Shown: piece by piece, positions 1 through 64,000 of the stretch
How positions within the stretch are numbered: position 1 is the stretch's first letter
How the letters are laid out: every line of letters begins with the position of its first letter
From: Candidatus Xenobia bacterium
Lineage (GTDB): Bacteria > Vulcanimicrobiota > Xenobia > Xenobiales > QWHO01
Reading direction: 5' to 3'
Length of the DNA stretch: 64,000 nt
Assembly (NCBI GenBank): GCA_045863235.1
Contig: BTUM01000038.1
Span: forward strand, 1 to 64,000
Made by a program: the position numbers and the translations under genes
Notes under the pieces: generated by a model
Told to the model about the DNA's origin: nothing
What the model saw: the letters and a program-made list of their open reading frames with translations, nothing else
Database searches by the model: none

Positions 1-39
1 ATCAGGGTTCCAGCGCACGGGCTTGACACGCATCAGAAA

Positions 40-55
40 TGCTCATTACGAGTGA
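40..55. repeat. att core, left copy
   Basis: 16/16 identity to 14289-14304; spans the 7-nt anticodon loop, a classic tyrosine-integrase crossover site. Confidence 0.85.
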
Positions 56-147
56 TTCTCAGGGCCGTGGAAGGGCGTAGAAGGTTCTCCCGCTTTTTCC
101 CGTCCCGTCTAGGTTTCCGGCCTTCTGGCTTGAACTATTTTCCCGGC

Positions 148-209
148 TTTTGCGGCCCTTTTTCCCCCTGTCGGGCCGCAAATTTGGCGCAACGCGTGGT
201 TAAGCCATT
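148..209. promoter_or_regulatory. Putative integrase arm-type / accessory binding sites, left arm
   Basis: TTTTGCGGCCC (148-158, inverted), GGGCCGCAAAT (173-183) and GGTTAAGCCATT (198-209); the same motifs recur at 14146-14188. Confidence 0.65.
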
Positions 210-214
210 TCTGG

Positions 215-1387
215 CTAGACGGCTCGCAAACCGAGGCGCTCAGCCATTTTCTCAGCCGCCGTCTTCTGCTCGTCCTGGACAAGCTGGACGTAGGTGTCCA
301 TGGTGAAGGCCGTGCTGGCGTGGCCGAGGCGGTCCGCCACGACCTTCACGTTCTCGCCCTGGGCCAAGAGCTGGGTGGCATGACTGTGGCGCAGGTCATA
401 AACCCGCGTGGTAGCCGGGAGCCCGGCCCTCTGGATCAGGGGCTTGAAGTAGCGGTTCACAATGTTGGAGTGGGTCATGGGCTCGCCCTTCTGGCCGGCG
501 AACACGAAGCCGTGGTCAGCATACTCCTCGCCGAAGAAGGCCTTCTCCTCATCCTGCCGGGCCTGGTGGCCGCGCAGGAGGGCGAGAACGGGAATCTTGG
601 GCACGGGGATGGTTCGGCGGGAGCGGGCCGTCTTTGGGGCCTCCAGGCGCCAGGGGGGGCCGTTCCCGGCCTTCCTGGCTCGAACCAGGACCTCTTCCAC
701 CCGGATGGATGCATGGTCCCAGAGCACGTTCTGCCACCGCAGGCCGAGCAGTTCTTCGGGGCGGCAACCAGTGAACACCAGGGCGAACCAGAGGGCTGCC
801 CACCTGTCCTCACGCGCTGCACCCAGGAAGGCCTCGAGCTGCTCGAGCGTGAGGGCCCGAATCACCGGCTTGCGGCGGGCGGTTGGGAGCTCCACGTCTG
901 AAGTAGGGGCATAGGCCAGTTCTCGCCACTTGCAAGCCTGCGTGAGGGCACTGTGCAGGATGACGTGCAGGCGCCTGACCGTGCCCGGAAGCAGGGGGCG
1001 GCCGGTCAGTTCGCCGGAGAGCATCTTCAGGTAGAGTTCTTGGAGCATCATCGGTGTGAGCCGCTTCAGGCTGACGCCGCCAAGATGAGGGATGATGTAG
1101 CGCCGCAGGGTTTCGGCATAATCCTCAGCCGTGCGGACCGACACCCGGGGCCTGGCCGCGACCTCCAGCCACTTCTCCAGGTAGGCTGCCAGCGTGGTTT
1201 TCGTGGGCTTCACGACCCGACCTGTTTCAAACTCCTGCAGTATCTGCCGCAACCGCGTTTCGGCGCCTTCTTTGGTGCCGTGGAACGTCTCGGATGACCG
1301 CTCCCGCCGGCCTGTCAGGGGGTCCCGTCCAAGGTCCCACCGGAGTTCATAGCTGCCGTTTCCCCGCCTTCTGACGCGCCCTTTCAT
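215..1387 (-). CDS. int: Tyrosine integrase (phage/ICE type with N-terminal arm-binding and SAM-like domains), ~390 aa
   Basis: Motifs TGCRPEELLGL, APKT, YDLRHSHAT, LGHAS, MDTYV. Start taken as ATG 1387 (MKGRVRRRG), overlapping the upstream stop (ATGA). Confidence 0.93.
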   Translation of the reverse strand: MKGRVRRRGNGSYELRWDLGRDPLTGRRERSSETFHGTKEGAETRLRQILQEFETGRVVKPTKTTLAAYLEKWLEVAARPRVSVRTAEDYAETLRRYIIPHLGGVSLKRLTPMMLQELYLKMLSGELTGRPLLPGTVRRLHVILHSALTQACKWRELAYAPTSDVELPTARRKPVIRALTLEQLEAFLGAAREDRWAALWFALVFTGCRPEELLGLRWQNVLWDHASIRVEEVLVRARKAGNGPPWRLEAPKTARSRRTIPVPKIPVLALLRGHQARQDEEKAFFGEEYADHGFVFAGQKGEPMTHSNIVNRYFKPLIQRAGLPATTRVYDLRHSHATQLLAQGENVKVVADRLGHASTAFTMDTYVQLVQDEQKTAAEKMAERLGLRAV

Positions 1388-2064
1388 CGTTGAGCCTCCT
1401 TCTTCCGATTTTTGAACGCCCCGACCCTGCAGCGACCGCTGCAGTAGAGCTTGCCCTTCCCCTCTGCCTTCGGTGGTATCTCGAAAGCCCCGCCGCAGTA
1501 GGTGCACGTCCCGAAACCCCGGTTCTCCGTGATCGCATCGAGGAGCTGGAGCCACAGTTCCCCCCGCAGGTTGTTTGCCGCGAAACTCCGGCGCCAACCC
1601 TGCCCCGTCCACTCGAGCGTCATCCCGACATGGTTGCGGATTCGGGCATTCACGACCTCAGCCAGGGCCGGCTTTTCCTCCGAATCGCCGCTGCTGAGTG
1701 TCGCCAGGGCTGCTCGCATGTCGTTTATCTCCGCCGGCCAATCAAGGTGCGTGGCTTCCCGCTGGAGCAGGCATCCGCTTTCGTCTTGCAGGTGCCCGAG
1801 CAGACCGTAGCGATTCGCGAAGGCGAGATAGGCCTCATTCGCTTCACGCTGGCCGACTTCCGGCCAGACCGGCAACCGCGAGAACTCGAGATAGGTGCCC
1901 GGCGGTATGGCCACCTGTTGACCCCGCTCCCGGCCATCACGCGGGACGAGGAACGCCGCCTCGGTAACGGCCGGCATATCAGTGTCAGGGATGAGCTTGT
2001 AGCCGCTCGCCGGCCGCCCCCAAACGAAGCGGGGCTCCCCCGCTGTGGAAATGCTCCTAGTCAA
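1384..2064 (-). CDS. CGNR-type zinc-finger protein, putative regulator
   Basis: C-terminal CxxC...YCSxxCR followed by a basic tail (CTYCGGAF...LYCSGRCRVGAFKNRKK); TTG start with AGGAG RBS; coupled to int. Confidence 0.65.
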   Translation of the reverse strand: MTRSISTAGEPRFVWGRPASGYKLIPDTDMPAVTEAAFLVPRDGRERGQQVAIPPGTYLEFSRLPVWPEVGQREANEAYLAFANRYGLLGHLQDESGCLLQREATHLDWPAEINDMRAALATLSSGDSEEKPALAEVVNARIRNHVGMTLEWTGQGWRRSFAANNLRGELWLQLLDAITENRGFGTCTYCGGAFEIPPKAEGKGKLYCSGRCRVGAFKNRKKEAQR

Positions 2065-2191
2065 TTTGTCCTACTCCTTCCTGGTATTTTCGTTTGTAAC
2101 GGACAAGTAACGTATATCCGTTCTTGACCACTACGGGAAAGTCCTCTATGCTTGTTTCGGAAGCTGAAAAAAACTCAAACGGAGGATAGAG

Positions 2192-2407
2192 ATGATGATG
2201 ACACAGCAAGCCCCCATGCGGCCTCTGGTGCGCGTCCGGGAGGCGGCCGCTCTGTTGGGCGAATGCCAAAAGACGACCTACGAGCGGGTGTGGCGAGGCG
2301 AGTTCCCTGCGGGCGTCGTGATCAGGCTCGGGCGGCAAATCCGGTTCGACCCTGAGCGCCTGGCCGCGTGGCTGGCCGCCGGTGGCACCGCCAGCCGGCA
2401 GGTGTAG
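2192..2407 (+). CDS. Excisionase / AlpA-like HTH DNA-binding protein
   Basis: LVRVREAAALLG..KTTYERVWRGEFP..IRLGRQIRF pattern; GGAGG RBS; divergent from int. Confidence 0.85.
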   Translation: MMMTQQAPMRPLVRVREAAALLGECQKTTYERVWRGEFPAGVVIRLGRQIRFDPERLAAWLAAGGTASRQV

Positions 2408-2408
2408 C

Positions 2409-3122
2409 ATGAGGCCAGATATGACGCCGCCCCCGGGGTCTGACGGGCCCGGGGGCGGTAGAGGAGACTCTACCGCCAGTATAGCATTCCTGCGCTGGCT
2501 CTGGCAACCCGGCGAGGTGCGAGAGCTGCGGACCCTGGGCGACTGCCCGCCCTGCACCGGCTACTTTGATGGCCCCGAGGGGCTCCTGGCTGCAGCCCTG
2601 GCCGCCGGCCGTAACCCGGCCGTCAGAGGCGTCTACCTCAGCCTCAACCCGGTGCTGCCCGAGCTGATGGGGCGGGCCGCCAACCGCTTGCGCCAGGCCA
2701 GCCGGGGCGAATCAACCAAGGACCATGAGATCGTCCGCCGCCGGGTGCTGCTGCTGGACGTGGATCCGGTCCGGCCCGCCGGCATCAACGCCTCGCACGC
2801 CGAGCACAAGGCCGCTCACGACCTGGCCGCCGTCATCCGGGAGGACCTGGCCGCCGCCGGCTGGAGCGAGCCGGCCGTGGTGGACACCGGCAACGGGGCC
2901 GCCCTGTGGTATCCGGTGGACCTGCCCGCCGAGGACGATGGGCTCCTGCACCGCTGCCTGCAGGCCCTGGCAGCCCGGTATGACACCGACACCGCCCGGG
3001 TGGACGTGGCCGTGGCCAACGCCTCCAGGATCGCCCGCCTGCCCGGCACCGCCAACCGCAAGGGCGACCACCTGCCCGACCGCCCGCAACGGCCCTGCCG
3101 GGCCCTGGAGGTGCCAACATGA
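2409..3122 (+). CDS. Archaeo-eukaryotic primase (RepB/Prim-Pol-like catalytic domain)
   Basis: LLLDVD (DxD motif), DTGNGAALW, RIARLPGTANRK. Start ATG 2409 (2421 also possible). Confidence 0.8.
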   Translation: MRPDMTPPPGSDGPGGGRGDSTASIAFLRWLWQPGEVRELRTLGDCPPCTGYFDGPEGLLAAALAAGRNPAVRGVYLSLNPVLPELMGRAANRLRQASRGESTKDHEIVRRRVLLLDVDPVRPAGINASHAEHKAAHDLAAVIREDLAAAGWSEPAVVDTGNGAALWYPVDLPAEDDGLLHRCLQALAARYDTDTARVDVAVANASRIARLPGTANRKGDHLPDRPQRPCRALEVPT

Positions 3123-4360
3123 GGCCCGTGCAGCGTGAGCTGCTCGAGGCCCTGGCCGGGCCCACCAAAGCCAAAGAGCAGGCCCTGGAAGGCAACAGCG
3201 AGGGCCTGGCCCGGGCGAGAGCCTACGCCGACCGGGTGGACGCTGCCCGGGCCGGTGATAGGAACAACGCCGCCTACCGCCTGGCAGCCAAGCTGGTGTG
3301 CGACTTTGACTTGCCGCCGGGAGAAGCGCTCGCAGTCCTGCGGGAGTGGGCCGCCCGGTGCTCTCCGCCGCTGGAGGAGGCCGAGCTGGCTGCCACCATC
3401 GAGCACGCGGCTCGCTATGCCGACGGAGAGCGAGGCAGCAAGCTGACTGCGGCATCGCCCGCTCGCCCCGAGCCTACCCGCCCCGAGCAAGCTGCTCGAG
3501 CGCCCTGGGTGCCCATGCCCGAGGTGCTGGCCGACCTGGCCGAGAGGTATCGCTCGGGCCGGGAGCGGGAGGGCTACGTCACGACCGGCCTACGGCTGCT
3601 GGATCAGGCCACAGGCGGGCTCGGGCCCGGGCAACTCGTCCTCCTCGGTGGCCGCCCCGGCGAAGGCAAGTCTGCTCTGGCGCTGGACATCGCTCGGCAC
3701 GTCTCCCGAGAGCACGGCCCGGTGCTGCTGCTATCGCTCGAGATGAGCCGGCTGGAGGTTGCCGGCCGGGTGGTGCAGCAACACACCCAGCTCGGTGCCG
3801 ATCACCTGGATGCTGGGCGGGTGGAGAGCGTGATCAGCGCCTACCCCCGGCTCTGCATCGCTGACGAGGGCTCGAGCCTGGATGAGGTGCTCTCGCTGGC
3901 CGACAGCTTCCGGCGAGCACACCCTGACGCCGCCCTCATCATCATCGACTATCTAGGGCTCATCTCGCCCCGCAACGGCCCGCAGAGCCCGTATGAGCGG
4001 GTTTCGGCAGTCGTGCGAGCCCTCAAGACCCTGGCCCAGAGTCTGCACCTGCCGGTGATCGCCCTGGTGCAGCTCCGCCGCCCGCCCAAGGGCAAGCAGG
4101 ATGAGCCGCCCGACCTGACCGACATGCGGGACTCTGGCGAACTGGAGCAAGCCGCCAACAAGGTGCTACTGCTGCATTATCGTGGCGCCGCCACCCAGGG
4201 GCCCCGGACTGTCAGGCTGCTACTGGCCAAAAACCGCGAAGGCGGCAAAGCCAGTATTGACCTGCATTTCCAGCCGGCGACCGTCTCGATGCACACCATC
4301 GAGCCCCGGCCCGAGCCCCGCTCTGGGCTCGATCCTCCGTATGAGGAGCTGCTACTGTGA
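3119..4360 (+). CDS. PriCT-like domain fused to DnaB-family replicative helicase
   Basis: N-terminal GDRNNAAYRLA...W...CSPPLEEAELAATIEHA (PriCT-like); Walker A GGRPGEGKS, SLEMS, IIDYLGLI, DMRDSGELEQAAN, LAKNREG. Confidence 0.88.
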   Translation: MRPVQRELLEALAGPTKAKEQALEGNSEGLARARAYADRVDAARAGDRNNAAYRLAAKLVCDFDLPPGEALAVLREWAARCSPPLEEAELAATIEHAARYADGERGSKLTAASPARPEPTRPEQAARAPWVPMPEVLADLAERYRSGREREGYVTTGLRLLDQATGGLGPGQLVLLGGRPGEGKSALALDIARHVSREHGPVLLLSLEMSRLEVAGRVVQQHTQLGADHLDAGRVESVISAYPRLCIADEGSSLDEVLSLADSFRRAHPDAALIIIDYLGLISPRNGPQSPYERVSAVVRALKTLAQSLHLPVIALVQLRRPPKGKQDEPPDLTDMRDSGELEQAANKVLLLHYRGAATQGPRTVRLLLAKNREGGKASIDLHFQPATVSMHTIEPRPEPRSGLDPPYEELLL

Positions 4361-5004
4361 GCCGCCGGCCGAATACGGGGCCATTCTCACGGGTCCCGAA
4401 CCCGCTGGCCGAGGCACTGGCAAGGACCGACCTTTCGAGCCGCGAGCACCGCGTGGTGTGGGTATTTGTGCGGCAGATCCTGGGCTGGAAAGAGCGGCGC
4501 GAGACCAACCGCCTGGCCATCGGGCGGGGCGAGCTGGAGGCCCTGACGGGAATCCATCGAGCCGACCTGCGGACCACGGTAGGGCAGCTCCTGGAGCGGG
4601 GGATTCTCCGCCGAGCGGAAAGCCCGGGAAACGCAAAAAATGCACCCCCAACCGAGTACATTTTTGTGACCAATCCAAAGCACTGGAAGGGCCTGGTTAA
4701 GCCGGAACGCGCGCAGGGAGGTGGAGGCCACCCCACCTCCACCCCCCTGGAGGCCACCCCACCTCCTGGAGGCCACCCCACCTCCACCCCTGGAGGCCAC
4801 CCCACCTCCACCCCCCTGCCGAAAAACGGCGCAACCACGCGCCGCGCTCGAGGCCCCTTAGAAACCTTAAAGAAAGGTGTACTCGAACCCGATACCCCCA
4901 ACGCTGGCAGCACCCCTGGAGGTGTGCTGCCGCAGGGACGTGCTGGTAGTACCGACTGGCCCACCCTGCGCCGTCCCACCACCGACGAGGAGGAGATTGT
5001 ATGA
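4357..5004 (+). CDS. Lambda O-like replication initiator (N-terminal winged HTH) containing iterons
   Basis: FSRVPNPLAEALARTDLSSREHRVVWVFVRQILGW resembles the phage replication protein O N-terminus; intragenic direct repeats. Confidence 0.75.
   Translation: MSRRPNTGPFSRVPNPLAEALARTDLSSREHRVVWVFVRQILGWKERRETNRLAIGRGELEALTGIHRADLRTTVGQLLERGILRRAESPGNAKNAPPTEYIFVTNPKHWKGLVKPERAQGGGGHPTSTPLEATPPPGGHPTSTPGGHPTSTPLPKNGATTRRARGPLETLKKGVLEPDTPNAGSTPGGVLPQGRAGSTDWPTLRRPTTDEEEIV
4722..4809 (+). repeat. Four iterons TGGAGGCCACCCCACCTCC (putative replication origin)
   Basis: Exact 19-bp copies at 4722, 4748, 4767 and 4791, followed by an A-rich tract at ~4857-4875. Confidence 0.85.
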
Positions 5005-5708
5005 CCGCCACCGCCACTCCAAGCCGCCTTCTTCAAAATGAAGGCGTCGTTACTATCTTGCGTTCAGCACTGGGGGAAGCCGATGGATTGGCTAACATCC
5101 CTGGGCTCCTGAAGCGCACCATCGTAAACGAATGCTGGCGCATTCGGCAGTGTGACATTTCAGGCCGAATCTACGAGTTCCGCACCTTCGAGGAGTTCGT
5201 AGATGCTCTGCCGCTCGAGGGCCTGGGCTCATCCATGGCCCAGCTCCGCGACCTATGCCGACGGGACCCCGAGGCCCTCGACCTGCTCGACAAGGTGACG
5301 CAACGGATTGGAGGGCGGCCAGCCAAAGAGGAGCCAACTGAGCCTTACGCAGAGGAAGCCGGGCCGAGAGAAACCTTTGACAGTGTCAAAGGTTTCCCGG
5401 AGGTTGCCCCCGTCGCCCTGGCTCCGACCGGCAACTCCTGCGCTGCCGCCCTGCGCCGGCTGCGCAAGGACCGGCCCGACCTGCACGCGGAGGTGCTGGC
5501 TGGCAACAAGAGCCCACACGCTGCCATGGTGGAGGCCGGGTTCCGCCGGAAGAGCATCAGCCTGCCCCGCGACCCGGAGCGCATGGCGCAGGCTATCGAG
5601 CGCGTGTTCAGCCTGGAGGACATGAAGTGTCTCGTCGATTCTTTGGTTGACGCGATACGCAAGAGATGCGGGGAGCCGGTGAACCCTGGAGGCATGGGCC
5701 ATGGGTAG
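5001..5708 (+). CDS. Phage-type putative DNA-binding protein
   Basis: Coupled ATGA start; GNSxAAALRRLRKDRPDLHAEVLAG..S.HAAMVEAG resembles a motif of phage/satellite DNA-binding proteins. Confidence 0.65.
   Translation: MTATATPSRLLQNEGVVTILRSALGEADGLANIPGLLKRTIVNECWRIRQCDISGRIYEFRTFEEFVDALPLEGLGSSMAQLRDLCRRDPEALDLLDKVTQRIGGRPAKEEPTEPYAEEAGPRETFDSVKGFPEVAPVALAPTGNSCAAALRRLRKDRPDLHAEVLAGNKSPHAAMVEAGFRRKSISLPRDPERMAQAIERVFSLEDMKCLVDSLVDAIRKRCGEPVNPGGMGHG
5370..5396. repeat. Perfect palindrome GAAACCTTTGACA-G-TGTCAAAGGTTTC (putative operator)
   Basis: 13-bp arms, 1-nt centre, AT-rich within a GC-rich ORF. Confidence 0.7.
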
Positions 5709-5982
5709 CCGCCCGCCGCGCCGCCGCAGAGGGCCCTGGCAGCCACTGTGGGAGCCGCTGCCTACCGGGCCAGCCGAGGAGAGCCTGCGGCAGATCGCCA
5801 GCGAGGAGGGCGTCAGCAAGAATACTGTTGCGCGTGCGCTCTCCAGCGTTCATTTGTCCCAAAATGGGACAAATGAACACGACATCCCTGCGCCTGCTCC
5901 CAAGGTTGCAGCCCCGCCAAATTGCCACGGAAAACTTTCCCAAAACGTGACACAAATGGGCTCTCTGCAACGACACAGCTAA
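5701..5982 (+). CDS. Small HTH protein
   Basis: SLRQIASEEGVSKNTVARAL helix-turn-helix. Confidence 0.6.
   Translation: MGSRPPRRRRGPWQPLWEPLPTGPAEESLRQIASEEGVSKNTVARALSSVHLSQNGTNEHDIPAPAPKVAAPPNCHGKLSQNVTQMGSLQRHS
5848..5878. repeat. Perfect palindrome GTTCATTTGTCCCA-AAA-TGGGACAAATGAAC (putative operator)
   Basis: 14-bp arms, 3-nt loop, immediately after the HTH-coding segment. Confidence 0.7.
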
Positions 5983-6007
5983 CGATTCGTGTTATATTGG
6001 AGGTGCA

Positions 6008-6244
6008 ATGAAAGTCTCTCAACCTCGCCGGAAACCCACGAAAACCTGGTGCTCTCTGCGCATCGAGCCCGCCCAAGATGAGGCAATCTCTGCCCTGGCT
6101 GCGGACCTCGGTGTGACGGAGAGCGAGGCTGCCAGGAGAGCTCTGGCCGCCGGACTGGCCCTGTTGTACACGGATAGAAGCAATACCCAAGAATGGGCCC
6201 ACAGTATCATCCGCACCCTGGAGAAAGCCTGGAAACCCGCATGA
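6008..6244 (+). CDS. Small ribbon-helix-helix/CopG-like protein
   Basis: SLRIEPAQDEAISALAADLGVTESEAARRAL pattern; GGAGG RBS; TGTTATATT extended -10-like motif just upstream. Confidence 0.6.
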   Translation: MKVSQPRRKPTKTWCSLRIEPAQDEAISALAADLGVTESEAARRALAAGLALLYTDRSNTQEWAHSIIRTLEKAWKPA

Positions 6245-7233
6245 ACACGAAAGACTTTCCCCCTGTGCCCCTGGAGAAGAGCGCCGCTCTGGACGAGAAG
6301 GCACGCACCGTGCAGGCCATCGTTACCGCGTCGGTGCCTGATCGCGATGGCAGCATGATTCTGGCCACGGGGGTGGACCTGGAGGCCTACAAGCGTAACC
6401 CCGTGGTGCTGTGGCAGCATGACCGAGGCCTGGCTGCCGGCCCGGCGTCGGCTATCGGCCGCTGCCTGGAGATAGGGTTGACTGCCGACAAGCGAGCTGT
6501 GTCGGCCCTCATCAAGTTCGCCGAGGGAACCGCTCGAGCCGATGAATGCTGGTCCCTGGTCAAGAACGGCTACCTGACCGCGTTCTCTATCGGGGCCATC
6601 TTGCGCTCGCAGGTCACCCGCTGGGCGCCGCGACGAGAGCTGGATGCGCTGCCCGCCTACGCCCGCGAGGCCCTGACGGCCGGGGCCGTGGACTCCGTGA
6701 TCACCGGGGCCGAGCTGGTGGAGGTGTCGCTGTGTCTGGTGGGCTCCTGCCCGGCCGCTACCATCGCAGGTGGCCCGCTGACGGCTCGAGCTGCCACCGC
6801 CAAGCCCCTGGCTGCCCCCCGCAAGACTGCCCCGCCCGTGGCCGCCAGCACCGTGGCCAGCGACCGCGAGCACCTGCAGGCCATCGGTGCCGCTCTGGGC
6901 GAGCACCTGCAGGCCGACTACCACGCTCGGCGGCCCCGCCTCGGCCAACGAGAGGCCCTGGCTGCCTGCCGCCGGGACCTGGCCGTGGATCCAGAGCCCC
7001 TGATCGCCAGGGCCCTGGCCGGCCCGCCCCGCCAGCGCTTCTGGAACCCGCTCGAGCCACGGCAGAAGCCGCCGAGCGGCATCGCCGCCGACGAGAAGGT
7101 GCTGCGTGCTATCGGCTCGCGCCTGGCCTCCGAGCTCGAGCAGGCCTACGCCGGCTTCGACCGGCGACTTGACTTAACCCTGGCGGCCCTCCAGGCCGCA
7201 CCCCGCCGCTTTACCGAGCGAGCACTACGATAG
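6241..7233 (+). CDS. HK97-family prohead protease with long C-terminal extension
   Basis: DRDG, YKRNPVVLWQHD (His), AFSIG (Ser), ELVEVSL (Glu); ATG 6241 overlaps the previous stop. Confidence 0.85.
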   Translation: MNTKDFPPVPLEKSAALDEKARTVQAIVTASVPDRDGSMILATGVDLEAYKRNPVVLWQHDRGLAAGPASAIGRCLEIGLTADKRAVSALIKFAEGTARADECWSLVKNGYLTAFSIGAILRSQVTRWAPRRELDALPAYAREALTAGAVDSVITGAELVEVSLCLVGSCPAATIAGGPLTARAATAKPLAAPRKTAPPVAASTVASDREHLQAIGAALGEHLQADYHARRPRLGQREALAACRRDLAVDPEPLIARALAGPPRQRFWNPLEPRQKPPSGIAADEKVLRAIGSRLASELEQAYAGFDRRLDLTLAALQAAPRRFTERALR

Positions 7234-7247
7234 GAGAGTTACGTCCC

Positions 7248-7787
7248 GTGCTGAAAAACCTACTCAAACCCAAGTCCAAAGCCGAAATCACCGCCCTCGA
7301 GGAGCGAGCCGCCATACTGCGAGCCGAGCTGAACGAGGTGACCGAGAACAAGGCCGCCTCTGTGGCCGCCCTGGAGGAGCTGCAGGCCCGCGAGCAGGCC
7401 GCCCGCCGCCAGGCTCAGGCCCTGCGCCAGGAGGCCGGCCTGGCCGTCTGGGCCGCTCGGCTGCCCGACCTGCACGGCCCGGAGGAGGCCATGGCGGAGT
7501 GGGCTCGCCGCCTCGATGAGGCTATCCTGGCCCTGGTGCCGCTGGTCCAGGAGGGCCTGCAGCACCGCCGGGCCCTGGCCGAGGTGCATCGCGCCCTGGG
7601 CGAAGTGCGCCAGGAGTGGGGCCTCGATACCGAAGTGCCGCCGGCCAGCGTGCCTGCCGGCCTTGAGGTGGCCGCCTGGATGCCGGACGGGAACCCGATC
7701 CTGTCGGGAGGCCTGCCCGACCTGGTGGCCAGCCGGGTGCGCCGCCTGCGGCTGGATGGCCGCTGGCCCGGTGGAGGTGCGCTGTGA
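7248..7787 (+). CDS. Hypothetical coiled-coil protein
   Basis: GTG start with GGAG RBS; Ala/Glu/Leu heptad-rich; coupled to the next ORF. Confidence 0.65.
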   Translation: MLKNLLKPKSKAEITALEERAAILRAELNEVTENKAASVAALEELQAREQAARRQAQALRQEAGLAVWAARLPDLHGPEEAMAEWARRLDEAILALVPLVQEGLQHRRALAEVHRALGEVRQEWGLDTEVPPASVPAGLEVAAWMPDGNPILSGGLPDLVASRVRRLRLDGRWPGGGAL

Positions 7788-8287
7788 GCCCCGTGCGCCA
7801 CCAGGACCGATACGGCTCGAGCCCGCTCCCGTTCGAGGAGGCCATCGCCGACGACTTGACTACTCTGGTGGCCCGCACCCGCGAGCAGGTGGCCGAGCGC
7901 CGCGCAGAGCAGGAGCAGGCTCGCCTGGCTCGCTATGCCAGCCGCTCTGAGCATGTTCGGCGACTGACCGACCTGGCCACCGTGCTGGGCTCGACCGCCA
8001 GGCACTTGCACGCCGTCTACGTCCTGCGAGCCATGGGTGTCGGCTGTGGCTACAGCCAAGACATGGCCCGTGACCATGCCGGCGAGCTGACCGGCGTGGT
8101 TGTCAAGGTGGGCCACGAGTTCGAGGCGAGCCAGGGCGAGGAGTGTCGCCTGACGTGGGACGGCTCCTCTTACTGCCTGGACGGCCAGGCCCTGGGGACA
8201 GACGACCCGGAGGCCGTGATCGCCCCGCTGGCCGCGCAGGTGGCCGAGATGGCCAAGGCCTACGCCTCACGGCGGCTGAACCAGTGA
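7784..8287 (+). CDS. Hypothetical protein
   Basis: GTGA overlap with the upstream stop, GGAGG RBS, GC3-biased codons. Confidence 0.6.
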   Translation: MSPVRHQDRYGSSPLPFEEAIADDLTTLVARTREQVAERRAEQEQARLARYASRSEHVRRLTDLATVLGSTARHLHAVYVLRAMGVGCGYSQDMARDHAGELTGVVVKVGHEFEASQGEECRLTWDGSSYCLDGQALGTDDPEAVIAPLAAQVAEMAKAYASRRLNQ

Positions 8288-8481
8288 CCCCCGGCCCGCT
8301 CGAGCAGGCCCGCGCCATCCTGGCCCGCTGGGCTCACCAGCAGGCTCTACTGTTGGCCGCTGACCAGCAGGCCTACATGGCCAGCGGGCAGGTGAGCCAG
8401 GCTGGCATCGCCGACCTGGCCCGCCGCCGCGACTCGATTGCGAGGCTACTGCCAGACAAGCTACTACTACAGGAGGATTGA
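8284..8481 (+). CDS. Small hypothetical protein
   Basis: GTG 8284 overlaps the previous stop; fills the gap to the next RBS. Confidence 0.5.
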   Translation: MTPGPLEQARAILARWAHQQALLLAADQQAYMASGQVSQAGIADLARRRDSIARLLPDKLLLQED

Positions 8482-8482
8482 T

Positions 8483-9013
8483 ATGGATACCACCGCAAAA
8501 CTCGAGGAAGCCCGGGCCGCCCTGGCTCGAGCTTCCTCCATGACCGAAGAGCAGGCCCGAGCCCGAGCTGCCGAGCTGTTGGCCGCCGCCGAGCTGCGTG
8601 AGGAGCAGGCTGCCCTGGCCCGTCGCGTGAGCGAGCTCGAGCTGGAAGCCCTGCGGGAGAACATCCGGCAGGCCGCCGCTGCGATGCCCGACTTGGTGGC
8701 CGAGCGCGATCAGGCGCTGGCCCGCCTCGATGCCGCCCTGGCCGACCTGCGGCCACGGCTCGAGGACCTGGCCGAGAAGGAGGCCGCCATCACAGCGCAC
8801 TGGGCCACCATGGGCACGGCCTGCGATGCCGCTCGGGCCCGGGGCATGGCGCTCGAGGCTGCCGGGGATAGCACGCTCATCCCGCCCTGCCCGGCGCCAG
8901 TGTTTGCGCTGGCCAGCCCGAGCGAGGTGGCCGGGCCTTTCGGGGCCGCTGGCTTCCTGGCACGGCGCATCATGGCGATGCGAGAGGCCGGATCCTGGCC
9001 GGCAAGACTGTAG
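8483..9013 (+). CDS. Hypothetical coiled-coil protein
   Basis: AGGAGG RBS then ATG 8483 (MDTTAKLEEARAAL); long helical segment. Confidence 0.65.
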   Translation: MDTTAKLEEARAALARASSMTEEQARARAAELLAAAELREEQAALARRVSELELEALRENIRQAAAAMPDLVAERDQALARLDAALADLRPRLEDLAEKEAAITAHWATMGTACDAARARGMALEAAGDSTLIPPCPAPVFALASPSEVAGPFGAAGFLARRIMAMREAGSWPARL

Positions 9014-9235
9014 ACCACGGGACGGACGCCCGGTCCAACGGGCCGGCCGGGACTCTCCCCCGGCCGGCCCTGCGGGCCACCTTCCGAGCCCAGAGGCCGG
9101 GGGGGTCCGCGGTCCATTCCCGGAGGGCGCAGGGGGCAGGGTGTATGCTCAGCCCCCATACAAAATCAACGGGTTTTCAGGAAGCGCTCAATTTCGAAAC
9201 TTTCGAAACGGCCGCCCTGATGAGGTGAGGTGACC

Positions 9236-12200
9236 ATGGCTGATGAGATTCAAGCGGTACTCGAGCTGAAGGACGGGCAGTTCACTGCAGGGCTCGAGCG
9301 AGCCGGCGCTGCCCTGAAGAGATTCGAGGCGGGCTCAGAGGGCACGTTCAGCAAGCTGGGGGACGTCCAGAACCGCCTGAAAGGCATCGACTTCTCGGCC
9401 GCGTTCGATGGCGCCGCCGACGCCGGCCGTCAGCTCAGCGAGCTGGCCCGCTCCGGGGCCGGCATCATCGGCGGTTTTCTGCGAGCCTCCAGCGAGGCCG
9501 AGAAGTTTCGGATCACGCTGAACAAGCTCGAGGGCGGTTCCGTGGCCGGTGCCGCCGCCTTCGAGAAACTCCAGACCTTCGCTGGAACGACCACTTTCGA
9601 GCTGCCGGGCGTGGTCCAGGCCGGCGTGCAACTGCGCACCTACGGGCAGAGCATCGACCGATTCCTGCCGCTCGCCGGCGACCTGGCCAGCGTGTTCAAC
9701 CGCGACATCTCGGATGCGGCGCAGGCCCTGGGCAAGGCTCTTGCCGGCAGCCAGGACGGCATCCAGATTCTCCAGGATTCGTTCGGCATCACGAAGCGGG
9801 AACTGGTTGCCGCCGGAGCCACTATGAAGAGCGGGGGTGGCATCGCCGTGGACACGGCCGCCGACCTGGAGAAGCTCGCCAAGGCCATCGAGAAGGTATC
9901 CAAGCAGAAAGGCTTCGCTGGAGCGCAGAAGGACCAGCTCAGCAGCCTGGCCGGGCAGTATTCCCAGCTTTCCGACGCCGTGACGAAACTCCAGACCGCC
10001 TTCGGGGACGCCCTGGCGCCAACCGTCAAAAATGTGGTTGTGAGTCTCACCGGGCTCCTCAACAAGTTCAACGAGCTGAGCCCCCGCACGAAGGAGCTGG
10101 CCGCGAAAGGCCTGGCCGTGGGAACCGCCCTGGCTGGCATTGGCGGCGCCGCCCTGACCGCTGGAGCTGTCATCGGCCAGGGCGTCATCGGGCTGCAGAA
10201 GATGGGCGAGGTGCTGGGCAAGCTTCCCGGCGCTGCCGGCCTGGCCTCCAGGGGGCTTGCTGCGACGAGGGCCGCCGCCGTGGCCCTGGCTACTCCGCTC
10301 GGGGCGGTTATCGCCGTGGTGGCTGGCGTGGCCGTGGCCTTCCACCAGTATACCGAGAGCATCAAGGAGAACACCGCTCAGACCGAGGCCTGGTTGAAAC
10401 TCGCCGAACGGGTCGGGAGCTTTGCGCGCGACGCTGGCCAGCTCTTTGGGAAGACGGCTCAGGAGATTGTCGCCGCCGGGACCTCCTACGAAGAAGCCAC
10501 CCGTGCCATGCTGGTGGCCCAGCAGAACCTCGAGCTGGCCCAGAAGGAGTTTGGGGACGGAAGCGACCAGGCGAAGCGCTGGCAGGCCGAAATCGACAAC
10601 CTGCGCACCGCGCGCAACGAGATCAACCAGAATCGGGCCGCAACCGAGAAGGCCGCTCAGGCCGCCAAGAACAGCGCTGATGCCTATGCCGCAGGCGCAG
10701 AAGAGCGCAAGAAGGCCGCCCAGGACGCCCTGAAGGGCGAGCTTCACGCCCTGAACACGTCGAAGAAGAGCGACGAGGAGCGACTGGCTGCCCTGCAGCA
10801 CCTGGCCGCCCGCTACTCAGAATTGGGCGACGAGCGCAAGTCTCTTGAGCTGGAGATTTTCAACCTGCAGCAGAAGGTGGACCAGGCCGCCATCCAGCGA
10901 GCACAGGAGCGCCTGGCCCTGGAGAAGCGAGCGATTGACCTGCGACTTGCCGGGCTTCAAGACCAGGCGAAAGCCGGTCTAGACGTGGACCGGCAGTCCG
11001 CTCAGGCCATCAAGGACCGAGCCCGAGCCGAAGAGGCTGCCATCCGTTCCAGACTCAAGAGCGACCTGGCCGGCGAGAAGAACCCTGATTCTCGGGCCAA
11101 CCTGGAGCGAGCCGCTCAACTCGACCTGGCTCAGGCTCGCCAAGAAGAGCAACGAGCGCTCCAGGCCCTGGAAGCCGAAGGTGCCTCCCGGGCCCTGGCC
11201 GCCCTGAAGGAGCAAGCCCAGCTTGATCGCGACCGCCTGAGCATTCAGAAGGACGCCGTTGACCAGCGAATCGAGGGCCTGCGCCGCGAGCAGGACATGG
11301 GGAGAGATGTTCACGAGGAGCTGAAGGCTGCCATCCTGGAGCGCCAGAAACTGGCCCAGCAGGCCGCCCAGAAGGCCTTCCAGGTGGAACTGGCCGACGA
11401 GAAGGACCCGGGCCGCCGAAGGCAACTGGAGCGGAATTTCGGGCTCGAGCAGAGCAACCAGGGTGCCGCCGACCGCCGGGAGCTCGAGGACCTCGAGCAG
11501 GGTGCCGCCGACGCCGCTCGGGCCCGGGCGCTCGAGCAACTCGACCTGGAGCAGTCCATTATCGACCTGCGCGAGAAGGCCCTTCGTGATGACCTCGATG
11601 CCGGCAAGAAGGTGGAGGCCGCCCTGAAGCAGGCGATTCTCGACCGCCTGGCTCTGACCGAGGAAGAGATTCGGGTTCGGGCCGACGCTGCTCGCGCCGC
11701 CACCAGCGATTCCCGCGAGCTGGCCCTCATCGAGCAACAGACCCAGGGACTCATCTCTGAAGCTCGCAGGAACGCGAAGAAGGAGGTTGACTCCATCACT
11801 GGCGCCCTAAAAGAGCAGAAGGCCGCCCAGGACGCCCTGGCTGGAGTGGGCGAGATTCAGAGCTTCGAGCAGTTCCTCCAGGGGCAGGCCGCTCAGTTTG
11901 GCATCGAGGCGACCCGGAAGCGCATCGCCGAGCAGAAGGCCGCCAACCGTAGCCTGTCCTTTTCGGCTCCGCCGCCAACGCCCGAGCTGCCAAAGGGCGA
12001 ACAGGTGCGCCGCGCCGCCGCCACGCCCGACCCTGGCCGCCTGGAGGCATCGAGGGAGGCAGCACGTTCTCAGGCTCGAGCTGTCGCCCAGGTTGAGGCA
12101 CAGGCCCGGGCCGAGCGAGAGAAGCCTGCCGGGTCCTCCGTGGGCCGGGTGGAGGTGCTGGTGGGCGTGGACCCCGAGAACGGGAAAATCCGAATCGAGG

Positions 12201-12295
12201 ACACCCAAACCGAGGTGACCGCCAACGGCCGCGGCTCGAGCTTCGAGCTGGTGGCTGGAGGCCTCTCTCCGCGCGCCAACACCGGGAGCTTCTAG
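9236..12295 (+). CDS. Phage tail tape-measure protein (~1019 aa)
   Basis: N-terminus ADEIQAVLELKDGQFTAGLERA; tape-measure core (FEKLQTFAGTTTFELPGVVQAG; SLAGQYSQLSDAVTKLQTAFGDALAP); hydrophobic Gly/Ala segments; long coiled coil. Confidence 0.85.
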   Translation: MADEIQAVLELKDGQFTAGLERAGAALKRFEAGSEGTFSKLGDVQNRLKGIDFSAAFDGAADAGRQLSELARSGAGIIGGFLRASSEAEKFRITLNKLEGGSVAGAAAFEKLQTFAGTTTFELPGVVQAGVQLRTYGQSIDRFLPLAGDLASVFNRDISDAAQALGKALAGSQDGIQILQDSFGITKRELVAAGATMKSGGGIAVDTAADLEKLAKAIEKVSKQKGFAGAQKDQLSSLAGQYSQLSDAVTKLQTAFGDALAPTVKNVVVSLTGLLNKFNELSPRTKELAAKGLAVGTALAGIGGAALTAGAVIGQGVIGLQKMGEVLGKLPGAAGLASRGLAATRAAAVALATPLGAVIAVVAGVAVAFHQYTESIKENTAQTEAWLKLAERVGSFARDAGQLFGKTAQEIVAAGTSYEEATRAMLVAQQNLELAQKEFGDGSDQAKRWQAEIDNLRTARNEINQNRAATEKAAQAAKNSADAYAAGAEERKKAAQDALKGELHALNTSKKSDEERLAALQHLAARYSELGDERKSLELEIFNLQQKVDQAAIQRAQERLALEKRAIDLRLAGLQDQAKAGLDVDRQSAQAIKDRARAEEAAIRSRLKSDLAGEKNPDSRANLERAAQLDLAQARQEEQRALQALEAEGASRALAALKEQAQLDRDRLSIQKDAVDQRIEGLRREQDMGRDVHEELKAAILERQKLAQQAAQKAFQVELADEKDPGRRRQLERNFGLEQSNQGAADRRELEDLEQGAADAARARALEQLDLEQSIIDLREKALRDDLDAGKKVEAALKQAILDRLALTEEEIRVRADAARAATSDSRELALIEQQTQGLISEARRNAKKEVDSITGALKEQKAAQDALAGVGEIQSFEQFLQGQAAQFGIEATRKRIAEQKAANRSLSFSAPPPTPELPKGEQVRRAAATPDPGRLEASREAARSQARAVAQVEAQARAEREKPAGSSVGRVEVLVGVDPENGKIRIEDTQTEVTANGRGSSFELVAGGLSPRANTGSF

Positions 12296-12301
12296 CGTGC
12301 T

Positions 12302-12535
12302 GTGATTGAGGTGATCGTTCGCGAGGAGCCCGGTGGCAAGCGCTCAGTGGCAGCCCGCTCGAGCCGCCCGCTCCGCCCGGCCGAGCGCAGGCTCCTGGAG
12401 GACGTGGTGCGAGCGCATCCTGGCCGGCAGGCATGGGACCGTGCAGGTGTCGTCGTCACCGGACTATGGGCCCATCCAGCCCGGAAGCTAGTTCGCGACC
12501 TGGCCGCCGCTCTGGGGCTGGAGCTGCCGGCCTGA
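12302..12535 (+). CDS. Small hypothetical protein
   Basis: 77-aa ORF directly after the tape-measure gene on the same strand. Confidence 0.45.
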   Translation: MIEVIVREEPGGKRSVAARSSRPLRPAERRLLEDVVRAHPGRQAWDRAGVVVTGLWAHPARKLVRDLAAALGLELPA

Positions 12536-12563
12536 AGGTTCCCGCCCAGCAGCTCGAGCCTCG

Positions 12564-12583
12564 TTTGACACTTTTGTGTCAAA
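12564..12583. promoter_or_regulatory. Palindrome TTTGACAC-TTTT-GTGTCAAA overlapping a TTGACA -35-like hexamer
   Basis: 8-bp arms; shares the TTTGACA half-site with the 5370-5396 palindrome; lies upstream of the last two element genes. Confidence 0.5.
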
Positions 12584-12756
12584 GGAACCGCCCTGGCAGG
12601 CCAAGAAAAACGCCGGACGCCCGACATGAAAACGGGCCCCCTGGCCGATCCCCCGCTAAGAGAACCCGACCAGGAAGCCACGCCGTGCCGTTCCGTGCAT
12701 GTGCTTTGCTTTCCTTTCTGTCGCTGGTTTGCCGGCCAGGGCGAAAGGAGAGAATC

Positions 12757-13233
12757 ATGACCGTTACACCCCTCCCGCTCAGGCCGATTCCTCACCGCGA
12801 TCCCCGCGTGGCTGCCGCCTACCATCGCATGCTCGAGCTCCTGGCCGGCTCGAGCTATGAGACTCATCCCGCCGTGCGGGAGGCTCGCCGGCTCGCAAGC
12901 CACCAGGCAGGTGACTCCTGGGAGTGTGCTCTCCGCTGGCCGCTCCCGGATTGCGCCCTGGAGGACCCGGACCGAGGCGTCCATGGCGAGCTGCTCACCC
13001 TGCTGGCCGACCCGCCGGACCTCGAGGCGCTCGAGCGCCATTTCCCTGACTGGCCGAACCGGTGGGAGGGGCTGCAGCAACGCGACCAGGGCATGAGGCT
13101 CGCCCGAGCCCTGGCTGAGTATGTCCGGCTGACCGAGCGGATCCGCCCGTCCGCTCCCGACCGGCTGCCGCTGACCCTGGCCCGCCGCCTGGAAGCCGCC
13201 ATCCTGGCAGAGGTGGAGGAGGTGCTGCCATGA
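12757..13233 (+). CDS. Hypothetical protein
   Basis: AAGGAG RBS then ATG 12757; coupled to the downstream recombinase. Confidence 0.6.
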   Translation: MTVTPLPLRPIPHRDPRVAAAYHRMLELLAGSSYETHPAVREARRLASHQAGDSWECALRWPLPDCALEDPDRGVHGELLTLLADPPDLEALERHFPDWPNRWEGLQQRDQGMRLARALAEYVRLTERIRPSAPDRLPLTLARRLEAAILAEVEEVLP

Positions 13234-14138
13234 GCGAGGCCCTGCGGGATGCGATCCACCGCTACCAGGCCCAGAGCGCGCCCAGCAAGCTCCAGACCGC
13301 CAGCAAGGGGAAGGCTTACCGAGTCCATGCCGCCTATTGGTCCGGGCTTTGGGGTTCCCGCCCCGTGGCCGAGATCAAGCCGTCTGACATCCGGGCCTGG
13401 CAGGCCGAGCTGCTCCGGGCCGGCACCCTGAAGCCTGCCACAATCTACGCCCGGCAAGCCTTCTTGTCGAGCGTTTTCGAGCTGCTGAGGGCCGAGGAGG
13501 TTCTGCAGGCCAACCCCTGCCGCGCCGCCGGTTGGGTCCGGGTGAGAAACGGCAAAACCAGGGTGCTGACCGAGGACGAAGAGGCTCGCTTGCTGGCTGC
13601 CCTGCACCCTGATACCGCCGCGTTCGTCCGCTTCCTGTTGAACACCGGCTTGCGAGCCGGCGAGGGCCTGGCCCTGGAGTGGGGCGACATCCACGAGAAC
13701 CGCGCCTGGATTCGGCCACAGAAGACCCCAAGCGGCAGGCACCTCCCCCTGAACGAGACCGCCCTGGGAATCCTGGCCCAACGCCGCCACCTGGAGCGCC
13801 CTTGGCCTGACGCCTATGTGCTCGTTTCCGGGCGTGTGAGCCGTGCCTGCGCAAAGCTCGGGCTCGAGGGCGTAACCCTGCATACGGCCCGGCATACCTT
13901 CGCGACCCGGCTCCTGCGCTCGGGCGCGAGCCTGCTGCACGTCAAGCGCTGCCTCGGTCACAGCGACTGGAGTATGACCGAGCGGTATTCCCACCTGTTG
14001 CTCGATGACCTCCAGGAAGCCGTGGGCCGGCTCGATGGGCGCTCGGCCCCGGAGGCCCCGGAGGCCCCCGACCTGGCCGCCCTGGTGGCTCAGCTCTCGG
14101 CTCAGGTGGCTGCCCTGACCGCCCGGCTACCAGCGTAA
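13230..14138 (+). CDS. Second tyrosine recombinase (XerC/D-like size, no arm-binding domain)
   Basis: TGLRAGE, QKTPSGR, HTARHTFATRL, LGHSDWSMTERYSH: full R-K-H-R-H-Y catalytic set. Confidence 0.9.
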   Translation: MSEALRDAIHRYQAQSAPSKLQTASKGKAYRVHAAYWSGLWGSRPVAEIKPSDIRAWQAELLRAGTLKPATIYARQAFLSSVFELLRAEEVLQANPCRAAGWVRVRNGKTRVLTEDEEARLLAALHPDTAAFVRFLLNTGLRAGEGLALEWGDIHENRAWIRPQKTPSGRHLPLNETALGILAQRRHLERPWPDAYVLVSGRVSRACAKLGLEGVTLHTARHTFATRLLRSGASLLHVKRCLGHSDWSMTERYSHLLLDDLQEAVGRLDGRSAPEAPEAPDLAALVAQLSAQVAALTARLPA

Positions 14139-14145
14139 ACCGCAC

Positions 14146-14188
14146 GGTTAAGCCATTCTTGGCCTATGGCCGCAAATGGGCCGCAAAA
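14146..14188. promoter_or_regulatory. Putative integrase arm-type sites, right arm
   Basis: GGTTAAGCCATT (14146-14157) and tandem GGCCGCAAAT / GGGCCGCAAAA (14168-14188), matching the left-end motifs. Confidence 0.65.
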
Positions 14189-14226
14189 CCTACTTTGCAC
14201 GGCAAAGAATCGAACAGGAGCCAACG

Positions 14227-14251
14227 AAAAAAGCCCACCGTAGCGGGCTTT
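14227..14251 (-). terminator. Rho-independent terminator downstream of tRNA-Thr
   Basis: Minus strand reads AAAGCCCGCTACGGTGGGCTTTTTT: hairpin plus U-tract. Confidence 0.7.
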
Positions 14252-14256
14252 CAACC

Positions 14257-14331
14257 TGGAGCCGGGGAGGCGATTCGAACGCCCGACCTGCTCATTACGA
14301 GTGAGCTGCTCTACCCCTGAGCTACCCCGGC
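14257..14331 (-). tRNA. tRNA-Thr(CGT)
   Basis: GCCGGGG acceptor stem, D arm, anticodon stem GCTCA/TGAGC with loop CTCGTAA, TTCGAAT T-loop, encoded CCA. Confidence 0.96.
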
Positions 14332-14360
14332 GGAACCTGGCAATTATAGTGCCTGCCCGT

Positions 14361-14846
14361 CTACCGGTCAATACGGGCGGGCTCGCAGGTGACCGGCCCC
14401 TGCACGCGTCCCTGTAACGTGACCGGCTGGCCGTTGAGCAGGCCGCTGCCGTTGATCCGCGCTTGCAGGGCTCCTCCGCCCGCCTGCTCCACGACCAGGG
14501 TGGCTCGGACGACCTTGAGCCGGGTCATGCCGGAATCGGGGATCAGCTCATTGCGGTAGGGCGCGGGGGTGGGCGCGTTGAGGAACAACCTCTGGCCGGA
14601 CAGGGCTTCCAGGCTCTTGAGCTCGGGCGGGACGGGGAAGGTGAGGTAGGCGGCCGGTCCGACCGAGTCGCCGCTGCAAGCTTCGTAGTGCAGGTCGAGC
14701 TCACCCGGCTTGAGGGTCAAGCGCACCTTGTCGGCTTGCATCTTGAACCGGGCGAAGGAGAACTCGGCCTGGCCGGTCCCCCGGGCGTGGGAGCCCAGCA
14801 GGAGCGCCGTGACAAGAATCAGCACCCACGGGCCTGGCAGCCTCAA
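14361..14846 (-). CDS. Hypothetical exported protein
   Basis: TTG start overlapping the upstream stop; hydrophobic signal-like N-terminus (WVLILVTALLLGSHARG). Confidence 0.55.
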   Translation of the reverse strand: MRLPGPWVLILVTALLLGSHARGTGQAEFSFARFKMQADKVRLTLKPGELDLHYEACSGDSVGPAAYLTFPVPPELKSLEALSGQRLFLNAPTPAPYRNELIPDSGMTRLKVVRATLVVEQAGGGALQARINGSGLLNGQPVTLQGRVQGPVTCEPARIDR

Positions 14847-16531
14847 TGGCTTTGCACCGGCGCCGACTGCTCCTCGAACGAGCCGCCCGAGCCCGAGCGG
14901 GTGAAGTTGCCCACGCGCTCGGACTCGAGCAGGTAGCCGGCCGAGCCGTTGCGGGCGTAAGTAAACTCCAAGCTCGGCGGGCGGACGGGGCGGGGGAGGC
15001 CGCCCAGGTTGGCGGGGTAGCGGCCGTGGGCCTGGTGGTAGGCGTCCAGGGCCAGCACGGTCTTGAGGAAGGCGAGGCGGTGCTGGAGGCGCGCCCAGTT
15101 CCTGACGACTATCGGCCATGAGGTGGCGGCGAAGACGTGGGCGGGGCGGGTGAGCTCGGGTAGCCGGGCGGGGGCGCCGCAGCGGGCCAGCACGGGGCGA
15201 AAGGCGCGATACTGCTGGCCCAGCAGCTCGCGCTCGGCTTCCCAGTCGCTCACCTTCATCCCCTCGAAGAGCTCTTTCAGGCTCTCGGGCAGCTTGCCGT
15301 CCCGGGCGGCCCTGAAGTAGGCGCGATCCCAGAAGGCCCATTCGAAGTCGGCGGCCAGCAGCAGGTTCTCGGGAGGGAAGAGCTTGCCGACCCGGGCCAG
15401 CATCCGGGCAGAGTCGGGGGCGGGGCGGGCGGCCAGCTCACCGAGCAGGGCCTTGATGGAGTCGCCGGCCAGGGTGGCGGCCACCATGTCGAGCACGACG
15501 GGGCGTCGGCCCGAGAGGCGGGCGGACATCTCCAGACCCAGCATGATCAGCTCGCTATCGTGGGTGTTGCGGCCGTAGACGATGAGGCTGCGGTTCAGGT
15601 TGCGGATGGCCACCAGGTTGGGCACCGGATCCTCCCAGCCGGGCTCGGCTCCGATGGGATAGGCGAGGGCCGGCTTGCTCAGGGCGGCGCGGAGTCCCGG
15701 CAGCAGGGCGGCGAAGGCGGAGAGGTCCTCCGCTTTGGGAGGAGACTCGAAATTCTTGCCCAGCGCCAGATACGGGGCGGCCTTCTCCTCCACGAACAGG
15801 TCCTTGGTGCCGATCACTTCAACCAGGTCGAGGTAGCCGTTCTCGGCCTCGGGGGCCTGGTTGCGGCGGCGGCAATCGGCCAGCACGGCCTCGACGCTGG
15901 CCAGCTCGGCGGGGGAGGGCTCCTTCAGCACGCCCCGGCCGGAGGAGATGCCCAGGGCCTGATGGCTGCCCTCCTCACAGAGCAGGGTGTAGGCATCCGG
16001 CCCCTGAGACAGGGCGTAGACATCGCTGTACGTGTCGCGGTTGGCCACGGGGCAGGCCGGGACGGGCGTGGTGAGCTCGCTGAGCTGGGCGGGATAGGCC
16101 CCCTCGTGCTCGGTGGAGTAGAGCTCGAGGGCCACCATGAGGTTGGACATGTTCTCCAGGCAGAGCCGATCGCTGCCGGTGTAAAGAGCCCGGAAGTCGC
16201 AGGTGATCTCCCCGGCCACGTAGCTCGGCGTATCCTCTCCCTGACCGGGGTGGTGGGCGCCCTTGCAGGAGAGAAGGTAGTCGGGAGCGGCCGGATCGCT
16301 GGGACCGATGTACCCGGCCGAGTAGGTATCGCTGCCAGCGGCGGGACAGGAGGGCAGGCTCATTCCCAGCTCCGTGAGGCTGGCCGGATAGCTGCCGGTG
16401 CGGGCAAAGTGGGCCTCCAGGGCATCGCCCAGCGTGTTCAGGTTGACGATGCAGCCCTTCAGGTCGGCTACCGGGTCAGCCAGGGCCGGACTGCACAGGA
16501 TGATGATCAGGACGAGCAGGAAACGGTGCAC
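14843..16531 (-). CDS. Exported protein with repeated type II secretion pseudopilin (GspG)-like motifs
   Basis: Signal peptide; two copies of C..N[LM]..L..ALE.[HY]....G.YPA.L.EL...P.CP....DTYS..Y and a third LALDAYHQAHGRYPANL near the C-terminus. Confidence 0.7.
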   Translation of the reverse strand: MHRFLLVLIIILCSPALADPVADLKGCIVNLNTLGDALEAHFARTGSYPASLTELGMSLPSCPAAGSDTYSAGYIGPSDPAAPDYLLSCKGAHHPGQGEDTPSYVAGEITCDFRALYTGSDRLCLENMSNLMVALELYSTEHEGAYPAQLSELTTPVPACPVANRDTYSDVYALSQGPDAYTLLCEEGSHQALGISSGRGVLKEPSPAELASVEAVLADCRRRNQAPEAENGYLDLVEVIGTKDLFVEEKAAPYLALGKNFESPPKAEDLSAFAALLPGLRAALSKPALAYPIGAEPGWEDPVPNLVAIRNLNRSLIVYGRNTHDSELIMLGLEMSARLSGRRPVVLDMVAATLAGDSIKALLGELAARPAPDSARMLARVGKLFPPENLLLAADFEWAFWDRAYFRAARDGKLPESLKELFEGMKVSDWEAERELLGQQYRAFRPVLARCGAPARLPELTRPAHVFAATSWPIVVRNWARLQHRLAFLKTVLALDAYHQAHGRYPANLGGLPRPVRPPSLEFTYARNGSAGYLLESERVGNFTRSGSGGSFEEQSAPVQSH

Positions 16532-16606
16532 GATGGACCCTCCCAGGAGACCGGGCTTTCGCTTGCAGAAAGGGTGTCTCCTGGCCTGAGGCAGAACTTG
16601 GCTGGG

Positions 16607-17362
16607 ATGGAGTACACCGGCCGTCCCGATCTCTACGACCTGCGCCACTTCGCCGAATTGATGCCGGGCGAGTTCGACTTTTTCGAGCGGCTCGCCACCC
16701 AGGGCACCGGCCCGGTGGTGGAGCTGGGCTTCGGGAGCGGCCGCGTCGGCCTGGAGCTGGCCCGCTGCGGCCACGAGGTCATCGGGGTGGATCGCTCCGA
16801 GGCCATGCTCGAGCAGGCCCGCGAGCGCCTGAAGGGGGAGCGGCCCGAGACCAGGGAGCGGGTGCGGCTGGTCCAGGCCTCCATGACCGATTTCGAGCTG
16901 GACTTCAAGAGCCATCTGATCTACGTGCCCTTCAGCGCGTTTCTCCACCTCAGGACGCAGGCCGAGCAGAGGGCCTGTCTGCGCCAGGTGCGCAAGCATC
17001 TCAAGGGCTTCTTTGCGGGCAGCTTCTTTCGTCCCGACCCCGCCCGGCTTGCCAGGACGCCCTATGAGCACGTCGACTTCGTGCGCACCGCCCAGACCGG
17101 CCAGCGGGTGGTGCAGTCGAGCTACACCCTCGAGTGCGACCTGCATGAGCAGACCCGCACGGTCTTGATGCGCACCGAGGTCTTCTCACCCGAGGGCGAT
17201 CTGCTCGAGAACGTGCTCCACGACTGCGAGATCGCCTGGATCTACGGGCGCGAGTGGCGCCTGCTGCTCGAGCTCGAAGGCTTCAAGCTCGAGCTGCTGG
17301 AGGGGGGCTTTCAGGGTGAGCCGGTGGCCGACAGCTGGACCTACGTCTGGGTCGCCTCGTAA
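16607..17362 (+). CDS. Class I SAM-dependent methyltransferase
   Basis: VVELGFGSGRV motif I, GVDRSEAML, QASMTDF. Confidence 0.88.
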   Translation: MEYTGRPDLYDLRHFAELMPGEFDFFERLATQGTGPVVELGFGSGRVGLELARCGHEVIGVDRSEAMLEQARERLKGERPETRERVRLVQASMTDFELDFKSHLIYVPFSAFLHLRTQAEQRACLRQVRKHLKGFFAGSFFRPDPARLARTPYEHVDFVRTAQTGQRVVQSSYTLECDLHEQTRTVLMRTEVFSPEGDLLENVLHDCEIAWIYGREWRLLLELEGFKLELLEGGFQGEPVADSWTYVWVAS

Positions 17363-17413
17363 GTTCACACCCTCGAAACAAGCTCGACCCCCCGCCCGGC
17401 TAGATTAGGGGTT

Positions 17414-18988
17414 ATGAGCGAGCAGGAATCCTCCAACAACCAACTTGACGTCAAGCAACTCGGCCTGGTGGCCGCCATCATCAGCCTGGGCTATGTGTTC
17501 TGGGTGGTGGGCGCGATGGAGATGGTGGAGCGGCTCGCCTTCTACGGGGTGCGCTCGGTGGCCACCCTCTACGGCAAGGACCCGGTCTCGAGAGGGGGAT
17601 TGGGGATCACGCCCTCGGAGATGGGCACCATCTTCTTCTGGTGGATGCTCTTCCAGAGCTGGGTGCCTATCTTCACCGGCGGCCTGGCCGACCGGTACGG
17701 CTACAAGCAGGCCATCGCCCTCTCGACGGTCCTCAAGATCGTGGGCTACCTGATCATGGCCGCTTTTTCGACCTACTGGGGATTTTTCGCGGGTGCCATC
17801 TTCCTGGCTATGGGCACGGCCATCTTCAAGCCCGGTATTCAGGGCACGCTGGTCAAGTGCACGAATCGGCAAAATAGCTCCATGGCCTGGGGTATCTTCT
17901 ATCAGACGGTGAACATCGGGGCTTTCATCGGGCCCCTGCTGGCCGGTTACATGCGCAAGATGGAGTGGCGCTACGTGTTTCTGGCCTGCGCCGGCATCAT
18001 CTGTCTCAACTTTTTGCTGCTTTTGACCTACCGCGAGCCGGGCATCGAAGAGCGCAAGAAGCGCCAGGCCGATCGCGAGGCCAGCGGCGTCAAGCAGCGC
18101 CCGATGCTGGAAGAGACCCTGATCGAGTTGACCAAGCCCCACCTGGCCCTGTTCGTGGGCATCTTCGCGGGCTTCTACTTCATGTTCTATAGCCTCTTCG
18201 ACGTGCTGCCCAACTACATCGACGATTGGGTCAACACTTCCGACATCGTGCAGAGCGCCGGCAGCCTGGTCCACCAGCCCGGCTCGAGCGAGGCTCCCAC
18301 CCTGCTCCAGAAGATCGTGGGCTTTGTGATGGTGCTCGACAAGACCGGCACCCGCATTCAGGCCGAGGGCCTGATGAACGTCAACGCCGGAATGATCATG
18401 CTGACCTGTTTCCTGTTCGGCTACTTTTCCTCGCGGGTGCGCATCACGACCAGCATCTGGATCGGCACCGCCATGGCCACCATGGGTCTGTTCATCTGCG
18501 GCTATTCGACCATGGGCTGGACCTGTTTCTTCGGCATCATCTGCTTCTCGATGGGCGAGATGCTCTCGTCACCCAAGTTCGGCGAGTTCGTAGGCAACCT
18601 GGCCCCCGAGGACAAGAAGGGCACCTACCTCGGCCTGTGCCAGCTCGCGCCCGGCATCGGAGCCACCATCGAGGGCAAGCTGGGCCTCTACCTCTACGGG
18701 ATCTACGCCTCCAAGGAGAGGTTCTCGCGCGAGCTGCTGGCCGACAAGGGGATGTCCGCCGACACGATCACGGCCATCCCCGAGGGGGAGGCCTTCGACA
18801 AGCTGGTGCAGTTTCTCGGCCAGACTCCCGAGCAGGTGACCGCTCTGTTGTGGGACATCCACAGCCCCGAGAAGCTGTGGTGGATCATGGGCTCGGTGGG
18901 CATCCTGACCACGGTGGGGCTGGTCTGGTACGGCAGCTGGGTCTACCGATATCTGGCCCGCCGCCGAGCCAGCGGCATCGAGGACTGA
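17414..18988 (+). CDS. MFS transporter, POT/PTR peptide transporter-like
   Basis: EMVERLAFYG (ExxERxxxY), GGLADRYG, IFKP, FYQTVNIGAFIGP; many TM helices. Confidence 0.88.
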   Translation: MSEQESSNNQLDVKQLGLVAAIISLGYVFWVVGAMEMVERLAFYGVRSVATLYGKDPVSRGGLGITPSEMGTIFFWWMLFQSWVPIFTGGLADRYGYKQAIALSTVLKIVGYLIMAAFSTYWGFFAGAIFLAMGTAIFKPGIQGTLVKCTNRQNSSMAWGIFYQTVNIGAFIGPLLAGYMRKMEWRYVFLACAGIICLNFLLLLTYREPGIEERKKRQADREASGVKQRPMLEETLIELTKPHLALFVGIFAGFYFMFYSLFDVLPNYIDDWVNTSDIVQSAGSLVHQPGSSEAPTLLQKIVGFVMVLDKTGTRIQAEGLMNVNAGMIMLTCFLFGYFSSRVRITTSIWIGTAMATMGLFICGYSTMGWTCFFGIICFSMGEMLSSPKFGEFVGNLAPEDKKGTYLGLCQLAPGIGATIEGKLGLYLYGIYASKERFSRELLADKGMSADTITAIPEGEAFDKLVQFLGQTPEQVTALLWDIHSPEKLWWIMGSVGILTTVGLVWYGSWVYRYLARRRASGIED

Positions 18989-19060
18989 CCCGACAGGGGG
19001 AACCCTTTCCATCCAGAACCGGTCTTGAGCTGGGGGCCAAGCCCCGGAGAGGACCGATTC

Positions 19061-22000
19061 ATGCAATCCATTCGAGCCCTTCTCTTGGCCGTGGTGGCCC
19101 TTTGCCTGGTGGGCTGCAGCAGCGCCACCGCCCCGGTCAGCACCGGCCAGCCCGGCCCGGCGGTCCCCCAACCGGATGCGCCCTCGGCCGCCCTGGGAGC
19201 GCTGGTCTTCGCTTCCGGCGGCAACCTGGTGCGCACCGACCGACTGGGCCAGAATCCGGTCCAGCTGACCTCGACGTTCCACGATAGCGACCCCTACTTC
19301 CATCCCCACGGCCTCAACCTGGTTTTCTGCCGCCGACCGCTGGCGGGCGGGAAGCAGGACATCTTCCTCATCTCTCCGGACGGCTCCAATGCCGTCGATC
19401 TGACCCGGAATTTCCCCCACGACGCTTTTGCCCCCATCTATTCCTCCGACGGCAGCTTCATCGCTTTCTCGGCCCGAGTTTCCCCGCAGGACGCCGATCT
19501 CTACGTCATGAACGCGGACGGAGGCAACCTGCGCCTGCTGACCCGTGGAGCCGAGGTGGACATCCGCCCGGCCATCTCCCCCGACGGCAAGTCGGTGGTC
19601 TTCGAGCGCGAGACCTCCCCGGGGAAGTCCAGGCTCTGCAAGATCAGCCTGCAGGACGGTCAGGTGCAGGATCTGACCAGCGGCCTCTTCGACGACAGCC
19701 ATCCCTCCTTCGTGCCGCCCGACAATGCGGTGGTGTTCACCCGCGACGGCACCATCATGCTGATGAGGGACACCGGCCGGCCCGACCAGCTCTCCCTGCT
19801 CACCCCCGCCAGCCAGGCCGGCTTTCTGCGCCCCTCCTTCGGTCAGGATGTGATGTTCTTCCAGGCCGCCCCGGGGCTGAACGCTCGCGAGAAGAAGCGA
19901 GATGGGGGAGGGGAGATCTTCCGCATGGAGCTGGATGGATCGCCCACCATGCAGTTGACGCAGGGGGCTCAGGCCCAGGGACTGGCGGTGGGTCCCTCGG
20001 CGCCGGTCGGACCGGCTCCCGATCAGGTCACGGTGGAGGTGGTCAACGACAGCGGACTGGACGATTCGCAAGTCTTCCTCCTCTTGGAAACCCCCGACCC
20101 GCTGCATAAGGACGGGGTGCCGGATCAGAGCGTGCAGGGGCCGCCCACGCTCTTGACCTCGTCGGGGGCAGCCGGCTCGAGCGCCACGGCCGAGGCCCTG
20201 GCGGGGCTGACTCCCACCGGGCAGAGCCTGCGCTCTCCCTATACTGGAAGGCTCCTGCCGGTTTACTCCTTCAAGGTGAACAACCTGACCTCGGGGCGCT
20301 TCCTCTTTTCTTACAACACGCCGGTGAAAATCACCAAAGGGGCAGCCCCCACGGCCGCCGAGCAGTACCGCTACGACAAGCTCGAGCTGACCTACGAGGG
20401 CGGCAAGGGGGTAGGCGGGGGCAACCTGACCGCCATCGACTTCTTCGGCATCCCGGCCCAGGTGGAGGTGATCCACTGGGGCCAGAGCGTGATCGACCCG
20501 CTGCAGACCAAGGGCTACTATGCTTCCACGCCCACGCTGCTCAATGAGATCAGCAAGCTGGGGAGCATGAAGCCTGCCGTGCAAGATGTGAGCGGCAACA
20601 CCGGCACCATCGACCCCGCCAACCCCGACCCCAGCGCCTTCCCGCCCAACGCGGGCCCGACCAGCTTCGCTCGGCTGCTTTCCCCGGGGGGGCTGGCGGG
20701 CGCCAAAAAGGGGGTGACGGCACCCTATCCCGGTTTTGACGCCTACCTCAAGTCGCTGGTGGGCCAGACCTTCAACCTGAACGGGGGTCAGTTCGGGGGC
20801 TACCGTTACCAGGCCACGGTGGCCTCAGACGGAGCCGGTGGCTATGTGATCAACTGCTCGGGCACGACCACGGATTCCACCCAGTTCGACTCCCGGCTAC
20901 CTCAGAACGCCGATGTCACCGTCAAGCTGCCCGCGAACGGCACCTCGGCCAAGGGCGATCCCATCGGGATGGACTTTTTCATCTACGCCACCGTGGCCAA
21001 CAAGGACTCTTACAGCGTGGCGGGCTTCCCCTTCGTGGACGATGCCCCGCCCGGCACGCTCAAGGCTCAGGACAAGGTGAACCTGGCCAACGCCAGTCCC
21101 TACGGGGCATTGCTCGGAGACCTGCAGGCAGCGCTGAACTTTGGCTATCCGGGGGGCAAATTTGGCTTCCGGGATGCCAACGGGGTCGTGGATCTCGACA
21201 GCCTCTACAACTCCACCGTGCTGCCTTATCCTTATCCCTTCGGGGGAGCCCGCACCGTCAACGACGGCTACTACAACGCCTATGCGGGGATCTTCTACTA
21301 CCTCTCGGACGCCTACGGCCACCCTTACAGCGACCGCCTGGCGGCGGCCAGTCCCCTCTACTCGCTGCGTAAGGGCGATACGGTGCGCATCACCCTGCTC
21401 AACGACAATCGCCTGGATGCGCCCCTGGTGAGCGTGACCGGCCAGACCGACGATTCTCTGACCCTCTCCTGGCCAGCCATCGAGGGAGCCACGGGGTATG
21501 AGGTCAGTGCTTTCCCGGCCGTTCAGGCCCCCACCCTGAGCAACTCCGACCCGGTCACCTGCACCCTTTCGGGTTTGCAGCCCGGAACGCCTTATCTGAT
21601 CGAGGTTTCGGCCGTGGCAGGTGAGCGCGAGTCGGCCGTCCTGCCGGTGCAGGGAGTCACCAGCGGAACCCGCGACCCGCTCAACCAGGAGGGGATCAAG
21701 TTCCAGGTCGGCTTCGGCGCTCCGGACTTCAGGAACTCTCCCGAGGCGGGCGGTTTGAAGCGACTGGAATACCGCGTCAACGGCACGCTGGTGGACGCCT
21801 ATTTGCCCCCTCCCGGCCAGCCCTTGAAGACGGCCTTCATCAACGGGGCTCTGGGGCCCAACCTCTTCGGCGTGGAGGTCAAGGATCCGGCCACGGGCGA
21901 GCTGGTCTACCAGGGCAACTACGTGGTGACGGCGGTCAAGAACGACGATACCCACTTCGACCTCGACACCCGCGATCCGGACACGCCCGAGAATCCCAAC

Positions 22001-22171
22001 CCGAGCGGCAACTGCAGCGGAAACACCTTCCTGCAGTACAACCTGACGCCACTGACGGCGCAGCCGAAGCCACCCTACCCGAATGTGAATCCGCCCTACG
22101 TGATGGTCATCGGAACGCCGTTCAACCCCAAACCGTTCTACCGGCCCTTCCCGGTAGTGGCGCCCCGCTGA
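19061..22171 (+). CDS. Lipoprotein: TolB-like (PD40) propeller, GH64-like beta-1,3-glucanase domain, FN3 domain
   Basis: Lipobox LVGC; PD40 repeats (PIYSSDG, PAISPDGK); YDKLELTY..GNLTAIDFFGIP and YYNAYA...AYGHPYSD (GH64/thaumatin-like); LSW..GATGYEV..LSGLQPGTPYLIEV (FN3). Confidence 0.65.
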   Translation: MQSIRALLLAVVALCLVGCSSATAPVSTGQPGPAVPQPDAPSAALGALVFASGGNLVRTDRLGQNPVQLTSTFHDSDPYFHPHGLNLVFCRRPLAGGKQDIFLISPDGSNAVDLTRNFPHDAFAPIYSSDGSFIAFSARVSPQDADLYVMNADGGNLRLLTRGAEVDIRPAISPDGKSVVFERETSPGKSRLCKISLQDGQVQDLTSGLFDDSHPSFVPPDNAVVFTRDGTIMLMRDTGRPDQLSLLTPASQAGFLRPSFGQDVMFFQAAPGLNAREKKRDGGGEIFRMELDGSPTMQLTQGAQAQGLAVGPSAPVGPAPDQVTVEVVNDSGLDDSQVFLLLETPDPLHKDGVPDQSVQGPPTLLTSSGAAGSSATAEALAGLTPTGQSLRSPYTGRLLPVYSFKVNNLTSGRFLFSYNTPVKITKGAAPTAAEQYRYDKLELTYEGGKGVGGGNLTAIDFFGIPAQVEVIHWGQSVIDPLQTKGYYASTPTLLNEISKLGSMKPAVQDVSGNTGTIDPANPDPSAFPPNAGPTSFARLLSPGGLAGAKKGVTAPYPGFDAYLKSLVGQTFNLNGGQFGGYRYQATVASDGAGGYVINCSGTTTDSTQFDSRLPQNADVTVKLPANGTSAKGDPIGMDFFIYATVANKDSYSVAGFPFVDDAPPGTLKAQDKVNLANASPYGALLGDLQAALNFGYPGGKFGFRDANGVVDLDSLYNSTVLPYPYPFGGARTVNDGYYNAYAGIFYYLSDAYGHPYSDRLAAASPLYSLRKGDTVRITLLNDNRLDAPLVSVTGQTDDSLTLSWPAIEGATGYEVSAFPAVQAPTLSNSDPVTCTLSGLQPGTPYLIEVSAVAGERESAVLPVQGVTSGTRDPLNQEGIKFQVGFGAPDFRNSPEAGGLKRLEYRVNGTLVDAYLPPPGQPLKTAFINGALGPNLFGVEVKDPATGELVYQGNYVVTAVKNDDTHFDLDTRDPDTPENPNPSGNCSGNTFLQYNLTPLTAQPKPPYPNVNPPYVMVIGTPFNPKPFYRPFPVVAPR

Positions 22172-22175
22172 GCCC

Positions 22176-23027
22176 TCAGCGCAACTCCTGGCGGTCGAGC
22201 CGGCTGGCGGGCGGATCCATCCGCGGCCCGAAGCGAGGGGCGTCGGCGCCCGCCGACAAGAGCATGCGCAGCACCCGAAAGCGCTGGCCCCGGTAGGGCT
22301 CGAGCAGCTCGAGCATGCGCTGATCGTCGGCCCGGGGCTCCCTGGCCAGGTTCCAGGCCACCAGGTTGGGCAACCCGAAGTCGCCCGTGGGCACGGCGTC
22401 AGGGTCGGCCAGGGCCAGGCCGGCCGTCCACTCGGCCGTCCACGGCCCGCACCCGACCAGCGAGCGCACCGCCCTGCGCAGGGCCTCCGGCTCGCGCAGG
22501 CGGTCGAGGCGGGACCAGGTCAGCCCCACCTCGCACAGGGCCCGACCTCGCTGCGGGTCCACCTCGGCCCAGCCCAGCTCGCCCGCGGTCAGGCGGCGCA
22601 TGCGTTTGGGGGAGAGCACCTTGAGGCCCAGCGGGGCCTCCTCGCCGAAGCGCTCGAGCAGCCTTCGGTGCGAGCGGGCCGCGTCGGTGTAAGCCACCCG
22701 CTGCTCCAGGATGCGCCGGTAGACGACCTCGTGCACGAAGGGCCAGCGTGCGAGCCGCACCGGCGCCCAGGGCAGCTCGAGCGCCGGGGGGTCGTCGGTC
22801 AGGCCAAGAATGTCGGCCAGTTGCTCGGTCGGAAAGGGCCCGTGGGTCCGTCCCACCAGCCGATCACGATGTAGCTCGACCGACACCGCGGCCGGGCCCT
22901 GCTCGGTCCAGACCGCCTTCTGCCACCAGCCTGGACCGCGACGAACGTTCGGGTCGTGCCCGCCCAGGTGGTGGAAGGCCAGCGTGGCGGCCAGATCGTA
23001 GCCGGGCGGGAGGGGCAGCTCGATCAT
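22176..23027 (-). CDS. DNA-3-methyladenine glycosylase, AlkA/HhH-GPD family
   Basis: ILEQRV, LVGCGPWTAEW (HhH), DAVPTGD, LLEPYRGQRFR. Confidence 0.8.
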   Translation of the reverse strand: MIELPLPPGYDLAATLAFHHLGGHDPNVRRGPGWWQKAVWTEQGPAAVSVELHRDRLVGRTHGPFPTEQLADILGLTDDPPALELPWAPVRLARWPFVHEVVYRRILEQRVAYTDAARSHRRLLERFGEEAPLGLKVLSPKRMRRLTAGELGWAEVDPQRGRALCEVGLTWSRLDRLREPEALRRAVRSLVGCGPWTAEWTAGLALADPDAVPTGDFGLPNLVAWNLAREPRADDQRMLELLEPYRGQRFRVLRMLLSAGADAPRFGPRMDPPASRLDRQELR

Positions 23028-25126
23028 CCCTCCACCTCGATGAGGAAGTAGTCCTGGACGCTCAGGTCGGCCTCGTCCATCAGGCTGAGGGCGTGGCGCA
23101 GCCGGAAGCGGGCCAGGGCGGCCAGGAAGGCCCAGGCCGGGCTGTCGGTCTGCTCGGCCAGCTGCTCGAGCTCGTCCAGGGCTTCGCTTGAGAGGCCATG
23201 CACCGAGGTGCAGGGAGGCACGGCGAAGACGTGGGTCTGACGGCCGGCCACCCCCACCGCCAACAGCATGCCGTCAGGGGAGAAGTCCAGCTCGGTGATC
23301 GGTCCGGGGAGGGCCAGCACGCCGGCGCGCGTCCCCCGGTGGGTGTCGATCAGCTCCAGGACGCGGCTGCGAGCCCGGGCCAGCCGAAAGCCATCGGGGG
23401 CAAAGCGAACCGGGCGCGAGTGAGCCGCGTCAAAGCGCGACACCACCTGCCCGGTGGCGATCTCGCGCGCCTCCAGGTGAGTCAAACCAGCTGTGAGCAC
23501 CGTGCCGCCGGGTCCGAGCACGGCATCGTGCACGGGCTCCTCCGACTGCACCTGGCCTCGCAGAGCCCCGGTCTGGCGGTCGAGCACTCGCAGTTGGCGG
23601 CTGTCGTCGAACAAGAGCAGCGCCTCGCCGCGGCCGGGACGGACTTTGAGCCGCCCCGAGCAGGTGGCCTGGATGGTCCACAGCACTTCGGGCGGATCCA
23701 CCCGCACCAGCTGCTGGTGCTCCAGCCCGGCGCACAGGAGCTGGTCGCATCCCAGCCAGAAGAGCCGCCACTTGCGGCTGGGGCGCAGGGTGAGCTCGTG
23801 GTCGCGCGAGGCCGAGCCGCGCGCGGTGTTCAGCAGCTTCAAGTTGGACTCGCCTTCCAGCACGGCCAGGAGGCGGCCGTCGGGCGAAAAGGCGATGGTG
23901 GCCGGTTGGCTCACGACCGGGCGCGAGAGCAGAACGGGGTTGCCAGGCCGGCGAGCCAGCAGGCGCGTGGCGTACTGGGTCTTGCCAAAGCCGTAGGGGA
24001 GCTCCATGCCCTCCACCACGGCCAGACGGTCGCCGGCCGGGGAGAGGCGCCAGTTGCGTCCCTGAAAGCCGACCGGCATCTCCAGGAGGTGCACCTCCTT
24101 GAGGTCCACCCGGCAGAGCTTCGGGCCACCGAGCAAGAGCTCGCGCGGGGTGAGCCAGGTGAGGGGGGCGCCCTCGCTCCGCACCAGCTCTTCGGGGGTG
24201 AGCACCAGGTTGGGAGGGAGGCGTTCGAGCAGGAGCTGGAGGCTGGAGCGGTCCTCTTCCTGCGCGGGCAGAAAGTCCTGCTGGCGCAGAAAGTCGAGCA
24301 CCTGGGCGGCCCAGAGCGGGGGGAGCCTGCTTACCAGGGCCCACAGCTCGGCCAGTCTGCCCGACGAGCGCAGCAGCTCGAAGTGGGTCTCCCACTCCGA
24401 CAGGGACAGGTCCTGGCCCTCCAGCCGGCTGCCGGAGGTGAAGCGCACCGCCAGCTCGGCCTTGCCCAGGCGACGCAGCGAGGCCAGCATGCGCGCGCGC
24501 AGGCCGGCTCCGGCGCTCTCGTAGGCTTGCTTGAGGTAGGCGCCGTCGAAATCGAGTGCCTCCAGCTTTTCGGTCTGCTCGGTCAGGAGCAGGAAGGTCG
24601 AGCGCAGCGTGGGGTCCTCGGGCAAGAGCCCGGTGCCGAGGAGGGCCTGCTCGAGCGGGGCGGGCAACTGCTGCACCAGGAGCTGGCGAAAGAAGGCTTC
24701 CCGCCAGGGCAGAGGCAGCTGCCGGTCCACCCAGGCGCTCAGCTCCTCGGCCAGGGCTGGAAGATAGGGCAGATAGGAATCTGGAAGGTCCTGCAGCAGG
24801 CTCCGTTCACCCACCAGGAGGGCTGTGCGCAGGCGCAGCTCGGGAGGAGAGGCAGCCAGGTAGCGCCAGCGCCGGAGCAGCTCGGCGAGCTCGGGATGGC
24901 CGCCGGTGGCCCAGAGACGGGCCACCTCCAGGCGCGCTCGCGGGTCGGCCAGCATGCTCATTGCGTGAAACAGCTCGGGATCGGGGCTCTCGCAATACAG
25001 CCGCACCAGCCGGGCCACCGAGAAGGCGCTGCCCTGGGAGGCCTGCTCGCACACGGGGCGCAGCTTCTCATGGCGATCCTCGCGCTCGCGCCGTTGCTGC
25101 CAAAGACCCATGAGCCACTTGAGCAT
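23024..25126 (-). CDS. Helical N-terminal region plus WD40-like beta-propeller protein
   Basis: Repeated AFSPDGRLLA / FAPDG / DFSPDGMLLA blades in the C-terminal half. Confidence 0.7.
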   Translation of the reverse strand: MLKWLMGLWQQRREREDRHEKLRPVCEQASQGSAFSVARLVRLYCESPDPELFHAMSMLADPRARLEVARLWATGGHPELAELLRRWRYLAASPPELRLRTALLVGERSLLQDLPDSYLPYLPALAEELSAWVDRQLPLPWREAFFRQLLVQQLPAPLEQALLGTGLLPEDPTLRSTFLLLTEQTEKLEALDFDGAYLKQAYESAGAGLRARMLASLRRLGKAELAVRFTSGSRLEGQDLSLSEWETHFELLRSSGRLAELWALVSRLPPLWAAQVLDFLRQQDFLPAQEEDRSSLQLLLERLPPNLVLTPEELVRSEGAPLTWLTPRELLLGGPKLCRVDLKEVHLLEMPVGFQGRNWRLSPAGDRLAVVEGMELPYGFGKTQYATRLLARRPGNPVLLSRPVVSQPATIAFSPDGRLLAVLEGESNLKLLNTARGSASRDHELTLRPSRKWRLFWLGCDQLLCAGLEHQQLVRVDPPEVLWTIQATCSGRLKVRPGRGEALLLFDDSRQLRVLDRQTGALRGQVQSEEPVHDAVLGPGGTVLTAGLTHLEAREIATGQVVSRFDAAHSRPVRFAPDGFRLARARSRVLELIDTHRGTRAGVLALPGPITELDFSPDGMLLAVGVAGRQTHVFAVPPCTSVHGLSSEALDELEQLAEQTDSPAWAFLAALARFRLRHALSLMDEADLSVQDYFLIEVEG

Positions 25127-25223
25127 CGAGCAAGCATTCTCGGGCAGCCGGGCGGGCCCTGTAGAGGAGTGCAGCGACCCGAGTGGAACTTGCCGCCAAC
25201 TTTACTCCGATGGGGGTGCCACT

Positions 25224-26951
25224 GTGGCCGATGAACGCTGGGAACACCGCTGGGGCTTCAAAGACTCTGCTTTCGTCTTGAATGCGGACAAGAAGACCGT
25301 CAGCATGACGGGAGGGCGCTATCCGCTGTGCGGGTTCAAGATGCCCTACTTCCTGCCGTTCGTCGAGGAGATGCTGCAGATCAAGCTCGACTTCAGCCAG
25401 CCGCGCCGCGAGTCTCCCAAGAAGGTGCCCCCGCCTCAGGTCAACAGCGAGTTTCTGAGCGAGATCGACCGCCGATTCCCCGATCAGTACTGCCTGGAGG
25501 ACCGTGACCGGCTCGTGCACAGCCACGGCCAGACCACGGCCGACGAGGTGGGCAAGGTCATTTACGGCCAGCTCGATCGCATCGCCGACATGGTCTTCCG
25601 GCCGCGTTCCACCGAGGACTGCATCAAGCTCGTGGAGTTGGCCGCCAAGCACGATGTCTGCCTGGTGCCCTACGGGGGCGGAACCAGCGTCAGCTGCGCG
25701 CTGCGCCTGCCCGAGAACGAGCATCGGATGATCGTCTCGGTGGACACCCGCTCGATGAACCGGGTGGAGTGGATCGAAAAGAGCAACCGGCGCGCCTCGG
25801 TGCAGGCTGGCATCACCGGGCTGCAGCTGGAGGAGGCGCTCAAGGCCGAGGGCTTCACCTCGGGCCACGAGCCCGACTCGATGGAGCTGTCCACGCTGGG
25901 TGGCTGGATCGCCACCAATGCGAGCGGCATGAAAAAGAATCGCTACGGCAACATCGAGGACCTGGTGGAGAGCTTCACCATGGTCACTCCCAGTGGCGTG
26001 GTGGAGCAGGAGTGCCCGGTGCCCCGCATGGCTCCCGGTATGCAGATCCAGAAGGCACTGTTTGGCTGCGAGGGAACGCTTGGCCTGATCACCTCGGCTG
26101 TGATCCGCATCCATCCCCTGCCCGAGGTCAAGAAGTACGGCTCCATCGTGTTCCCCGAGTTCGACCGGGGCATCGATTTTCTCTACGAGCTGTCTCAAAG
26201 CCGCGATCTGCCCGCCAGCGTGCGACTGGTGGACAACGTGCAGTTCCGCTTCGGGCAGGCCCTGAAACCTCGCCCTTCCGGCCTCAAAGCCATTTTCGAG
26301 GCCATTCAGAAGTTCGTGGTGCTCAAGATCAAGAAGTTCGACCCCCACAAGATGTGCGCCGCCACCTTTGTCTACGAGGGCAGCCCCGACGAGGTGAAAG
26401 CGCAAGAGCAGAGAGTGGCTCGCCTGGCTCCCAAGCACGGGGGATTGCTGGCCGGGGCCACCAACGGCCGGCGTGGCTACATGCTCACCTTTGCCATCGC
26501 TTACATCCGAGATTTCCTGGCCGACTACCACGTCATCGGGGAGACCTACGAGACCACCGTGCCCTGGACGCGCATCCGCGAGGTGTGCCAGGCGGTCGAG
26601 CGCACGGGCCTGGAGCTGCACAAGGAGTTCAACCTGCCCGGGCGGCCTTACATCTCGCCCCGCATCACCCAGATCTACCACACCGGGGTGTGCATCTACT
26701 TTACCCACGGGGCCTCGTTCAAGGACGTGAAAGACCCCGAGCACACCTTCGCGGTGATGGAGAAGCGCTTGCGCCAGGCCATCCTGGATGCGGGAGGCTC
26801 CATCTCCCACCACCACGGGGTCGGCAAGCTGCGCAAGGACTTCCTGCCGCGCGTTTTCTCGCCGGTGAGCGTGGGTACCATGCGCGAGATCAAGCAACAG
26901 CTCGATCCGCAGAATATCTTCGGCATCCGCAACAACGTGCTGGCCGAGTAG
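25224..26951 (+). CDS. FAD-linked oxidoreductase, alkyl-dihydroxyacetone-phosphate synthase-like
   Basis: WGFKDS, HSHGQT, PYGGGTSVS, GHEPDSMELSTLGGWIATNASGMKKNRYGNIED, GCEGTLG, C-terminal SHHHGVGK. Confidence 0.85.
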   Translation: MADERWEHRWGFKDSAFVLNADKKTVSMTGGRYPLCGFKMPYFLPFVEEMLQIKLDFSQPRRESPKKVPPPQVNSEFLSEIDRRFPDQYCLEDRDRLVHSHGQTTADEVGKVIYGQLDRIADMVFRPRSTEDCIKLVELAAKHDVCLVPYGGGTSVSCALRLPENEHRMIVSVDTRSMNRVEWIEKSNRRASVQAGITGLQLEEALKAEGFTSGHEPDSMELSTLGGWIATNASGMKKNRYGNIEDLVESFTMVTPSGVVEQECPVPRMAPGMQIQKALFGCEGTLGLITSAVIRIHPLPEVKKYGSIVFPEFDRGIDFLYELSQSRDLPASVRLVDNVQFRFGQALKPRPSGLKAIFEAIQKFVVLKIKKFDPHKMCAATFVYEGSPDEVKAQEQRVARLAPKHGGLLAGATNGRRGYMLTFAIAYIRDFLADYHVIGETYETTVPWTRIREVCQAVERTGLELHKEFNLPGRPYISPRITQIYHTGVCIYFTHGASFKDVKDPEHTFAVMEKRLRQAILDAGGSISHHHGVGKLRKDFLPRVFSPVSVGTMREIKQQLDPQNIFGIRNNVLAE

Positions 26952-26993
26952 TTCAGCGCTCTTTCAGCCAACCCGGCTATGCTCGCTGGAGCT

Positions 26994-28763
26994 ATGGGTT
27001 GGAACGTCATCGGATGGATCAAGGAGCGCTTTGGGGGCACCCCGCCCCCGCCCCCGCCTCCGCCTGCTCCCCCGGCACCGGCACCCCGACCGGAGATGCC
27101 TGCGGACCGGTTTGCGCCCGCGCTCGACCCCGAGAATCCGGTGGGTCAGGTGGGGCTGGCGGCCATCCAGGCCTGCCGCACGGCATCCGACCGCCAGCAG
27201 CTGCAGGTGGCCTTTGGTGCCGTGGCGGCCGGCTTCCAGGGGGGAGCCCTGGGCCCGGCCGTGGCCCGGGCTTACCTCAAAGCCTACAACGATGGGATGA
27301 GCAAGGCGGGCTATGCCGACGGCGTGCGGGGCGGGCTCACCTGCCTGGCCGGGCTGGAGCCGGTCGATTCGCCCGCCGAGCTGGTGGCCTCCTGTGGGGC
27401 CGCCTCGCTGGGCTCGGGCAACACCGAGGAACGCTGCAAACTGGCCCACGCTTTCTCGCAATCTCTCTCACAAAGTGAGCAACCGTTGAAGGGCCTGGTC
27501 CGAGCTTATCGGAGCGCGGCCTCGGCCGGCTTGAGCTGGGAGTATTACGACAGCTCGCTTCTGGCTGGCTGGCAGCGGCTCGGGCGCCACGGCGATCCTC
27601 AGACGGCCGAGTTTGCTCGCTCCATGGGCAAGGTGCAGAAGGCCGCTGACCCGGGTCGCGACCGCGGCCGCATCGGCAGCCACGCCCTGGACGAGCTGGA
27701 GGGGGAGACGCCGGGTCGCCGCCTGGCCGGGTTGCTCGACAGGGCGGCCAACGAAGGGATGTCCTGGCAGAGCTTTCGAGCTTCCTCGCTGCAAGCTTTT
27801 CGCGAGCTGGAGAAGAGCTCGCAGGCGCCCGCCGACGAGCGCGATCTGGCGGCCGTGGCCCGCACCTGCCTCGAAGCCTGTAAGCACGACGAGAACGGGG
27901 GCAAGGTGGCCTGGAGCTTCCTCAAAGAGCTGCAGCGCGGGACCCCTGATCCGGGAGCCCGCCGCCTGGCCCGCACCCTGCTCGACGCCTCGGATCGCAG
28001 CCTGAGCTGGGAGAATTACTCCCGGGTCATTCGGGTGGGCCTGGAGGCGCTGGAGGCGGACGGTCCCGAGGCGGCCATTCTCGAGGCCGGCGCTCGCTCG
28101 ATGGACGCCTGCAAAAGCGATGTGGACCGGGGCAAGGTGGGTCGCAGCCTGATGCGCCAGCTGAGCCACCCCTTGAGTGGACCTCCTGAAGTCGCCGTGG
28201 CTCGCATGATGAGTGCTGCCTCCGACGAGAACATGTCCTGGGAAAGCTACGGCTCGGCCTGCGAGGCAGCCCTGACAAGCCTGCGAGGCTTTCCCCTGGA
28301 GGAGGACAGCCGGCTCTACCTGGAGGTAGCCTGCGCCAGCCTGGCGGGTGGCCGCAACGCCGAGGAGCGAGGCAAGCTTGGTCGGGCCTTCCTGGCCGGA
28401 CTGACCAGCCTGGACCCGGATCGTCCGGGGAAGGCTCTGGCCAGGGCCTTCCAGCAGGCTGCTCAGGACAATCTGTCCTGGGAGGGCTACGCCGACGCTT
28501 TGAAGGCTGGACTCTCGGCTCTGCGGGCCTCGGGCCGGGTGGGGGAATCTCTGGACGCCGCTCTGGCCGCGACCGGGACTGCACAGTCTCGGTGCCAGAG
28601 CTATCTTGCCGGCCTGGAGCGGATGGGCCCGCTGCTCGAGGCCCACGCCGAGGTGAAGAAGCTGGTCTCCAACCCGGCCTCACCGGGCGTGGAGGTTCGC
28701 GAGCAGCAGGTCACGGTGGGAGGCGTGCGCATCAAGGTGCGGCGCGAGGAGCCTTCTCCCTGA
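26994..28763 (+). CDS. Hypothetical alpha-helical repeat protein
   Basis: Pro-rich N-terminus; six repeats centred on [LM]SWExY; C-terminal VTVGGVRIKVRR. Confidence 0.75.
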   Translation: MGWNVIGWIKERFGGTPPPPPPPPAPPAPAPRPEMPADRFAPALDPENPVGQVGLAAIQACRTASDRQQLQVAFGAVAAGFQGGALGPAVARAYLKAYNDGMSKAGYADGVRGGLTCLAGLEPVDSPAELVASCGAASLGSGNTEERCKLAHAFSQSLSQSEQPLKGLVRAYRSAASAGLSWEYYDSSLLAGWQRLGRHGDPQTAEFARSMGKVQKAADPGRDRGRIGSHALDELEGETPGRRLAGLLDRAANEGMSWQSFRASSLQAFRELEKSSQAPADERDLAAVARTCLEACKHDENGGKVAWSFLKELQRGTPDPGARRLARTLLDASDRSLSWENYSRVIRVGLEALEADGPEAAILEAGARSMDACKSDVDRGKVGRSLMRQLSHPLSGPPEVAVARMMSAASDENMSWESYGSACEAALTSLRGFPLEEDSRLYLEVACASLAGGRNAEERGKLGRAFLAGLTSLDPDRPGKALARAFQQAAQDNLSWEGYADALKAGLSALRASGRVGESLDAALAATGTAQSRCQSYLAGLERMGPLLEAHAEVKKLVSNPASPGVEVREQQVTVGGVRIKVRREEPSP

Positions 28764-30513
28764 CCACTTCCCAGACCGGGGTGGTGCCGGTCTTGCCCTT
28801 GAAAGTCTCGTCGCCGAAGAAGTCGAGCTCGAAGTGGTCGCCCAGCCGTTCGCGGGTCGCCCCGCTGACCAGGATGAAGGTGTGCTTGCCGTCGCGCGAA
28901 CGGTCCTGAATGCGAGCCGCCAGGTTGACGGTGTCGCCCACCACGCCGTATTTGACCCGATCCTCGGCTCCGATCCACCCCTCCACCAGGTCTCCGGTGT
29001 GCAGCCCTACACCCATCTTGATCTTCTTGAGCGTCTCGTTCTCGGTCTTCTGGCGCAGCCGCTCCAGGCTGGCCTGCATGTCCAGGGCGGCCCGCACCGC
29101 CAGCACGCTCGATGGCACTCCCTCGCGGTCGTGAAAGACGGCCAGGATAGCGTCCCCGATGTACTCGTTGATATCGCCGTGATGAGCTTTGAGAGCCAGG
29201 GACATGTCCTGCAGATACTCGTTGAGGAGCTCCACCACCGCGGTGGGGGAGAGCTTCTCGCTCATCGACGTGAAGCCGCGCAGGTCGCTGAACATGATGG
29301 TGGCCTCGATCCACTCCCCGCCCAGCTTGATCTGGCTGTCTTTCTCGATCTCACGCCGGGCGCCCTCGGGAGCCAGCTTGCGGAAAGCCTCCCGCTCTCG
29401 CAGGCCACCGGTCATGTGATTGAAGGCCGCGGCCAGCTGCGCCACCTCGTCTTGTCCCTCGACGACCGCCTGCTGCTCCAGGTCGCCCCGGCCCACCCTC
29501 TCCATCTGGTCGGCCAGCCGCTCGATGGGGCGGGTGACCGCGGCGGCCAGCCGGCGGGAGAGAAGAAGCCCGGCGCCAAGGGCGAGGATTCCCAGCGCCC
29601 CGACCGAGACCATCAAGCCGGCCACTTGAGCCCGCACCCAGCCCAGGTCGCGCAGGAAAAAGACCTGGCCGGCCTGGCCCAGAGGCAGCGAGTTGACCAG
29701 GTAGTGCTTTGGCCCTGCGAAGAGCTCGGTCGTGCGCTCGCTCAGCCGGCTCGCAAGCGTCTCGAGCCAATCGGGGGAAACGGGGATGGGTTCGCCGGAG
29801 GAAGAGGACTCGACTCCTGACAGGATTTTCAGTCCGCCCGGGGTACGCGCGGCCAGGACCATCGTGCAGCCGGCCGGAGCCGGCAGGTTGCTCAGCTTGT
29901 AGCCTTGCACCACCAGCCCGTTGGCCACCTTGTGCGTCTCGCTCACGCTTGTGGTGAGGGGCACCAGGGTCAGCATGTAGAGCTCTCCGTCCACCAGCAG
30001 ATAGTCCAGTCGGGGTTTCAGCTCACCCAGAGCGACATCGAGCAGCCAGCGAGGCAGCTCGAGCTGTTTGCGGCCCAGCTCCGGATCCACCCAGGGCCGG
30101 CGTAGCTCGATGACGGTGCGCGCCTTATCGGGGCTGGGAACGTCCACCAGCATCAGCAGCTCGGCCCCTTGCTCGCTGGTGACGAACGAGCTGGCTTCGT
30201 CGGCCAGGGTGTAGAAGGAGGCCTCGTAATCAGCCTCGGAGCCGGCCTTGTCTCGATAAAGCTTCTCGTTGGCGCGCCAGAGACGGATCTCGCCGTCCTG
30301 GCCGAACTGCTCGCCGCTGAAGCTGTAGGCCAGAAAGTGGGGTTGGAGCATCTTCAGGAACTCGGCCGGGGCCTGAGCCAGGCTCTCACGCAGCTGGTAG
30401 GAGTAGCCCTGGTAGCTCTTGACCCCGACCAGCGCCGTGGTGGAAGCGATGAGAGCCACCAGGAGCAGTCCGATTGCGCCGCCCAGCCGGTCGCGCAGGC
30501 GGCGGGACTTCAC
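28732..30513 (-). CDS. Membrane adenylate/guanylate cyclase with HAMP domain
   Basis: Two TM segments, HAMP, FSDLRGFT, IGDAILAVF, GVGLHTG, GDTVNLAARIQ. Confidence 0.9.
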   Translation of the reverse strand: MKSRRLRDRLGGAIGLLLVALIASTTALVGVKSYQGYSYQLRESLAQAPAEFLKMLQPHFLAYSFSGEQFGQDGEIRLWRANEKLYRDKAGSEADYEASFYTLADEASSFVTSEQGAELLMLVDVPSPDKARTVIELRRPWVDPELGRKQLELPRWLLDVALGELKPRLDYLLVDGELYMLTLVPLTTSVSETHKVANGLVVQGYKLSNLPAPAGCTMVLAARTPGGLKILSGVESSSSGEPIPVSPDWLETLASRLSERTTELFAGPKHYLVNSLPLGQAGQVFFLRDLGWVRAQVAGLMVSVGALGILALGAGLLLSRRLAAAVTRPIERLADQMERVGRGDLEQQAVVEGQDEVAQLAAAFNHMTGGLREREAFRKLAPEGARREIEKDSQIKLGGEWIEATIMFSDLRGFTSMSEKLSPTAVVELLNEYLQDMSLALKAHHGDINEYIGDAILAVFHDREGVPSSVLAVRAALDMQASLERLRQKTENETLKKIKMGVGLHTGDLVEGWIGAEDRVKYGVVGDTVNLAARIQDRSRDGKHTFILVSGATRERLGDHFELDFFGDETFKGKTGTTPVWEVVREKAPRAAP

Positions 30514-31196
30514 TTCAGGACGATGTCCTTGACCAGCTTCCCTTCCCCCACGGTGATCTCGCCCAGAGTGAAGAGCCTGGGCGTGGTGCGGGGATGCCAG
30601 GCCTTGAGCGTGTAAGTGCCCGGCGGTACACCCGGGATGGAGAACGTGCCCGTTTCATCGGCCGTGTCGAAGCACCGGTTGGGCAGCACCACGACAAAGG
30701 CGTTCATCTGGGAATGAATGCCGCAGAACAGCTCGATCACGGTGGGCACCTTGCCCCCCTGGATGCTGAAGGTCTTGGACTGGGGATTACCCTTGCGGTA
30801 TCGCGGAAACTCGAAGCTCGGAGCAGTCGAGTATACGTGGTGAAAGATCGGGTCTCCGTTGGGGAACTCGACCTTGCTGCCGCTCACGATGGGCAGCACG
30901 TGGGGCCGAAAGATCTTCGACTGCTGGTCCATAGTGGCTCCCCTGGGAGTGGCCGGCAGCCCTTTGCCTTCCAGGAAGACGACCACGTTGGCCACTTCCT
31001 GAGTGACCCCGGTGCCTCCGTTGCCCCCTTTGCGGGCCACCTCCAGCTCGGCCGAGGTGTAGACGTCGTCCACATTGCGGCGGCCAGGCGGTGTTTTGGT
31101 GGTCTGGGCCTGCAGGGTCACCTTTCCGGTAATCTCGCCGGCCTGCACCTTCGTAGCCATCAGGGCCGCGAGAAGCAGCATCGAGAGAATTCGCAT
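30510..31196 (-). CDS. Exported cupredoxin-like / carboxypeptidase-regulatory-like domain protein
   Basis: Signal peptide; MDQQSKIFRPHV, FPNGDPIFHHVYS, LFCGIHSQM, PPGTYTLKAWHP. Confidence 0.75.
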   Translation of the reverse strand: MRILSMLLLAALMATKVQAGEITGKVTLQAQTTKTPPGRRNVDDVYTSAELEVARKGGNGGTGVTQEVANVVVFLEGKGLPATPRGATMDQQSKIFRPHVLPIVSGSKVEFPNGDPIFHHVYSTAPSFEFPRYRKGNPQSKTFSIQGGKVPTVIELFCGIHSQMNAFVVVLPNRCFDTADETGTFSIPGVPPGTYTLKAWHPRTTPRLFTLGEITVGEGKLVKDIVLK

Positions 31197-31331
31197 CAGC
31201 ATCCCTTCCCAGCTTTGCCCTCCTTCCCTGCCAGGGGAGGACATCGGCGCCGGGCTCAAGAAACAAACCTGAACCTGAATTCAATTCAAAGAATTGAGGG
31301 AGGGCATTCAAGTCTCCAGGAGGGGTTCTCG

Positions 31332-33992
31332 GTGAACAAGACGATTCTCGGGCTGGCGCTCGCGGCCACGCTGTCCACCTCGGTATTGGCGGCCCCTCTC
31401 TTTCCGGACGTGCCCGACAATCACTGGGCCAGAGACGCTGTGGCGGCCCTGGCCGCCAAGGGTCTGGTCGAAGGTTACCCTGACGGCACGTTCAAAGGCG
31501 ACCGGGCGGCCTCGCGCTGGGAGGTGGCCATGATCGTGGCTCGTCTGCTGGCCAAAATGGAGCAAGAGCACGCCACCTTCGCCACCAAAGCCGAGTTGGA
31601 GGAGCTGCGCAAGCTGGTCGAGGCCCTGCGCGAGGAGTTGAACGCGTTGGGCGTGCGGGTCACCAATCTCGAGGAGAATACGGCCCGCATCGACAAGCGC
31701 GTCACCGAGCTCGAGCGGGTGACTTTCTACGGCAACATCACCGTCCGGGCAGGCACGCAGAACTTCAAGAACGTGGGCAGCGCCCAGAGCGATCCCACTG
31801 CGCCGCTGGTCAACTACCAGGCAGCCGTGGGCACGGTGGTCGGTGCCGGCGACGTGGTGCCCGGGACGGGCGCCAACTTCGATCCCTTTACTTTCGGCGT
31901 GTTGCCGGTGGTCAACTGGGGCAAGGGCACTCCTCTGACCAGCGGCCAGACCTTCACCAGCGACATGCGCCTGGGCATGAAGGTCAAGGTCTCCGACGAC
32001 ATCCGAGGCGAGATCGAGTTCGCCGCCTACACCGCCCAGGGCGACGCGCTGGTGGACGTCTACTACGGCACCCCGGCCTCCTATCTGCTCAATCCCTTCA
32101 CCGCCCTCTCCACGGTCACCGGCGGGCTGGCCGGCACGCAGCCGGTCAATCACCGGCCCTTCACTCGCATGGTGCTCGATCACGTCTGGCTGCGCCATGA
32201 GCCGAGCCGCACCGAGTTGACGCTTGGAACCTTCCTCAACACCGACTACGACCCGCTGGTCTACGTGCCGATGATCAACCCGGGCGCCTTCGGGCCCAAG
32301 TATCTGGGCAGCTACGGCGCTCAGGTGCGCGGCCAGGTGACCCTGGACGGCGAGGTGGACTCGGACGGCAACGAGACCCGCTACACCTGGATGGATTACG
32401 AGGTGATGGGCACCGTGTTGCCCGACCGCAACGGCGGGGTAGGTGGCGCCGGTTACTTCAACCACGCCGAGGGAGCCAACGTTGGGTTCAATTTCCACGA
32501 CCGGCGCGGTCGGGCCCGGCTCAACTTCCTGCACGCCGGCAACGACGCCTCGGGCGGCGCGGCCCTGCAGACTGGCCTGATCACCAACGTCAATCCCGGC
32601 TTCCTGACGCCCTGGGTCAACCCCAACGGCTTCTACGCCGGGCAGGTGGGCGCCCCCGGCTCGGCCGTCATCGCCGGCATCGGCTCGGTGACCGACGTGC
32701 GGCCGGTTCCCATGCCGGCCGCTTTCGACGGTTTCAGCGGGACGCCGGGCCTGGCCAACTTTGGCAACGTCGGCCCGCAAGACCAGACCATGCTGGGCGC
32801 CAGCCTGAAGTATGTCTTCGACCACGAGGCAAAGCCGTTTCTGGGGGCCGAGGTCGGTTTCAGCGATTATCGACCCCAGAAGAACTCGGGCTACACGACC
32901 TCGGGTGAGGCCTGGCGCATTCGGGCCGGGGCCGAGCTGCTCGACGGCGACCTCAACCTGGAGGCCGAGTATCTCTCGGTCGCCCCGCGTTATGACCCGT
33001 TTGTTCTGCAAATCCCTCGGGTTGGGGGCATCGGCCTCAATCACTGGCGCCCCTTCGACCTCAACCAGTACGGCAATCTCTACAGCCTGCACGACACCGA
33101 GCTCTTCCCCCACAACCGCGAAGGGTTCCGCTTCTCGGGTGACTGGGTCTTTGCTCGTTCGGACGAGGCCCGGGGCCAGATGACTCTTGGCCGGTTCTTC
33201 CTCAAGTATGCCAACCTGACCCAGCACACCACCTCGCTGCAGGATGTCCGCTTCTCGACCGGCTCCCTGGGCGGCGGGGTGCCCAATTCGTTCGTTCTTG
33301 GATTCTCACCCGGCTTTGTCGAGCCGGCCTTCGGGGCCCTGTCCATCCTGACGTTCACGCCTGATGCCAGCGGAAACCTCATTGGGAACGTGCTCGAGAA
33401 TCCCAGCGGTCGCATGGAAGGTTTGCAGGCGGGCATCTCCTACAAGTTCTTGTTTGACTCGTCCGAGGACAAAGACCCTTCCTCGCTTGGCATCACGCCC
33501 TCATTCCAGTTCCGGCGTAACAACTTCTTCCGTAACAGCAGCCTGGCGTCTTTGCGCCCGGGTTTTGCCGGTATCATGGGCGAGAACCAGAACTTCCAGG
33601 ACTACACCTACCAGCTGATTCACGGCCAGCTCGACTACGACGCCAGTGAGACGGTCGTGCTTCGGCTGGGATACGACCAGTACGACCTGTTTGGCCACTG
33701 GGATCCGTACGGCACCTACGGAACCTATGCTGCGACCACCGGCCTGACGCGTTTCACCAACCTCGATACCACCATGGCCAACCCGTTCGTGGGTCTGGAC
33801 TGGCAGATCGAGGAGAACACCAGCGTCAGCTTCGAGGGTCGCTACTACTCCACGCGCGACCACGTGCCGGCCAGCGTCTTCCCCACGCCCAGCTTCCCGG
33901 GCACCAACCTGCTCTTGCCCGCCCAGCGCTCGGCTCATCCCTTCAACTGGGAAGGCTTCCAGCTGACGACCGCGTTCAACTTCCGCTTCTAA
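31332..33992 (+). CDS. S-layer homology (SLH) domain surface / outer-membrane protein
   Basis: Signal peptide; FPDVPDNHWARDAV..L..KGLVEGYPDGTFKGDRAASRWE; coiled coil; beta-strand-rich body ending in Phe. Confidence 0.9.
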   Translation: MNKTILGLALAATLSTSVLAAPLFPDVPDNHWARDAVAALAAKGLVEGYPDGTFKGDRAASRWEVAMIVARLLAKMEQEHATFATKAELEELRKLVEALREELNALGVRVTNLEENTARIDKRVTELERVTFYGNITVRAGTQNFKNVGSAQSDPTAPLVNYQAAVGTVVGAGDVVPGTGANFDPFTFGVLPVVNWGKGTPLTSGQTFTSDMRLGMKVKVSDDIRGEIEFAAYTAQGDALVDVYYGTPASYLLNPFTALSTVTGGLAGTQPVNHRPFTRMVLDHVWLRHEPSRTELTLGTFLNTDYDPLVYVPMINPGAFGPKYLGSYGAQVRGQVTLDGEVDSDGNETRYTWMDYEVMGTVLPDRNGGVGGAGYFNHAEGANVGFNFHDRRGRARLNFLHAGNDASGGAALQTGLITNVNPGFLTPWVNPNGFYAGQVGAPGSAVIAGIGSVTDVRPVPMPAAFDGFSGTPGLANFGNVGPQDQTMLGASLKYVFDHEAKPFLGAEVGFSDYRPQKNSGYTTSGEAWRIRAGAELLDGDLNLEAEYLSVAPRYDPFVLQIPRVGGIGLNHWRPFDLNQYGNLYSLHDTELFPHNREGFRFSGDWVFARSDEARGQMTLGRFFLKYANLTQHTTSLQDVRFSTGSLGGGVPNSFVLGFSPGFVEPAFGALSILTFTPDASGNLIGNVLENPSGRMEGLQAGISYKFLFDSSEDKDPSSLGITPSFQFRRNNFFRNSSLASLRPGFAGIMGENQNFQDYTYQLIHGQLDYDASETVVLRLGYDQYDLFGHWDPYGTYGTYAATTGLTRFTNLDTTMANPFVGLDWQIEENTSVSFEGRYYSTRDHVPASVFPTPSFPGTNLLLPAQRSAHPFNWEGFQLTTAFNFRF

Positions 33993-34075
33993 AGTGCAAG
34001 GCCTCTGGTCTTGCACTTTACAGCGCGTTCGTCAGATTGTGCTCTAATGTGCAAGACCAAAGTGCGAGCACATTA
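33989..34075 (+). repeat. Dispersed palindromic REP/MITE-like repeat, copy 1
   Basis: CTAAAGTGCAAGGCC...TTGCACTTTA, then GCGCGTTCGTCAGAT, then CTAATGTGCAAGACCAAAGTGCGAGCACATTA; matches 53007-53114. Confidence 0.85.
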
Positions 34076-34194
34076 AATCGTCGCTGCTCGACGTTCTGAC
34101 GAGCGGGCTGGCCTCTGAGCTTGGGGGACGTCCCTGGTTTGGACGCCAGGACTTGATCCGGCCACAAGAGGGCCTGCCCGGACCCTCGAGCGAA

Positions 34195-34788
34195 ATGACG
34201 ACTATGGCGCTCATCAATGCCAGACCTCGACCCTTCACCGTCCAAGAGTATGCCCGGATGGGCGAAGCCGGCGTCTTTCGCCTCGGCGAGCGCGTGGAGT
34301 TGATCGAGGGGGAGATCGTTTCTGTACGTCCTCACAATCTGCCTCACGGCGACCGTATCATGAAACTGAACACTCGCTTCGTGCGCGCCTTCGGGGAGAC
34401 TCATTTCGTGCGGGTGCAACTTCCCCTGACGCTGGGCGACAGGAGTGAGCCCGAGCCGGACTTCGCCGTGGTATCCCCCGAGCAGGCTCAGATGGGTCCT
34501 CGGCATCCCCCGACGGCCGACCTGGTGGTCGAGATTGCCGACACTTCTCTGTCCTATGACCGCGCCGAGAAGGCCAGTCTCTACGCCCGCGCCAAGGTCC
34601 CCGAATACTGGCTGCTGAACCTTGTCGACGGCAGGCTGGAGGTGCGCACCCGGCCGGATCCCGAGCCGGAAGCGATCTTCGGCTGGGGATATCGCGAGCT
34701 GACCATTCTGTCGCCGGGGCAGGGGATTGCCCCTGGTTTCAGCCCCGACACCCGTTTCACAGTTTCCGAGTTGCTCGGAGAACCCTGA
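34195..34788 (+). CDS. Uma2 (DUF820) family PD-(D/E)xK endonuclease-like protein
   Basis: FTVQEYARM, ELIEGEI, SEPEPDFAVV, LVVEIADTSLSYDR..K..LYA...VPEYW. Confidence 0.92.
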   Translation: MTTMALINARPRPFTVQEYARMGEAGVFRLGERVELIEGEIVSVRPHNLPHGDRIMKLNTRFVRAFGETHFVRVQLPLTLGDRSEPEPDFAVVSPEQAQMGPRHPPTADLVVEIADTSLSYDRAEKASLYARAKVPEYWLLNLVDGRLEVRTRPDPEPEAIFGWGYRELTILSPGQGIAPGFSPDTRFTVSELLGEP

Positions 34789-35183
34789 CCAGCGTCTCAG
34801 AAGCGCTTGCGCACGAGCTTGACCCGGGGATTCGGCTTCTTCCAGGCCGCTGGCCGGAGGAAGTGACTGGGCCAGCGAGCCCATCCATCGGCCCAGTCGG
34901 GTGGCACGGCGCATCGGCCAGGCAACTCCCTCGGCCATCTGCCGGAGCACGTCCAGGCAGCTTGCCCAACGCGAGGTGCGTCGCAAGGTCAGGCCCCTGA
35001 CTGAACATGCCTCCACTCGCCTGGAGCACCTGGCTGGACCGGGTTCGAAGTGCCTCCCCTTCGAGGAGGACCGTCTCTGGTCCTGACGCCAGCACCCTGG
35101 CCGGCCGCGTGGTACTGGCCCTGGAGGTCCTGACCGAGGATCAGGGGCGGTGCGGCCTCCCGATCCGCCTTCACGGCGCGCTG

Positions 35184-36578
35184 CTAGGGCGGGGGTGTAG
35201 GCGATGCGTCAACAGGCGAGGGAAGCTGCGCCGGAGGAGTGACGGCATCCTGGCAGTCCTTGATGACGAAACTGACCTCGACGCTCTGGCCATCCACGGT
35301 GAAGCGGAAAGTGTCCGTCGTACCAGGCGTGGACCCCAGCGGGGCCGAGAAGGTAAGATCGCGGTCTGCAAGGTAGCTCGGGTATCGTGTGCCCGAGCCG
35401 GGCACGAAGGTGATCGGGTCGTAGTGGCGCAGTTCCAGGCCGCCTGGTCCGGAAAAGAGACCTCTGCTGGTCAACAAGCCGTCGATCTCTTCGCTCGTCC
35501 GGTCGACGAAAGTCATCCCAAAATTCCCGTTGTTGTGCACCACGAAAGCGATTGTCTCGCCCGGACACAGCTCCAGGGTCGTCTCTCCGGTGGCCATGGT
35601 GATGGCTCCCTGGATGTCCACCGAGAGGTCGCCAATCTGGACTTGCTGGCACGAGCGGCCCTTGTGGTTGTCCGGGCAGGAGAGATGGCTCGAGGGATTG
35701 AGCGGACCCGAGAGAAACGTTGCACTATAGTCCTTGATGAGAGGCGCAAATGGCGCAATGATCGCATTGTACTCAATGTCGCTGAAGGCGTTCTCGTTGG
35801 GACAGGCACCTCTTTTGACATACTCGTTACAGGTGCTGCCCAGGTAGGCAAAATACTTGTTGCTGGTCACAGCGCTGAGCGGGCCGTTCTTGTCCTCACA
35901 GATCAAGCCGCTTTTGCTCCTGCCCGGGTAGGTACCGCGGGGGCCGGTGGTGATGTCGGTCGGAACGGCCCGTCGCCGAGTGGGAGATGCGCAGAGCTCG
36001 TCTTGGCGGGGTTGCTCCACGAACCCGTCGGGGACCAGCTCGGGAGGAGGCTCGAGGCCGGTGCAATTTCCGTCCTCGCGGGCGCTCATTCCGCACGGAC
36101 CCGGGAAGGCGAGCGGAATGACCAGATGTTGGGCCGAAGCGGCCTCGGGGGACAGCTGGTGGACGAAGAATCTGGTGAAGAGCCGCGTATCGCTGGGATG
36201 TCGGAGGAAGCCTTCCGAGGGGCTGCCGGGCCCAACTGTCAACTCGAAGAAACCCGCGCCGTCAGTCCGGGTGACCGTGTCTCCGAACTCGACGCTCCAG
36301 AAGTCGGCCGGGGACCGCTCTTGCACGATAATCGAGCCGTCGGTGGCAACCTTGTCGCCCTGGGCCTCGAGTTGGGCCCGGTTGGCCGCCACCTCTTGCC
36401 GGTCAGCCTGGTCCACCACGATGATCGGCTGGAGGCTCACGCGGCCAAAAAGCTGCCGAGGCCCATCAGGAAGCAGATTCGGTGTGGTTACAGGCCCCCC
36501 GCCGGGGCCGTCCCCCGAACAGCTCAAAAGGACGGCAGCGGCGATCAAGAGCAAGAACAGAAAGCGAAGATAATGCAT
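35184..36578 (-). CDS. Hypothetical Cys-rich lipoprotein
   Basis: Lipobox-like LLSC after a hydrophobic stretch; multiple Cys. Confidence 0.65.
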   Translation of the reverse strand: MHYLRFLFLLLIAAAVLLSCSGDGPGGGPVTTPNLLPDGPRQLFGRVSLQPIIVVDQADRQEVAANRAQLEAQGDKVATDGSIIVQERSPADFWSVEFGDTVTRTDGAGFFELTVGPGSPSEGFLRHPSDTRLFTRFFVHQLSPEAASAQHLVIPLAFPGPCGMSAREDGNCTGLEPPPELVPDGFVEQPRQDELCASPTRRRAVPTDITTGPRGTYPGRSKSGLICEDKNGPLSAVTSNKYFAYLGSTCNEYVKRGACPNENAFSDIEYNAIIAPFAPLIKDYSATFLSGPLNPSSHLSCPDNHKGRSCQQVQIGDLSVDIQGAITMATGETTLELCPGETIAFVVHNNGNFGMTFVDRTSEEIDGLLTSRGLFSGPGGLELRHYDPITFVPGSGTRYPSYLADRDLTFSAPLGSTPGTTDTFRFTVDGQSVEVSFVIKDCQDAVTPPAQLPSPVDASPTPPP

Positions 36579-36712
36579 GTCCCCTCCCCTCGGCCGATCC
36601 CAGGAGTATCGCTTGCACTCAGGGGAGTTTTTCGTCCTTCGACAAAATTAGAGCCTGGCCTGTCTTTCCTGGGCGAGTCCGGAACTGACTCCGAAGGTCG
36701 CCGAACGGCTGG

Positions 36713-37140
36713 GTGCGTTAAGTCGGCAATCTTCCTTTGCTCGTGTTTCTCTACTCCGGGTGCGGGGGCGCGGACCCGCTCTCCGGCTTGCAGGCCCCGG
36801 CCTGGGAAATGGCTCACCCGAAGCTTCCCGGGAAGCCTTCCAGCTCGCCCTCGAGACGGAGGGCGGCTACGGCTCGGAGACCCGCGCCTACTATGCGATC
36901 ATCGCAGCCGCCACCGCGCTCAACCCGGCCAATCGCCACCTGGCCGCGGCTATGTTCTATCAGGCTCTCATCCCCGGTCGAGGAAATGAACCAGCCATAT
37001 TCGAACATCCGGCCGAGCCGTTCATGGTCGGGGATCGGTGGGCTGGATCACAGTTCGGGCCCCTGCAGGGTGCTATAGTCCCCACCAGAGCCCGACCGGG
37101 CTCAATCGAACAGGGGAGTTCGTGTGATGCGTCATTTTGA
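36713..37140 (+). pseudogene. Possible degraded lipoprotein gene
   Basis: GTG 36713, in-frame TAA at 36719, LLVFLYSGC lipobox-like segment; codon-biased reading continues only after a frameshift near 36820. Confidence 0.3.
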
Positions 37141-40100
37141 GTTCAGTGAGGGAAGCTCCAACAAATTCTGGGAGATCGACCTTCAGGGAGACAGTTTCGT
37201 GGTGCGCTGGGGGAAGATCGGGACGGCCGGACAGAGCCAGACCAAGAGCTTTGCCAGTGAAGCCAGGGCTCAGCTCGAGCACGACAAGCTGATCGCTGAG
37301 AAGGTGGGGAAGGGGTATCAGGAGACGGGAGGGGCCGCGCCCGGAACCCCTGCCCCCAGAGCTGCTGCCCCGGCCCCGGCCCCCAGAGCTGCTGCTCCGG
37401 CCCCCAAAGCTGCTCCGGTCCAGGCAGCCACGGCGGTGCTGGAGCGACCAGCCTCCGACCAGGGTCTCCACTGGAGCCCCTCGGCTCGTAAACGCATCCT
37501 CCCCTACCAGGGCATGAGCTCGCCTCCGACCGCGCCCAAGACCGATCTGAAGAAGGCCAGGGCTCTGCTGGACGAGTTGCGCAACATCATCACTTCCGTC
37601 GAGGTCAAGCACTTCGATCCGGCCTTCCAGGCGCTGGCCGATCCGGTCAAGGCTCGATTTTCCGACGTGACCGGCCCTCTGCACGAGAATCCCGAGGTGG
37701 AAGCCGGCCTGGCCGTGTGCCTGGCCATGAACGACAACTTCTGGTCCAGGTCCGAGGACGTCGGGACCGCTGCCGTGCACCTGTGGTGCGCCGAACGAGG
37801 GGTGGTCTTTGCCACCCGGGCCCTGGCGGCGACCTTCAGCATGGGGACGGGCTACGCCAGTCCGGGTAACTCTCAGGGAGCCTTCCTGGCTGCCCGCGGC
37901 AACAAGTACGGCTGGGACCGCACCTGCTTTGGCCCGCTCAAGACCCTGCGGGGCCTGCTGGCGGCCAGCTCCCCGGGAGACTACGCCCAGGCTCGGGAGG
38001 CGGTGGCCCCACTGTTCGCGACCGCTCCCAACTTTGTCCGCTGTAATCTGGCTTTTCTCTTTCCGGACCGTGAGGATTGGGCCGAGCAGGCGTTTGACGA
38101 AGGCCCCGAGATCCACAACCTCGTCAACCTGATGGCCAGTTTGCGCGATCCGCTCCGATTGGGGACGATCGCGACCAAACTGGCGGCGGCTCCGGGCTAC
38201 ATCCCCTCGGTTCCGCTCGAAGTGGTTCCGACCATGGTCGACCGGGTGGGCCCACCGGCCTGGAAGACCGTCCACATCCTGTTGAGCGCTGCTGAGAAGG
38301 CTGACAACAAGCGTTTCCTGGCCGACAGCCTGCTGGCCATCCACTGGCCCGAGGTGGCCGAGGTCTTCGCCGGACTGCTCAAGGACAAGGTGCTGGGCGC
38401 GCAGGCCAACGAGTTCTTCCAGGCCGCGCCCGAGGTGGGGCTGCCCGTGCTGGCGGCCCAGAAGTCGAGCGAAGCCCAGGCCCTGGTGCAGCGGTTGGCG
38501 GCCGCCAATCCCGAGGCGGCCAGGGCCGCCCTGGGTCAGGCCGATGGAGCGGCTCAGCGCCAGCTGGAGCAGAAGCTTGCCAGCCAGCAGGCCCAGGCCT
38601 CCGTGCCGGTGGCCCCGGCGAGCGCCCTGCCACCCAGCCTGGCGGCTCCCCCCTGGCTGGGCTCGGGCAGCCAGAAGCTGCCCGTGGTCAAGGGCCTGAG
38701 CGTGCCAGCTGGCCCCGAGGAGGTGCGCTGGGCCCCCGGTGAGCGCGAGAAGGCGCTGGGCAAGCCGGAGGTCCACCACGGCAAGGACGAGGACAAGCTG
38801 TTCGCGCTCTTCGAGGAGTTTCGGGCCAAACAGAAGGGCTGGTTCGTGGAGCGGCTGTTGCAGTTCTCCAATAAGGACCGGGCCGTCAAGATCTGGAGCA
38901 CCTACCCTCCGGATTTCTGGAATCAGTACGACTTGCGAGGGGATGACAACCCCGCGCTGGGCCTGCTGGCCTTTCTGGGGTTGGACGCGGTGGACGGACT
39001 GCTGGGAGTGCTCAAGATGGCACCAGACAATCTCCACGTCGTGCTCTCTCACGTGTCCAGCCCGCGTCTGGCCCAGCTCTTCGCTGAGGCTCTGCAGGGC
39101 AAGAAGCAGAAGGTTGTGGCCCAGCAGTGGTTGACCCGCAACGTCCGCGTCGCCTCGCTGGGGCTCGTCCCCATCGCCGTCGGGCCGCACGGGAAAGCCC
39201 GCCAGACGGCCGAGAACGCTTTGCGTTACCTGGCCAGCAAGGGCCACAGGGACATGGTGTTGCACGTGGCCAACCAGGAGTTCGGCGCCGAGGCCCGCGA
39301 GGCGGTCAGCGTGGTGCTGGCCAGCGATCCGCGCCTGGCTCCCGGAATCAAGCTCCCGGCCAGGCCTGCCTGGCTCGAGCCGGCCGCTCTGCCGCCCGTG
39401 CAGTTGAAGGCGGGTGGGCGCCTGAGTCCGGAAGCGGTGGGACACCTGCTGACCATGCTCAGCCTGTCCACTCTGGAGGACCCGCTTCCCTGCCTGGCCG
39501 AGGTCCACGAAGGCTGTACCCGGGCGTCCTTGAGCGAGTTTGCCTGGGAGCTCTTCAGCGCCTGGCTCAACAGCGGGGGACCGAGCAAGGACGCGTGGGC
39601 TTACAACGCTCTGGGCCTCATTGGAGGGGATGAAGCCGCTCGCAGGCTGACGCCGATGCTTCGCAAGTGGCCTGGCGAGGGCTTCAGCTCGCGCGCCGCC
39701 GATGGGCTCGAGGTGCTGGCCGCGATCGGCAGCGACCTGGCCCTGATGCACCTCAACTCGCTGGCCGAGAAGCTGCGTTTCAAAGCGCTGCAGGACAAAG
39801 CCCGAGCCAAGATCACCGCCCTGGCCGAGGAGCGCGGCCTGACGGTGGAAGAGCTGGCCGACCGCCTGGCCCCCGACCTCGACCTGGAAGCGGACGGTTC
39901 GCGCAAGCTCGATTTCGGTCCGCGCCACTTCCGGGTGGGCTTCGATGAGCAGTTGCGTCCCTTCGTCTTGGATGAAGCGGGCAAGCGGCAAAGCGACCTG
40001 CCCAAGCCAGGCAAGGCCGACGACTCGGCCCTTGCCTCCGAAGCTCAGGAAGTCTGGAAGGCGCTCAAGAAGGATGTCAAGGCGGTCGCCTCCTCGCAAC

Positions 40101-40753
40101 TGACGCGCCTGGAGGTGGCTCTGATGCGACGTCGGCGCTGGAGCGTCGAGAACTTCCGGATGTTCATGGTGGAGCACCCGCTGGTGTTCCACCTGGCCCG
40201 GCGTCTGGTGTGGGGCAGCTACGACGAGTCCGGAAAGCTGACCGGAGCCTTCCGGGTGGCCGAGGATCGCAGCCTGGCAGACTTGAAGGATCGCCCGTTC
40301 GAGCCGGGCGCCAGGGTGGGGCTGGTGCACCCGCTGGAGCTGACCGAGGAGACCATCGGGGCCTGGGCCCGGCTGCTGGGCGACTACGAGTTGCTGCAAC
40401 CCTTCCCGCAGCTGGGACGGCCAGTGTTCCGCCCCACCCCGGCCGAAGCCCGTTCCAACGAGCTGACCCGCTTTGCTGACCGGAAGGTCAAGTCGGGCTC
40501 GGTGCTGGGCCTGGAGAACCGCGGCTGGCGCCGGGGCTACGTCGAGAGCGGTGTGGTGACCGAGCTGATCTGGCCGACCGAGCTGGGCGACGCGCGCCTG
40601 GAGCTCGATCCGGGCGTCTACCTGCCCGAGCCGCCCGTGAACCCGATCCAGAGCGTGGCGCTCAAACTGCCGGGCGAACACCGGATCTCCGAGCTCGACC
40701 CGGTGACCTTCAGCGAGCTGGCCATGGCCATCGACCAGCTGGCCCAGGCGTAA
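37127..40753 (+). CDS. WGR-domain + DUF4132 protein (MolR-like)
   Basis: SNKFWEI..VRWGKIGTAGQ..K...GY (WGR); C-terminal LADRLAPDLDL, HPL..HLARRLVW, QPFPQLGR (DUF4132-like). Confidence 0.88.
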   Translation: MRHFEFSEGSSNKFWEIDLQGDSFVVRWGKIGTAGQSQTKSFASEARAQLEHDKLIAEKVGKGYQETGGAAPGTPAPRAAAPAPAPRAAAPAPKAAPVQAATAVLERPASDQGLHWSPSARKRILPYQGMSSPPTAPKTDLKKARALLDELRNIITSVEVKHFDPAFQALADPVKARFSDVTGPLHENPEVEAGLAVCLAMNDNFWSRSEDVGTAAVHLWCAERGVVFATRALAATFSMGTGYASPGNSQGAFLAARGNKYGWDRTCFGPLKTLRGLLAASSPGDYAQAREAVAPLFATAPNFVRCNLAFLFPDREDWAEQAFDEGPEIHNLVNLMASLRDPLRLGTIATKLAAAPGYIPSVPLEVVPTMVDRVGPPAWKTVHILLSAAEKADNKRFLADSLLAIHWPEVAEVFAGLLKDKVLGAQANEFFQAAPEVGLPVLAAQKSSEAQALVQRLAAANPEAARAALGQADGAAQRQLEQKLASQQAQASVPVAPASALPPSLAAPPWLGSGSQKLPVVKGLSVPAGPEEVRWAPGEREKALGKPEVHHGKDEDKLFALFEEFRAKQKGWFVERLLQFSNKDRAVKIWSTYPPDFWNQYDLRGDDNPALGLLAFLGLDAVDGLLGVLKMAPDNLHVVLSHVSSPRLAQLFAEALQGKKQKVVAQQWLTRNVRVASLGLVPIAVGPHGKARQTAENALRYLASKGHRDMVLHVANQEFGAEAREAVSVVLASDPRLAPGIKLPARPAWLEPAALPPVQLKAGGRLSPEAVGHLLTMLSLSTLEDPLPCLAEVHEGCTRASLSEFAWELFSAWLNSGGPSKDAWAYNALGLIGGDEAARRLTPMLRKWPGEGFSSRAADGLEVLAAIGSDLALMHLNSLAEKLRFKALQDKARAKITALAEERGLTVEELADRLAPDLDLEADGSRKLDFGPRHFRVGFDEQLRPFVLDEAGKRQSDLPKPGKADDSALASEAQEVWKALKKDVKAVASSQLTRLEVALMRRRRWSVENFRMFMVEHPLVFHLARRLVWGSYDESGKLTGAFRVAEDRSLADLKDRPFEPGARVGLVHPLELTEETIGAWARLLGDYELLQPFPQLGRPVFRPTPAEARSNELTRFADRKVKSGSVLGLENRGWRRGYVESGVVTELIWPTELGDARLELDPGVYLPEPPVNPIQSVALKLPGEHRISELDPVTFSELAMAIDQLAQA

Positions 40754-40863
40754 GGCGTCGGGTCGCTCGGACTTGCCGGTCCGGGCGACCCGCCGCCCTC
40801 GCGCAGGAATGCGGGGCCCGCCCCCTCGAAAGCTGATTCGTCACGAACGAAAGGGGCGCACCA

Positions 40864-42093
40864 ATGCGAAAACGACTTGGCGTTGTCGGAGTTGGCTCGG
40901 CGGGCGTTCTCAGCCTGATTCACTTCTGCACCTGGCTCAACAACGATTGGGAGATCGTTTCGATCTACGACCCCAACAAGAAGATCCTGGGCATCGGCGA
41001 GAGCACCAACGGCGGATTCGTGGGCCTGCTCGAGAAGGGCACCCACTTCGCGCTGGGCCACCCCAAGGACCTTGACGCCCTGGATGCCACCCTCAAGTTC
41101 GGCAGCCGCTTCGTGAACTGGCGCGAGCACTCATGGGTCAACCCTCTGCTTGACGGCAACACGGCCATCCACTTCAACAACTTCTTCTTCAAGGACTTTG
41201 CCTTCGAGCGCCTGCGCAAGCTGTGGCCCAAGAAGTTCACCGTGCTCGAGGGCAACGTCTCCAGCATGGTCAACCACGAGGACCGGGTCACCCTGACCGT
41301 GGACGGATCCGACCACGACTTTGACTACGTGCTCGACTGCATGGGCTTTCCGCCTGATTTCGAGGGTTACCACATCAGCGACTGCTCGCCGGTGAACCAC
41401 TGCCTGATCCACAGCCAGCTGCCCGGCGAGTTCACCTACGAGCCTTACACCGACCACATCGCTCACGAGAACGGCTGGATGTTCGGCGTGCCGCTGCAGT
41501 CGCGCAAGACCTTCGGCTACATGTTCAACAATAAGATCACCGACAAGGCTGAGGCCGAAGCGGATATGATGCGCATTCTCAAGACGCAGAAGATCGACGG
41601 CGAGGTGGGCCGTGGCATCAAGACGCCCGAATACGTCTTCAGCTGCTACTACGCCAAGCAGATGATCGACGGGCGCATCGGCAAGAACGGCAACAAAGCG
41701 CTCTTCTTCGAGCCCCTGATCGCCAACTCCATTTTCATCTATATCTACACCGCCCGCCTGTTCTACGATTACGTCAACGGGGTGGCCAACCACATCGACA
41801 TCAACCGCGCCTTCGTCAAGGCTGTGCAAGAGATGGAAGACGTGATCACTTACTACTACCAGGGCGGCTCCCTCTACGACTCGGAGTTCTGGCGCTACGC
41901 CGTGCCGGCCGCCAAGAAGCGCTTGGAGACGAGAGGCGAGTTCAAGCAGCTCATGGCTTTGTTCCGCAACCTGAAGAACCAGGGCATCCTGCACCACGGG
42001 CCCACCTATGCCTTCCAACCGCTGACCTGGGAGATCGTGGACGAGGCTCTGGGCTACGGCTTCATCGAGGAGAAGCAGAAGGCCGCGGTCTAA
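40864..42093 (+). CDS. Flavin-dependent halogenase-like protein (tryptophan halogenase family, short form)
   Basis: GVGSAG, IGEST, ATLKFG (catalytic Lys position), GWMFGVPL (WxWxIP variant), FFEPL. Confidence 0.75.
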   Translation: MRKRLGVVGVGSAGVLSLIHFCTWLNNDWEIVSIYDPNKKILGIGESTNGGFVGLLEKGTHFALGHPKDLDALDATLKFGSRFVNWREHSWVNPLLDGNTAIHFNNFFFKDFAFERLRKLWPKKFTVLEGNVSSMVNHEDRVTLTVDGSDHDFDYVLDCMGFPPDFEGYHISDCSPVNHCLIHSQLPGEFTYEPYTDHIAHENGWMFGVPLQSRKTFGYMFNNKITDKAEAEADMMRILKTQKIDGEVGRGIKTPEYVFSCYYAKQMIDGRIGKNGNKALFFEPLIANSIFIYIYTARLFYDYVNGVANHIDINRAFVKAVQEMEDVITYYYQGGSLYDSEFWRYAVPAAKKRLETRGEFKQLMALFRNLKNQGILHHGPTYAFQPLTWEIVDEALGYGFIEEKQKAAV

Positions 42094-42114
42094 ACTCTGC
42101 CACGAAACGAAGCC

Positions 42115-42148
42115 AGAGGGTCCCGGGCCGCACGGTCCGGGACCCTTT
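42115..42148. terminator. Hairpin terminator between convergent genes
   Basis: AGGGTCCCGG...CCGGGACCCT stem followed by Ts. Confidence 0.6.
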
Positions 42149-42152
42149 GATC

Positions 42153-43505
42153 TCAGGAGGTGGCGCGCGGCCCGGGGGAAGGCCGCCAGGCTTCGTTGAG
42201 GCGGTGGGGCAACTGCTCCAGGGCCCGCACGCACGAGCCGTCCTCGCGGCGGCGCACCAGCTCGACCCCTTCCGGGCTCAGCATGACCACCGCGGGCCGC
42301 AGCTGGATGAACTGCATCGACTGAGAGAAGTTGTACGCGCCCACCTTGCGGATCAGCACCGGATCGCCGCGCCGCAAGGGGGGCAGCGACACTCCCAGTT
42401 GCAGGCAGTCGATCTGCATGCACAAAGGTCCGAACACGTCCACTTCTTCCAGCAGCCCGCCCGAGTCCACCCCGGGCACGATCTCGTGGCGATACCAGGC
42501 CGAGGTGTAGAGCAGGTTGACGCCCGCGTCCAGCACCAGCGCCCGCCGGCCTTCACCGCGCCGCCGGTTGGAGAGCACCCGGCAACCCAGGTGCATGGCC
42601 TCATCCACCAGCGAGCGGCCCGGCTCGAGGAACAGGGTGGGCAGGTCGAGCTCGGAGCTGAGCAGGCGCGAGCAGATCTCCTCGGCGTACTGCTCAAACG
42701 AGGGGCAGGCATACTCGGCCGGCATCCAGGAGCCGTGGAGCACATTCTTGCTCGCAAAGCCTCCGCCCAGGTCGAGCCACTCGATCTTCACCCCGAAGTC
42801 GCTCTTGAGCTTCTGCAGGAAGGGGATCAGCTTGCCCAGCGCCTTGCCGTAAACGCTCGGGTCGGTGAGGTAGGTGCCCAGGTGGCAGTGGATCCCCTTG
42901 AGCTCGAGGTGGGCGCTTGAAGCCAGCCAGCGCACCGCCTCCAGGGCCTGGCCCGACTCGAGGTTGAAGCCGAATCGGTCCCAGGGCTGGGAGTTGACCT
43001 GAAGATTGATGCGGATGCCCATGGGGGTGCGCCGGGTGGCCAGGCTCTCCATCTCCGAGAGCTCCTCCAGGCAGTCGGCGTGGATGCGGGCGCCCTCCTC
43101 CATGGCCCGGCGCAACTCTTCCTTGCGCTTGCAGGGGCCGTTGAACACGATGCGCTCGCCCGGCACGCCCAGCGTGCGGGCGTGGTCATACTCGAAGCCC
43201 GAGACCACCTCGGCCCAGGCTCCCTCCTGGTGCAGGATCGAGCACACCGAGGAGAGGTAGTTGGTCTTGTAGGAGTAGGCGATCACCGTGCGCGGATAGC
43301 GCCGGCTGAAAGCTTCCTGCAGGCGTCGATAGCTGTCGCGCAGGGTGGCTTCACTGAGGAGCCAGAGGGGCGAGCCGAACTCCTCGAGCAGCATGGTCAG
43401 GGCCCGGCCCTCGACGTGGGTCTGAGGGCGGGTGGAGTGGCTGCGGCCGAACTGGTTCATGACTCCCACCGCGTGTCGGGTGATGCTGGGGCGCTCATAA
43501 CTCAT
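42153..43505 (-). CDS. PLP-dependent group IV decarboxylase (LysA/ODC fold)
   Basis: YSYKTN (PLP Lys), FNGPCK, HCHLGT, DLGGGF, EPGRSLV, GPLCMQID, GAYNFSQS. Confidence 0.88.
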   Translation of the reverse strand: MSYERPSITRHAVGVMNQFGRSHSTRPQTHVEGRALTMLLEEFGSPLWLLSEATLRDSYRRLQEAFSRRYPRTVIAYSYKTNYLSSVCSILHQEGAWAEVVSGFEYDHARTLGVPGERIVFNGPCKRKEELRRAMEEGARIHADCLEELSEMESLATRRTPMGIRINLQVNSQPWDRFGFNLESGQALEAVRWLASSAHLELKGIHCHLGTYLTDPSVYGKALGKLIPFLQKLKSDFGVKIEWLDLGGGFASKNVLHGSWMPAEYACPSFEQYAEEICSRLLSSELDLPTLFLEPGRSLVDEAMHLGCRVLSNRRRGEGRRALVLDAGVNLLYTSAWYRHEIVPGVDSGGLLEEVDVFGPLCMQIDCLQLGVSLPPLRRGDPVLIRKVGAYNFSQSMQFIQLRPAVVMLSPEGVELVRRREDGSCVRALEQLPHRLNEAWRPSPGPRATS

Positions 43506-44548
43506 GGCGTCAGGAGCTCTCCTTTCATAGTGAGGCTTTCCAGGTTTTGCAGGGGACAGACCACGTCCACCGAGTGGCGCACGAAGGTCAGTCCGGTCTG
43601 GTAATTGCCGGCTGGCTCGGGCTCGACGCCCAGGGCCACCTCGGCCACCCGGGCAGGCAGGTTGAGGCCGCAGGCGGCCGCCAGGTAGACCCAGGAGGGG
43701 AAGCGCGGATTGATCTCGATCAGCCGGAAGGTGTTGTCCTTCTCGCTGAGCAGGAACTCGAACTCGAGCGGACCCACCCAGCTCAGGTCCTTGAGGGCCT
43801 TCTCGGTCAGCTCGAGCAGACGCGGATGGCAGACCGACACGCCGGCCCAGGCGGTGCCCTTGGGGGTCACGCGCAACTTGCGCATGGCCACCATTCCCAG
43901 GGAATCGCCCTGGCGGTCGGCGGCTGCCACCACGTCGTACTCTTCGCCCGCGTAGTGGCGTTGCAGCACCACCGGCGAGCCCCACTGGCGCTCGATCTCG
44001 CGAAAGCGCACCCGCGCTTCCTCCAGGCTGTGGGCCAGCACGGCGCCGTGAAACAGGCCCTTGACCACGATGGGCAGACCGAGCTTTTGAACGGCGCCGG
44101 GGAGTGCTTCGACGCTGAAGGCCACCTCGGTCTCCGGGTGGGGCAGGTCGTGCTCTTCGCAGAACCTGGCCAGGTTGGCCTTGGAGCGCAGGGCCAGCAC
44201 CTCGGGGCGAGGCAGCAAGGTGGCGATCCCCATCTCGTTGAGTCGGCGGCTGAGCGAGCAGAAGGCCATCAGCTCCGAGTCCAGGGTGGGCAGAATCAGG
44301 TCGAGCGGGGTGCGCCGGTGGACCTCCTCCAGGCGCTGCATCAGGGCCAGCTCGCCTTCGCTGGGGTAGGGAAGGAGGAACGCCTCGTTGAGCAGCCCGC
44401 GGCTGTGGATGCCAGTATCCAGGGCGTCGTAGCCCAGCCCCACCACCCGGATCTCGGGGAACATCTTGCGCAGGCAGCGGGCCACGGCCAGCCCGGGAGC
44501 GGGGTTGTCGGCCGAATTGAGGCCGGTGACGGCGATGGTTACGTGCAC
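43502..44548 (-). CDS. ATP-grasp ligase
   Basis: PIVVKG, LQRHYAGEEYDV, EFEF, LIEINPRFPSW. Confidence 0.85.
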   Translation of the reverse strand: MHVTIAVTGLNSADNPAPGLAVARCLRKMFPEIRVVGLGYDALDTGIHSRGLLNEAFLLPYPSEGELALMQRLEEVHRRTPLDLILPTLDSELMAFCSLSRRLNEMGIATLLPRPEVLALRSKANLARFCEEHDLPHPETEVAFSVEALPGAVQKLGLPIVVKGLFHGAVLAHSLEEARVRFREIERQWGSPVVLQRHYAGEEYDVVAAADRQGDSLGMVAMRKLRVTPKGTAWAGVSVCHPRLLELTEKALKDLSWVGPLEFEFLLSEKDNTFRLIEINPRFPSWVYLAAACGLNLPARVAEVALGVEPEPAGNYQTGLTFVRHSVDVVCPLQNLESLTMKGELLTP

Positions 44549-44808
44549 GGGGCACCTCCAAGTCCGAGTCGCTCCAGGTTGTCCAGGAAGTAGCCCACGT
44601 CCACCGCCGCTACCTCGGGCGCCAGTCCGAAGTGCTGAGCGAACTGCAGGGTCAGAAGGTCGGGCGGAGTTCCGTTGCGGATCCCGTCATAGAGGAAGCG
44701 GCCCGAGTCATTGAGCACGTAAGTGTGCCCGGTCTGGGGCTCGAACAAGAAGCCCGTCTCTGCTGCGGGGGGGAGGCTCTGCTGTTGCCAGCCGGAGAGC
44801 TGCTTCAT
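44539..44808 (-). CDS. PqqD-family / RiPP recognition element protein
   Basis: 89 aa; GFLFEPQTGHTYVLNDSGRFLY...L...F....E....DV..FL..L...G pattern. Confidence 0.82.
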   Translation of the reverse strand: MKQLSGWQQQSLPPAAETGFLFEPQTGHTYVLNDSGRFLYDGIRNGTPPDLLTLQFAQHFGLAPEVAAVDVGYFLDNLERLGLGGAPCT

Positions 44809-45197
44809 TTCGAGGCCCTCGTGATGGCGCCGGCGTGGTAGGCGCGCATGCCTTCCATGTGGTAGCCGTTCAGCTTGCACCAGCTGCATTTGGTGGGACA
44901 GCTCGAGCGGCTGACGCGGCGGTCCCAGAGGGCCATCTCGTAGCGACCGCCCGGAGTCAGGCTGACCCGGAACACTTCCTGCAGCGAGCCCGCCTGCACC
45001 TGACGGACCTGGTGCCAGCCCTTGGAGTCGGTGGGGCTGTAGACCGAGATCCCGATCCAGCCCGTCTTCTCGCAGTTTCCGGTGACGGTGAGCGAGGTGG
45101 TGGTGAGCCGGGCGGTCAGCGATTCGCGGCTGGCCGCCGTGGCCATCAGGGTACTGGCCAGCAGCACCGCTGCCAGCATCAAGGATTTTCTTGTCAT
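44805..45197 (-). CDS. Small secreted protein with Cys motif
   Basis: Signal peptide MTRKSLMLAAVLLASTLMATA; CPTKCSWC near the C-terminus; ATGA-coupled on both sides. Confidence 0.72.
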   Translation of the reverse strand: MTRKSLMLAAVLLASTLMATAASRESLTARLTTTSLTVTGNCEKTGWIGISVYSPTDSKGWHQVRQVQAGSLQEVFRVSLTPGGRYEMALWDRRVSRSSCPTKCSWCKLNGYHMEGMRAYHAGAITRASK

Positions 45198-46495
45198 GCC
45201 GTCCTCCTGATTCGTTGGCCAGCCTCCGGACGGCCCGTGCGGACCGGCCGGCGCTCGACCTGGTAGTCTTGAAAGCGGGTGGGAAGGGTGGGGGCCCCGG
45301 GCCAGGGCTCGGCCTGGAGCTGGATGTGCAGGTGGGGCTCGCAGGAGTAGCCCGAGTTGCCGCAGCGTCCCAGCAGTTGGCCGCGCTCGACCCGCTGGCC
45401 CAACTCCACCACCAGGCTGCCCTGGCGGAAGTGGCTCAGCTCGGTGTAGAGCCCGTTGCCGTGCGAGAGCACCACCAGGTTGCCCCAGTTGGCGAAGACG
45501 TTGGGCTGGCCGGGCGGATTGTCGGGCACGTCGTTGACCAGGGCCACCACCACCCCGGCCGCGGGTGCGGCCACGGGCAGGTCGTAGCAGTAGTAGTCCT
45601 GCAAGGAGAGGCCGCTGCCGCGGTGGCTGCGCCCGGCCGAGTCGAGCACGATGAAGTCCCAGGCCTCGTTCCAGGGGCCCACGTGGGTCCAGCCGCCGTC
45701 GGGGGGCTGGCACACCGTCCACTCACCCCAGAAGGGCAAGGTCCAGGGCACCTGACGCCACCAGGGGGCAGAGTAGCGAGCCCAGCGCGCCTCGGGGGTC
45801 TCGAGTTGGAGCACCTTGCGCTTGCCGGCCAGGGCGGCCACCAGGTGCAGGGGCAGCACGAAGACAGGCAGCGCCAGCCAGGCCAGGGCGCTGGCCACCA
45901 GGCCGCTCAGGGCCGCACCCGCCAGCGCTCGGGCCAGGGTGGCCAGACCGGGGGGCGCGAACACCCCGCCCAGCACCACGGCCGTCAGACCGCCGTTGAA
46001 GAGGGCCTCGGGCCGTGAGCTGACCGCGGCGGCGGTCAGGCCCCCCAGCAGCAAGAGAAAAGCGAAGTAGCGGCTGGTCAGGGCTACGGCCAGCAGGCAG
46101 ACCAGTGCCGAGGGCAGGTCGGGACGGAAGACCACCGCCCCCAGAGGGGTCAACAGGTGGTCGCCCAGGGGGGGAGCGGCCGGGGGGCCGAGCAGGAACC
46201 AGGCCGGGTAGGCCACCAGCAGAAAGCCCCAGGCCATGGTGAGGTGGGGGAGGAGCAGGCGCAGACCGATCAGGGCCAGAGCCAGCCACGGCAGGGGCCA
46301 TCCGGCCCAGCCCCAGAGCAGTCCGAGCAGGATGGAGTTGCAGGCGGCGACAGGGCCGCGGGGGGCGGCCAGGCCAGCGGCCAGACCGATCAGGCCGGGG
46401 GCCGGGTCGAGCAGGGTCAGGGCCAGCAGGGCTGCTCCGCTGGCGGGGCGATCGGCCCCCAGAATCAGCCCGTAGCCACGCAGCAGGGTTTGCAT
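45194..46495 (-). CDS. Urea-transporter-like membrane domain fused to M23 peptidase
   Basis: LLRGYGLIL, CNSILLGL, GAVVF, FNGGL (UT-like); C-terminal APAAGVVV, WGNLVVLSH, ELSHF, GNSGYSCEPHLHIQ (M23). Confidence 0.8.
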   Translation of the reverse strand: MQTLLRGYGLILGADRPASGAALLALTLLDPAPGLIGLAAGLAAPRGPVAACNSILLGLLWGWAGWPLPWLALALIGLRLLLPHLTMAWGFLLVAYPAWFLLGPPAAPPLGDHLLTPLGAVVFRPDLPSALVCLLAVALTSRYFAFLLLLGGLTAAAVSSRPEALFNGGLTAVVLGGVFAPPGLATLARALAGAALSGLVASALAWLALPVFVLPLHLVAALAGKRKVLQLETPEARWARYSAPWWRQVPWTLPFWGEWTVCQPPDGGWTHVGPWNEAWDFIVLDSAGRSHRGSGLSLQDYYCYDLPVAAPAAGVVVALVNDVPDNPPGQPNVFANWGNLVVLSHGNGLYTELSHFRQGSLVVELGQRVERGQLLGRCGNSGYSCEPHLHIQLQAEPWPGAPTLPTRFQDYQVERRPVRTGRPEAGQRIRRTA

Positions 46496-46611
46496 GCTCT
46501 GAGCTTAGCGCTCGGAGGTTTCGGGCCGACCCGCAAATGTATCGAAATCGTAGCAGACCTTTTTGCCTATCCTTCGGGGGCGCCTGTCGGCGCCGGCTTC
46601 AGGCCACCCTC

Positions 46612-46668
46612 TTTGGAGTCGAGCACCAGCGCCTCTTCGTCCTGCTGCAGGTCGAGCCGTTTGAGGGC
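46612..46668 (-). pseudogene. Fragment paralogous to the 47223-47960 gene
   Basis: Encodes ALKRLDLQQDEEALVLDSK versus ALKRLDLQQDDEALVLDSK at 47310-47366. Confidence 0.65.
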
Positions 46669-46905
46669 GGCTCCCGAGCTTCGCGGAACAATCCTCACGC
46701 CCGTACCAGGGCGTCAGGAAGCCTTGCCTTCCGTCTCGAGCCATCTGCGCGACCTGCTCGAGCCGAGCGTCCGCCCCACGGTGATCCTCGTGGGAAGCGG
46801 ACGAATCCTCTCGAACCTCGTGTTCCACGTGGCGACCACGGGATCCAGGTGCTCGAAGGCCCCTGCGTCGACTTCCTGGTCAGCGAGCAGGGCGACAAGC
46901 GCGCG

Positions 46906-47151
46906 TTAGGCGGCTGGCGGGTTCTCCAGCTGCTCGAGACCAGCCACGAGTTGGGTCAACTCCTGAACGGTATCTTTCGTTTCTGCTGCATGGGCACGAA
47001 TCGTTGCCTCCTGCTCGAGGAAGGCCAGGCGCACCTGGTCGAAGCCGTTCTCCATGATCTGCCGCTGGCTGGTCAGGACTAGCTCGGTGTGCCTCTGGTT
47101 TCTATCCAGCCGGGCATCGATTCTTTCCAAGCGCTTCCTGAATTCTTCCAT
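46906..47151 (-). CDS. Small coiled-coil hypothetical protein
   Basis: GGAGG RBS, 81 aa, heptad pattern. Confidence 0.6.
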   Translation of the reverse strand: MEEFRKRLERIDARLDRNQRHTELVLTSQRQIMENGFDQVRLAFLEQEATIRAHAAETKDTVQELTQLVAGLEQLENPPAA

Positions 47152-47222
47152 ATGCCGCCTCCTCGCTCCATTTAATCACAGCAGGTCGTCTCAGCCAAGT
47201 CTAAAGGAGCCCAAGCTGGATT

Positions 47223-47960
47223 TCAGCCCAGGCCGCCCTCCAGCACCAGCCGGTTGCCCTGCGTGCCCAGCTGGGTCAGCTTGACCTCGAGACCGGGAGG
47301 CAGCAGGTTCTTCGAGTCGAGCACCAGCGCTTCGTCGTCTTGCTGCAGATCGAGCCTCTTGAGTGCCTCGCCGGCCAGGGCCTGGGCGATGGTCAGAGCC
47401 AGGCGAGGGACCGGCAACCCCATCACTTTCACGCGCTCGGGAGTAAAGCGGAACTTCTGGTCGGCGGTCAACTCCAGCCTGCCCCGCAGGGTGAAGGGGA
47501 CGCTGGCCAGCTTGTGCAGCACGCCTTTGACCTGAACCAGGCCGCCTGGCTCGAAGGCAAAACTGACCTCTTTGAGTCCTTCTCGCGCCAGCACCGCGGC
47601 CCCGCCCGTACGGACCGCCTCGGTGGCCACCAGGGCCGGAATGCCCAGTCGCACCCTGCGGATGCGAACCGGACCCCTGCTCAGAAGCCGGGCGGGCTCG
47701 GCCAGGAGCTCGGGGGGAATCTCCTGGTCCATCTCGGCGCTCAGCTCCTCGACGTGCACTCCCGACAGGGTCAGATCACGAATTTCGAGCTTGTTTCCCT
47801 GAAGGTCGAACTGGGCGGCCGGCCCCGCGGCGTGACGGTTGGCCAGCTCGGCCTGCAGCTGCTGGTTGGGAGCCGGGCGAGAGATCGGGTTGTCCTCGGG
47901 AGCCGGGTTGGAAGCTCCGAACCGCTGCCGGGCAGCTTGCATCGGGTCGCGAAAGAGCAC
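47223..47960 (-). CDS. Hypothetical protein, LmeA/DUF2993-like
   Basis: Beta-rich, ends LPPGLEVKLTQLGTQGNRLVLEG, like DUF2993 proteins. Confidence 0.55.
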   Translation of the reverse strand: MLFRDPMQAARQRFGASNPAPEDNPISRPAPNQQLQAELANRHAAGPAAQFDLQGNKLEIRDLTLSGVHVEELSAEMDQEIPPELLAEPARLLSRGPVRIRRVRLGIPALVATEAVRTGGAAVLAREGLKEVSFAFEPGGLVQVKGVLHKLASVPFTLRGRLELTADQKFRFTPERVKVMGLPVPRLALTIAQALAGEALKRLDLQQDDEALVLDSKNLLPPGLEVKLTQLGTQGNRLVLEGGLG

Positions 47961-47981
47961 GGCTCAGTATACCACGGCCTG

Positions 47982-48569
47982 TCATCCTGGCAGGTGGCGC
48001 ACCGACCAGGCCACTCGTTGAGCCGCCCCCAGGCTGACCAGGGCGGCGGTCAGCCAGAACCAGCCGCTCATCCAGGCCGGGAACACAAGCAAGAGCGTGT
48101 ACAAGATTATCGTCTCGGTCCCTCCAACCATTCCGGCCGGCATGACCAGAGAGGTGGCGCTGCCCTCGGGTCTTTTGAGAAGGGCTGAGAGCAGCATCCA
48201 ACTGGCGGCGTTCACGTAGTAGCTGGCCAGCAGGAAAGCCAGCGCCAACAGGGTGGCGCGATCGCCGCGCGAGCATCCCAGGGCCAGCACGATGGAGGCA
48301 TAGACCAAGATGTCGGCCATCAGGTCGAGATAGCCGCCTCGGTCGGACTGTCGATTCTGGCGCCGGGCGACCACCCCGTCTAGCCCGTCGCACAGGCGGC
48401 CCGCCCAGAAGCAGGCAAGCGCCTCCGGAAAGCGGCTCTGGGCAGCCAGCACCGCCGCGACAAGTCCCAGCGCAAGACCCAGCAGGGTCAGCCAGAGGGG
48501 CGGGATGGGCAGACCGGCCAGCGGCTCGAGCAGTCGGTCCTTCAGTGGGCGCAATGCAGAATCAAGCAT
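47982..48569 (-). CDS. CDP-alcohol phosphatidyltransferase family protein
   Basis: DGLDGVVARRQNRQSDRGGYLDLMAD signature. Confidence 0.9.
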   Translation of the reverse strand: MLDSALRPLKDRLLEPLAGLPIPPLWLTLLGLALGLVAAVLAAQSRFPEALACFWAGRLCDGLDGVVARRQNRQSDRGGYLDLMADILVYASIVLALGCSRGDRATLLALAFLLASYYVNAASWMLLSALLKRPEGSATSLVMPAGMVGGTETIILYTLLLVFPAWMSGWFWLTAALVSLGAAQRVAWSVRHLPG

Positions 48570-48627
48570 GAAGCTCCCTTCGAGGCCTCTACCAGGATTC
48601 TCCCGCGGATCCACGCATAGGCCTGCC

Positions 48628-49686
48628 ATGCGCCGGATCATCGAAGTGGAATCAGTCCTCGAGCAAACTTCCTTGCAGGACTGCGTTCTACAAGACCTGG
48701 ACCTGAGCGGTCTTGACCTGGAGCGGCTGGCCCGCTCGGCGGCCGGAGCGGTCTTTCTGGGATGCCAGCTGCCTGACGGGGGCCTGGCGCGGCTGTCCGA
48801 GGTGGGAGCCCTGGTTCTGCCGCGCTTGCCGGGGCTGCCCTTCAATCCTTATCGCACCAGGCTCTACAGCTGGCAGGAGTTGCGCGACGATGATCTGGAC
48901 CTGCGCATTTACCAGCACTTCCTGGCCCGGGGGAGAAGCCAGCCGGACGTGGTGGAGGCGCTGGCCGAGCGACTCCATGACCACGCCATCGAAGACGCCG
49001 TGCGTCAGTTTCTGGCGGGGGGGCCGCGGATGGTGGGCATCATGGGCGGTCACAGCGTGCCACGCGATCATCCCGACTACGCCCGCACCGCGGAGGTGGC
49101 CCGCCGGCTGGTCCAGGAAGGCTACACGGTGGCCACCGGAGGCGGGCCCGGGTTGATGGAGGCGGGCAACCTGGGGGCCTATCTCGGCAATCGCAGCGCG
49201 GCCGAGCTCGAGCAGGCCCTGACGATCCTGCGAGCCGATGACGACCACTATCGACCGGCCATCCAGGTTCTGGAGCGCTTCCCCGAAGGATGCTCGAGCC
49301 TGGCCGTGCCCACCTGGTTCTACGGGCACGAGCCCTCCAACGTCTTTGCCAGCGCCATCGCCAAGTTCTTCTCCAACAGCCTGCGCGAGGACGGCTTGCT
49401 GGCCATGTGCCTGCACGGAGTCATCTACTCCAGGGGGAGCGCCGGCACGACCCAGGAGATCTTCCAGGACGCCGCTCAAAACCATTACTGCACCTTCGGG
49501 TGGTACAGCCCCATGGTCTTTCTCGGGCGCCAGCGCTACGAGCAGGAGACCCGGCTCTACGAAACCCTCAAGCAACTGGCCGGCACTCAGACCTATGCCA
49601 GCATGCTCTTTCTCTCCGACAGCCCGGAGGAGGTGGTGGCGCACATCGTGAGCCATCCGCCCATCCCTCGGAAGGCTGGCTGCTGA
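48628..49686 (+). CDS. LOG-family (lysine decarboxylase-like) Rossmann-fold protein
   Basis: GIMGGH, TGGGPGLMEAGN, PTWFYGHEP, NSLREDGL, GSAGTTQEIF. Confidence 0.85.
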   Translation: MRRIIEVESVLEQTSLQDCVLQDLDLSGLDLERLARSAAGAVFLGCQLPDGGLARLSEVGALVLPRLPGLPFNPYRTRLYSWQELRDDDLDLRIYQHFLARGRSQPDVVEALAERLHDHAIEDAVRQFLAGGPRMVGIMGGHSVPRDHPDYARTAEVARRLVQEGYTVATGGGPGLMEAGNLGAYLGNRSAAELEQALTILRADDDHYRPAIQVLERFPEGCSSLAVPTWFYGHEPSNVFASAIAKFFSNSLREDGLLAMCLHGVIYSRGSAGTTQEIFQDAAQNHYCTFGWYSPMVFLGRQRYEQETRLYETLKQLAGTQTYASMLFLSDSPEEVVAHIVSHPPIPRKAGC

Positions 49687-49764
49687 CAGCCCCCCGTAGC
49701 TTTGAGGCCGCGTCGCGACCTGGTGACCTGGTTGCTCACGTTGACGCTGCGGGAGGCGCGGAGG

Positions 49765-50820
49765 TCAGGCCACCAGCCGCGCATAGACTTGCTCCAGCTC
49801 GTCGGTCACCCGTTCCCAGTCGTAGCGGCGCACCAGCTGCCGGGCCTGGCGGCCGAGCTCGAGACGCAGGTCTGGAGCCGCCATCAGCTCCCCCAGTCGG
49901 GCGGCCAGCGCTTCGGCATCGCCCGGGGGGACGAGCAGGCGCTCAAGCGGTCCGGTGAGGACGGTGCGGTAGCCCTCGTTGGCGGCCGCCACCGGGGGCT
50001 TACCGCTGGCCATGGCCTCGGTCAGAACCAACCCGAAGCTCTCTCCGTAGAGTGACGGGGCGCACAGTAGCGCGCAGCGTGCCAGAAGCGCGCGCTTGGT
50101 GGGCTCATCCACCTCGCCCAGAAACCTGGTGCGCTTCGGGGCCATGGCCTCGAGGCGCCCGCGGAGCGGGCCGTCGCCCGCCACCGTCAGGGTCAGCTCG
50201 GGAAACCGGGAAGAGAGCCGGCCGAAGGCGGAGAGGAGAATTTCGACGCCTTTTCGCCGCTCGAGCCGGCCCAGGTAGAGGAGCTCGGGCTGCTCCGGGC
50301 CGGGGGTAAATTCGGCGGTGCAAAGGCCATTGGGGATAAGATGCGCTTCGGAACAGAACCGGGCCAGGTAACGCCGCGTGGCCGGGGACACGGCCACGAC
50401 CGCGCCCATCAGCCGGGAGATCAGCCCCGCCGCCAGGGGCATGGCCAGACGGCAGAGCGAGCCCACGAGAGTCGGCGGGGCGACGTCGTGGAACGTGGCC
50501 AGGCTGGGTACGCGCAGAGCGGCACGCAACTGCCAGGGCAAGAACGGGTTCCAAAACGTGTGGTAGTGCACCAGGTCGAAGCGCTCCAGGCCCCGCAGCT
50601 CCGAGGGCCAGGCCGCGGTGAGGTCGATCTGGCTGTGGTTGAATGCGACCTTCAGGCAGGAGCCGACGAATCGGACCCCCTCTCCGGCTCGGGGACCGCG
50701 GGGCGCGAGCACCTCCACCCGGTGGCCGCGCCGGCGCAGCTCGGCCGTCAGTCCCCGGATGTGGTTCTGCACGCCACCGGGACGAAAGTAGTCATAGGGG
50801 CAGACCTGAGCGATCTTCAT
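49765..50820 (-). CDS. Glycosyltransferase family 4, PimA-like mannosyltransferase
   Basis: CPYDYFRPGGVQNHI, YLGRLERRKG, ESFGLVLTEAMASG. Confidence 0.88.
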   Translation of the reverse strand: MKIAQVCPYDYFRPGGVQNHIRGLTAELRRRGHRVEVLAPRGPRAGEGVRFVGSCLKVAFNHSQIDLTAAWPSELRGLERFDLVHYHTFWNPFLPWQLRAALRVPSLATFHDVAPPTLVGSLCRLAMPLAAGLISRLMGAVVAVSPATRRYLARFCSEAHLIPNGLCTAEFTPGPEQPELLYLGRLERRKGVEILLSAFGRLSSRFPELTLTVAGDGPLRGRLEAMAPKRTRFLGEVDEPTKRALLARCALLCAPSLYGESFGLVLTEAMASGKPPVAAANEGYRTVLTGPLERLLVPPGDAEALAARLGELMAAPDLRLELGRQARQLVRRYDWERVTDELEQVYARLVA

Positions 50821-50930
50821 TGCCGCGTGGTTCTCGCTCGGTCTCGCTTTGCCTACTCGGACCCCGTCGATGACCCCCGGAATTGACCCGCCTGCAGGGT
50901 CGCAGCCGGTGGGCAAGCAATGGAGGCCAC

Positions 50931-51410
50931 ATGGCCTTCGAGCTCGAGAACCCCATCGCCACCCTGCGCCAGTTGTGGTCCATCCTGCGGCGCGTGCCCC
51001 TGGGCCGACAGATTCTCAGTTTTCTGTTTGGCTTCTTCGTCCCCTACACCGGAAGCATCCGGCCCGAGATCATCGAGCTCGAGCCCGGGCTGGTCAAGAT
51101 CAGGATGCGCGACCGACGGGCCGTGCGCAATCATCTGCGCAGCATACACGCCATGGCCCTGGGCAATCTGGCCGAAGCCGCCACCGGGTTGGCCGTGAGC
51201 CTGGTGCTCTCGGATGACCGGCGGGCCATCCTGACGGGCTTTCGCATGGACTACCTGAAGAAGGGCCGAGGTCCTCTGACGGCCGTCTGCCGCTTCCAGT
51301 TCCCCCCCGGTTTTGGGGAAGGCGATCTGGTGGTGGAGGGAGAGGTCCACAACCGGGCTGGCGAGACGGTGGCGGTGGCCCACGCCAACTGGAGAGTGTC
51401 CGCCCGGTGA
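50931..51410 (+). CDS. Hotdog-fold thioesterase-like protein (DUF4442/PaaI)
   Basis: PYTGSI, NHLRSIHAMAL..LAE, DYLKKGRG. Confidence 0.82.
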   Translation: MAFELENPIATLRQLWSILRRVPLGRQILSFLFGFFVPYTGSIRPEIIELEPGLVKIRMRDRRAVRNHLRSIHAMALGNLAEAATGLAVSLVLSDDRRAILTGFRMDYLKKGRGPLTAVCRFQFPPGFGEGDLVVEGEVHNRAGETVAVAHANWRVSAR

Positions 51411-52381
51411 GATTCGACACCGCGCTCACGCGCCACGCCCAGATCGAGGCTCCCATCATCTGTGGGGCTATGTATCCGTGCAGTAATCCCGAGCTGGTGG
51501 CGGCCGCTTCGGAGGCTGGCGGGATCGGTATCATCCAGCCGCTGTCGCTGGTATTCGTCCACAAACACGAATTTTGCGCCGGCCTGCGCCTGATCAAGCA
51601 GCTGACCAGCAAGAGCGTGGGGATGAACATCATCACCGAGAAGTCGTCGCGCAAATACCAGGAGCGGATGAAGGCCTGGCTGGACGTGGCGCTGGAGGAG
51701 GGGATTCGCTTCTTCGTAACCTCGTTGGGGGATCCCGGTTGGGTCGTCAAGCGGGTCGCCCCGGTCGGGGGCATCGTCTATCACGACGTGACCGAGCGCA
51801 AGTGGGCCCAGAAGGGGATCGACAGCGGAGCCCGGGGGTTGATCTGCGTGAACGACCGGGCGGGAGGGCACGCCGGCCGCTTCAGCGCCCAGCGCGTCTA
51901 CGAGGAGCTGGCTGACCTGGGGCTCCCCCTGGTCTGCGCGGGCGGCATCAGCACCCCGGAGCAGTTCGCCGAGGCGTTGAGAATCGGTTACGCCGGGGTG
52001 CAGATGGGCACGCGCTTCATCGCCACCACCGAATGCTCGGCCCACGACGACTACAAGCGCGCCATCGTGAGGGCCACATCGCAGGACATCGTGCTCACCG
52101 AGAAGATCAGCGGGGTCCCGGTCTCGGTGATCAAGACCCCCTACATCGAGCGCAAAGGGACCCGGGCCGGGTGGCTGGCGCGATTCTTCCTCCGCCATCC
52201 CCGGCTCAAGCATTTCATGCGCATGATTTACAGCTTGATGGCTCTCTGGCAACTCAAACGCGCCGCCCTGGAGGGGGCTGGCTACAGGGACTACTGGCAG
52301 GCGGGAAAGAGCGTGGATGGCATCGACTCGATCGAGCCGACGGCAAGTATCATTCGACGCTTCATGGACCAGGCGCAGTGA
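51407..52381 (+). CDS. Nitronate monooxygenase / FabK-family flavoprotein
   Basis: PIICGAM, AGGHAG, AGGIS, GVQMGTRFIATTEC. Confidence 0.88.
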   Translation: MRFDTALTRHAQIEAPIICGAMYPCSNPELVAAASEAGGIGIIQPLSLVFVHKHEFCAGLRLIKQLTSKSVGMNIITEKSSRKYQERMKAWLDVALEEGIRFFVTSLGDPGWVVKRVAPVGGIVYHDVTERKWAQKGIDSGARGLICVNDRAGGHAGRFSAQRVYEELADLGLPLVCAGGISTPEQFAEALRIGYAGVQMGTRFIATTECSAHDDYKRAIVRATSQDIVLTEKISGVPVSVIKTPYIERKGTRAGWLARFFLRHPRLKHFMRMIYSLMALWQLKRAALEGAGYRDYWQAGKSVDGIDSIEPTASIIRRFMDQAQ

Positions 52382-52393
52382 GGACTGGACGAG

Positions 52394-52993
52394 TCAGCTG
52401 AAGCGGGCCCTGACGTAGCTCTCGAAGCGGTCGAGGTCGGCGCGCATTTTGGGCTCGAGGGTGGTGAACTCGAGTCCCAGCCGGCATCGCTGGAACTGGC
52501 CGGTGGGTCGGCTCCAGATCACCCGCGCCCGGCAGATCACCGAGGGTATCTCCCGGATCTCGGTTTCTAAAGTGAGGGTGAGCATGGTATCGATGGGTAC
52601 GTCTCCCTCGGCCTCGATCTGCAGGCCCGAGCGGCTGAAGTCCACCGAGATGGCTTTGAAGGCCGGTAGCTCGGGGGACAGGATGCGCACGCCCAGCTTG
52701 AAGCGCTGAGCCCGGCGCACGTTGCTCTCCGACTTGTCCTTGTTGTGCAGGGCGGCCTGGAACTTCTCCAGTCCCTTGCTCGAGGGCACCTCGGCGTAGC
52801 AGACGAAGCCCGGCTCGTCGGGACGGCAGCTCTTGATGGTGACGGGCAGGGTCAGCTCGGGCAGATCGGGCAGGGAGACCCTGACCTTGACCGTCTGTCC
52901 CACCTGGTTTTCCTTCTGGCAACGAAAGCCGAGTGTGCGGTCCTCGACTTCGAGCAACTCGACTTGCTGGGGCTTACTTAGAAAGCTGAACAT
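52394..52993 (-). CDS. PilZ-domain protein
   Basis: RRAQR (RxxxR), DFSRSG (DxSxxG), LGLEF. Confidence 0.82.
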   Translation of the reverse strand: MFSFLSKPQQVELLEVEDRTLGFRCQKENQVGQTVKVRVSLPDLPELTLPVTIKSCRPDEPGFVCYAEVPSSKGLEKFQAALHNKDKSESNVRRAQRFKLGVRILSPELPAFKAISVDFSRSGLQIEAEGDVPIDTMLTLTLETEIREIPSVICRARVIWSRPTGQFQRCRLGLEFTTLEPKMRADLDRFESYVRARFS

Positions 52994-53006
52994 GGCTCCC
53001 CCTCTG

Positions 53007-53114
53007 CTAAAGTGCAAGGCCTATGGCCTGGCACTTTACAACGCGCTGGAACGCAGTTCCGGCGCGTTCGTCAGATAGTGGCTAATGTGCAAGACCAAAG
53101 TGCGAGCACATTAG
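53007..53114 (+). repeat. Dispersed palindromic REP/MITE-like repeat, copy 2 (most complete)
   Basis: CTAA...TTAG ends; two related outer hairpins flanking the inner hairpin CGCGCTGGAAC-GCA-GTTCCGGCGCG. Confidence 0.85.
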
Positions 53115-55111
53115 ATGCCCCCGGCATTCGGGCCGGTCGCAGTCGAGCCCTCCAGACGGGCTCGACCCCAGAGGCGAGGATTTCCCATCACCTCAGGCCA
53201 GGCGCTCCAGCCCACCCGGCTGAGGTTGGCGTTGGCTCCCGTGGCCGCCTGCGCGTCGTCAGCATCGTAGAGGAGCACGTTCAGCCCGAATTCCGAGGCC
53301 AGCGGCCCTACCTCCGAGCGCGGGATGGCGGCCTCCAGGCGGTAGCCTTCGGCCGTGACACAAGTGGCCAGCTTCAGCCCGCTCACCGGCCCCGGGCGCT
53401 CGTCCGCGTCGCGAAAGGCGATCGGCTGTCCCTGCCGGGTGCGCACGATGATGCCCAGTTTGAAGGTGGTCAGCGTGCTCGGGCTCTTCCCGCCCGGATC
53501 GAGGGTCAGCTCCAGGGCGTCGGTGCGCCAGTGACCGGCCGGGTCGGCCGAATCGATCTGTCCCACCACCCGGTCGTCCTGCACTTCGGCCGCCAGATAG
53601 AGCCAGTCCGGATCCCAACCCAGCCAGAAACGGCCCTGGATGCGGCTCGGCTCCCCCTCCCAGAGCTGCTTCAGCGGCTCGGGCCTCCAGCCGGCGACCT
53701 CCTCGAGCCTGGCATCCACCACCCAGGGAGGCTCGACGCGCGGCAAGGTCATGAAAGGAACCACCTGGAGCCGTCCACCCCCTTCGAGGCGGAACTCGCC
53801 CAGCTCGGAGGCCAGCACTCCCACCTCGACCGCGCTGGCCCCCGGTAGAACGGTCAGGGTGCGCGGGGGATCCAATCGCACCGAAGGGCTCTTGCAGACC
53901 GGCGCGATTCGCATGGATGCTGGCCTGGCGGTACGATTGCTCAGCTCGAAGCGCACCCTGGCGGGATGGGCCTGCGTAACGGCCGCCTCGGGCTCGGCCA
54001 GGACCGGGTCGAGCCCCAACCGGCTGGCCCACTTGCGGTAGTCGGCCACGGCCGGAGTGGGGGCCAGCTCCATCTCCAGCGGAGCACGCACCCGCAGACG
54101 CCAGCGCCAGACCGAGCTCCCGAGCCGGGCCTGGACGATCTGCTCGCCGGGCCGGTCAGGGCGCACCCACCAGCTCTGGCCGCGGCGCTCTACCTGCCAC
54201 TCGGGGGGGACCTGCAGGATCGCCTCGGGACGAGACAGGGAGAGCTCGCCGGGCTGACCTGCGACCAGAGCTCCCGAGACCAGGCGGTCGGCTCCTGCGT
54301 TGGTCGTGACGGAGAGCTCCAGATGCAGCGGATGGTGCAGGCCCTCGAGCAGGTCGGTCCAGCCCGGAGCCCGGCTGTGGGTCACCGAGAAGCTCTCGGG
54401 GCCCAGCACGAAACGCGGTCCGGCTTCGGGCAGCGCGTCCCAGCCCTGGCTGCGATAGAGCCGCAAGGCCTGCAGCTCGCGCTCGGCGGTGGCCGGGTCG
54501 GGAGTGAGCACGAAGTCGGGCTGAAAGCCCTCCTGCCCGTAGCACAGGGCGTAGGCCAGCCGGCCCGGCGCCCAGGGAGGGAGCTGGCTCGGGAATCGGG
54601 TCGGGTCGGCGGCCGCGAAGTAAGCCTCGCTGGCCATCCGGGCGGCGAACTGGTGATGCCCGTGGCCGCTGGGGTACGGGTTCATGGTCAAGATCAGCTG
54701 GGGGCGCAATTCTCTCACCAGGCCGACCAGACGGCCCAGTGTCTCCTCGTCACCCCAGCGTGCGGCGGTGGCGGACTCGCTGGTGGTATAGCCCCAGTCG
54801 AGCCGGTCGAGATACAGGATCGTCTCCACACCCAGCATTCCCAGCGCTCGCCGTTCCTCGTCCTCACGCAAGCGACCCAGGGCCTGGCCCTGCTCGCGGC
54901 CGAGCGCGTTGCCGCCCCCCTCTCCCCGGCTCAAGGTGATGACGGCAGCCCGGGCCTTCCCTTGCTCGATCCAGGTGGACAGAGTGGCGGTGACCCCGGA
55001 GTCGTCGTCGGGATGAGCCCCCACGAACAGCACCGTCACAGCGCCAGGATCAGGCAAGGCCGACAACGCCAACCCGAGAGTCAGGAGCAGTGCAAGAAGG
55101 AACGCGCGCAA
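53111..55111 (-). CDS. Exported PIG-L family deacetylase with C-terminal CBM9-like sugar-binding domain
   Basis: AHPDDD, SRGEGGGN, GHGHH; C-terminal WDPDWLYLAAEVQDD, DALEL, GYRLEAAIP, GLNVLLYD. Confidence 0.85.
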   Translation of the reverse strand: MRAFLLALLLTLGLALSALPDPGAVTVLFVGAHPDDDSGVTATLSTWIEQGKARAAVITLSRGEGGGNALGREQGQALGRLREDEERRALGMLGVETILYLDRLDWGYTTSESATAARWGDEETLGRLVGLVRELRPQLILTMNPYPSGHGHHQFAARMASEAYFAAADPTRFPSQLPPWAPGRLAYALCYGQEGFQPDFVLTPDPATAERELQALRLYRSQGWDALPEAGPRFVLGPESFSVTHSRAPGWTDLLEGLHHPLHLELSVTTNAGADRLVSGALVAGQPGELSLSRPEAILQVPPEWQVERRGQSWWVRPDRPGEQIVQARLGSSVWRWRLRVRAPLEMELAPTPAVADYRKWASRLGLDPVLAEPEAAVTQAHPARVRFELSNRTARPASMRIAPVCKSPSVRLDPPRTLTVLPGASAVEVGVLASELGEFRLEGGGRLQVVPFMTLPRVEPPWVVDARLEEVAGWRPEPLKQLWEGEPSRIQGRFWLGWDPDWLYLAAEVQDDRVVGQIDSADPAGHWRTDALELTLDPGGKSPSTLTTFKLGIIVRTRQGQPIAFRDADERPGPVSGLKLATCVTAEGYRLEAAIPRSEVGPLASEFGLNVLLYDADDAQAATGANANLSRVGWSAWPEVMGNPRLWGRARLEGSTATGPNAGGI

Positions 55112-55384
55112 GGTTGAACCCCTTTTCTCGAATGGCCCGCCTTTCCCCTGATCTTGACGCAATTGTGTGCTAACCTGAATGCGAGTGATGGAACCCTGTT
55201 GGGTTATCAATATCTTGAGCGGGGGACTTGGGCGGGGGACGCTCACCGAGGGGGGGGAGCGGCTCCCGTCCTCTTTTGTTCAGTGAGCTGCTGAGGGTTT
55301 TTGCAGGATCTTGCGCCGACTGAGGTGTCCACCTTCAGCGCGCTTGGAGAAGGAACGCAGCCCGCCAGGGCAAAGCCCGCGCCC

Positions 55385-56767
55385 ATGGCTCGCTTGATCC
55401 TGAAGACGCCCCTCGAGGCCAGCGCCGAGGAGGTCTTCGCCTGGCACTCTCGGCCCGGGGCGCTGCAGCGTTTGCTGCCTCCCTGGCAGGACGTGCGGCT
55501 CGAGCAGAGCCAGGGCGGCCTGGAGGTAGGGGCGCGGCGCACCCTGTCCGTGGGCATGGGCCCCCTGCGAGTGCCCATGCGAGCGGTGCACACCGCCTAT
55601 GAGCCCGGTCGCGGCTTTCAGGACGTGCTCGAGAGCGGTCCTTTTCGCACCTGGAAACACCATCATCGGTTCTATCCGCGTGACGAGAACGGCTCGGTTC
55701 TGGAAGACGAGGTCGAGTTCTCCTATCACGGTGGCAAGCTCCTCGAGCTGCTGGTCAATCCCTTTGTGATTCCCCAGTTGCATCGCATGTTCACCTTTCG
55801 TCATCGGCGCACCCGTCAAGATCTCGAGCGCCACGCCGGCCGGGCCACCCTGCGGGTGGGTCTGACCGGCTCGAGCGGCTTTCTGGGCTCGGGATTGGCC
55901 GCTTTCCTGGAATCCGGCGCTCACACGGTGATCCGCTTCCAGCGCCAGGGTCCGGTGGGGCCGGGGGTGGTCTGCTGGGATCCCGCCACCGGCGAGTGCG
56001 CGGGCGAGGACCTGGAAGGTCTGGACGCCGTGGTGCACCTGGCCGGGGAGAACATCGGGGGGCACCGCTGGAACGCGGCCTTCAAATCCAAAGTTCGCAG
56101 CAGCCGGGTCCAGGCAACCGAGGCACTCTGTCGCACTCTGGCTGCTTTGCGCCGCCCCCCGGCCTGTCTGCTCTCGGCCTCGGCCATCGGTTACTATGGC
56201 TCCTCGGAGGCCCCCGCTACCGAGCAACGCGAAGCCGGTCAGGGGTTCCTGGCCGAGGTCTGCCAGGCCTGGGAGCAGGCCACCCGCCCGGCCGAGGAGG
56301 CCGGCATCCGGGTGGCCCATCTGCGCATCGGCACTGTCCTGGGCGCTCAGGGGGGAGCCCTGGCCAGGCTCTTGCCGGTCTTTCGGATGGGAGGTGGAGG
56401 AGCGCTCGGCACCGGTCGTCAGGGCTTCAGCTGGATCTCCCGTGAGGACGCCATCGGAGCCATCCACTGGCTGCTTTACGACCAGGTGAGCGGCCCGGTC
56501 AACGTGGTGGCCCCCAACCCGGTCTCCAACGAGGAGTTTACCCGCACCCTGGCCCGTGTGCTCGGCCGCCCGGCCTTGCTTCGTCTGGACCCGTGGCTCC
56601 TGCGCCTGGTGGTCGGGGAGTTTGCCGACGAGGCGCTGCTGAGCAGCCAGTGGGTACTGCCTGCTCGCCTGCAGGAACAGGGCTTTCGCTTTCTTTACCC
56701 GGACCTGGAGGATGCTCTGCGAGCCGAGCTGGGGAGATTCACCTTGAAACCTGAGGGGGAGACGTAG
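55385..56767 (+). CDS. SRPBCC domain + TIGR01777-family NAD-dependent epimerase
   Basis: FAWHSRPGALQRLLPPW, GPFRTWKHHH; TGSSGFLG, VHLAGENI, SASAIGYYG, SWISRED. Confidence 0.9.
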   Translation: MARLILKTPLEASAEEVFAWHSRPGALQRLLPPWQDVRLEQSQGGLEVGARRTLSVGMGPLRVPMRAVHTAYEPGRGFQDVLESGPFRTWKHHHRFYPRDENGSVLEDEVEFSYHGGKLLELLVNPFVIPQLHRMFTFRHRRTRQDLERHAGRATLRVGLTGSSGFLGSGLAAFLESGAHTVIRFQRQGPVGPGVVCWDPATGECAGEDLEGLDAVVHLAGENIGGHRWNAAFKSKVRSSRVQATEALCRTLAALRRPPACLLSASAIGYYGSSEAPATEQREAGQGFLAEVCQAWEQATRPAEEAGIRVAHLRIGTVLGAQGGALARLLPVFRMGGGGALGTGRQGFSWISREDAIGAIHWLLYDQVSGPVNVVAPNPVSNEEFTRTLARVLGRPALLRLDPWLLRLVVGEFADEALLSSQWVLPARLQEQGFRFLYPDLEDALRAELGRFTLKPEGET

Positions 56768-57781
56768 ATGCTGGAAGGCCTGAACAAGATGGACCAGGAT
56801 GAGTTGCTGGGGGCAGCTCGCATGGTGGGGATCGACCCGGTGCGCGAAGGTCTGCGCGACACGGAGGCTCTGCGTCTGCGCCTGTTGAGCTGGATGGCGG
56901 CCCGGCTGGGAGTCAACGGGGCCTGGACGCCCGAGTCGGTCGAGCGCAGCGCCCTGGAATGGCTGGCGGCCCAGACCGACCACCCCTTCGAGAGCTCCAC
57001 GCCCACCTCCGAGCTCGAGCACGGCCTCTGGTCGCACATCACCGAGGAGGCCGCCCGGCAGCTCTTGCCGGTCTGGCGGATCGCCTCCTCGATGGCCTCG
57101 CTGGGGCCTCCCTCGGCCCTCTCCGAGGAGGTTCAACTGCTCGACCGCGTGGCCGAGAGGGTCTTTCCCTCCGGCAAGGCCCGCGAGGAGATGCGTCGCG
57201 GTTGGGAAGATTACTGCTCGCGCTCGGTGATGCTGGCCAGCGATCTGATCGGGGGCTTGAAAGACGACCTGAAGGAAGTGGCCGCCAATCCCGAGCTGGT
57301 CACCCCGACCCTGGTGCTGACGCTGGTGGTGGCCATGGCCGACGCCAAGTACGAGGTGGAGGAAAGCAAGCTGTTTCTGGCCGTGGCCCGGGCCCTGGGG
57401 CTGGAGGAGCGAGTGGCCGAGGGGGTGCAGGAGAAGGTGGCCCGTACCTTCTGGGATACGCGCCGTGAGCTGAACACCGAGGTTCTGGGCGAGCACAAAG
57501 CCTCGCTGATCGCCGCTCACAAGACCCTGGAAGCGAGCGGGGCTTTGCGCAGCCTGGTATCCGAGGTGCAGTCGGGTTTTCTCGAGCACCTGCACCAGTC
57601 GCTCTTCAAAGACCCCGACTTTCAGCGCGGCCTGAAAGCCTGGAACAAAGCCCCCTACCTCTGGCCGGTGGGTTTTGCCACCGGACTGTTGCTTTACTTT
57701 CGTCGCCGGTTGCATCCGGCCGAGAACCGGGGTCTGAGCGCCCTGCTCTACGAGACCTACAGCCGCCAGCAGCAAAATTGA
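56768..57781 (+). CDS. Hypothetical protein with TerB-like domain
   Basis: VAMADAKYEVEESKLFLAVARALGL TerB-like motif. Confidence 0.6.
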   Translation: MLEGLNKMDQDELLGAARMVGIDPVREGLRDTEALRLRLLSWMAARLGVNGAWTPESVERSALEWLAAQTDHPFESSTPTSELEHGLWSHITEEAARQLLPVWRIASSMASLGPPSALSEEVQLLDRVAERVFPSGKAREEMRRGWEDYCSRSVMLASDLIGGLKDDLKEVAANPELVTPTLVLTLVVAMADAKYEVEESKLFLAVARALGLEERVAEGVQEKVARTFWDTRRELNTEVLGEHKASLIAAHKTLEASGALRSLVSEVQSGFLEHLHQSLFKDPDFQRGLKAWNKAPYLWPVGFATGLLLYFRRRLHPAENRGLSALLYETYSRQQQN

Positions 57782-57822
57782 TAGAATGATATTCAAGCTT
57801 CGCTGGCGAAGCTTGCCGGGAG

Positions 57823-58848
57823 ATGTCTGAGCAGCCCCTCCCCGATCACGAAGAAGTCTGGACCTACCGGGGTTACCACATCAAGGCCAGCGAGTTCACC
57901 ACGGCCATGGTGCACATGTTCCGGGCCGAGGTGACTCGGGCCAACGTCTGGCGACAGCGCCTGGACTCCACCACCAACTGGGCCGTGATCACCACCGGCG
58001 CTTCCATCTCGCTGGCCTTCTCCGAGCAGGCTGTGAGCCACCTGGTGATCGCCCTGAACACCCTGCTGGTGACCCTCTTTCTCACCATCGAGGCCCGCCG
58101 CTATCGCTACTATGAGCTGTGGAGCTACCGGGTGCGCTTGATGGAGACCGACTTCTTCGCCTCCATGCTGGTGCCGCCGTTCAAGCCCGCGCCCGACTGG
58201 GCGGAGAGCCTGGCCGAGAGCCTGCTGCATCCCGACTTTCCGGTCTCCTGGTGGGAAGCGGTGGGCCGTCGTTACCGGCTCAACTACGTCTGGATCTTCG
58301 GGGTGCTGGGCCTGGCCTGGTTAGGCAAGGTGATGCTCCACCCGACCCCCGCTTTCAGTTGGAGTGACTTCATCCAGCGCTCGGCGGTCGGCCCCGTGCC
58401 CGGTGAGGTGGTGGTCGGGTTGGGAGTGACTTTCAACCTGGCCCTGCTGGTCATGGGCTTCATGACCCGACACCTCACCCAGGCCAGCGGCGAGGTCTTG
58501 CCTCGCTTCGGCCAGCACATGGGCGAGCATGAGCAGAAAAGAGCCTGGTTCCGCCCAAGTCGCAAGCGTCAGCAGGTGCTGGTGATCGTGGTCACCACCT
58601 CGCCCGAGGAGATGGGCCGGGCCATCCTCAAGGAGATGAATCGCGGGGTGACCGCATTGCTCGGCAAGGGGCTTTACTCGGGGAAGCGGCGGGCCGTCTT
58701 GATGACAGCCTTGACCGTGACCGAGCTGACTCACCTGCGCTCGGTGGTGGCCGCTACCGACGCCAACGCCTTCGTGGTCATCTCGCCGGCTCGCGAGATC
58801 CTTGGCTCGGGCTTCATGCCTTTGCTCGAGGACGAGGAGGAAGGCTGA
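57823..58848 (+). CDS. DUF2270 membrane protein with C-terminal DUF2179 (YitT-C-like) domain
   Basis: HMFRAEV.R...WRQRLDSTTNWAV, IEARRYRYY; RGVT...GKG.YSG...D.NAFVVI. Confidence 0.82.
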   Translation: MSEQPLPDHEEVWTYRGYHIKASEFTTAMVHMFRAEVTRANVWRQRLDSTTNWAVITTGASISLAFSEQAVSHLVIALNTLLVTLFLTIEARRYRYYELWSYRVRLMETDFFASMLVPPFKPAPDWAESLAESLLHPDFPVSWWEAVGRRYRLNYVWIFGVLGLAWLGKVMLHPTPAFSWSDFIQRSAVGPVPGEVVVGLGVTFNLALLVMGFMTRHLTQASGEVLPRFGQHMGEHEQKRAWFRPSRKRQQVLVIVVTTSPEEMGRAILKEMNRGVTALLGKGLYSGKRRAVLMTALTVTELTHLRSVVAATDANAFVVISPAREILGSGFMPLLEDEEEG

Positions 58849-58891
58849 TGGCCGTGCCACGACTTGCCCGGAACCGCTTCCAGGCTCAGGG

Positions 58892-59290
58892 TTAGCCCAT
58901 CGTCACCACGTTGTCGATCTCGATGAGGTAGGTCACCCGAACCTCACCCGGTTGGCGAAAGGGATACTTGTCCGCACCCAGATACTTCTTGGCCAGTCCG
59001 TCGATGACGTCGTCGGCTCCCTGCTCGGTAATCTCCACCACCCGGCCGCGCAGAGCGATGTGGCGGTAGTCGTTCTCGGGGTCCACGATGGACAGGGCTA
59101 CCTGGGGGCGGGCCTTCATGTTCAGGTCCTTGGTTCGACCTCTGGCCGAGTTGACCCGAATGCGGTCCCCCACGGTATCGAACCAGACCGGGCTGACCTG
59201 CGGGGTGCCGTCCTTCATCAAAGTGGCCAGGTGGGCCAGGGCCTTGGACTCCAGGATAGGGCGGAATTTCTCGGGTACTTGGGCGCTCAC
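58892..59290 (-). CDS. Pyridoxamine-phosphate-oxidase-class (putative F420-dependent) oxidoreductase
   Basis: LATLMKDGTPQVSPVWF, R.K..N....PQVALSIVDPEN.Y, LAKKYLG...YP. Confidence 0.88.
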   Translation of the reverse strand: MSAQVPEKFRPILESKALAHLATLMKDGTPQVSPVWFDTVGDRIRVNSARGRTKDLNMKARPQVALSIVDPENDYRHIALRGRVVEITEQGADDVIDGLAKKYLGADKYPFRQPGEVRVTYLIEIDNVVTMG

Positions 59291-59301
59291 GGGGGTCCTC
59301 C

Positions 59302-60597
59302 TCAGTCGGTATGCTCTTCAGCCAGAGCCCGTGAGCGTTCGGCGAGATAGCGACGCAAGACCTCCTGGCCATCTCCCGCCAGAGACTCGAAAGCGATCCC
59401 GCAGCGCGGCGACAGGCCGGCCACCGAGCCGCTCCAGGCCACCACTCCGGTGGCTGCCACGACTTCTTCTCCCAGGTGGATCAAGAGCTCGACGTGGTCG
59501 CCGATCTTCAGGTCGGCCACTCCCTCCAGGGCCACCCCGCCGTTGGACAGGTCGGCCGCCAGCCGGGCTTCGCGCACGCCGAAACGCCCCACCAGCTCGA
59601 CCCGGAAGTCCACCTCCCAACGCCGATTGCGACGACGCTCGGACTGGTTGCTCTCCTGGTAGACCCCCACCTGGTTTCCTCCATAGCTCTGGGCCTGCTG
59701 TAAACCGAGGCTGGCCTGCTTGTGGAGGAGGTTGATGGCGGCGTCGACGCTCGCCTGGGCCTGCAGGTCGGCGGGCGAGAGGCAGGCCAGCCCGACGCTG
59801 AGGGTGGCGGGAATCTCCAGGGCGGTCTCCCGCTCCACCGCCAGTCGGGTTGCCTCGGCCCGTTTCAGGGCTTCCTCGGGATCGATCCCTCCCAGCAGCA
59901 CGGCGAACTTGTCCAGGGCCACCCGGGCCACCAGATCGGCGCCCAGGTTCTCGCGGAGCAGCTCGCTGACCAGCACCAGAAGGCTCTCGTGCTGCAGCGA
60001 ATTGAGTTGCAGGGCAAGCTCCGGGAAGCCGTCCAGGTCCAGTCGCATAAAGGCGATGTGGCCCATCTCGCCACGGATCAAGGGGGCCAGCCAGTGGCGC
60101 AGGTGCTCCACCAGGAACTGCCCTGAATAAAGTCCGGTGACCTCGTCGCGAATGGCCTTCAGGCGAAGCCGAGCCTCGATCTCGAACAGGCGAACGTGTT
60201 GCAGAATGCGACTCTGCATGACCGGCAGGGGAGTGTCCCAACCGATGAAATCGCTTCCACCGGCCTCGAGCCCCTCCTCGATCCAGCCCTCCACCGCCTC
60301 GTTGCTGGTGAGATAGAGCACCGGCAACGAGCTCGACTCGGGTGAGGCCTTGAGGCGCTCGCACAGCGAGAAGGCCGCTCGTCCCCCGTTCGTGCTGGGC
60401 TCGCCTTCCAACTCCAGGTCGATGAGCACCACCGAAGGGTGCCAGTTTCGGGCTCGTTCCATGGCCTCGGCCAGGCTCAGGGCCAGGCGTACGTGAAAGC
60501 CTCTCTGCTCCAGTGTGCGGCGCAACTCCTGGCCGCGAGCCATCTGGGAAGTGACGACCAGCAACCGGCCATGGGCGCGTCTGGTGGTCTCGAGCAT
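59302..60597 (-). CDS. Response regulator + degenerate GGDEF + PilZ protein
   Basis: REC domain (VLIDLEL, PVLYLT); DLDGF and ARVALDKF (degenerate GGDEF); PilZ RRRNRR and DLSNGG. Confidence 0.85.
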   Translation of the reverse strand: MLETTRRAHGRLLVVTSQMARGQELRRTLEQRGFHVRLALSLAEAMERARNWHPSVVLIDLELEGEPSTNGGRAAFSLCERLKASPESSSLPVLYLTSNEAVEGWIEEGLEAGGSDFIGWDTPLPVMQSRILQHVRLFEIEARLRLKAIRDEVTGLYSGQFLVEHLRHWLAPLIRGEMGHIAFMRLDLDGFPELALQLNSLQHESLLVLVSELLRENLGADLVARVALDKFAVLLGGIDPEEALKRAEATRLAVERETALEIPATLSVGLACLSPADLQAQASVDAAINLLHKQASLGLQQAQSYGGNQVGVYQESNQSERRRNRRWEVDFRVELVGRFGVREARLAADLSNGGVALEGVADLKIGDHVELLIHLGEEVVAATGVVAWSGSVAGLSPRCGIAFESLAGDGQEVLRRYLAERSRALAEEHTD

Positions 60598-60746
60598 GAG
60601 TGTCCTTTTGGGGCGCGGGGCTCCTTGTCCTTCGTGTTAAGGCGCGCGTTGAATACTTCAGGAATTAGCGCGGCGCCGTTCAACAGATTGTCTACACTCC
60701 CGCGCGTTCCACTTCTGAACAGGTCAACGCGGGATTGTAGCCGCCC

Positions 60747-62150
60747 TCAGACCCCGATCTCTTGCTGGAAACGCTTGATGTCCAGCGGACCGCCCAGGTC
60801 CACAGTCGGCCCCGGTTGCCAGGTCACCCGGGCCTGGCCGGCGCTGAGGAGAATGCGCTCGGTGCTCCACCCCAGTCGCTCGAGCTTGTCCAGGAAGCCC
60901 TGGCTGTCGGCGGGGGCGGCCCGCAGGCTGGTCTTGATGGCCCAGTCTCGGGCTGCTTCCTTCCCCTGGCTGCTGGACAGGTCTTTGAAGGTCTGGCCGG
61001 TGCGGGCGGCGGTCAACAGCTCGGCCTGCACCATCGCCGCCACCATGTCGCGGGGCTGGGCTTCGGGGTGGAGGGCGATTTGCACGTTGTCCTTGCCGTC
61101 GAAGTCGAGCATGTAGCGTCGATCGCGGTACCACGAGCGCAGATCGTCGAAGTGGGTCTTGTCTTTGGTGATCTCCTCGAGCGAGCAGCCGAGCTTGACG
61201 TCGGTCTCGTTGCGGAACATGCCACCCGGGGTCGGGAACCAGGTGAAGAAGCCGCCGCTCGGACCGGGCCCGGGCAACTGGCCTTCCTTGACCCAGTCGC
61301 GCACGGCGCTGCGCAGGCCGGACTCGGTGATGTCGTAGATTTGCAGCACATCCACGGATTTCTTCTGAGCGAAGAGAGCCAGTGCGGTGGTGCCGACGGC
61401 CAGCAGCGGAACGGCCACGGGGCCGAGGAAGCGCTCGCCCACCAGCTGGCCGGCGATGGCCAGGCCCGCCCCCAGGGCCGAGGCCAGCATGGACTGGTTG
61501 CCGTTCTTGGAGCGCAGGTCGCCCAGGTTGTTGCCCAGCGCCTGGTGCTTCTCGATGGCGGCCGAGGCGGCGTTCTTGGTGCCCGTGCCCATGGCCTTGC
61601 AGATGTTGGCCAGCGGGGCGGTGATGGGGAAGGTCTGGGGCGCGAGCAACAGGGTGGTTTCGGCCAGGCTGCCCACCCCTGCAAAGACCTCGCCCTTGAC
61701 GAACCAGGCTCGGGGGTCCTTGTCGGCCTTGTGAGCGATCAGCGAGGCGCCCATCTTGCCCACGCCATCCACGGCGTCGCGGATCATCCAGGTCATTCCG
61801 GCCGAGAGAGGACCGATCTCGCCGAACCCCATGGCCCCGACCAGGGCCGAAGTCGCATAAAAACTGGTCATGCCCGCCGATACGTCGCGAATGAACTGCC
61901 ACTTGCGGTGGGGGGCATAATCCTCATGCACCGAGGCGGGAAAGTTCTCGGGCAGCATGACGCGCTTGAAGAAGCCCTGCTTGGGAGGGCCGGTCTTTCC
62001 GTCGGACAGCACCACGCGGTCACCCGTCGGCTGGAAGACGGTCACCTGCTCGCCGTTGATCTCGCTGGCCAGAGCCGTGCCATCGGCCACCATGCCGCGA
62101 GCCCGCTCGTCGGCGCTCGGCGTCTTGGGGACGGTGAGCTGGACATTCAT
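60747..62150 (-). CDS. RUS1 / DUF647 (root UV-B sensitive) family homologue
   Basis: LPENFPASVHEDY...W, ATSALVGAMG, W..RD..D.VG, D.DPRAW, ANICKA, HQALGNNLGDL..K...Q match my recollection of the RUS family. Confidence 0.78.
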   Translation of the reverse strand: MNVQLTVPKTPSADERARGMVADGTALASEINGEQVTVFQPTGDRVVLSDGKTGPPKQGFFKRVMLPENFPASVHEDYAPHRKWQFIRDVSAGMTSFYATSALVGAMGFGEIGPLSAGMTWMIRDAVDGVGKMGASLIAHKADKDPRAWFVKGEVFAGVGSLAETTLLLAPQTFPITAPLANICKAMGTGTKNAASAAIEKHQALGNNLGDLRSKNGNQSMLASALGAGLAIAGQLVGERFLGPVAVPLLAVGTTALALFAQKKSVDVLQIYDITESGLRSAVRDWVKEGQLPGPGPSGGFFTWFPTPGGMFRNETDVKLGCSLEEITKDKTHFDDLRSWYRDRRYMLDFDGKDNVQIALHPEAQPRDMVAAMVQAELLTAARTGQTFKDLSSSQGKEAARDWAIKTSLRAAPADSQGFLDKLERLGWSTERILLSAGQARVTWQPGPTVDLGGPLDIKRFQQEIGV

Positions 62151-62189
62151 AACCCAGTTTTACTCGAAGGTCAGAAAAAGATCCTGAAA

Positions 62190-62711
62190 TCAGCGCTCTT
62201 CCAGGCTGATCCCGAGGAAGTCGGCCACCTTCTGGCCCAGCTCGCAGGCGGCCGCGCGGCTGACCAGCTCGTCGTCCACCCGCAGGCGGCCGAGCATGCC
62301 GTCTGCTGAGCGCTCGAGCTGGATCTGGAACTGATCGCGGGGGCGCTTGTAGTGCTCCTCGGGCCGGGTGGCCACCACCACCAGGCGGTCGTAGCCGTCC
62401 AGTTTCTGGCGGTCGAGCCCGTTCACGGGCAGCAGCCAGGGGCCCAGGGCCAGGCCCCACCAGCGTTGCAGCGTGCGCTCCTTGCGATCGAGCGTGGTGA
62501 CCCGACGCCAGGCCAGCAGCAGAAAGCCCATGGCCACTGTCACCAGACTGGCGCAGGCAAGTCCCAGGCGCGCGTTGCGGCTCCAGGGCGGGCCGAAGCC
62601 GTAATCCAGCGCCGCCGTGCCCACGCCCAGCAACAGTCCGGCCGAAACCAGGGCGGTTCCCACCTGGCCTCGCCAGCCATCACCGCGCCGGATATCCATC
62701 ACATCGGGCAC
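62190..62711 (-). CDS. Hypothetical membrane protein
   Basis: Two TM helices followed by a beta-rich soluble domain. Confidence 0.65.
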   Translation of the reverse strand: MPDVMDIRRGDGWRGQVGTALVSAGLLLGVGTAALDYGFGPPWSRNARLGLACASLVTVAMGFLLLAWRRVTTLDRKERTLQRWWGLALGPWLLPVNGLDRQKLDGYDRLVVVATRPEEHYKRPRDQFQIQLERSADGMLGRLRVDDELVSRAAACELGQKVADFLGISLEER

Positions 62712-62723
62712 GGCTTCACCACG

Positions 62724-62780
62724 ATCTGACGAACGGGCCGGAACTGCGTTCCAACGCTCTCCAGAGGCCTTGCACGTTAG
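62724..62780 (-). repeat. Dispersed palindromic repeat, copy 3 (partial, inverted)
   Basis: Reverse complement CTAACGTGCAAGGCCTCTGG..GCGTTGGAACGCAGTTCCGGCCCGTTCGTCAGAT matches copies 1 and 2. Confidence 0.8.
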
Positions 62781-63994
62781 TTGTGCGACTTGATGTCGCG
62801 CCCGATGACCAGGGTCAGGTCGGGGCTGGCCGGGCCGGGAGTGCCCTGCTCGACCCTGGCCGGCACCACGTCAACCATGCGCTGGCAGGCGCGCGAGCTG
62901 CCCACCCGGTCCACCACCCGGCTGTAGGGATAGTCGCTGCGCCCGGCGTCTCCCACGAAGACCACCTGGAAGCCCTCCCGCTCGAGCCTGTCAGCGGCTT
63001 GAGTGGCAGCACCCTCGATGCCGCTGCCGTTGAGCACCTCCACCGTCAGCTCGGACAGGGGCAGGTCGTCAGGGCTGGTCAGCAGGCGGCGCACGAGGGC
63101 CCGATTGGCCTCGGTCTGAGGCACGAGATACATGATGCCGTCGTACTCGGCATCGCTCACCTCGAGCCGGGCGCTGCGCAGGCGCGAGCGGTCCATCCCC
63201 CGGAAGATTCGTCCCAGAGCCAGCATGCGGCTCTTGGGCAGGTCGGTGCTCACGTTCTTCTCGAACACCTTGACCAGGCGGGGCAGCGTGTCGAGCTTGA
63301 CCTGGGTCTTCAGCTGGCGGGTCAGGGCCGCGATCACCTGCTGCTGACGACGGATGCGCCCGAGATCCCCCTCCTCGTCATAGCGGAACCGGCAGTAGCC
63401 GACCACCTGCTTGCCGTTCAGCTTGTGGCGCCCCTGCTTGAGGTGGATGTGCAGGTTGCCCCAGTTGTCGTCGTAGTCCATCTTCTTCTCGACGTCCAGG
63501 GTCAGGCCCCCGAGGGCATCCACGACCTGGCTGGCGGCCTGTACCCGCACCGACATGCAGTAGTCCACCGGCACGCCCAGCAGGTTGGAAACCGTCTTGC
63601 GGGCCAGCCGGGCGCCTCCCAGAGCGTAGGCAGCATTGATCTTGTCCTCGCCGTAGCCGGGAATGCTGACGAGCAGGTCGCGGGGAATGGAGATCACCGA
63701 CACCGACTTCGACTGGCGGTCGAAGCTGAAGAGCATCATCGTGTCGGAGCGGGCGCTCTTGGAGTAAGGCATGCCCTTGGAGTCGTAGTTGTAGTCGACC
63801 CCCATGCACAGGATGTTGAGGCGCTTCTTGGAGCCGAAGACATACTTCTCTGGCTCGAGCCAGAACTTGACCGCGGCCTCTTTCTTGCCGCCTTCCTTCT
63901 CGATCTGGCGGGCCACCACGTAGTAGGCCCCTCCCACCAGGGTCAAAACCGAGGCCAGCAAAAGCAGGAACAAGAGCGTGAGGATCCAACGCAA
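62777..63994 (-). CDS. LCP (LytR-CpsA-Psr) family phosphotransferase with LytR_C domain
   Basis: N-terminal TM; RSDTMML, SIPRD, KINAAY, RFRYDEEGDLGRIRRQQ; VEVLNGSG. Confidence 0.92.
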   Translation of the reverse strand: MRWILTLLFLLLLASVLTLVGGAYYVVARQIEKEGGKKEAAVKFWLEPEKYVFGSKKRLNILCMGVDYNYDSKGMPYSKSARSDTMMLFSFDRQSKSVSVISIPRDLLVSIPGYGEDKINAAYALGGARLARKTVSNLLGVPVDYCMSVRVQAASQVVDALGGLTLDVEKKMDYDDNWGNLHIHLKQGRHKLNGKQVVGYCRFRYDEEGDLGRIRRQQQVIAALTRQLKTQVKLDTLPRLVKVFEKNVSTDLPKSRMLALGRIFRGMDRSRLRSARLEVSDAEYDGIMYLVPQTEANRALVRRLLTSPDDLPLSELTVEVLNGSGIEGAATQAADRLEREGFQVVFVGDAGRSDYPYSRVVDRVGSSRACQRMVDVVPARVEQGTPGPASPDLTLVIGRDIKSHN

Positions 63995-64000
63995 GAGCTT

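What the first reader, a model, noticed from the sequence alone, without database searches (positions are those of the whole stretch)
40..14304. Candidate new phage satellite with a tape measure and prohead protease but no capsid, portal or terminase
Seen in sequence: a compact 14.3 kb element with att repeats, int, xis and a replication module. Its only recognisable virion genes are an HK97-type protease with its catalytic His/Ser/Glu and a full-length tape-measure protein. The ORFs are tightly coupled and show no obvious frameshifts, which argues against random decay. Known: PICIs carry int/regulator/primase and usually terS, cf-PICIs carry head genes, and P4 carries sid/psu; from memory (unverified), Vibrio PLEs encode tail-remodelling components. 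Inference: this element may hijack a helper siphophage by supplying its own tape measure (tail length or DNA-ejection specificity) and protease (head maturation), a gene combination I do not recognise.
Basis: partly seen in the sequence, partly recalled or inferred. Interest (0 to 1): 0.85.

Follow-up and report, generated by a model that had tools for sequence, protein, structure and literature searches.

The report
Capsid-less satellite carrying own tail ruler
A 14-kb mobile island in a tRNA gene of an uncultured bacterium has no capsid, portal or DNA-packaging motor but keeps an intact phage tail "ruler" protein and a head-maturation protease, and similar islands recur across its relatives, so it is likely a phage parasite that builds part of a helper phage's particle itself.

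Summary
Confirmed: a 14.25-kb element between exact 16-nt cores at tRNA-Thr, with integrase, xis, primase/DnaB/RepO, an intact prohead protease (H60/S116; T4 gp21 fold) and a 1,019-aa tape measure protein (TMP). No capsid, portal or large terminase was found. It is not a one-off. Of 29 TMP loci in 44 genomes of the class (Eremiobacterota/Vulcanimicrobiota), 9 are att-bounded 13-26-kb islands of this kind, 5 more look so but are incomplete, 12 are ordinary prophages and 3 are unclear. TMP is the constant part; a protease occurs in 4 of 9, from two different families. TMPs are under purifying selection (dN/dS 0.09-0.29), and the order of the virion genes is shuffled, which simple deletion cannot produce. 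Best reading: a satellite that likely swaps its TMP into helper tails, as shown for Vibrio PLE11, and likely remodels helper heads. Against: the TMPs interleave with prophage TMPs in a tree; this copy has no recognisable chaperone or TerS; an IS-like element sits at its left att; no circle or matching helper was shown. TMP satellites are in print, and the scan noted protease-plus-TMP satellites on other DNA.

The parts
1..42 (.). End of a multi-copy IS-like element inserted at the edge of the left att core; contig break
   Evidence: Same end motif at 8 contig ends of the genome; opposite end plus the displaced tRNA 3' half start contigs C11 and C33
40..55 (.). Left att core (16 nt)
   Evidence: Exact copy of 14289-14304; 2 copies in the assembly
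149..209 (.). Candidate integrase arm-type sites (GGGCCGCAAA, GGTTAAGCCATT), repeated at 14146-14187
   Evidence: the 12-mer at 198 and 14146 (5 copies genome-wide), the 10-mer at 149, 173 and 14178 (49 genome-wide); function inferred
215..1387 (-). Tyrosine integrase A (390 aa), of the family found in tRNA-Thr islands of the genus
   Evidence: PF00589, PF14659; 41-57% to island integrases
1384..2064 (-). Unknown 226-aa protein with a C-terminal Cys cluster, coupled to int
   Evidence: Only weak hits
2192..2407 (+). Excisionase-like HTH protein, behind a promoter-like site at 2124-2152
   Evidence: HTH_17 E 9e-11, phrog_66; promoter scan
2409..3122 (+). Primase-polymerase-like domain
   Evidence: phrog_2478 E 2e-6; 59% to the primase of the resident C1 prophage
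3119..4360 (+). PriCT plus DnaB-like helicase
   Evidence: PF03796 E 1.5e-48
4357..5004 (+). Lambda O-like initiator with four internal 23-nt repeats (4718-4809), candidate iterons
   Evidence: PF04492; repeat family D6; origin role inferred
5001..5708 (+). Unknown 235-aa protein
   Evidence: No family
6008..6244 (+). Ribbon-helix-helix protein heading the late operon, behind an extended -10 promoter-like site at 5970-5998
   Evidence: RHH_1 E 0.0013
6241..7233 (+). HK97-type prohead protease (residues about 15-177) fused to a helical tail (206-329)
   Evidence: full-length homologue P0162 at 54%
7248..7787 (+). 179-aa helical-hairpin protein, paralogue of 8483-9013; weak Psu-like lead
   Evidence: family found in 1 of 44 genomes, only in the C38 and C72 islands
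7784..8287 (+). Unknown 167-aa protein with homologues at 55-57%
8284..8481 (+). Unknown 65-aa ORF
   Evidence: No family
8483..9013 (+). 176-aa helical protein, 32% to 7248-7787
9236..12295 (+). Tape measure protein, 1,019 aa, intact
12302..12535 (+). 77-aa ORF; a weak homologue lies upstream of the TMP in the C72 island
   Evidence: phmmer E 0.0012
12757..13233 (+). Unknown 158-aa protein
   Evidence: No family
13230..14138 (+). Second tyrosine recombinase (302 aa) lacking the N-terminal arm-binding domain; candidate resolvase
   Evidence: PF00589 E 2e-24; aligns from residue 71 of the 393-aa C67 integrase; role inferred
14289..14304 (.). Right att core inside tRNA-Thr(CGT) 14257-14331 (minus strand)

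Best explanation
The element is a tRNA-integrated island with its own integration and replication genes, an intact tape measure protein and a prohead protease but no detected capsid, portal or large terminase, and it is likely a phage satellite that would ride in a helper siphophage's particles while supplying its own tape measure to the tail and likely steering head assembly. Shown: anatomy, intact reading frames, recurrence of the layout, purifying selection on the TMP. Inferred steps: (1) helper infection or induction switches on xis and the replication genes; (2) integrase A excises at the 16-nt core; (3) the RHH-headed late operon is expressed; (4) the protease-helical fusion and the two helical hairpins act on the helper procapsid as an alternative maturation and scaffold set; (5) the TMP replaces the helper's in a chimeric tail, as in PLE11, probably using the helper's chaperone; (6) the second recombinase resolves multimers. 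This copy may be impaired in step 2, because an IS-like element abuts the left core.
For: Recurrence: 9 att-bounded islands in 6 genomes, 8 of 9 between 13 and 18.3 kb, at tRNA-Thr, Ala, Trp, Lys, Arg, Sec and Met genes, against 54 kb for the resident prophage. No debris: 204 proteins from 12 prophage stretches of the class, run by tblastn (E<=1e-3) on 13 small elements, hit only proteases, chaperones, TMP pieces, primases, one repressor and one 69-aa protein; the same set finds whole head-tail runs in viral contigs. Shuffled order: chaperone after the TMP in C67 and G013:C1, protease after the TMP in G015:C10; a weakly similar helical segment lies after the protease domain here and before it in C72 (E 0.003). 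Selection: TMP dN/dS 0.25 NG86 / 0.29 LWL85 against G003:C287 over 1,003 codons, whose next gene matches the C72 island; 0.09 / 0.11 between two G015 islands over 1,128 codons. Island-only genes: the hairpin family is in 1 of 44 genomes, only in C38 and C72. Protease and the 167-aa gene have homologues at 54-57% that list the same longest-contig lengths, and nearby locus tags in another assembly. Precedent: PLE11 TMP enters virions and its loss cuts transduction about 99.9% (PMC12987554, passages).
Against: Island TMPs are not one clade: G015:C10 pairs with prophage G005:C30 and G007:C2 with prophage G017:C57, both starred, which also fits repeated decay. The order RHH, protease, TMP here is colinear with prophages G017:C59 and G011:C5. 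No tail chaperone or TerS was recognised in this element. The only capsid, portal and TerL genes found in the genome are in the C1 prophage, whose protease is not detectably similar (E>=0.05) and whose TMP gave no blastp hit above 70 bits, so no matching helper is resident. One of the 9 islands (G019:C69) has a split TMP. An identical TMP lies on a 14,251-bp public contig, exactly the length expected for the integrated copy cut at its flanking repeats under my assumed left boundary, not the 14,279 expected for a circle. The Psu likeness is under the atlas's 0.9 bar. Protease dN/dS could not be computed.
Confidence: 0.6

Rival explanations
1. Decayed prophage: a full siphophage lost its head, tail and lysis genes by deletion, and the TMP and protease are leftovers whose purifying selection dates from phage life.
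For: TMP tree interleaves islands and prophages; colinearity with G017:C59-type prophages; primase 59% to the resident prophage; a true remnant with a TMP fragment and head genes exists at G001:C192; G019:C69 TMP is split; IS-like element at the att.
Against: Whole TMPs of 958-1,500 aa kept in 8 of 9 complete islands while tube, capsid, portal and TerL leave no trace; reversed gene orders; island-only genes shared by C38 and C72 at 27-37% identity; dN/dS 0.09 between two islands at different tRNAs.
Confidence: 0.2
2. Satellite or defence island whose TMP and protease act as decoys: a mismatched TMP poisons tail assembly and the protease mis-processes proheads of an incoming phage, protecting the host without entering particles.
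For: No chaperone recognised in C38 or C72; several islands carry little else than TMP (G004:C25); tail-assembly interference is a published defence (PMC11364771 and PMC10884400, search listings only).
Against: A decoy need not keep 1,000 residues under selection along its length (dN/dS 0.22-0.23 NG86 in three segments up to residue 905); chaperone homologues accompany the TMP in C67 and G013:C1; the published TMP-bearing satellite PLE11 incorporates it (PMC12987554).
Confidence: 0.15
3. The missing head and tail genes lie just left of the contig break, so the 14 kb is one piece of a larger prophage.
For: The window starts at the contig's first base, 39 bp before the left core.
Against: The break is an IS-like end; the two contigs that carry the displaced tRNA half (C11, C33) begin with a defence-like island and host-like genes; genome-wide searches find capsid, portal and TerL only on C1; eight sister islands are closed on both sides within contigs.
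Confidence: 0.03

Closest known systems
PLEs of Vibrio cholerae, PLE11 chimeric tails (PMC12987554, passages read)
   Same: Integrated satellite without its own capsid gene set that encodes a TMP; tmp and tac conserved across PLEs; the paper also notes predicted tmp genes in other Vibrio satellites and some cf-PICIs.
   Different: PLE parasitises a lytic contractile-tailed phage and carries TMP, chaperone and BhuB; the word 'protease' occurs 0 times in the main text. Here the likely helpers are temperate phages, a prohead protease is present, and no chaperone was recognised in this copy. No sequence comparison with PLE proteins was run.
EPIPs of Mycolicibacterium aichiense (preprint PMC12822802, part 1 of 2 of the text read, no supplement)
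   Same: About 11-kb satellites with a TMP; altered tail length and smaller capsids by electron microscopy.
   Different: EPIPs list TerS, head-tail adaptor and stopper, serine integrase, scaffold and a major capsid protein (the text also says they lack capsid proteins); here tyrosine integrases, a protease, and none of those recognised.
PICIs, including HE-PICIs (PMC10111431, passages read)
   Same: 10-20 kb; zones in the order integration, regulation, replication, late; late genes proposed to be captured from helpers and then trimmed; occasional extra integrase in the late zone.
   Different: Their commonest late gene is a capsid gene and AlpA is the signature; here the constant late gene is the TMP, and no AlpA match appeared among the 18 ORFs.
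P4 Sid/Psu and PLE TcaP external scaffolds (roles recalled, not from a call)
   Same: Two 177-179-aa long-helix proteins in the late operon; atlas feature hits to Psu clusters at 0.87 and 0.85.
   Different: No Pfam, HMM or fold match to Psu or Sid appeared; the likeness is a lead only.

Membership tests
Phage satellite (general) | Own integrase, att repeats and replication genes in a small genome | tested here: met
Phage satellite (general) | No complete virion gene set | tested here: met
   18 ORFs against Pfam and PHROGs; tblastn with 204 prophage proteins; unnamed ORFs are 65-235 aa, too short for a whole capsid, portal or TerL (sizes recalled); a divergent TerS is not excluded
Phage satellite (general) | Excision, replication and packaging that depend on a helper | not testable with these tools
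   No run was listed for read mapping
PLE (Vibrio) | TMP encoded by the satellite | tested here: met
PLE (Vibrio) | Tail assembly chaperone and BhuB beside the TMP | tested here: inconclusive
   None recognised in this copy, but PHROGs also missed the chaperone-like genes of sister loci; chaperone homologues in C67 and G013:C1
PLE (Vibrio) | Homology to PLE core genes and ICP1 as helper | not tested
   No PLE protein was used as query; the host is a different phylum
EPIP | Serine integrase, TerS, head-tail adaptor and stopper, capsid protein | tested here: not met
   Both recombinases are PF00589 tyrosine type; no adaptor, stopper or capsid match among 18 ORFs
cf-PICI | Own capsid, portal and terminases (recalled; PMC12987554 names the family) | tested here: not met
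Gram-negative PICI / HE-PICI | AlpA regulator next to int | tested here: not met
   No Phage_AlpA match at E<=1; the gene there is HTH_17
Gram-negative PICI / HE-PICI | Integration, replication, late zone order; 10-20 kb | tested here: met
HK97-type prohead protease (S78) | Catalytic His and Ser in the prohead-protease fold | tested here: met
   H60 and S116 invariant in 53 sequences; T4 gp21 Z 12.3, rmsd 2.6, 129 aligned; scores are under the curated Pfam and NCBIfam cut-offs
Psu / Sid capsid proteins | Sequence or fold match for 7248-7787 and 8483-9013 | tested here: inconclusive
   Atlas 0.87 with 173 shared features and 0.85 with 166; model pLDDT 68 gives only generic hairpin matches, Z up to 9.5

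The most novel reading that the evidence does not exclude
In Eremiobacterota a lineage-wide guild of 'ruler-first' satellites, about as common as full prophages, has captured the tape measure gene many times from different helper types, and some members add a matching prohead protease-scaffold (HK97-type or Mu-like) and Psu-like hairpins. They would control both ends of a helper particle, head maturation and tail identity, without any capsid gene, and would swap TMP halves among themselves to track helpers.
Probability: 0.35. Interest if true: 0.8.

Novelty: new variant of a known kind. Interest (0 to 1): 0.6.

Why it matters
Tail manipulation by satellites has been shown experimentally in one system (PLE11) and suggested in a second (EPIPs). 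Here 14 of 29 TMP loci in one bacterial class sit in small capsid-less elements, so the strategy may be routine rather than exotic, and TMP-bearing 'defective prophages' in genome catalogues may often be satellites. The repeated pairing of a TMP with two different protease families points to a head-maturation step that satellites may exploit; I found no paper on that pairing in the searches named. The host is uncultured, which limits direct tests.

Tried and rejected
Sequencing runs for 4400-14250: none was listed, so no read or attP test was run. The search for related loci found nothing with the TMP C-terminal alignment in viral contigs, the TMP in metagenomes, or the 167-aa family in genomes and metagenomes. 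The 179-aa protein had no homologue but itself at 98-314 aa, and its fold searches gave no E<=0.001 viral match and no Psu or Sid row among the 50 shown; profile searches of solved structures gave nothing useful. The 167-aa protein and the similarly placed 160-aa C72 protein are not alignable, so I dropped that homology. The 14,251-bp public contig looked like a circle but fits the integrated form. The phrog_617 'major head protein' hit was rejected as a hidden capsid: it covers the protease part only, and the model's tail is helical. C-terminal 90 residues of island and prophage TMPs gave only E 0.03-0.05 links for this element: no helper assigned. Of 33 genome loci, 15 non-Vulcanimicrobiota loci with long flanks were mapped; most look like ordinary prophage operons and I did not classify them. 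The TMP tree held 22 of 25 sequences: C72, G017:C59 and G000:C1 lack the aligned domain. No complex prediction was sent. Literature: 7 searches; none returned a capsid-less satellite with both prohead protease and TMP or a satellite study in this phylum; subscription papers and supplements were not seen.
Full report
What is in the window. The window is the start of contig C38 of an 8.36-Mb, 166-contig assembly. An earlier scan note calls the genome Eremiobacterota, class Xenobia, and records of relatives are labelled Vulcanimicrobiota. A 16-nt sequence from the anticodon arm of tRNA-Thr(CGT) is repeated exactly at 40-55 and 14289-14304 and nowhere else in the assembly. Two further short motifs recur just inside both ends and may be integrase arm sites (role inferred). 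Between the cores lie int and an unknown gene on the minus strand, then on the plus strand xis, a primase-like gene, PriCT-DnaB, an O-like initiator with four internal repeats, an unknown gene, an RHH protein, the protease, four small genes, the TMP, two small genes and a second tyrosine recombinase that lacks the arm-binding domain. Promoter-like sites precede xis and the RHH gene. Bases 1-42 are the end of an IS-like element seen at many contig ends; its other end, followed by the displaced 3' half of the tRNA, starts contigs C11 and C33. So the element is closed on both sides, sits in a tandem array at tRNA-Thr, and has an insertion hard against its left core.

The two virion genes. The protease keeps H60, S116 and E161 in all 53 aligned sequences, and its model matches T4 gp21 (Z 12.3, rmsd 2.6, 129 residues). 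Residues 206-329 are long helices, not a capsid domain. A full-length homologue at 54% keeps the tail. The TMP is unbroken and has homologues at about 90% and 72% over the whole length. The genes at 7248 and 8483 are paralogues at 32% with a third copy in the C72 island; the one I folded is a helical hairpin with only generic fold matches, and the Psu likeness is a sub-threshold lead. No capsid, portal or large terminase was found among 18 ORFs; a divergent small terminase or chaperone is not excluded.

It recurs. The same genome holds two more such islands: C72 (14.8 kb, tRNA-Ala; HK97-type protease at 37%, hairpin gene, TMP whose C-terminal 650 residues are 33% to this one) and C67 (18.3 kb, tRNA-Trp; TerS, a phrog_976 protease, chaperone-like genes, TMP, resolvase). 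Two TMP profiles run on 44 genomes of the class gave 23 and 6 distinct loci. I fetched the surroundings of all 29 and sorted them by gene map. Nine are att-bounded islands at tRNA genes, 8 of them 13-18.3 kb and one 26.3 kb, in 6 genomes. Five have the same look but are cut by a contig end or lack a located second att (G003:C287, G015:C273, G015:C56, G041:C898, G009:C69). Twelve are ordinary prophage head-tail regions. Three are unclear (a remnant, a TMP beside TerS and TerL, a 2.3-kb contig). A PHROGs scan of 109 ORFs that I picked from these loci found TerS in G007:C2, a weak ClpP-like hit in G007:C2, TerL only in the unclear G041:C159, and no capsid or portal. A prohead protease is in 4 of the 9 complete islands, two HK97-type and two of the Mu-like type (the Mu label is recalled). 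The TMP, not the protease, is the constant part. The sorting is mine, the genomes are incomplete and related, and the profiles miss other TMP families.

Satellite or ruin. For a maintained element: 204 proteins from 12 prophage stretches left no tube, capsid, portal or TerL trace in 13 small elements, while the same set lights up whole operons in viral contigs. Gene order is reversed relative to phages in three islands (chaperone after TMP in C67 and G013:C1, protease after TMP in G015:C10). The hairpin family occurs in the C38 and C72 islands and in none of the other 43 genomes searched. TMP dN/dS is 0.25-0.29 against G003:C287 and 0.09-0.11 between two G015 islands. C72's TMP is a mosaic: its N-terminal half resembles prophage G017:C59 (29% over 645) and its C-terminal half this element and G003. 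Against: island TMPs interleave with prophage TMPs in the tree of 22 sequences; the order RHH, protease, TMP here follows that of G017:C59-type prophages; one island has a split TMP; selection measured between intact genes can predate reduction; and nothing shows excision. The 14,251-bp public contig with an identical TMP equals the length expected for the integrated copy cut at repeats. I read the tree as repeated capture and trimming, the route proposed for PICI late genes (PMC10111431, passages), but repeated decay is not excluded.

How it likely works. By analogy with PLE11, whose TMP enters virions in place of the helper's and is needed for transfer (PMC12987554, passages), the TMP would seed a chimeric tail. 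Length change is unlikely to be the purpose: 1,019 aa here against 1,004 aa in the resident prophage and 968-1,636 aa among prophage TMPs. Controlling which tails join which heads, or escaping an anti-TMP function, is more plausible (inference). The protease with its helical tail and the two hairpins would act on the helper procapsid, as an alternative maturation and size-setting set (inference; scaffold roles of Sid, Psu and TcaP are recalled). The helper is not identified. The only capsid, portal and TerL genes found in the genome are in a 54-kb prophage on C1 with apparently intact frames, but its protease and TMP are not detectably close to this element's; the G011:C5 and G017:C59 phages have the matching protease family (26-35%), and G011:C5 the closer TMP domain (48% over 222).

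Relation to what is known. TMP-bearing satellites are published: PLEs, with a note on other Vibrio satellites and some cf-PICIs (PMC12987554), and EPIPs (PMC12822802, first of two parts read). This element works like them but fails membership of EPIPs, cf-PICIs and AlpA-type PICIs on tested features. Seven searches returned no capsid-less satellite with protease plus TMP and no satellite study in this phylum; one preprint checked (10.1101/2025.02.15.638363, passages) was not relevant. Supplements were not read and could hold such cases. The scan itself has 14 notes with these words, 8 shown, including a protease-scaffold plus TMP satellite in another phylum; these are unchecked and not independent support. 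No note matched this TMP by sequence.

Verdict. Observation confirmed; interpretation partly supported. About 0.75 that this is a maintained satellite-type element (0.6 chimeric particle, 0.15 decoy), 0.2 a ruin. New variant of a known kind, in a lineage where I found no report; interest 0.6.

Noticed in passing
window 1-42; ends of G000 contigs C2, C6, C9, C11, C20, C33, C55, C72, C85, C112, C113, C123, C147, C165; L077:3590-3707; L066:6298-6337: An unassembled IS-like element with a duplicated GCA target accounts for 19 contig ends. One sequence variant sits in tRNA-Thr att cores in this genome and in G004, which suggests an element that targets island attachment sites. No transposase was located.
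   Followed up: partly
L008-L010 (G000:C11:1-43700): A 43.7-kb island with a related integrase (43%), a group II intron-like reverse transcriptase near its att, and large helicase and methylase-like genes that look like defence systems; it appears to lie in tandem at the same tRNA-Thr.
   Followed up: no
G000:C1:207015-215225 (L006, L028): An 8.2-kb att-bounded element in tandem with the C1 prophage, with int, xis, DnaB (64% to this element) and RepO but no TMP: a minimal relative.
   Followed up: no
L026:15668-17940 (G000:C1:171668-173940): The resident prophage carries two genes that look by eye like a glycosyltransferase and a polysaccharide-modifying enzyme between its capsid and head-tail connector genes.
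   Followed up: no
L004:3074-3730 (G000:C67): A 218-aa gene after the TMP matches both the chaperone and the following short frame of prophage G036:C235, as if the frameshifted chaperone pair were fused in frame.
   Followed up: partly
L112 (G041:C159:1677-8134): A TMP followed within about 1.8 kb by TerS and TerL, an order unlike ordinary prophages; the contig is only 8.3 kb.
   Followed up: no
L150:7085-11812 (G009:C69): Island at tRNA-Sec with TerS, a chaperone-like gene, TMP and a homologue of a neck or tail-completion gene of the C1 prophage (32%).
   Followed up: partly
window 9014-9235: A 222-bp G+C-rich gap before the TMP that folds into several hairpins (about -112 kcal/mol, no shuffle control).
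   Followed up: no
L254:1332-11374: In a planctomycete record, a tRNA-Leu, an integrase-sized ORF and a short 528-aa TMP within 10 kb: possibly the same kind of island outside the phylum.
   Followed up: no
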